From Desulfococcus sp. (GTDB taxonomy: Bacteria; Desulfobacterota; Desulfobacteria; Desulfobacterales; Desulfosalsimonadaceae), in NCBI GenBank assembly GCA_024641805.1, contig JAHECJ010000001.1, positions 1 through 29,151 of the forward strand: a stretch of 29,151 bases of DNA. Direction: 5' to 3'. Positions 1-29,151 of this stretch are shown piece after piece (position 1 is the first letter of the stretch; each line of letters opens with the position of its first letter). The translations under genes and the position numbers were made by a program. The notes under the pieces are model-generated. The model had not been told where the DNA came from. It searched no databases and saw nothing but the letters and a program-made list of their open reading frames with translations.

Positions 1-782
1 AGCCAGACAATGGTCGCCTGTTCCTCTGAAACGGATTCCAGTATGGCTCTGGGGCTGACCCCCTTTAAGATAACTGATTTTGCACCGACCATCAAATTAC
101 CGAACCAGTGCATTTTAGCCCCGGTATGATACAGCGGCGGAATACACAAAAAATTATCCTCATGGACCTGATTATGATGACGGTTTTCAACATAACAGGA
201 AAATTCCAGGTGTCGGTGCTGGAGAAACACCCCCTTGGGGTCGCCGGTGGTTCCGGATGTAAAATAAATGCCGGCGCCATCCAACAGGTCCAGCGTCACG
301 TCCGGTTCGTCTCCGCTGTTTCCGGCCAATGCATCCGGATACCAGATCGCAAATACCGGTTTTTTTTCCGGATTACCGACAAAAAAATAGGTGTGAACCG
401 TTTGGTCGAGTACGGGTTTTGATGCAGTGATCCGATCGATAAACTCTTCGCCAAAAAATACGGCATTGGCTTCGGACAGCTGAATGCAGCGACTGATATC
501 TTCTGACTGGAATCTGAAATTCAAGGGAACTGCAATAGCACCGGCCCTCAAAACCCCGAAATAAACCGGGAGCCATTCAATGCAGTTCATCATTAATATG
601 ACAACCCGGTCTCCTTTTTTAATCCCATGAACGTCCAGGCTGTTTGCCAGTTGGTTGGACTGGTGATAAAATTCCTTCCAGGTGATTGAACTTCGCTTTT
701 CTGTGAGCGGTTCGCGTTCGACCAGGGCCGTTTCATTTCCGTATATTCTTGAATTTCGGGCCAGTATTTCTGTAATCAGCAT
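1..782 (-). CDS. AMP-binding acyl-CoA synthetase / long-chain-fatty-acid-CoA ligase family protein, 5' part only (runs off the left edge)
   Basis: Manual translation from ATG at 782: MLITEILARNSRIYGNETALVERE...GIKKGDRVVILMMNCIEW...YFTSGTTGDPKGV (adenylate-forming P-loop)...PPLYH. No stop before base 1, so it is absent from the ORF track. Confidence 0.9.
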   Translation of the reverse strand, partial: MLITEILARNSRIYGNETALVEREPLTEKRSSITWKEFYHQSNQLANSLDVHGIKKGDRVVILMMNCIEWLPVYFGVLRAGAIAVPLNFRFQSEDISRCIQLSEANAVFFGEEFIDRITASKPVLDQTVHTYFFVGNPEKKPVFAIWYPDALAGNSGDEPDVTLDLLDGAGIYFTSGTTGDPKGVFLQHRHLEFSCYVENRHHNQVHEDNFLCIPPLYHTGAKMHWFGNLMVGAKSVILKGVSPRAILESVSEEQATIVW

Positions 783-984
783 ATTTTACATCCGGATATC
801 TTGGATACACAAACGGGTTTTCAATATTTCGCCCGGTTTTCTCTCAAGCTGGATTTGCTTCCTTAAAAGGTATAACAATCTGAATTTAAAAATAAATTCT
901 TCACGAGAAAGGCGAATTGAACCAAGTTAAATGTAAAGCACCTATCAAATGACTGAAAAAAGTCAATAATATTCAATCACAGAT

Positions 985-1024
985 AAAAAAACCCGGAACG
1001 TGATCTCACGTTCCGGGTTTTTTT
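985..1024. terminator. Bidirectional intrinsic terminator downstream of dnaK
   Basis: Perfect inverted repeat AAAAAAACCCGGAACGTGA-TC-TCACGTTCCGGGTTTTTTT with A and T tracts on both sides, about 40 nt after the dnaK stop. Confidence 0.9.
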
Positions 1025-1064
1025 ATTTATTTCCTAACTCTTTGACAAAATCTATAGATTTTAT

Positions 1065-2990
1065 TTATTTTTTGTCATCCTTCACTTCTTCAAAGTCAGC
1101 ATCAACGATATCTTCATCATCTCCTGCCGCCTGATGTTGTGATGCATCTCCGGCCTCACCAGCGCCGGCTCCCTGGCCCGCCTGTGAAGCCTGCTGGTAG
1201 ATTGCCTCCGCCAGTTTGTGGGATGCCTGAGTCAGCTCTTCACTCAACCGCTTGATTTCATCTGTATTATCACCTTCCATAGCTTTTTTCAGCTGCTTGA
1301 TAATGTCTTCCACCTTGGCCTTGGTCGCACTGTCCACTTTGTCGCCCAGCTCCTTCATGGATTTTTCAGTCGAATAAATTAGTGAATCCGCATTGTTTTT
1401 GGCTTCTACCTTCGCCCGTAACGTTTTATCTTCTTCAGCATGGAGTTCGGCATCTTTTACCAGTTTATCAACTTCGTCCTTTGACAAACCGCTGGAAGCG
1501 GTGATCCGAATGGACTGCTCTTTTTGAGTGGCCAAATCCTTTGCCGACACATGAACAATCCCGTTTGCATCAATGTCAAAGGTGACTTCAATCTGCGGTA
1601 CACCGCGGGGTGCGGGAGGGATATCCGCCAGGTCAAACCGTCCCATGGTTTTATTGTAGGCGGCCATTTCCCGCTCACCCTGAAGCACGTGAATGGATAC
1701 CGCCGGCTGGCTGTCCTGGGCAGTTGAAAAAATCTGACTCTTTCGAGTGGGAATCGTAGTATTTTTTTCAATCAACTTCGTCATCACGCCGCCCAGAGTT
1801 TCAATCCCCAAAGAAAGCGGCGTCACATCCAGCAGCAGAACATCCTTGACATCACCCATCAGGACGCCGCCCTGGATTGCAGCTCCGATCGCCACCACTT
1901 CGTCAGGGTTCACCCCTTTATGCGGTTCTTTGCCGAAAATTTTCTTTACACGATCCTGAACTGCGGGCATCCGGGTCATACCACCGACAAGAATAACCTC
2001 ATCAATTTCCGCCGCGGACAGTCCGGCATCTTTTAACGCCGTCACACAGGGACGTTCAAGATTGTCCAGAAGGTCACTGACAAGCGACTCAAATTTTGCC
2101 CGGGTCAGTTTAATGTTCAAGTGTTTGGGTCCATTGGCGTCAGCAGTGATAAACGGAAGATTCACATCCGTCTGCAAGGCGGTGGACAATTCCATTTTTG
2201 CTTTTTCCGCTCCTTCTTTAAGTCGCTGAAGCGCCATTTTGTCACTCCGGATATCAATCCCGCTTTCCTTTCTGAATTCATTGGCCAGAAAATCAATCAA
2301 ACGCAGGTCAAAGTCATCTCCGCCGAGGTGCGTATCGCCATTGGTTGCTTTTACTTCAAATACACCGTCACCGATTTCAAGAACGGAAACATCAAAAGTT
2401 CCTCCACCGAGGTCGAACACCGCGATTTTTTCATCCGATTTTTTGTCCAGACCATATGCCAGCGATGCGGCAGTCGGCTCATTGATAATCCGCAGAACAT
2501 TCAATCCGGCAATTTTTCCGGCGTCTTTGGTTGCCTGCCGCTGACTGTCATCAAAATACGCAGGCACGGTAATCACCGCATCGGTCACCTTTTCGCCCAG
2601 GTATTCTTCAACGGTATGCTTAATATCCGCCAGAATAAACGATGATATTTCCGCAGGACTGAGCTGTTTTCCCCGTAAATTGATACGGACATCGCCGTTG
2701 CTGGCTTTTTCTATTTTATATGGAAGATTTTTAATATCATTCTGAACCACCGAGGAGTCGAACTTTCTTCCGATCAGCCGCTTGACACCAAAAACCGTAT
2801 TTTCCGGGTTGGTAATGGCCTGGCGTTTCGCCACCTGGCCGACCAACCGCTCGCCGCTTTCAGTGACGGCGACTGTAGAAGGGGTGGTACGGCCGCCTTC
2901 AGGGTTTGTGATAACTTTGGTCTCATTCTGTTCGCGTATCGCGACACATGAGTTTGTTGTGCCGAGATCAATTCCTATGACCTTACCCAT
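1065..2990 (-). CDS. dnaK: Chaperone DnaK (Hsp70)
   Basis: [37 protein letters not shown] and DADFEEV motifs; 641 aa. Confidence 0.99.
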
Positions 2991-3031
2991 TTTTGCCTCC
3001 TTGATTATATGATGAATTTTTTTCTTGTATG

Positions 3032-3652
3032 TTATTGTTCGGATTTTCCCTTGGAAACCACAACCATTGCCGGTCTGAGCAATCGATCATGGATCAGATA
3101 TCCTTTTTGGAATTCATTGATGACTGTATTTTCAGGCAGTTCATTAGATGTTTCCTGCATCACGGCTTCATGGAATGCCGGGTCAAACGGCTTTCCCAAA
3201 GCGGTTACAGGCGTCACATTGGATTTGGATAAAATTTTTAATATCTCGTTTAATGTCATTTCAACGCCTTCAATCAAACAAGACTTCATTGAATCGTCAT
3301 TCTTTTCTCCGGACGTAGTCAATGCCCGTTCCAGATTATCCACAACCGCCAAAAGATCCTTAAGCAGAGTTTCATTCGCGTATTTCCGAAAATCGTCCAT
3401 TTGCCGGTTCATTCGTTTTTTATAATTTTCAAATTCCGCCGACAACCGAAGCAAACGGTCATGTTCCTCGGCCGCCTTCTGCGTAACTTCTTCCAACTGC
3501 ATTTTTAACTGCTCCGGACTTTCTTTTTCTTCTGCTTGATTAAGTTCTGATAGAGATTCCTCTTCAACAGCGTCTTGTTCATCTGCTTTAGGGGTCAGGA
3601 ATTCATCCGTTTCAATGATGATGTTCTTTTTGGTATGTGAATTGTCTGCCAA
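3032..3652 (-). CDS. grpE: Nucleotide exchange factor GrpE
   Basis: [22 protein letters not shown] and [18 protein letters not shown] motifs; TTG start with GGAG Shine-Dalgarno; directly upstream of dnaK. Confidence 0.97.
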
Positions 3653-3762
3653 TGTATCACTCCCGAATTCATAAGGATTTTATATCTTTTTTATTTTTTT
3701 TTCAGGATAACCTGCTGTGAATAAAAATAAAAATGTTGGTGTCGTTATAAATTTCATCAAAA

Positions 3763-3790
3763 AAATAAGACGCAAACAGGGAATGTCAAG
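3763..3790 (-). promoter_or_regulatory. Candidate grpE-dnaK promoter (TTGACA-N16-TATTTT)
   Basis: Minus strand reads CTTGACATTCCCTGTTTGCGTCTTATTTT, about 110-140 nt upstream of grpE. Confidence 0.5.
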
Positions 3791-3854
3791 GCAAGTTTTA
3801 GAAGAAAATTACTAAAAAAAACGAGGCGGTTCGATGGGTTAAAAACAAAAAAGT

Positions 3855-4105
3855 CTGGTTGTGAACCCTCCGTCGAATTTTTGCGGAAAATAAATTATAG
3901 CATAACCGGGATCGATCCACGACACAGACTGAGTTACTTATCGCTGCTTCCTTCCGGACCTGACGAGGTTCGTAATCGTCTGTTGCGCGGCGACCGGTCA
4001 GAATAACTTATCTGCCCGCATTCAACCCTTGGGAGGGAATTCTGCCCCGCATAAAGCGGATTTCGGGAAACAAGGTACCGCTGACACCCCGCATATCACA
4101 ACCAG
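3855..4105 (-). ncRNA. ffs: Signal recognition particle RNA, large bacterial type with Alu domain (about 250 nt)
   Basis: Minus strand contains the helix 8 signature CAGGTCCGGAAGGAAGCAGC. The 5' part GCGGGGTGTCAGCGGTACCTTGTTTCCCGAAATCCGCT resembles the Bacillus scRNA Alu domain. Terminal pairing CTGGTTGTGA/TCACAACCAG closes the molecule and a U-rich tract follows. Confidence 0.93.
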
Positions 4106-4112
4106 GGATATG

Positions 4113-4141
4113 GTTATAAACTGGAACTTTCTTCTTTTCAA
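4113..4141 (-). promoter_or_regulatory. Sigma70-type promoter of the SRP RNA (TTGAAA-N17-TATAAC)
   Basis: Near-consensus -35/-10 with a 17-nt spacer; the -10 ends 7 nt before the predicted RNA 5' end. Confidence 0.75.
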
Positions 4142-4247
4142 GAAAGAAAAGTTAAAATTTCAGACTCTTTTTTTGTTGTCACCGCATTAATTTATAATTT
4201 AGGATATTCATCAATAAAATCAACCCGCACTGCTAACTGAAATATTT

Positions 4248-5726
4248 ATGCCCATCAAAGAAAAAAAACCAATTACTCAGCCGTTTATTCTGAAAATCCA
4301 GCGCACCATCCAAGAATGTCACATGATCCGAAAAGGGGACGCTGTACTTATCGGTGTTTCCGGCGGACCGGATTCCATGTCCCTTCTGCATGCTTTGATC
4401 GTTTTATCCGGGTTCATGGGAATTCGACTTGGAGTGGCCCACCTAAATCATTGCCTTCGAGGCATCGAGTCGGATCGGGATGAAAAATTTGTGATATCGG
4501 TAGCCCAAAAACACGGGTTGCCTTTTTTCGTCGAAAAAAAAAATATCTTTCAGGAAAAGGAAAAAACCGGATTATCCATCGAAGAAGCCGGCAGGGAGGC
4601 CCGATATCATTTTTTTAATTCTATTTGCCGCTCCATGCGGTTTGATAAAGTGGCCGTCGCTCATCACCAGGGAGACAATGCCGAGCAGATATTGCTTAAT
4701 CTTCTTCGGGGAAGCGGGCCCTCGGGGATTCGCGGAATACCGCCGGTCCGGGAAAACATTATCCGTCCACTGATTCAAACTTCCCGGGCTGAAATAATCC
4801 ATTTTCTTGAATTACAAAAAATTGACTTTGTCATTGATAAAACCAATGAGGACGACCTGTTTCAGAGAAATAGAATCCGTCATCAACTCATACCGTTACT
4901 GGAAAGCAACTATAATCCAAAAATATCTGAAACACTTATCCGTCTTGGAAACATCCTGCGAACCGAGGAAGAATGGATCAGCAATATCATAACCCCGTTC
5001 TACGACAAGGCTACCTTAACCTCGGACAGACACCGGAGGACGCTTTCCATTTCAGAATTACTGAATTTCCATCCGGCACTCCAGCGACGGATTATCCGTA
5101 AAGCCATTCAGGCAATCAAAGGCAACCTAAGAAAAATTTCCTATTCGCACATTGACGCAATTACAGACATGATTAAAAATATTGCGCCGGATTCCCGCTT
5201 AGATTTGCCGGATCGGATCCGAATTATTAAACAAGACAGTCGGCTGATTGTTCAAAAAGAAACACAAAATTTACGCATCTCGCCAATGTCTGCTGAAAAA
5301 TCCGACCCGGTTTCTTTCAAATACACTGTCTCCCGGTCGGCGGCAGAATCTCAGAAGCTGATACACATCGATGAAATAAAGGCATGGATCTCATTTCGCA
5401 AAACAGAATGCCACCTGATCCCAAATCTTTCCGGACAAGACTCTCAAGTCGCTTTTTTCGACTGGGACCGGTTAGAATTCCCGCTTATTATCAGAAACTT
5501 TCGGGCAGGAGACCGGTTTTCCCCGCTTGGAATGAACGGAACCCAGAAACTGAAGAATTTTTTCATTAACAACAAAATCAAGTCAACTTTGCGCGCTTCA
5601 GTTCCGCTATTTCTAAGCGGCGGGACGATTATCTGGGTGGGAGGCGCCAGAATTTCGGAACTCGCTAAAATTACTCCGGAAACACAAATCGTTCTCAGGA
5701 TAGAAATATCTCCTGAAACCGATTAA
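4248..5726 (+). CDS. tilS: tRNA(Ile)-lysidine synthetase
   Basis: SGGPDS PP-loop, AHLNHCLRG, AREARY, AHHQGD and RNRIRHQLIP motifs plus the C-terminal TilS domain; upstream of ftsH as is usual. Confidence 0.97.
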   Translation: MPIKEKKPITQPFILKIQRTIQECHMIRKGDAVLIGVSGGPDSMSLLHALIVLSGFMGIRLGVAHLNHCLRGIESDRDEKFVISVAQKHGLPFFVEKKNIFQEKEKTGLSIEEAGREARYHFFNSICRSMRFDKVAVAHHQGDNAEQILLNLLRGSGPSGIRGIPPVRENIIRPLIQTSRAEIIHFLELQKIDFVIDKTNEDDLFQRNRIRHQLIPLLESNYNPKISETLIRLGNILRTEEEWISNIITPFYDKATLTSDRHRRTLSISELLNFHPALQRRIIRKAIQAIKGNLRKISYSHIDAITDMIKNIAPDSRLDLPDRIRIIKQDSRLIVQKETQNLRISPMSAEKSDPVSFKYTVSRSAAESQKLIHIDEIKAWISFRKTECHLIPNLSGQDSQVAFFDWDRLEFPLIIRNFRAGDRFSPLGMNGTQKLKNFFINNKIKSTLRASVPLFLSGGTIIWVGGARISELAKITPETQIVLRIEISPETD

Positions 5727-5813
5727 ATAACTGAATAACAAGCATTTTAGATTATTTCAAAAAGATACCCATACAAAAATTCATGCCAGATTTTTTATTG
5801 TTAATTTAAGCGG

Positions 5814-5843
5814 TTGACAATTCCTGTTCCGGTAAAATAAATA
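5814..5843 (+). promoter_or_regulatory. Candidate ftsH promoter (-35 TTGACA, AT-rich -10 region)
   Basis: TTGACAATTCCTGTTCCGGTAAAATAAATA in the tilS-ftsH gap; exact -10 position ambiguous. Confidence 0.45.
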
Positions 5844-5928
5844 ATATAATTTACTATTATAAATTCGTTATTATTATATGCTGATGACTTAACGCATCAG
5901 GGACTAATTTCGTACAGAGGAGACTGTT

Positions 5929-7776
5929 TTGAACCCTTTTAATAAAAACATAGCACTTTGGATTATCATCGTGCTGATGATGATCATGCTGTACAATATT
6001 TTCAACCAGCAACACCCCACCGAAAAAGAAATCGCCTACAGTGATTTTATCTCAATGGTTGAAAGTGCAAAAATCTCAAAAGTCGTTATCCAGGGAGACA
6101 ATCTGCTTATAACCGATCAAACCGGAATTCACTACCGTGTGTATGCGCCCCAGGATAGCGAGATGATCCGTATTCTCCGGAATAAAGGCGTTTCCATTGA
6201 AGCAAAACCGGAGCAGCAAACCCCTTGGTTTATTTCGATTCTGGTGTCCTGGTTTCCGATGGTATTACTGATCGGTGTCTGGATCTTTTTCATGCGGCAG
6301 ATGCAAAGCGGAGGCGGGAAAGCACTTTCTTTCGGGAAAAGCAGCGCACGCATGCTTTCCGACCAGACGGAAAAAGTAACATTTGACGATGTGGCTGGCG
6401 TCGACGAAGCCAAAGAAGAGGTTGCTGAAATCGTCGATTTTTTAAAAGACCCAAAAAAATACACGCGGTTGGGCGGACGAATTCCCAAGGGAGTGCTGAT
6501 GGTCGGTGCTCCTGGGACAGGCAAAACCCTTCTGGCAAGGGCCATCGCCGGAGAAGCAGGTGTCCCGTTCTTTAGCATCAGCGGATCTGATTTTGTTGAA
6601 ATGTTTGTAGGAGTGGGCGCATCCAGAGTCCGGGACCTTTTCGTCCAGGGTAAAAAAAACGCTCCCTGCCTGATTTTTATCGACGAGATTGATGCTGTGG
6701 GAAGACACAGGGGAGCCGGGCTCGGCGGTGGGCATGATGAAAGAGAACAGACGTTAAACCAATTGCTGGTAGAAATGGACGGGTTTGAATCCAACGAAGG
6801 CGTTATTCTGATTGCATCAACTAACCGCCCGGATGTTTTGGACCCCGCACTTCTCAGACCCGGTCGGTTTGACCGCCAGGTGGTCGTCTCCATGCCGGAC
6901 ATCCGTGGAAGAAAAGCCATTATTGAGGTGTATATTAAAAAATCACCCCTGGATCCGGACGTGAACCCGGACGTTCTGGCCAAGGGAACACCGGGCTTTT
7001 CCGGCGCAGACCTTGAAAACATGGTAAATGAGGCGGCCTTAATCGCTGCCAAAAAAGGAAAAGAACGTTTATCCATGGTCGATTTTGAAGATGCCAAAGA
7101 TAAGATTGTTATGGGCCTCGAACGCAAATCAAAAGTCATTAAGGACGAAGACAAAAAAAACACCGCCTATCATGAGGGCGGCCATGCCATCGTGGCCCGG
7201 TTTTTGCCGGAAACCGACCCCATTAACAAAATCACCATTATCCCCCGCGGACGGGCTGCCGGCGTGACCTGGTTCCTGCCGGAAGAAAAAGATTTTCAAT
7301 ACAAAGACCAGCTTTTAAGTGAAGTGGCGGTTGCCATGGGCGGACGGGTGGCCGAAGAACTGGTTTTCAACCGTATCAGCACAGGCGCATCAAATGATAT
7401 TAAGCAGGCCACCAATCTGGCGAGCTACATGGTCCGGGCGTGGGGAATGAGCGAAGAACTGGGGCCACTTTCATTTGCCAAGCAGGATGAACAGATATTT
7501 CTGGGAAGAGAAATCGCGCAGCATCGCGATTATTCAGAAGCAACCGCGCAGAAAATTGATAATGAAATTTCCACCATGGTGAAAGGCAGTTACAACAAAG
7601 CCCGGGAAATATTAGAAAAAAATATGGATATTCTTCATAGACTCGCGGCACTGCTGATCGAAAAAGAGACTGTTCTAGGAAAAGAACTCGATGAACTGAT
7701 ATATGAATTGCGCCCCGGTATCACCATACCGGGATCGGCATTATCAGCCAATTCTCATTCCGGGATCATGGATTAA
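5929..7776 (+). CDS. ftsH: ATP-dependent zinc metalloprotease FtsH
   Basis: Two N-terminal TM segments, Walker A GAPGTGKT, Walker [35 protein letters not shown] zinc motif; TTG start with GAGGAG SD. Confidence 0.98.
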
Positions 7777-7785
7777 AACAGCTTC

Positions 7786-8676
7786 ATGGACGAGATCCGA
7801 CTGCCGACTAAAAAATATTCCCTGGTTTGGGGCAACCACCGCATGGAACTGGGGGAGCGCACCCGGATCATGGGAATACTGAACATTACCCCGGACTCGT
7901 TTTCAGACGGCGGCAAGTTCCTTGCGCTGGACGCTGCTCTGGCACAGGCTGAAAAAATGGTTCTCGATGGGGCGGATATCCTTGATATTGGTGGTGAATC
8001 CAGCCGGCCCTTTTCCGAGCCCGTTTCCGCTGAAGAAGAAACCCGGCGGGTACTCCCGGTGATTGAATATCTGGCAAAAAAAATTTCCATACCCATTTCC
8101 ATTGATACCGCCAAATCTGTTGTCGCCCGGCGGGCCATCTCGGCAGGAGCATCCATTATTAATGACATCAGCGCATTAAAATTTGACGCCGACATGGCTG
8201 AAGTTGCTGGACAAAACGATGTACTGCTCATTCTGATGCATATGAAAGGCAATCCGTTGGATATGCAGAAGTCTCCCTTCTATTATGACCTCATGGGGGA
8301 AATTAAAGATTTTCTGAATCAGGCCATCCTCCGGGCTGAACGTTCGGGTGTATCAAAGAGTAAAATTATTATTGATCCGGGCATCGGGTTTGGGAAAACA
8401 GTTGAGCACAATCTTTTTTTAATTAATCATTTAAATGAATTTCAGGATTTGGACGTTCCGGTTCTCCTCGGAACGTCCCGAAAAGCTTTTATACGCAAAA
8501 TTCTTACCCAAAACGATCAGGCTGAACTTCGACCGGACCACCCGGTGATCGAAACCGGCACCCAGGCATCCGTAGCTGCCGGAATCTACAACGGCGCACA
8601 TATTGTTCGGGTGCATAATGTTCCCAACACCTGTGCGACTGTTAAACTCGTTGATGCTATTCGAAACTCCTATTAA
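7786..8676 (+). CDS. folP: Dihydropteroate synthase
   Basis: MGILNITPDSFSDGG, DIGGESSRP, IDPGIGFGK, SRKAF and RVHNV motifs; follows ftsH. Confidence 0.97.
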   Translation: MDEIRLPTKKYSLVWGNHRMELGERTRIMGILNITPDSFSDGGKFLALDAALAQAEKMVLDGADILDIGGESSRPFSEPVSAEEETRRVLPVIEYLAKKISIPISIDTAKSVVARRAISAGASIINDISALKFDADMAEVAGQNDVLLILMHMKGNPLDMQKSPFYYDLMGEIKDFLNQAILRAERSGVSKSKIIIDPGIGFGKTVEHNLFLINHLNEFQDLDVPVLLGTSRKAFIRKILTQNDQAELRPDHPVIETGTQASVAAGIYNGAHIVRVHNVPNTCATVKLVDAIRNSY

Positions 8677-8703
8677 ACACATACAAACGTCAGGTGAACA
8701 ACT

Positions 8704-9474
8704 ATGCTCCTGGTAGTAGATGTCGGCAACACCAATACGGTTCTCGGGATATTTGATGATGATCAGCTGATTTGCAACTGGCGGATCCGCTCAGCATCCC
8801 GAATTACGGAAGACGAATTTAACATTGTTATTTCAAACCTGTTTCAAAGCAAAAATATAAAACCGTCGGACATCCGCAAAACCATTATCTCCTGTGTGGT
8901 CCCTCCGATGATGAGGATTCTTGATGAATATTGCCGGAAATATCTGGGGCATGCCCCCGCCTGGATTGACGCCAAGTCCGTTCAAATGCCGATTCGATAT
9001 GACAATCCGGAAGAGGTCGGCGCAGACAGGCTGGTAAACGGCATCGCAGCTTATCATATATATCGGACGAGCCTGATTGTCATTGATTTCGGCACCGCTA
9101 CAACATTTGACGTCATCTCGGCCAAAGGGGAATATCTGGGAGGCGCCATTGCGCCGGGCATTGGCATTGCCGCAGAAGCTTTGTTTAAACACGCATCCAA
9201 GCTACCCCGGGTGGAGCTGTTCAATCCGCCGAAAACCGTCATTGGCAAAAATACCGTTCACAGCATGAAATCCGGAATTATCTATGGATATTCGGAAATG
9301 GTGGATGGGATGGTTCGCCGTATCAAACAGGAACTTCCGTAGGAACCTGAGCCAAAAGTGATTGCGACAGGAGGATTGGCGCCATTAATGCAGAATATTT
9401 CAAATACCATTGAATCCGTGGAAATGGGATTAACGCTGGAAGGGTTGAAAATTATCAGTAAACAGATGAAGTGA
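8704..9474 (+). CDS. coaX: Type III pantothenate kinase, interrupted by an in-frame TAG at 9340-9342 (codon 213); 256 aa if read through
   Basis: DVGNTNT, GADRL and DFGTATT motifs before the TAG. After it the same frame reads EPEPKVIATGGLAPLMQNISNTIESVEMGLTLEGLKIISKQMK-TGA, the conserved CoaX C-terminus. Confidence 0.92.
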
Positions 9475-9496
9475 ATAACCGCCAGACAATTACATT

Positions 9497-9655
9497 TCAA
9501 GCCATATCCATTGTGGATTCAAGCTGTCGTATTTGCGTTTGGATCAATTCTTTTTCTGATTCAGACAGAGTTTCCTTCTTTAATCGCATCTGCAATGACA
9601 GCAGGATCATCTCCTGCCTGTATTCGTTGCATGTATACTTGTTCTGTTCACTCAT
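9497..9655 (-). CDS. Small hypothetical protein, 52 aa (MSEQNKYTCNEYRQEMILLSLQMRLKKETLSESEKELIQTQIRQLESTMDMA)
   Basis: ATG 9 nt after the upstream stop on the same strand; helical, charged, protein-like composition; below the ORF-track length cut-off. Confidence 0.7.
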   Translation of the reverse strand: MSEQNKYTCNEYRQEMILLSLQMRLKKETLSESEKELIQTQIRQLESTMDMA

Positions 9656-9664
9656 CTTTCAAAT

Positions 9665-10333
9665 TTACATCAAGCCCTGTTTCTTTGCGCTGTCTTTGAA
9701 AACGGCGTAAAACAGTTCATATTCGTTGATACCGCGGGTGAGAATTCTATCGATACTGCCGATATCTTTTAGATTAATTGTTATATTAACACTCTTTAAA
9801 AATGCCGCCATGTTATCCATTGTCTGAAATCGTTGGGTCAGCAGCCCCACAAAAATATTACGGCGCACATCCATGCTTAAACGTTCAATATACACCAGAA
9901 GTCCATTTGCATCCGGTTCACTGCCGTCAAACGTTTCATTGATCAACATCATATTGTAAGTATGATATTTCATTTTTTTCAGCGCATCCCGAACGGATTC
10001 GGCTGTTGTGATACTATAATCCATTATCCCCAGCACAATGTTGATCTGTTTGAGTATTTCCGGATCATTCTCACAGACCAGCGCCGTATTTCCTTCTTCT
10101 TCTAGAAAATCAAAGGGTCTTTCGCTGGCATCATAATCATCCGTCCCCTCGTCAAAGTTAAACTGATTCGGAACGGCGGTTTCTGCAGCCGTGTCTTTTT
10201 TGTTCTGATTCCGTAAATCAATGGATATTTTGTTTTGACATTTCGGGCACCGCATGGAAGCAGCTTTCCCTTGCGGAAGCTTATCGTCGGCAACGCTTAA
10301 TTTACTGTTGCAGCTACTGCAAATAATTTCCAT
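9665..10333 (-). CDS. Zinc-ribbon (MJ0042-like CxxC...CxxC) protein with a degenerate receiver-like C-terminal domain
   Basis: MEIICSSCNSK...RCPKCQ N-terminus; ALVCEND...YNMMLINE segment resembles a receiver fold without clear phospho-acceptor motifs; directly downstream of the PilT-family pair. Confidence 0.75.
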   Translation of the reverse strand: MEIICSSCNSKLSVADDKLPQGKAASMRCPKCQNKISIDLRNQNKKDTAAETAVPNQFNFDEGTDDYDASERPFDFLEEEGNTALVCENDPEILKQINIVLGIMDYSITTAESVRDALKKMKYHTYNMMLINETFDGSEPDANGLLVYIERLSMDVRRNIFVGLLTQRFQTMDNMAAFLKSVNITINLKDIGSIDRILTRGINEYELFYAVFKDSAKKQGLM

Positions 10334-10378
10334 TTGTTAACCTCAATATGCATTTGGTTTGAATAAAAGCCTGCCGGA

Positions 10379-11551
10379 TTAATACCCGGATCTTTTCCCA
10401 TAGCCCATATCAATTTCAAGCTTGTCAATTTTGCTGGTTGATTCGCCTCTGGAACTTTTTACCAAATCAATCCCCCGTCCGACGATGGATCTGCGCGACG
10501 CATATCCAACGGCGGTTTCTTCTGAAATCAGGCCTTTTTCAAATAAACCGACAATAAAATTATCAAAGGTGGTCCATCCGAACGCGGTGGATGCTTCCAT
10601 CATGTCATAATAGGTTTTTCCTTCTGATTCCCCGTGCAAAATAGAATCCTTCACCCGCAGGCTGGTTCCAAGAATCTCAAAGGCGGCTGCCCGCCCGCCG
10701 CCGATTTTTGGCAAAAGGCGCTGACAGACCACCCACCGCAGTGTATCTGCCAGACGGATCCGAATCTGGTTTTCCTCTTCGGAGGAAAACATTCCCAGAA
10801 TACGGTTAATGGTTTGCCCCGCGTCAACGGTATGCAGGGTGGTGAAAACCAGATGACCGGTTTCGGCCGCGGATAAACCGATTTCAACGGTTTCCCGATC
10901 CCTCATTTCACCCACCAGGATGACTTTCGGCGCCTGTCTTAGTGCGGCCCTCAGTCCGGTTGCAAAAGAACTGAAATCTTTTCCCAGTTCGCGCTGGTTG
11001 AACGTGGATTTTTTATGGGTATGAATATATTCGACCGGATCTTCAAGAGTGACAATATGCACGGACTTTTCTTTGTTGATTTCAGATAATAGCGCTGCCA
11101 GCGAAGTGGTTTTACCGGTTCCGGTGGCTCCGGTAAAAATGACAATTCCGTTTCTTTCCCGGGCTATTTTATAAAAAATTTCCGGAAGCCCCATCTCTTT
11201 AACGGTCGGCACTTTTGTTTCAAGCTGGCGAAGGACAATTGAATAGTTTCCGGACTGGGAAAAAACATTGACCCTGAACCTCGCTTTGCCCGGCAGGGAG
11301 TAAGACAAATCACAGGAACCTTCTTTAAGCAATGTATCAATCAGTCGCCGGTCGCGTCCAATCAGGTTTAATGCAATCACTTCCGTTTGAAAAGGAGTTA
11401 AAATTTTCAGGGGAGGTTTCATGTCTACGGGAGTCAGCTCACCGTAGGTTTCAACCTGCAGCGGCTTTCCCGAGGTAAAATTTAAGTCCGACACGCTTTC
11501 ATGGGAATCCAGCATTGCGGTTAAAATATAATCGGTTTCCGGCTTTTTCAT
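10379..11551 (-). CDS. pilU: PilT/PilU-family type IV pilus retraction ATPase (PilU-like paralog)
   Basis: Walker [47 protein letters not shown]; tandem with pilT. The pilU versus second pilT assignment is tentative. Confidence 0.85.
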   Translation of the reverse strand: MKKPETDYILTAMLDSHESVSDLNFTSGKPLQVETYGELTPVDMKPPLKILTPFQTEVIALNLIGRDRRLIDTLLKEGSCDLSYSLPGKARFRVNVFSQSGNYSIVLRQLETKVPTVKEMGLPEIFYKIARERNGIVIFTGATGTGKTTSLAALLSEINKEKSVHIVTLEDPVEYIHTHKKSTFNQRELGKDFSSFATGLRAALRQAPKVILVGEMRDRETVEIGLSAAETGHLVFTTLHTVDAGQTINRILGMFSSEEENQIRIRLADTLRWVVCQRLLPKIGGGRAAAFEILGTSLRVKDSILHGESEGKTYYDMMEASTAFGWTTFDNFIVGLFEKGLISEETAVGYASRRSIVGRGIDLVKSSRGESTSKIDKLEIDMGYGKRSGY

Positions 11552-11633
11552 ATTTCCTCATTCCTTACAAAATTTGTTTGAAAAACGCCATGAATAAGGT
11601 CCCCTTTATTGGATCCAGAGCTCTCGCTCACGC

Positions 11634-12716
11634 CTATGCCTCGGTAAAATCAACAGGAGCCGATTTCAGCAAAGGCCTGAATCTCTGTTTGTCATTCGAC
11701 TTGTTGTAACTGTCTTCAGCGCTGATCCATCCCCTGTTATACAAATCCATGATGGCATCATCCAGCAGGATCATACCATATTTTTTCCCGGTCTGCATTG
11801 AAGAAGGCAGCTGATGCGTTTTGGACTCCCGGATCAGGTTCCTCACCGCCGGGGTGGCAATCAGTATTTCAAGCGCCGGACATCGCCCTTTTCGATCGAT
11901 CCGTTTGAATAATACCTGAGCAATAACCGCCCGGATACTGTCCGCCAGGCCGGACCGGACTTGCGCCTGCTGTTCCGCCGGAAACACTTCGACCATGCGG
12001 TCGACAGTTTTCATTGCACTTGACGTATGCAGTGTGGCAAAAACCAGATGACCTGTGGATGCCGCCTCAATGGCAAGAGACATTGTTTCCAGATCCCTCA
12101 TTTCGCCGACCAGGATGATGTCCGGATCCTATCGCAAGGCACCCCGCAAAGCCGCGCTGAAACTCTTTGTGTGAACGCCGATTTCCCGCTGATTGACAAT
12201 ACATCCCTGACTTTCATGCACGAATTCAATGGGGTCTTCAACCGTGATTATATGGTCCTTACGGGTTCGATTGGCTTCGTCAACAATTGCCGCAAGGGTT
12301 GTCGATTTTCCGCTACCCGTCGGGCCGGTGATAATTACCAGCCCCCTCGGCAGGGACGCCAGTTTTGAAATCACCTTTGGAAGTCCGAGCTGTTCACACC
12401 CCATGATATTGTTGGGAATCTGACGAAATACCGCCCCTACACCGTTTCTCTGCATGAAAAAATTTGAACGGTACCGGGCAAGACCTGGAATTTCATAACC
12501 GAAATCAACATCGCCGGTCTCTTCAAACAACTTGATTTTATCTTCAGGCGCAATTTCATAAACCATGCTGCGAAGTTCATCGTTATTCAATGGCTTATAC
12601 TTGATTCGCTCAATTTCTCCCCGAATCCTCAAAGCTGGTTGCTGCCCGGCCACCAGATGAAGGTCCGAAGCCCCTTGATCATTCATCAATTTAAAAAAGG
12701 CATCAATTTTTGCCAT
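11634..12716 (-). CDS. pilT: Type IV pilus retraction ATPase PilT, interrupted by an in-frame TAG at 12129-12131 (codon 196); 360 aa if read through
   Basis: [15 protein letters not shown] and TVEDPIEF precede [22 protein letters not shown], then [18 protein letters not shown] and C-terminal DFTEA. The two ORF-track pieces are one frame joined by 9 codons. Confidence 0.93.
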
Positions 12717-12837
12717 ATCCGGCTCCTGTTATCAAAGAATTCAACACATACACAGACTGTCACTATTTCAAAAAATCAGGAATTTTTCACATCTCTATAG
12801 TCTTCATCTAACACCAAATTGAAACAAAAGCATGTCA

Positions 12838-13137
12838 TCAGGACAGTATCATTGATAACCGCAATAAACTGTCAACAATAAAAATTCTTAAAAAAACAAC
12901 CCCCAAAAGAACAATAATCGGTGAAAAATCAATCCCGCCAAATGCGGTGGGGATTCTGCTTCTGATTTGATACAACAACGGCTCGGTGACCTGATTGATA
13001 AAGCGGACAATTGGATTAAACGGATCCGGCCGCACCCAGGATAAAATGGCATGCGCGATTACGATCCACATAAACAACGTTAATCCAATATTGATGACTT
13101 CCGCCAGGGCTCTAACAAAATTACTTAGTATAAACAT
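12838..13137 (-). CDS. yggT: YggT family membrane protein
   Basis: LSWVRPDPFNPIVRFINQVTEPLL and GGIDFSPI motifs. Confidence 0.93.
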   Translation of the reverse strand: MFILSNFVRALAEVINIGLTLFMWIVIAHAILSWVRPDPFNPIVRFINQVTEPLLYQIRSRIPTAFGGIDFSPIIVLLGVVFLRIFIVDSLLRLSMILS

Positions 13138-13200
13138 ATAAGAACTTTCTCAGTGACAGGCTGTTCAAATACTTCAAACTCCCTTAAACATCAGAATATT

Positions 13201-13284
13201 AAATAAATAAAAATTCCGTTAGAAGTCAAGCCATTTCCATGATAAAGGATAATGATTGACATTATTTTGCTAAATCATGATAAC
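13201..13284. promoter_or_regulatory. Back-to-back sigma70-like promoters for yggT-pilT (minus) and proC (plus)
   Basis: Plus strand TTGACA(13256-13261)-N17-GATAAC; minus strand TTGACT (13229-13224) followed by an AT-rich -10 region. Confidence 0.5.
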
Positions 13285-13334
13285 ACATTGGAGTTTATTT
13301 TCAAAATATTCCATTAGAACGAAAAGGATTTACA

Positions 13335-14189
13335 ATGAGTAAGCTTCACCATAAAATCGGGTTTATCGGCGCCGGCAATATGGGCCAGGCAATGATCGGC
13401 GCTTTGATAAAATCGAATTGTTGTGCGCCTTCCGACCTTTTTGTTTGCGATATCTCGAAAAAACAAACTGATATCCTGAAAGCAACCTACGGAATACAGG
13501 TATTATCTGACAATTCGGCAATTATTCAGACATGCGATGTCATCATTTTTGCCGTAAAACCGCAAATCGTCGACCCGGTTTTGTCTGAATTATCCACCGG
13601 AAAAGTTTTTAAACAACCGTCTGGAAAAAAAATTTTTATTTCCATTGCTGCCGGAACGCCTATTAAAAAATTTGAAGGCTATATATATGACGCCATCACA
13701 GACGATGGGAAAAAAAAAATGCCGATCCTGCGCGTTATGCCCAATACCCCATCGCTTGTTCTTTCCGGAATGTCCGGCCTCTGCGCAAATTCTTATGCCA
13801 CCGGCGAGGATATTCAAATCGCTAAAACAATCCTGACCGCAATGGGCAAAGTCATTGAATTTCGTGAAAGTGATATGGATGCCGTTACTGCTGTCTCAGG
13901 GTCCGGGCCCGCTTATTGCTTCTACCTTGTGGAAGCAATGGTCGAGGCGGCCATAAAGCTTGGCATCTCGCCGGGAAATGCGTCTGAAATGACTGCCGCG
14001 ACCCTGAAAGGATCGCTGATATTACTCGAGAATGAGAAAATTTCACCGCGGGAACTTCGCCGAAAGGTGACTTCACCGGGGGGAACCACAGAAGCGGCGT
14101 TAACCGTGCTGGAGGACAATTCCGTAAAACAAATTATAATTCAAGCTATTACCGCTGCAGCTCAAAGATCCAGAGAACTCCGTGGTTAA
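13335..14189 (+). CDS. proC: Pyrroline-5-carboxylate reductase
   Basis: GFIGAGNMG, AVKPQ, ISIAAG, RVMPNTP, TAVSGSGPAY and VTSPGGTT motifs. Confidence 0.98.
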   Translation: MSKLHHKIGFIGAGNMGQAMIGALIKSNCCAPSDLFVCDISKKQTDILKATYGIQVLSDNSAIIQTCDVIIFAVKPQIVDPVLSELSTGKVFKQPSGKKIFISIAAGTPIKKFEGYIYDAITDDGKKKMPILRVMPNTPSLVLSGMSGLCANSYATGEDIQIAKTILTAMGKVIEFRESDMDAVTAVSGSGPAYCFYLVEAMVEAAIKLGISPGNASEMTAATLKGSLILLENEKISPRELRRKVTSPGGTTEAALTVLEDNSVKQIIIQAITAAAQRSRELRG

Positions 14190-14243
14190 ACCTTTTTTCT
14201 AATTTTATTTGATTTATTTAAATTAGTAATTAACATTGTAACA

Positions 14244-14957
14244 ATGTTTACTCAAACCATATCATATTCAGCCGCCTTTATAGCCGGACTCCTCTCTTTC
14301 CTGATGCCTTGTGTTTTTCCTTTGATCCCGGCTTATTTTACATTTATCACAGGATATTCTCTGGATGAACTAACCCGGGACACCTCCGCGCAAATCCGGA
14401 AAAAAGTGTTCGTATCAACTCTTGCGTTTGTCTCCGGATTTTCGGTACTTTTTATTGCTTTAGGTGGTTTGGCTGCCAGTTTTGGGGGGCTTTTTGACCA
14501 GCATAAAGATATTATCCGAATTATTGGCGCGATTATCGTTATCATTTTGGGAATACATCTGACGGGTATTTTCCGGATTCGTTTTTTGGAAGTGGACAAA
14601 AGAGTTCACATTCAAAAAAAGCCGCTGCATTTTTTTGGAACTTTTATTGTCGGCATGGCTTTCGGCGCAGGGTGGAGTTCATGCACCGGCCCCATGCTCG
14701 GTTCCATTATTGCCATGGCCACCACGCAGGAAACCGTCTGGCAGGGTATGGCGCTCTTGTCGTTATACACGTTTGGGCTTGCGCTTCCGTTTTTAATTAT
14801 CTCAATTTTCATTAACTACCTGCTTGAGTTTATGAGGCGTGCGTCCAAAGCGATACGATATATTAATTCGGTGGCCGGCGTATTGCTTATTTTCGTGGGA
14901 ATTTTTCTATTGGGGTTTAATTATTTTAATACCTTATTTTATTCATTCATGCATTAA
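14244..14957 (+). CDS. ccdA: CcdA / DsbD-beta family transmembrane electron transporter
   Basis: Multi-TM protein with the two conserved Cys in FLMPCVFPLIP and WSSCTGPML; followed by a thioredoxin-fold gene. Confidence 0.88.
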   Translation: MFTQTISYSAAFIAGLLSFLMPCVFPLIPAYFTFITGYSLDELTRDTSAQIRKKVFVSTLAFVSGFSVLFIALGGLAASFGGLFDQHKDIIRIIGAIIVIILGIHLTGIFRIRFLEVDKRVHIQKKPLHFFGTFIVGMAFGAGWSSCTGPMLGSIIAMATTQETVWQGMALLSLYTFGLALPFLIISIFINYLLEFMRRASKAIRYINSVAGVLLIFVGIFLLGFNYFNTLFYSFMH

Positions 14958-14990
14958 ACGCGATTTTTTTTTGAGGATTAAATTTAAAAG

Positions 14991-15490
14991 ATGAAAATAA
15001 AACATTTTTTTTTAATGATATCAGCTCTCTGTGTTTTTATTACAGTGTCTTTCTCTCCGGCGATGGCTGGAAAAAAAGAAATTCAATGGCAGCCTTATGA
15101 AACCGGCATGAAAATGATTAAAGACCAGAATAAAAAAGGATTTCTTCATTTTATACGGATTGGTGCACATACTGCAAAATAATGAACAGCCAGACATTTG
15201 CCGACGCAAAAATTATTGACTATCTCAACAAGAACTTTGTTGCTATTCGTGTGAATGCTGAAAAAGAAAAAGAGGTTGCAAAAAAATACGGTGTAAACCG
15301 GTTTCCGAATAACTGGTTTATCGCTGAGGACAATTCCACGCTATCAAGCCAGCCGGGCTTTATTCCACCGGACATGTTCCTGGATATGTTAAAATTTTTA
15401 AATACAGACAGTTTCAAAAACATGAAATTTTCTGAATTTATCCAGAAACAGGAAAAAACGAAAGATAAGGAAAAAGCCGTTACCCAGTAA
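14991..15490 (+). pseudogene. Exported thioredoxin-fold (CxxC) protein split by a 1-nt frameshift at the T4 run 15149-15152; 166 aa if one T is restored
   Basis: The first frame gives a signal peptide and ...KKGFLHF. The -1 frame continues YTDWCTYCKIMNSQTF...FVAIRVNAE...YGVNRFP. Whether the lesion is real or an assembly error is unknown. Confidence 0.85.
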
Positions 15491-15514
15491 CAATAATCAA
15501 CACTCTGATATTTA

Positions 15515-16129
15515 ATGCTGAAAGAACTAAGTCCTGGGTTTTTAAAAAGCCTTTTAAACACAACTGACTCGACTTCTGCCGCAAATGACCAGAGATATGA
15601 TTGCACCAGTGTCTTTCTTCTTTTCTACAATAAAGATCATGTACCTTACCTGCTGGCAATTTTGAAGGCGGATACTCCCGGTTATGCCTGGCGCAATCAG
15701 GTTGCGCTCCCCGGAGGACATATTGATGAAAATGACGCGAGTCCCCTTGACGCAGCGTATCGGGAACTTTCGGAAGAGCTCGGCATTTCAAAAAACCAGG
15801 TAGAGTTTATCGGTTCTCTGGGACATTTTCAAACGATTCAGCATAAGGACATTGAAGTATTTATCGGTTTCTGGGGCGGCAATGCGGAAAACACAATATA
15901 TGATCCGCAAGAAATCTCAAAAATTCTTGAAATCCCGGTTGAACCCTTGATTAAAACGCACATTGATAAATCGTTTCAGAATCATATACCTGATATCACT
16001 GAATTGATTTATCCCTTTGAAGATTTAAACATTTGGGGTGTGACAGCAAGAATTCTCCATTATTTTTTTGAATTACTGCTGATAAATGGGGGGGATAACT
16101 TTATCAGGGAACTACAGCTGAAACCTTAA
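15515..16129 (+). CDS. NUDIX hydrolase, CoA pyrophosphatase (NudL/CoAse-like)
   Basis: QVALPGGHIDENDASPLDAAYRELSEELGI Nudix box and IWGVTARIL C-terminal motif. Confidence 0.88.
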   Translation: MLKELSPGFLKSLLNTTDSTSAANDQRYDCTSVFLLFYNKDHVPYLLAILKADTPGYAWRNQVALPGGHIDENDASPLDAAYRELSEELGISKNQVEFIGSLGHFQTIQHKDIEVFIGFWGGNAENTIYDPQEISKILEIPVEPLIKTHIDKSFQNHIPDITELIYPFEDLNIWGVTARILHYFFELLLINGGDNFIRELQLKP

Positions 16130-16175
16130 TTAATATCATTAAGCGATTTTCCAGGTTAAAATTCAGCAACTTTTT

Positions 16176-16433
16176 TCACATTGCAGAATTTCCGGTATAT
16201 CGTTTAATTATCCGGATTAAATTTATCATCAACACGATACCGCTCAATACGAGAAGCAACACAGGAACCCCGATATAATCGTTATAGGCTTCCACTTGTC
16301 TGGCAACCTTTATACCGTCCAACCCGAAAAAGGCAAATACAAACATCACCACAGCTTTTATAATAAGGGCTGTATCCGTGGCATACCATGGAACGATGGC
16401 TTTTCTAAAAAATGGACTTTTATCAATTTGCAT
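16176..16433 (-). CDS. Small two-TM hypothetical membrane protein (85 aa)
   Basis: ATG start, PFFRKAIVPWY followed by two hydrophobic segments; fills the gap convergent with the NUDIX gene. Confidence 0.65.
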   Translation of the reverse strand: MQIDKSPFFRKAIVPWYATDTALIIKAVVMFVFAFFGLDGIKVARQVEAYNDYIGVPVLLLVLSGIVLMINLIRIIKRYTGNSAM

Positions 16434-16805
16434 AATCTAAAAAAAGAAATCCAATATATCGATAATAAAGATAAGGACAAATCCCGTGACGTTGAAAAAA
16501 ATGCATAGACCAAGGCGCATGATAAATACTTGGCATTTATTTCTGGCAAGAAGCCCTATCGGAACTTCCAAACGCCTATTACCTTAATAAAGTGTTATAT
16601 TCTGTTTGTCCACGAATGATTTTAATGGCAACCGGAAATTCAGTATACCCGACCACGGTTTTCCGTCCACATATCTTTCGTTTTATACGATTTTGCCGCT
16701 TCCCGCCTACCGACAGATTGAGTTAAAACTCGATGATTATATTTGGTTACGATCCCGGAGGGATGTTTCCGGCATTCAGGCAGAATTAAATTATTTACAA
16801 AAAAA

Positions 16806-16851
16806 ACACAATATATTGATTTTAATATTGACACACCTCTATATATTGTGA
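16806..16851 (+). promoter_or_regulatory. Tandem NrdR boxes overlapping the nrdD promoter
   Basis: ACACAATATATTGATT (16806-16821) and CCTCTATATATTGTGA (16836-16851) match the acaCwATATATwGtgt consensus, 30 bp apart. A -35 TTGACA lies at 16828-16833 between them. Confidence 0.82.
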
Positions 16852-16956
16852 CATATTTTTACTCGAACAAACATGAATGTGTAACAACCATTTTCAAATA
16901 TTTTTCCCCGCATTCTGCATAATTCTAAAATGTCTAACATGGGTAAAGGAATCGAA

Positions 16957-19062
16957 ATGTTTAATCAGATAAAAAAACGCAATGGCAGGGTGGATACTTT
17001 TGACTCTTCAAAAATTACAGCAGCGATCGCCAAGGCTGGAACAGCGACAGGCGAATTTGGTGATAAAGAAGCAAAAAAAATGACATTGCGCGTCTTGACC
17101 CTTGCCCAGGGAATGCATCTTTCCAATTGCCCTGAAGTCGAAGACATTCAGGATATTGTTGAAAGAGTATTACTGGATTCTCCTTACTACAAAACAGCCA
17201 AAGCCTATATCATCTACCGTGAACAACACGCTCAGATCAGAAAAATTACGACCAAAGCCCATGTCGAAATAGTAGAAAACTATGTACAGAAAATGGATTG
17301 GAAAATTAAAGAAAACAGTAATATGAGCTATTCATTGCAAGGCCTTAACAACTATATCTCTTCTGATATAACTGCGGAGTACTGGCTGAACAGAATTTAT
17401 CCTCCGGAAGTTCGGAATGCGCATAAAAATGGCGACCTTCATATCCATGACTTAAGTCTTTTGTCAATTTACTGCGTTGGCTGGGATCTCCAGGATCTGC
17501 TCACCGTCGGATTTATGGGGGTTCCCGGAAAAGTCGAAAGTGCCCCTCCGAGACATCTCAGATCCGCGCTGGGTCAAATCGTAAACTTTTTTTACACATT
17601 ACAGGGTGAGGCCGCGGGCGCGCAGGCGGTTTCCAATTTTGATACGCTGCTGGCACCATTTGTCCGCAAAGACAATCTTTCATACAAAGAGGTTAAGCAG
17701 GCTCTGCAAGAATTTGTTTTCAATATCAACATACCCACCCGGGTCGGATTCCAGACACCGTTTACCAATATTACGATGGACCTGAATGTACCGCGTACCC
17801 TTAAGGATGTACCGATAATCATCGGCGGCGAACATCAAAAAGAAACGTACGGTGATTTTCAGCATGAAATGGACATTATTAACAGTGCGTTTGCCGAAGT
17901 GATGATCGAAGGTGATGCCAAAGGACGCGTTTTTACCTTTCCCATTCCCACCTACAACATCACGGAAGATTTTGACTGGGAAAACCAGAACCTGGAAAAC
18001 ATCTGGAAAATGACGGGCAAGTATGGAATTCCATATTTTTCCAACTTTGTTAATTCCGATATGTCGCCGGAAGATGCGCGGTCCATGTGCTGCAGACTGC
18101 GCCTGGATAACCGCGAGCTTCAAAAAAGAGGTGGTGGACTTTTCGGGGCCAACCCACTTACCGGATCTATCGGCGTCGTGACGATCAACCTTCCGCGAAT
18201 CGGATATCTATCAAAGGATAAAACCGAATTTTTTGATCGGCTGAAATCCCAAACACATATTGCAAAAGAAAGCCTGACCATTAAACGAAAAGTCCTTGAA
18301 AAATTTACAGAACAGAATCTTTATCCGTATTCCAAATTTTATTTGCGAGGAATAAAAGAAAAAACAGGTACTTACTGGACAAATCATTTTTCAACCATCG
18401 GAATTATTGGAATGAATGAGGCTTGCCTGAATTTTATCGGAGAGGATATCGGCAGTCCTGCCGGCCATGCCTTTGCCGTTGAAGTTTTAGATTATCTGCG
18501 TCACTTGATGACACAAATTCAGGAGGAAACCGGAGAATTCTTCAATCTGGAAGCAACCCCCGGCGAAGGCACCGCGTTCCGGTTGGCAATGATTGATAAA
18601 AAACAGTATTCAGACATCCTTTGCGCAAATGATTCCTTTTTCAAAGAAGGTTCCGATCCCTTTTACACAAACTCAAGCCAGCTTCCGGTCAATTATACCG
18701 ACGATATTTTTGAAGCCCTTGAACTGCAGGATGATCTCCAGACAAAATATACCGGCGGAACCGTATTTCATATATTTCTCGGTGAAAAAGTGGACAGTAT
18801 TGAAGCCACCCGGAACCTGGTCAAAAAAATTACAAGTAATTTTAGGCTTCCATACTTCACGCTTTCACCCACATTCAGCGTCTGTTCAGGACACGGGTAC
18901 ATCACCGGACAACATGACCTCTGCCCGGACTGCAATGAGCCGGTTGAAGTATATTCCCGGATAGTCGGATATTTAAGACCCATCAGCCAATGGAACAATG
19001 GCAAGTTGTCAGAATTTAATATTCGGAAAACCTATGCCATGGCGAAAAGTTGTGCCGTATAA
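16957..19062 (+). CDS. nrdD: Anaerobic (class III) ribonucleoside-triphosphate reductase with N-terminal ATP cone
   Basis: IKKRNGRVDTFDSSKI ATP cone, SMCCRL finger loop, CxxC/CxxC zinc site and YSRIVGYLRP glycyl-radical motif. ATG 16957 chosen for its AAGGA SD (track start 16930). Confidence 0.97.
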   Translation: MFNQIKKRNGRVDTFDSSKITAAIAKAGTATGEFGDKEAKKMTLRVLTLAQGMHLSNCPEVEDIQDIVERVLLDSPYYKTAKAYIIYREQHAQIRKITTKAHVEIVENYVQKMDWKIKENSNMSYSLQGLNNYISSDITAEYWLNRIYPPEVRNAHKNGDLHIHDLSLLSIYCVGWDLQDLLTVGFMGVPGKVESAPPRHLRSALGQIVNFFYTLQGEAAGAQAVSNFDTLLAPFVRKDNLSYKEVKQALQEFVFNINIPTRVGFQTPFTNITMDLNVPRTLKDVPIIIGGEHQKETYGDFQHEMDIINSAFAEVMIEGDAKGRVFTFPIPTYNITEDFDWENQNLENIWKMTGKYGIPYFSNFVNSDMSPEDARSMCCRLRLDNRELQKRGGGLFGANPLTGSIGVVTINLPRIGYLSKDKTEFFDRLKSQTHIAKESLTIKRKVLEKFTEQNLYPYSKFYLRGIKEKTGTYWTNHFSTIGIIGMNEACLNFIGEDIGSPAGHAFAVEVLDYLRHLMTQIQEETGEFFNLEATPGEGTAFRLAMIDKKQYSDILCANDSFFKEGSDPFYTNSSQLPVNYTDDIFEALELQDDLQTKYTGGTVFHIFLGEKVDSIEATRNLVKKITSNFRLPYFTLSPTFSVCSGHGYITGQHDLCPDCNEPVEVYSRIVGYLRPISQWNNGKLSEFNIRKTYAMAKSCAV

Positions 19063-19072
19063 TTTTAGAAAA

Positions 19073-19765
19073 ATGGTCATTGGGGGCATTCAAAAAACAT
19101 CACTTATTGATTTTCCTGCAAAAATCAGTTGCGTTATATTCACTGCGGGCTGTAATTTTGATTGCCCCTATTGCCATAATGCTGAACTGGTTTCCCCGCC
19201 TTTCACGACAATAATCGATCCGGAAGATATTTTTGCTTTCCTTGCAAAGCGGAAAAATCTTCTGGATGGGGTGGTCATCACCGGCGGAGAGCCGACCCTG
19301 CAACAAAATCTCCCCGAGTTTTGTGACCGGATCAAATCCTTAGGATTTCCCATAAAAATGGATACAAACGGAAGTCGACCCGATATCATTCAATCGCTGC
19401 TGGAAACCAACCGAATCGACTATATCGCCATGGACATCAAAACCCTGCCGGAAAAATATTCTCCAAGTTTCTCCAATATAATCCCGAACAAGATATATGA
19501 TAGTATCCATATCATAAAAAATTCGGGCAAAGCCCATGAATTTCGAACTACCTGCGTCAAACCGTTTGCAGACGATAATATAATTTCACAGATTTCCCGA
19601 ATAATCGAAGGGGCGGACTTGTACGTCCTGCAAAAGGCCAATATTGACAAATCCATTTTACATCCATATTTCTTTGAGAATAGGGACTGGAATTTTGACA
19701 TGGAGGAGTTGACATATTTTCAAAAAACTGCCGCTGCTTCTGTTAAAAAGGTGTCGATTCGATGA
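19073..19765 (+). CDS. nrdG: Anaerobic RNR activating enzyme (radical SAM)
   Basis: GCNFDCPYCHN CxxxCxxC motif, TGGEPTLQ, DTNGS; begins 10 nt after the nrdD stop. Confidence 0.95.
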   Translation: MVIGGIQKTSLIDFPAKISCVIFTAGCNFDCPYCHNAELVSPPFTTIIDPEDIFAFLAKRKNLLDGVVITGGEPTLQQNLPEFCDRIKSLGFPIKMDTNGSRPDIIQSLLETNRIDYIAMDIKTLPEKYSPSFSNIIPNKIYDSIHIIKNSGKAHEFRTTCVKPFADDNIISQISRIIEGADLYVLQKANIDKSILHPYFFENRDWNFDMEELTYFQKTAAASVKKVSIR

Positions 19766-20012
19766 CACTTTAGATGTTCTTTTCCCAATATCGATAGATT
19801 GAATTACACTCAATTCATCCGCGAAATCTGATCTGCTTTTACATTCTTTGACTTTTCGGTTATCCCCTACAGACTTTAAATTCTCCCATAGGTCCCAGGC
19901 TGCCAACTTTTGACTATGCCAAAACCGCGCAATATGCCCATCACAGCGAAAACGAGTTAATTTTTAGTGGACCCAACATAACGGTTGACAACTTCTACCT
20001 TCAATCGATACC

Positions 20013-20028
20013 TTGACGTAAGCGTTAA
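20013..20028. promoter_or_regulatory. Imperfect palindrome TTGACGTAAGCGTTAA, LiuR (MerR family)-like operator candidate
   Basis: 35 nt upstream of an acyl-CoA dehydrogenase; resembles the TTTACGTWAACGTAAA-type LiuR site. Confidence 0.45.
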
Positions 20029-20063
20029 CTTTAAATCACATTCTATTTCAAAGGAATATAATT

Positions 20064-21308
20064 ATGTATGATTATCTTTTATCCGAGGATTCAGAAAAAA
20101 TTCGTGAGGAAGCCCGAGACCTTGTCAAATGGGTTCCAAGACAAATGATTATTGATATGGATGCTGATAAGATTAAGTTTCCTAAGGAATTTCTTCAAGA
20201 GGCAGGTCGCCGGAATTTATTGGGATGTCGATATCCCAAGAAATGGGGCGGCAGAGATATGAATTGGGTAACGGCATCCACTGTTATTGAAGAAATCGGC
20301 ACACTCGGCTATATCTTTGCCTGCACTTTTGGCGTCGGCGCTGAACTGGTTTGTGACGCGATCATATTGCACGGAACTGACCAACAAAAAGAAAAATATG
20401 TAAAACCATTGCTAAAAGGGGATATATTTGCTGCTGAATGTTTAACGGAGCCCCGCGGCGGTTCCGATTTTTTTGGAACTACCACTACAGCGGAAGACAA
20501 AGGAGATCATTTTCTGGTTAATGGTCAAAAACGATTTATAGTCGGCGCAGAAGGCGCCGACTATTTTCTGGTATACGCTAAAACCGATCCGAACGCGCCT
20601 CAGCATAATAGCTTATCATGCCTCATCGTAGATCGAGGCCCCGGTGTGGAAACCAAATACCTGTATGGTCTGATGGGATGCCGGGGCGGCGGCGCAGGTC
20701 GTCTTGTTTTCAAAAATGTTAAAGTGCCGAAGGAAAATGTGCTCGGAAAAATCAATGGCGCTTATCCGGTGTTTAAAACCATGATGATTCCTGAACGTCT
20801 TGGAACTGCTGCAATGACGATCGGCAGTGCACGGCCAGCGCTGGAGATTGCAACAGAATATACCACCAAACGAAAAGCTTTTGGCAAAACGATCAATCAT
20901 TTTCAGGGGGTAAATTTTCAAATTGCTGAAGCCGCCATGCTGCTTGATGCATGCCGTTCCATGATTTATACAACCTCATGCGCAGTGGATAATAATGCTG
21001 ATTCAAAGACGGTGCGACGAATGGTCTCCGAATCCAAAAAATTTGTCACGGAAGCATGCCAGAAAGTGGCTCACAATTCAATGCAGGTCATGGGTGGCAT
21101 CGGTTATACCAACGTTTATCCTATTGAGAGGATCGTTCGGGATCTTCGTCTGGCGACTATCTGGACGGGCAGCAATGAAGTCATGTCAATGATTATTGCC
21201 AACGAATGGTACCAGGAGCATTTCAGAAATAAACAAACCACTTCGCTTCGAAATTATGAAAATGACGCACTTGAATCGGATGCACCGGATGAAAAAATTT
21301 TTGAATAA
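20064..21308 (+). CDS. Acyl-CoA dehydrogenase family protein
   Basis: CLTEPRGGSD, VNGQKRFI, FQGVNFQIAE, QVMGGIGY and IWTGSNEV motifs; AAGGA SD. Confidence 0.96.
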   Translation: MYDYLLSEDSEKIREEARDLVKWVPRQMIIDMDADKIKFPKEFLQEAGRRNLLGCRYPKKWGGRDMNWVTASTVIEEIGTLGYIFACTFGVGAELVCDAIILHGTDQQKEKYVKPLLKGDIFAAECLTEPRGGSDFFGTTTTAEDKGDHFLVNGQKRFIVGAEGADYFLVYAKTDPNAPQHNSLSCLIVDRGPGVETKYLYGLMGCRGGGAGRLVFKNVKVPKENVLGKINGAYPVFKTMMIPERLGTAAMTIGSARPALEIATEYTTKRKAFGKTINHFQGVNFQIAEAAMLLDACRSMIYTTSCAVDNNADSKTVRRMVSESKKFVTEACQKVAHNSMQVMGGIGYTNVYPIERIVRDLRLATIWTGSNEVMSMIIANEWYQEHFRNKQTTSLRNYENDALESDAPDEKIFE

Positions 21309-21425
21309 TTTTCTTTCTTCTGATACAAACTTTCTTTCTAAAATTATTTGGCCAACAAAAACAGGACCCGGCTATTTTAGAGTTACCAGCATAATTATTG
21401 GATTCAGCAGAAAGGGATCAGAGTT

Positions 21426-21626
21426 TTGGAAAACTTAGTCACCCTCATTAAAATCATCGCAGTATTTTTGGCATCTATTATTCTTGGAAGCTGGTTTACC
21501 ACAGAAGTAAAAAAGAGCAGACTCAAAGGCGAGCCTGCATATAAACCCTATTTATCCCCGCCGGGGATAATTATAACGCTTTTGATAGTGCTCCTGCCGA
21601 TTATCGCCTGGTTGTTAAAGCATTAA
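21426..21626 (+). CDS. Small two-TM hypothetical membrane protein (66 aa)
   Basis: TTG start after AAGGGA; TM - basic/Pro linker (KKSRLKGEPAYKPYLSPPG) - TM architecture. Confidence 0.65.
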   Translation: MENLVTLIKIIAVFLASIILGSWFTTEVKKSRLKGEPAYKPYLSPPGIIITLLIVLLPIIAWLLKH

Positions 21627-21727
21627 TCTGAGAACACCCTCAACCGGTTATTTTGCAGAAACAGCAATGAAGAAAAAATCCCATTAAAGCAAAAATTTTT
21701 CCCGGACTATAATATAATAGGAGTTTT

Positions 21728-21911
21728 TGAACAATCATCAGGAATTTTTTTTCGAAGGATTGTTCATTGAGAGGCGTTTTTAGACTTCTTAAGAGGGGAA
21801 AACCTGAAAAACTCAGCGAAAGCCCCATATTTGAACGATTTCAAAAAACACATCCACTTGGGCTCAGGGGTAGGCGATCGCGCAATACCGGGGCTTTCTG
21901 AAAGCCCTCTT
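21728..21911. repeat. Nested inverted and direct repeats in the gap between convergent genes
   Basis: TGAACAATC (21728-36) pairs with GATTGTTCA (21758-66); AAGAGGG (21791-97) with CCCTCTT (21905-11); GAAAGCCCC (21818-26) with GGGGCTTTC (21890-98); a second GAAAGCCC lies at 21900-07. Confidence 0.7.
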
Positions 21912-21996
21912 TGAGGCGAAAATCAATTTTTTTCTGATTAAAAAACAATTAAATCATGAAATTCAAATTTTAAATTCAACTCATTCGAAGCAAAAA

Positions 21997-22347
21997 TTAT
22001 TCTTTATGTTGCCCTTCTTTTTTCAGTAGTTCGTTGTACCAGCATGCAAAATCAAACATCCCCTGATATTTTTCATTGTCATTGATAATGCCTAAACAGA
22101 TTTCAAAAGCACCGCGGCCATATTCATTGCTATAATCGTTTGAATCCAAACTCTGAAAAAATTCTCGTATCAGCATTTGAGAGGTTCGTTTGGTTTTGTC
22201 CTGACGGATATCAATTGGATCCTTGGGTTCCTGAAACGGGTCCCACTTCTCATACCCTTTTTTAAGGATCTGCTTCTGACGTCTTTCGGACATACTGTCA
22301 AAAATTGCCTTTTTCCGGTCAGCTTCATCTTTTGTGGAATCAGTCAT
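21997..22347 (-). CDS. Hypothetical protein (116 aa)
   Basis: ATG 22347 with GGGAG SD; KGYEKWDPFQEPKDPIDIR and ACWY segments look protein-like; apparently co-transcribed with the upstream Cys-cluster gene. Confidence 0.8.
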   Translation of the reverse strand: MTDSTKDEADRKKAIFDSMSERRQKQILKKGYEKWDPFQEPKDPIDIRQDKTKRTSQMLIREFFQSLDSNDYSNEYGRGAFEICLGIINDNEKYQGMFDFACWYNELLKKEGQHKE

Positions 22348-22360
22348 TTTCTCTCCCTGT

Positions 22361-23035
22361 CTATCGGTTTTTTTCATCTTTTTCTTCCGAGGAAATCCCC
22401 ATGTACTCCTCGTTATAATCTGTAATCAGAGCCATCGACAGAGGAACAAGAACTTCCGCCATCCGAATATGCTTTGACCGGAGCGCTTGCACCAACTCGG
22501 AAGAGATAGCTATCAATTGATCATGAAGAATGTCATGGTTCAATGTCGGATAACTGGCTCCTGGCTTAAATCCGGACAAACCGCACGTTCGCCCTTTTCC
22601 GCCAATCGCTTGCGGAATACCATAAACACGGCAAGCTATTGGCCGAAACGAATACATTTCACATAGATTTTCCCCTCCCAGCATCGCACAACGGATTCTC
22701 TGCTGACCGACGTCTTCGATGATAGCGTCTTCCTTTTTGCCTGCCTGCAAGGATTTATATGCTTCTTTTTTAATTTTATATATCTTTCGGTCCGTCTTAT
22801 TGGCTTTTTCCAGAAGGTCGGATTTTTCTTTTCCATTAAACATTTCATTAAAACGATAATTTACGTACAGTGCTTCAATCAGGGTAAGATCAAACATGGC
22901 ATGACAGCAATCCGCGCAGCCTTCTTTGCAGTTCACTTCTTCAGGATACTTCTTTTTTACCTGCTCAAAGACACTTTCCGCTTTTGAAACCAACGCTTCA
23001 TATTTTTTAAAATATGGCATCAAATCAATTTTCAT
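22361..23035 (-). CDS. YkgJ / CxxCxxCC-family putative Zn or Fe-S cluster protein
   Basis: CKEGCADCC, RCAML...CEMYSFRPIACRVYG and TCGLSGF Cys motifs; GGAGG SD before ATG 23035. Confidence 0.88.
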   Translation of the reverse strand: MKIDLMPYFKKYEALVSKAESVFEQVKKKYPEEVNCKEGCADCCHAMFDLTLIEALYVNYRFNEMFNGKEKSDLLEKANKTDRKIYKIKKEAYKSLQAGKKEDAIIEDVGQQRIRCAMLGGENLCEMYSFRPIACRVYGIPQAIGGKGRTCGLSGFKPGASYPTLNHDILHDQLIAISSELVQALRSKHIRMAEVLVPLSMALITDYNEEYMGISSEEKDEKNR

Positions 23036-23134
23036 ATGACAAAAACCTCCAAACCAGTAAAGGTCACGGCACCTGGCCATGATAAAATTTTATCAGCTAT
23101 GAACTGCTGTTTTAACTTCATGGAGCAGCCAAAC

Positions 23135-23150
23135 TGTTTCACGTGAAACA
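23135..23150. other. parS: parS centromere site (perfect)
   Basis: TGTTTCACGTGAAACA is an exact match to the canonical 16-bp parS palindrome, 15 nt after the mnmE stop. Confidence 0.93.
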
Positions 23151-23165
23151 ATTTGAATTCCAAAA

Positions 23166-24581
23166 TCATTTTCCAATGCAAAACCGATTAAAAATATTAT
23201 CCAGTATATCCGGTTTTACGTTTTCTCCTGTAATTTCAAGTAATGCAGTCAATGCCAGCTTTAAATCAATTGAAACCAATTCATACGGCTGGGATTTAAC
23301 AAATCCATCCTTGGCTGTTGTTAAGGAAAGCATGGCTGTTTCCAAACAAATTTTGTGCCGCAAATTTGGAACGATTTTATCCTTAACATCACAGGTAGAG
23401 TTAAAAGCCTTTTCCACAAGAAACTTCTTTAGCTTATCAATATCCTGGTTATACAGCGCGGATATTCGAACACTTTCGATGTGGCGCCAATCCTTGGGCA
23501 ATGCAAAACGGATCTGATCCGGCGGCAAATCAATTTTATTGATCACTAAAATTATTTTTTTATTACCAAGTTTTTTAAGAGTACAAAGGTCGTTGGCGGA
23601 AACAGTATTACCGGCATCTACCGTATACAGGATGATGTCCGCGCCGGAAATATATTTCCACGCTTTTTCAATACCGATCTGCTCAACAGGATCAACCGTA
23701 TCATGTATTCCGGCAGTGTCTGCTAAAACAATGGGAACGCCGTTGGCAATAAAAGAATCTTCGATGAAATCCCGGGTTGTACCAGGGATATCGGTGACAA
23801 TCGATCGGTCTTTCTCTATCAATTTATTCATCAAACTGGATTTACCGACATTGGGACCACCGACGATGACAATCTTCAGTCCTTCGCGCAAAAAACTCTG
23901 ATTATCGCAACAATCAATCAGTTTAATAATTTTTACAATAAGCTCTTCTTCTAATCGGGAGGCGAGAATTGACACATCAATCTCGTCGCCAATTTCATCA
24001 GGAAAATCGATGGCAGCTTCTACATAAGACAGAATATCCAGTAAAGAAGCGCGAAGGGATTGAATCTGAAGGTTAAATTCCCCGGAAATCTGGGCCATGG
24101 CCATCCCAATCGCTTTTTCGGATCGGGCATTTATAATATCAGCTACCGCCTCTGCCTGCGTCAGGTCGATCCGGCCATTTAAAAAAGCACGGCGTGTAAA
24201 CTCGCCAGGACCTGCCAGAAGAACTCCCTTTTCGATCAACAACCTGAGAATTGATTTCATTACGACGGGACCGGCATGCGATTGGATTTCAACTACATCT
24301 TCAGCCGTGTAGGAGAAGGGGGCCCGCATAACCACTAATAAGACTTCGTCAATTATGCAACCTGAAGATCGGTCGACGATATGACCGAAATAAAAATAAC
24401 GCGATTCCGGAGAAAAAGAATGGAACGGTTTTTCCGTAATATTATTCTGATGCTTAAGTGATTCTTTCGGACAAAAAATAGACAGGGCAATATTGATAGA
24501 ATCCGGGCCTGAAATTTTAATAATTCCAACGCCACCGTGTCCGGGAGGAGTTGAAATTGCTGCAATTGTTGTAACTTCCAT
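23166..24581 (-). CDS. mnmE: tRNA modification GTPase MnmE (TrmE)
   Basis: TIAAISTPPG, GEFTRRAFLNGRIDL, GGPNVGKSS, GTTRD, DTAG, NKID and C-terminal FCIGK motifs. Confidence 0.98.
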   Translation of the reverse strand: MEVTTIAAISTPPGHGGVGIIKISGPDSINIALSIFCPKESLKHQNNITEKPFHSFSPESRYFYFGHIVDRSSGCIIDEVLLVVMRAPFSYTAEDVVEIQSHAGPVVMKSILRLLIEKGVLLAGPGEFTRRAFLNGRIDLTQAEAVADIINARSEKAIGMAMAQISGEFNLQIQSLRASLLDILSYVEAAIDFPDEIGDEIDVSILASRLEEELIVKIIKLIDCCDNQSFLREGLKIVIVGGPNVGKSSLMNKLIEKDRSIVTDIPGTTRDFIEDSFIANGVPIVLADTAGIHDTVDPVEQIGIEKAWKYISGADIILYTVDAGNTVSANDLCTLKKLGNKKIILVINKIDLPPDQIRFALPKDWRHIESVRISALYNQDIDKLKKFLVEKAFNSTCDVKDKIVPNLRHKICLETAMLSLTTAKDGFVKSQPYELVSIDLKLALTALLEITGENVKPDILDNIFNRFCIGK

Positions 24582-24643
24582 AATCTATTCAGCCTGCTGC
24601 CCGTTTCACCGCATAACGCAAGAACAGTAAAAAAGTTTTCCGT

Positions 24644-25627
24644 TCACTCTTTGGATTGAGGTTGTTCGGTTTTTTTCTGAACCTTGTTTTTCGGAAATAT
24701 AATCAGTTTTCTATAATAGCCGTCACCCACGCTCTGAGTTCTCACAGACCTGTTTCGTTTAAGCGCCACATGAACAATCCGCCTATCATGAGCGTTCATT
24801 CTCGTCATTGTCGAAGGCTTCCCTGTTTTTATAACTTTACTGGCGAGACGCGATGCGAGATCTTTCAATTCCGTTTTGCGGGATTCAACATATCCTTCTA
24901 CGTCGAAAATGACGCGATTTCCTTTACCGCACTGCTTACTGACGACCTTATCCACCAAGTATTGAATAGCTTCCAGCATCTGCCCCCTTTTCCCAATCAA
25001 TATACCTGGTTCACCGACCTTGACATTGATTATGCATTGGTCAGAATCGCTACTCACAGACATCTCCGCATCTATGGACAAGGTCTCGAAAATTTTCTGG
25101 GCCAACTCCCGGGCGGCCGCCATAGCCACTTCATTATCTATTTTTTCGGGCGGTTCACCGACTGAAGGCGTCTCTGCTTTTGTTTCGACCTTTTCCTTTT
25201 TCTCCACTTTCGGCGTCTTTATGGCTTTGGCGCGCTTTTCTGTCTTTTCAATTTTTTTGGGTTTCCTGGATTTTTTTTCCGGTACAGGTAGCGGGGCATC
25301 GACAGGACCTGGCTCAATTATTTCACCAAAGGCTTCGTCAACAAGCGCACTGACAGTCTCCCTGTCCGTTTGGGAGATAGTTGAATTCGATGTAGCGTCA
25401 TCCAAACCGGTATCAGAAGAATCTTTAGATGTGGATTGGACGCCCTGCAAATCGGGAACAAAAACACGTATTAAGGCTTTTTTAGCTCCGACCAATCCGA
25501 AAATACCGCTGGAACCATGAGAAATAATGTCATACTTTAATTTTTCACGTGAAACATTGAGATCCTCACACGCTTTTTGAACTGCTTTCTCAACGTTTTT
25601 TTCCTCAAAGTCTAAAAAAGACTTCAT
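24644..25627 (-). CDS. jag: Jag/KhpB (EloR) RNA-binding protein with Jag_N, KH and R3H domains
   Basis: FEEKNVEKAV Jag_N, LIGKRGQMLEAIQYL KH and RRIVHVAL R3H motifs, with a long acidic/Lys/Pro-rich linker; lies between yidC and mnmE. Confidence 0.93.
   Translation of the reverse strand: MKSFLDFEEKNVEKAVQKACEDLNVSREKLKYDIISHGSSGIFGLVGAKKALIRVFVPDLQGVQSTSKDSSDTGLDDATSNSTISQTDRETVSALVDEAFGEIIEPGPVDAPLPVPEKKSRKPKKIEKTEKRAKAIKTPKVEKKEKVETKAETPSVGEPPEKIDNEVAMAAARELAQKIFETLSIDAEMSVSSDSDQCIINVKVGEPGILIGKRGQMLEAIQYLVDKVVSKQCGKGNRVIFDVEGYVESRKTELKDLASRLASKVIKTGKPSTMTRMNAHDRRIVHVALKRNRSVRTQSVGDGYYRKLIIFPKNKVQKKTEQPQSKE
25541..25556. other. parS: Second parS site (15/16 match), inside the jag coding sequence
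   Basis: TTTTTCACGTGAAACA, one mismatch to TGTTTCACGTGAAACA, 2.4 kb from the perfect site. Confidence 0.75.
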
Positions 25628-25641
25628 GTAAATCCTCCGTA

Positions 25642-27312
25642 CTAAACAGTTTTTTTAGTAATATAATACTGTTGGGAAATCGACAGGACATTATTGACAA
25701 GCCAGTAAAGCACAAGCCCTGCAGGAAAATTAATAAAAATAAAAGTAAAAATAAGAGGCATCATCATCATAAACTTTGCCTGGGAGGGATCTCCCGGCGG
25801 TGGTGATAATTTCTGCTGCAAAAACATCGTCGCGCCCATAATAATTGTTAGAACCGGGATTCCGCAAGGGGGCGTCATCATGGGAATTGCGAAGTCAAAC
25901 CTAAAAAGACGGTCCGGAGCCGAAAGATCATTGATCCACCACAGAAACGGGGCATGACGAAGTTCAATCGCACCGTACAACATTCGATAAAACGCAAAGA
26001 ATACAGGTATTTGAACAACCATTGGAAGGCAGCCGCTCATAGGATTGACTTTGTAAGTCTTGTAGAGGCCCATGATTTCTTCATTCATTTTCTTCTTATC
26101 ATCTTTATATTTCTGCCTGATATCCGTCATCAAAGGCTGAAGCCGTTTCATTTCCGCCATCGATTTATAACTTTTAGTCCCCAAAGGCCAGAAAATCAGT
26201 TTAAAAAGGATGGTCAGCAAAATAATCGCAATCCCGTAATTTGCTATCAGGTGATCGTGGACGAAGTTCATTAGCCACAGGCAGGGTTTCGCGATGATGT
26301 CAAAAAATCCGAAATCGATCGCTTTTTCCAGATTTGAGCCAATGGCTTTTAAAACAGACATTCGCTTGGGTCCCAAATACAGAGAATAATTAAACATCTC
26401 GGTGGCTCCAGACAAAATCGGTTTCCCCGGCTGAACATAATCGACTTCGAGAAGATTATCGCCTTTTTTGTAATTTAATAGAGCCGTGGTAGAAGAAGAT
26501 ATTTCCGGAATTATGGCACTCATAAAATAATGATCGCCCATTCCCGCCCATTCGATTTTTCCTGAAATCGTATTTTTTTTCTCTATTTCTTTGACTTTAA
26601 TTTCCTGTAATTTACTGTCAACAAAGGCAAAAGGACCTTCAAAGAGAAACTGCTGCCCGTCGTTCGGCCCGGAATTGACCAATGAAACAGTCAAATTCGC
26701 GTCAAAAGGGCGGGAGGAGTTATTTGTCAATATGACGTTCATTTTGATTTTATAAGTGTCCGGATAAAAAGAAATCCGCTTTTCAATCAACACGCCTTCA
26801 GCCGACTGCCAGAAAAAAGAAATCGATTTGGAAGCGTCCCGAACGTCCAGGGTTTTTCCAGAAAAATCAGTTGTGAAGACAGCGTCTGCAATTTGAGGTA
26901 TGGCGTTATCTGTGAAATTTAAAAGAACCGTCCCGGATTTGTTATTTGCAGATATCAAGTCTTTATCCGCGGAATTTGCATCCACGGTTTCCCTGTAATC
27001 AGTCAGAACAAAACTGACGATTGCTGCCCCTTTTTCTGAAATTTTTGCCGAGTACAGGGGGGTCTTAATGATCAAAGAATTAAAAAACACACCGGGCGTA
27101 GCAACCCTTTCCAGGCTATCATTTGTCGCGTTTTCGATCGGCGCGATGACGTTTTCTTTTAAGTCTTTACTGACATTTGGTTCGGAAGGCACAACATTTT
27201 TTTCTGAGGTTACAGGCGGCACCACCTCCTGTTTTCCAACAAAAAGAAACTCCCAGCCGACAAACACCAGAAAAGAAAGTACTATTGCCAAAAACAAACG
27301 GCCTTGTTCCAT
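25642..27312 (-). CDS. yidC: Membrane protein insertase YidC
   Basis: N-terminal TM, periplasmic domain, NYGIAIILLT, GCLPMVVQIPVF, WINDLSAPD and GLVLYW motifs; ATG 27312 with AGGAG SD. Confidence 0.98.
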   Translation of the reverse strand: MEQGRLFLAIVLSFLVFVGWEFLFVGKQEVVPPVTSEKNVVPSEPNVSKDLKENVIAPIENATNDSLERVATPGVFFNSLIIKTPLYSAKISEKGAAIVSFVLTDYRETVDANSADKDLISANNKSGTVLLNFTDNAIPQIADAVFTTDFSGKTLDVRDASKSISFFWQSAEGVLIEKRISFYPDTYKIKMNVILTNNSSRPFDANLTVSLVNSGPNDGQQFLFEGPFAFVDSKLQEIKVKEIEKKNTISGKIEWAGMGDHYFMSAIIPEISSSTTALLNYKKGDNLLEVDYVQPGKPILSGATEMFNYSLYLGPKRMSVLKAIGSNLEKAIDFGFFDIIAKPCLWLMNFVHDHLIANYGIAIILLTILFKLIFWPLGTKSYKSMAEMKRLQPLMTDIRQKYKDDKKKMNEEIMGLYKTYKVNPMSGCLPMVVQIPVFFAFYRMLYGAIELRHAPFLWWINDLSAPDRLFRFDFAIPMMTPPCGIPVLTIIMGATMFLQQKLSPPPGDPSQAKFMMMMPLIFTFIFINFPAGLVLYWLVNNVLSISQQYYITKKTV

Positions 27313-27337
27313 CTTCAACTCCTGAATATTATATAAT

Positions 27338-27358
27338 TAATTGAATCAGATTCAATTA
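27338..27358. repeat. Perfect 10-bp-arm palindrome TAATTGAATC-A-GATTCAATTA upstream of yidC
   Basis: Directly visible, about 25 nt upstream of the yidC start; function unknown. Confidence 0.6.
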
Positions 27359-27804
27359 GACCACGCCGATCAAATTCGGTTAGAATCAAACGTTTCATAA
27401 ACAATAAAGATTCTCTTTGCGTTCAATGAATTTCAGCAGGACTGGCATAAGGAAGGTGTATGATGTTACGTTGAAAAATTATCAGGGCTTGATTCTTACA
27501 TGAATCGAAATCGTATCCAACATATAAATATATATAGCATTACATGGTATTGAGAATACAATCTGATTTTTATAAAAACCTGAACCATTGCAAAAACATA
27601 ACAGATAAAACACTCATAGGATTTAAAATTTCCAATGAGTCTTTTCCCCGATAGCGGCTTTCACAGGTTACCGCGCTTCTAATTACACAAAAACCTTCTT
27701 TGGATCTACAGATCTTAAAGCAAGTAAAAAATCCTTCTCAAGGCGGAGCGACTAAATTCTTCGGAATCAGGAGAAGGAACGATGTCTCCAAAAGATAAAA
27801 ACCG

Positions 27805-28014
27805 CTATGGAACAGGATCAAAGCCGCCAGGATGAAAGGGGTGGCATCTGAATATGCGCCTTATCGCCAAATATCCACCTTTTATTGCCCCATACCGAAG
27901 AACCGCTTCCATCGCGTATTCAGAGCATGACGGATAGAAACGGCATGCCGGTCCTAAAACAGGAGATAAAACTGTCTGGTAAACTCTTATTAACAATATT
28001 ATCAAGTGCTTAAT
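27805..28014 (-). CDS. yidD: Membrane protein insertion efficiency factor YidD; start codon ambiguous (ATT 28014, TTG 28005 or out-of-frame ATG 28022)
   Basis: [29 protein letters not shown] motifs; between rnpA and yidC. Confidence 0.9.
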
Positions 28015-28018
28015 TGTT

Positions 28019-28375
28019 TCATCTCCCGAATTTACCGAATACATTTTCCAGCGATACGAAAACCTGATGGGAGGGCAAACCGGCAGCAGTTTTTTTCGCA
28101 ATAACGTTCAGATCCCAACAGCCATGAATATCTGATTTATTCACACGGAACCACTCGCGAATCAAACGTTTGATCCGGTTCCGTATCACTGCGTTCCCGA
28201 TTCGTTTTGATACTGTAATTCCCAGACGCGAATAATCAGACTCCCGAGGCAGATAAAGAACAATAAAAAAATGATCCTGAAATTTTTTACCGTGCTTAGA
28301 CAGCTTAACAAATTCCGAACGGTCGAGGATCTTATGCGTTTTTTTTAATCCAAGCGACGTCAACGCCATATCCAT
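28019..28375 (-). CDS. rnpA: Ribonuclease P protein component
   Basis: [28 protein letters not shown] motif; start uncertain (ATG at 28402, 28375 or 28369). Confidence 0.95.
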
Positions 28376-28564
28376 TTTATGGATCAACTTTTTCTCATTC
28401 AAAGGGATTTGTCACTTAAAGAATATGACTTGATCCGGGAAATCCAAATGGCAGTTGCTTCGTCGTCTTCACTGCAATTGAAATTTTGCTGGAGAAACAT
28501 CGGTCAGATCTGTTGATTTTACCAATTAAATACTGTTCTTCTTCGTTTCATTAAACAAAGCACA

Positions 28565-28699
28565 TTAAACCACTAAACGTTTTCTTCCCTTGGATCTGCG
28601 TCTGTTTATAACCCGCCTCCCCTGCTTTGTAGACATTCGTTTCAAAAAGCCATGTGTTCGTGCCCGTTTCACTCTGCTCGGCTGATATGTTCGTTTCAT
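28565..28699 (-). CDS. rpmH: 50S ribosomal protein L34 (44 aa)
   Basis: Manual translation [44 protein letters not shown]; below the ORF-track cut-off. Confidence 0.98.
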
Positions 28700-28879
28700 A
28701 ACCTTCCGTCCTTATACTCTTTATTAGTAATTCAATTATTCACTGCGGCCCACAACTCAATTCCGGGGTTTTTCCAACCGCATCACTTATACAAACATTA
28801 CAATTAATTGCAATCTTTCGAAAGGGCCTGTTTGTTTTTTCTTTTCGATGCGCATAGCTATCCCGGAAACCAATCGAAA

Positions 28880-28910
28880 AATATAATCACACAGTATATG
28901 ACTTTGTCAA
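28880..28910 (-). promoter_or_regulatory. Candidate promoter for the rpmH operon
   Basis: Minus strand TTGACA-AAGTCATATACTGTGTG-ATTATATT in the gap between the RNase gene and rpmH. Confidence 0.5.
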
Positions 28911-28938
28911 CCTCAAAAGTTTAATTTGGATTTTTGCC

Positions 28939-29151
28939 TTATTCCAGATACACTTCGATGATATTGAACTCTTCAATATGAAATTCACCGGCCGGATATA
29001 TGACAACCTGGCGCTGGAGATGCTTTTCCAAAGAAATGATAATATCGTTTGCTTCTCCCAGCAAAAGATCAGCTATTTCGGGATGCACGCGAAGACTGAT
29101 TTTTTCGCCCTGCACATCATGTGAAAGCCGCAGCACTTCCCGGTAAATATT
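28939..29151 (-). CDS. C-terminal end of an RNase G/E-family ribonuclease (partial, runs off the right edge)
   Basis: NIYREVLRL...LRVHPEIADLLL...SLEKHLQRQVVIYP...FHIEEFNI resembles the Rng/Rne C-terminal small domain; only about 70 codons visible. Confidence 0.7.
   Translation of the reverse strand, partial: NIYREVLRLSHDVQGEKISLRVHPEIADLLLGEANDIIISLEKHLQRQVVIYPAGEFHIEEFNIIEVYLE

Follow-up and report, generated by a model that had tools for sequence, protein, structure and literature searches.

PilT, the ATPase that retracts the type IVa pilus, is recognised by a Walker A motif, an Asp box, a Walker B motif with the catalytic glutamate and a His box (PMC5065972). In-frame stops in genes of this kind can be compared with different known situations. 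In pilT nonsense pseudogenes of cultured bacteria the stop lies ahead of the catalytic motifs of a dispensable motility gene and paralogues are present, where UAG is decoded by way of pyrrolysine or by natural suppressor tRNAs an in-frame TAG stands in genes that are intact otherwise, and consensus errors in draft MAGs appear as isolated single-base lesions in conserved, even essential single-copy genes, along with indels in A/T runs and in fragmented bins. The pilT gene described here shares traits with each of these, and its stop, although present in the given sequence, is most likely not a real feature of the organism.

The gene is located on the minus strand (11634..12716) of the window, i.e., the whole stretch of 29,151 nucleotides that was analysed, which is an entire contig (C273) and the longest of the 605 contigs of a medium-quality assembly (3.16 Mb, 76.5% complete, 3.3% contaminated), whose nearest protein hits carry names that assign it to Desulfobacteraceae. 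From its frame, its match to TIGR01420 and its alignment to PDB entries it encodes a PilT-family type IVa pilus retraction ATPase of 360 codons, followed by its own TAG stop. A second, in-frame TAG is found at codon 196 (12129..12131, minus strand), where the frame and the orthologue alignment show that it replaces an invariant glutamate, encoded by GAA in relatives. Around this codon the minus strand reads GCC TTG CGA TAG GAT CCG GAC. It is the single internal stop in the frame from 12716 to 11634, all other codons being open, and the two listed ORFs, of 195 aa at 12129..12716 and of 155 aa at 11634..12101, share this frame. According to coordinates calculated from the frame, Walker A (GPTGSGKS, residues 131-138) lies at 12303..12326; the Walker B core (GEMRD, residues 204-208) was placed at 12093..12107 by the frame and the alignment to 3jvu and is absent from the 195-aa product, both motifs being on the minus strand. 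The first-pass annotation had placed the TAG at the E/Q of an R-E-D-P-D motif between Walker A and Walker B, which agrees with residues 131, 196 and 204, and the corresponding motif of the adjoining paralogue (10379..11551) also reads as it had described.

When the stop is read as X, the full-length protein reaches 462.5 bits against TIGR01420, which models the PilT/PilU family (cut-off 319.1), and 462.3 bits in a genome-wide search of the MAG with the same model, so that family membership is supported by the score of the whole protein. All motifs are in place: Walker A begins at residue 131, EDPIE of the Asp box at 160 and GEMRD of Walker B at 204, and the His box follows at 221. The read-through protein aligns end to end with PilT of P. 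aeruginosa (3jvu/3jvv, E 8.7e-115), where the X faces a Glu, and over its full length with PilT4 of Geobacter (6ojx, E 7.9e-104). It further shares with known PilT proteins the AVRNLIRE motif and the tandem arrangement of pilT with pilT/U. However, the reading frame is interrupted as assembled, with a stop at codon 196 where all relatives have Glu, and the literal translation of 195 aa is without Walker B, the catalytic Glu and everything downstream.

The stop is private to this MAG. In an alignment of close orthologues, 119 in number, 84-97% identical and all 360 aa long, every one has Glu at position 196. Intact copies were also found in 27 related genomes, of which 12 belong to the same genus and none has the stop. 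The gene order proC - yggT - pilT - pilT/U is conserved in relatives as well. The closest known pilT sequences are 84% identical in DNA, with a dS of about 1.1-1.4, and against the nearest orthologues omega amounts to 0.016-0.018 in the part of the gene before the stop and to 0.014-0.021 in the part after it. Across 221 near-invariant columns the stop is the sole departure, and no further private residue was found in comparison with the 119 orthologues. Thus, neither a raised dN/dS nor additional lesions after the break, as would be typical for a decaying pseudogene, were detected in pilT. The uniform omega and the lack of any other private residue argue that strong constraint has acted on pilT until practically the present day.

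These data bear directly on the possibility that the stop is a real, very recent nonsense allele, either in the whole population or in the majority strain. Such an allele would yield at most the fragment of 195 aa without Walker B, His box and C-terminal domain, and would leave retraction to four paralogues. It is established that loss of pilT is tolerated by other bacteria and frequent among them, and as pilT is dispensable, a true null of this gene alone keeps some probability. The assembly indeed contains four more PilT-family copies, all intact, two on C211, one on C505 and the adjoining gene, a PilT/PilU-family paralogue of 390 aa (10379..11551, minus strand; 352 bits on TIGR01420), and congeners carry the same set. 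Division of roles among PilT paralogues is known from Geobacter, which has four of them (PMC5065972). Nevertheless, no other PilT of this set is as well conserved as the interrupted gene, 27 of the relatives searched carry it intact, its omega is about 0.02, and nothing has decayed downstream of the stop. In contrast to the pilT nonsense pseudogenes of cultured bacteria, it shows no relaxed constraint and the same kind of lesion is found in essential genes of the same assembly, as described below. The first-pass annotation had named intact copies elsewhere together with decay of this one as speaking against a functional stop; four intact copies are there, but the decay is not. Taken with the lesions in essential genes, the lack of decay makes a genuine pilT null an unlikely explanation.

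A second in-frame stop was found in the same window, 2.8 kb from pilT. The gene coaX, identified from its frame and its relatives as type III pantothenate kinase (8704..9474, plus strand), has an in-frame TAG at 9340-9342, after which the conserved C-terminus VIATGGLA continues in frame. In 28 relatives coaX is intact. The stop falls on a variable loop position, where A, R, L or S is found elsewhere. A search for a type I pantothenate kinase in the assembly gave no hit, and no pantothenate kinase other than coaX was detected. The motif TAGGAWCC is common to the stops of pilT (TAGGATCC) and coaX (TAGGAACC) and was considered as a methylation or systematic-error context, but this was rejected as the contexts of the further stops in ftsW, the nuoD-like gene and ftsZ are unrelated.

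To take a census of broken genes in the whole assembly, non-overlapping longest ORFs were called on 2.6 Mb of G006, which is its closest congener, and compared with the MAG by tblastn. A total of 992 genes with matches of at least 60% identity, corresponding to 308,036 aa, were included. An all-ORF census at a length of at least 80 aa was discarded, since shadow frames align. Among the 992 genes five credible mid-gene stops were found in the MAG. In pilT a TAG corresponds to E (GAA) of G006, and in coaX a TAG corresponds to A (GCG). The other three are a TAG for S (TCG) in ftsW (C347:620, locus L135), a TAG for W (TGG) in the nuoD-like gene (C396:4649) and a TAA for E (GAA) at about residue 119 of ftsZ (C225:1002, locus L134). 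Apart from its stop, ftsZ of the MAG is 92% identical to the copy in G006. Both ftsZ and ftsW have one match each in the MAG, and in both cases it is the stop-bearing one. Null mutants of ftsZ, ftsW or a sole pantothenate kinase are not expected to be viable. With ftsZ and ftsW in single copy and coaX as the only pantothenate kinase hit, these stops are therefore either not encoded by the cells or not read as stops.

In addition to the stops, six frameshifts were detected in the MAG among the 992 genes. Five of these coincide with runs of 6-8 A/T and affect a Nif3-like gene, a CoA-transferase, bioF, pilB and a further gene (contigs C322, C385, C465, C284 and C260). Five more gene breaks are N-gaps (C422, C538, C306, C369, C281), and the runs of N inside genes indicate that the assembly was scaffolded. 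The direction of the change could be read for four of the base changes, and three of the four are G:C>T:A (GAR>TAG in pilT, GAA>TAA in ftsZ and TCG>TAG in ftsW), a class typical of oxidative damage artefacts. In the reverse test, G006 showed one TGA stop and three frameshift candidates; real pseudogenes thus occur at a low rate, which leaves some room for a true pilT null. However, the lesions in ftsZ, ftsW and coaX cannot be real nulls, and a common artefact is the simpler explanation.

Since isolated stops of the same kind occur in essential single-copy genes of the MAG, the TAG in pilT is most likely an assembly error. We regard it as probable that it is a base error in the consensus of this scaffolded MAG of 605 contigs and 76% completeness. 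The homopolymer indels, the N-gaps and the majority of G:C>T:A changes fit base errors in a scaffolded MAG of low depth. The simplest change would turn GAG into TAG on the coding strand by a G>T exchange at 12131. One cause may underlie all five stops, i.e., base errors or damage to the DNA that became fixed where read depth was low. The organism would then most likely make a normal PilT of 360 aa with Glu196, and the codon would regulate nothing. Besides a readthrough switch and a recent adaptive null, the first-pass annotation had listed an error, and this option is the best supported, since equally isolated stops interrupt ftsZ and ftsW, both in single copy, as well as the sole pantothenate kinase detected, and homopolymer frameshifts are present.

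If it is an assembly error, the pilT stop is without biological meaning, but the genome is a species representative and gene-breaking errors in roughly 1% of the tested genes (11 lesions in 992) will spread as false pseudogenes. Therefore, isolated in-frame stops in medium-quality MAGs call for a check of essential single-copy genes in the same bin before recoding or regulation is claimed.

In some respects the stops differ from consensus errors of draft MAGs. They are not scattered but form two close pairs and a single one (G006 coordinates C40 and C18; L074, L085): coaX with pilT, and ftsW with ftsZ, which are about 6.7 kb apart in G006 coordinates. Under random placement two pairs within 7 kb have a probability of 0.0009, and the second pair given the first one of 0.024. 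The stops thus cluster in pairs beyond random expectation, for which no cause was found. In addition, TAG is favoured beyond a uniform error model: it accounts for four of the five stops (P 0.047 under uniform substitution), although P rises to 0.26 when the two window stops are left out. Dense local error in the contig was considered but not seen. Besides its stop, pilT has no private residue, and ten window genes carry 28 private residues in 1913 invariant columns, compared to 5-41 in eleven congeners, a mid-range count and no excess of private substitutions as base errors might have left, in a comparison of low power.

The other way to reconcile stops with essential genes is that they are read through. 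The first-pass annotation had proposed that the level of readthrough at the pilT stop could act as a switch for motility or adhesion, and had noted that the sequence following the TAG can fold. The complementary words GATCC and GGATC are both present, but the minimum-energy fold does not contain their pairing. The 83 nt from the stop onwards fold with -22.3 kcal/mol, compared to -22.8 +/- 3.4 for shuffled sequences (z +0.14), and 5-bp pairings like that of GATCC with GGATC occur at 49 of the 1023 positions in the pilT gene (5%). Programmed readthrough would be expected to show a conserved stop and a stimulatory RNA; the stop is conserved in 0 of 27 relatives and 0 of 119 orthologues, and the z-score of +0.14 gives no sign of such a structure.

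A more general route would be an amber or ochre suppressor tRNA, or another route of UAG decoding, with its genes in the 24% of the genome that the assembly lacks, in which case readthrough of pilT could tune retraction. The five stops comprise TAG and TAA but no TGA, which is exactly the set that an ochre-type suppressor is known to cover. However, the lack of TGA among five events is not significant, being expected about 3 times in 10 under a uniform spectrum (TGA share 0.211). The stop-bearing genes are otherwise intact, as in known cases of UAG decoding, and include essential ones, and with only 27 tRNA genes recovered the tRNA set is incomplete. Among these 27 genes (ARAGORN) no CUA or UUA anticodon was found, and no match above the cut-off to PylS or PylD was obtained in 14 genomes of the genus, i.e., the MAG and 13 congeners, of which 8 are at least 90% complete.

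The use of TAG is also ordinary. It ends 16.3% of long genes in the MAG and 16.2% in the closest congener G006, and the rates for TAA are likewise equal. Between in-frame adjacent open frames TAG was found in 36 of 235 cases, which equals its share as a stop and is no excess. Reassignment of TAG, for which depletion at gene ends, frequent occurrence inside genes and loss of RF1 would be expected, is thus not indicated, and RF1 (prfA) is present and intact. A broken RF1 as the cause of readthrough had been suggested by a flag of one TAA for prfA in the genome search (C197:516-1583), but this TAA precedes the start codon, and the candidate was rejected. The prfA case illustrates that stops flagged close to the ends of a match need a visual check.

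Compared to known UAG decoding, the machinery was found neither in the genome nor in the genus, TAG terminates genes at an unaltered rate and the stops include a TAA. Moreover, the replaced residues differ (E, A, S, W and E), an RNA signal after the pilT stop is lacking, and homopolymer frameshifts and N-gaps are quality faults that no suppressor could rescue. Readthrough of the stops by a suppressor is therefore very improbable, and the proposed switch is unsupported, with a private stop, no RNA structure, ordinary TAG use, an intact RF1 and no tRNA-CUA, PylS or PylD detected. Natural stop-codon suppression in a free-living bacterium would be the consequence if the stops in ftsZ, ftsW and coaX were true, and only then would they be of interest. 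That five real TAG/TAA codons are tolerated via an unassembled ochre or amber suppressor tRNA, with stops drifting into essential genes of a free-living sediment Desulfobacteraceae, has in our view only the slightest chance of being correct.

Public data were searched for either allele at the pilT stop. An exact search of metagenome contigs with a 30-mer that spans the stop and has N in place of the variable base matched neither allele, and no record of the literal 195-aa product was found in public assemblies. Among sequencing runs none was found to contain the source, and a sediment run (X1) shares 8% of the words of the window. Its contigs on the window are conserved pieces of other organisms and one identical contig of 154 nt with a depth of 2 (12548-12701), and they offer nothing usable across 12129-12131. 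The X1 sediment may therefore harbour, at very low abundance, this population or one very close to it.

Two genes with possible breaks were noted in the congeners. In G006, which is of high quality, one gene (L059, about 13694-14558) carries a TGA and a frameshift candidate in comparison with the MAG copy (C594:11275-12150), and is probably a real pseudogene or a selenocysteine site combined with an alignment break. For the orthologue of the window gene 16930..19062 in another congener (G007:C116:16973-19084, L182) one in-frame TAA was reported.
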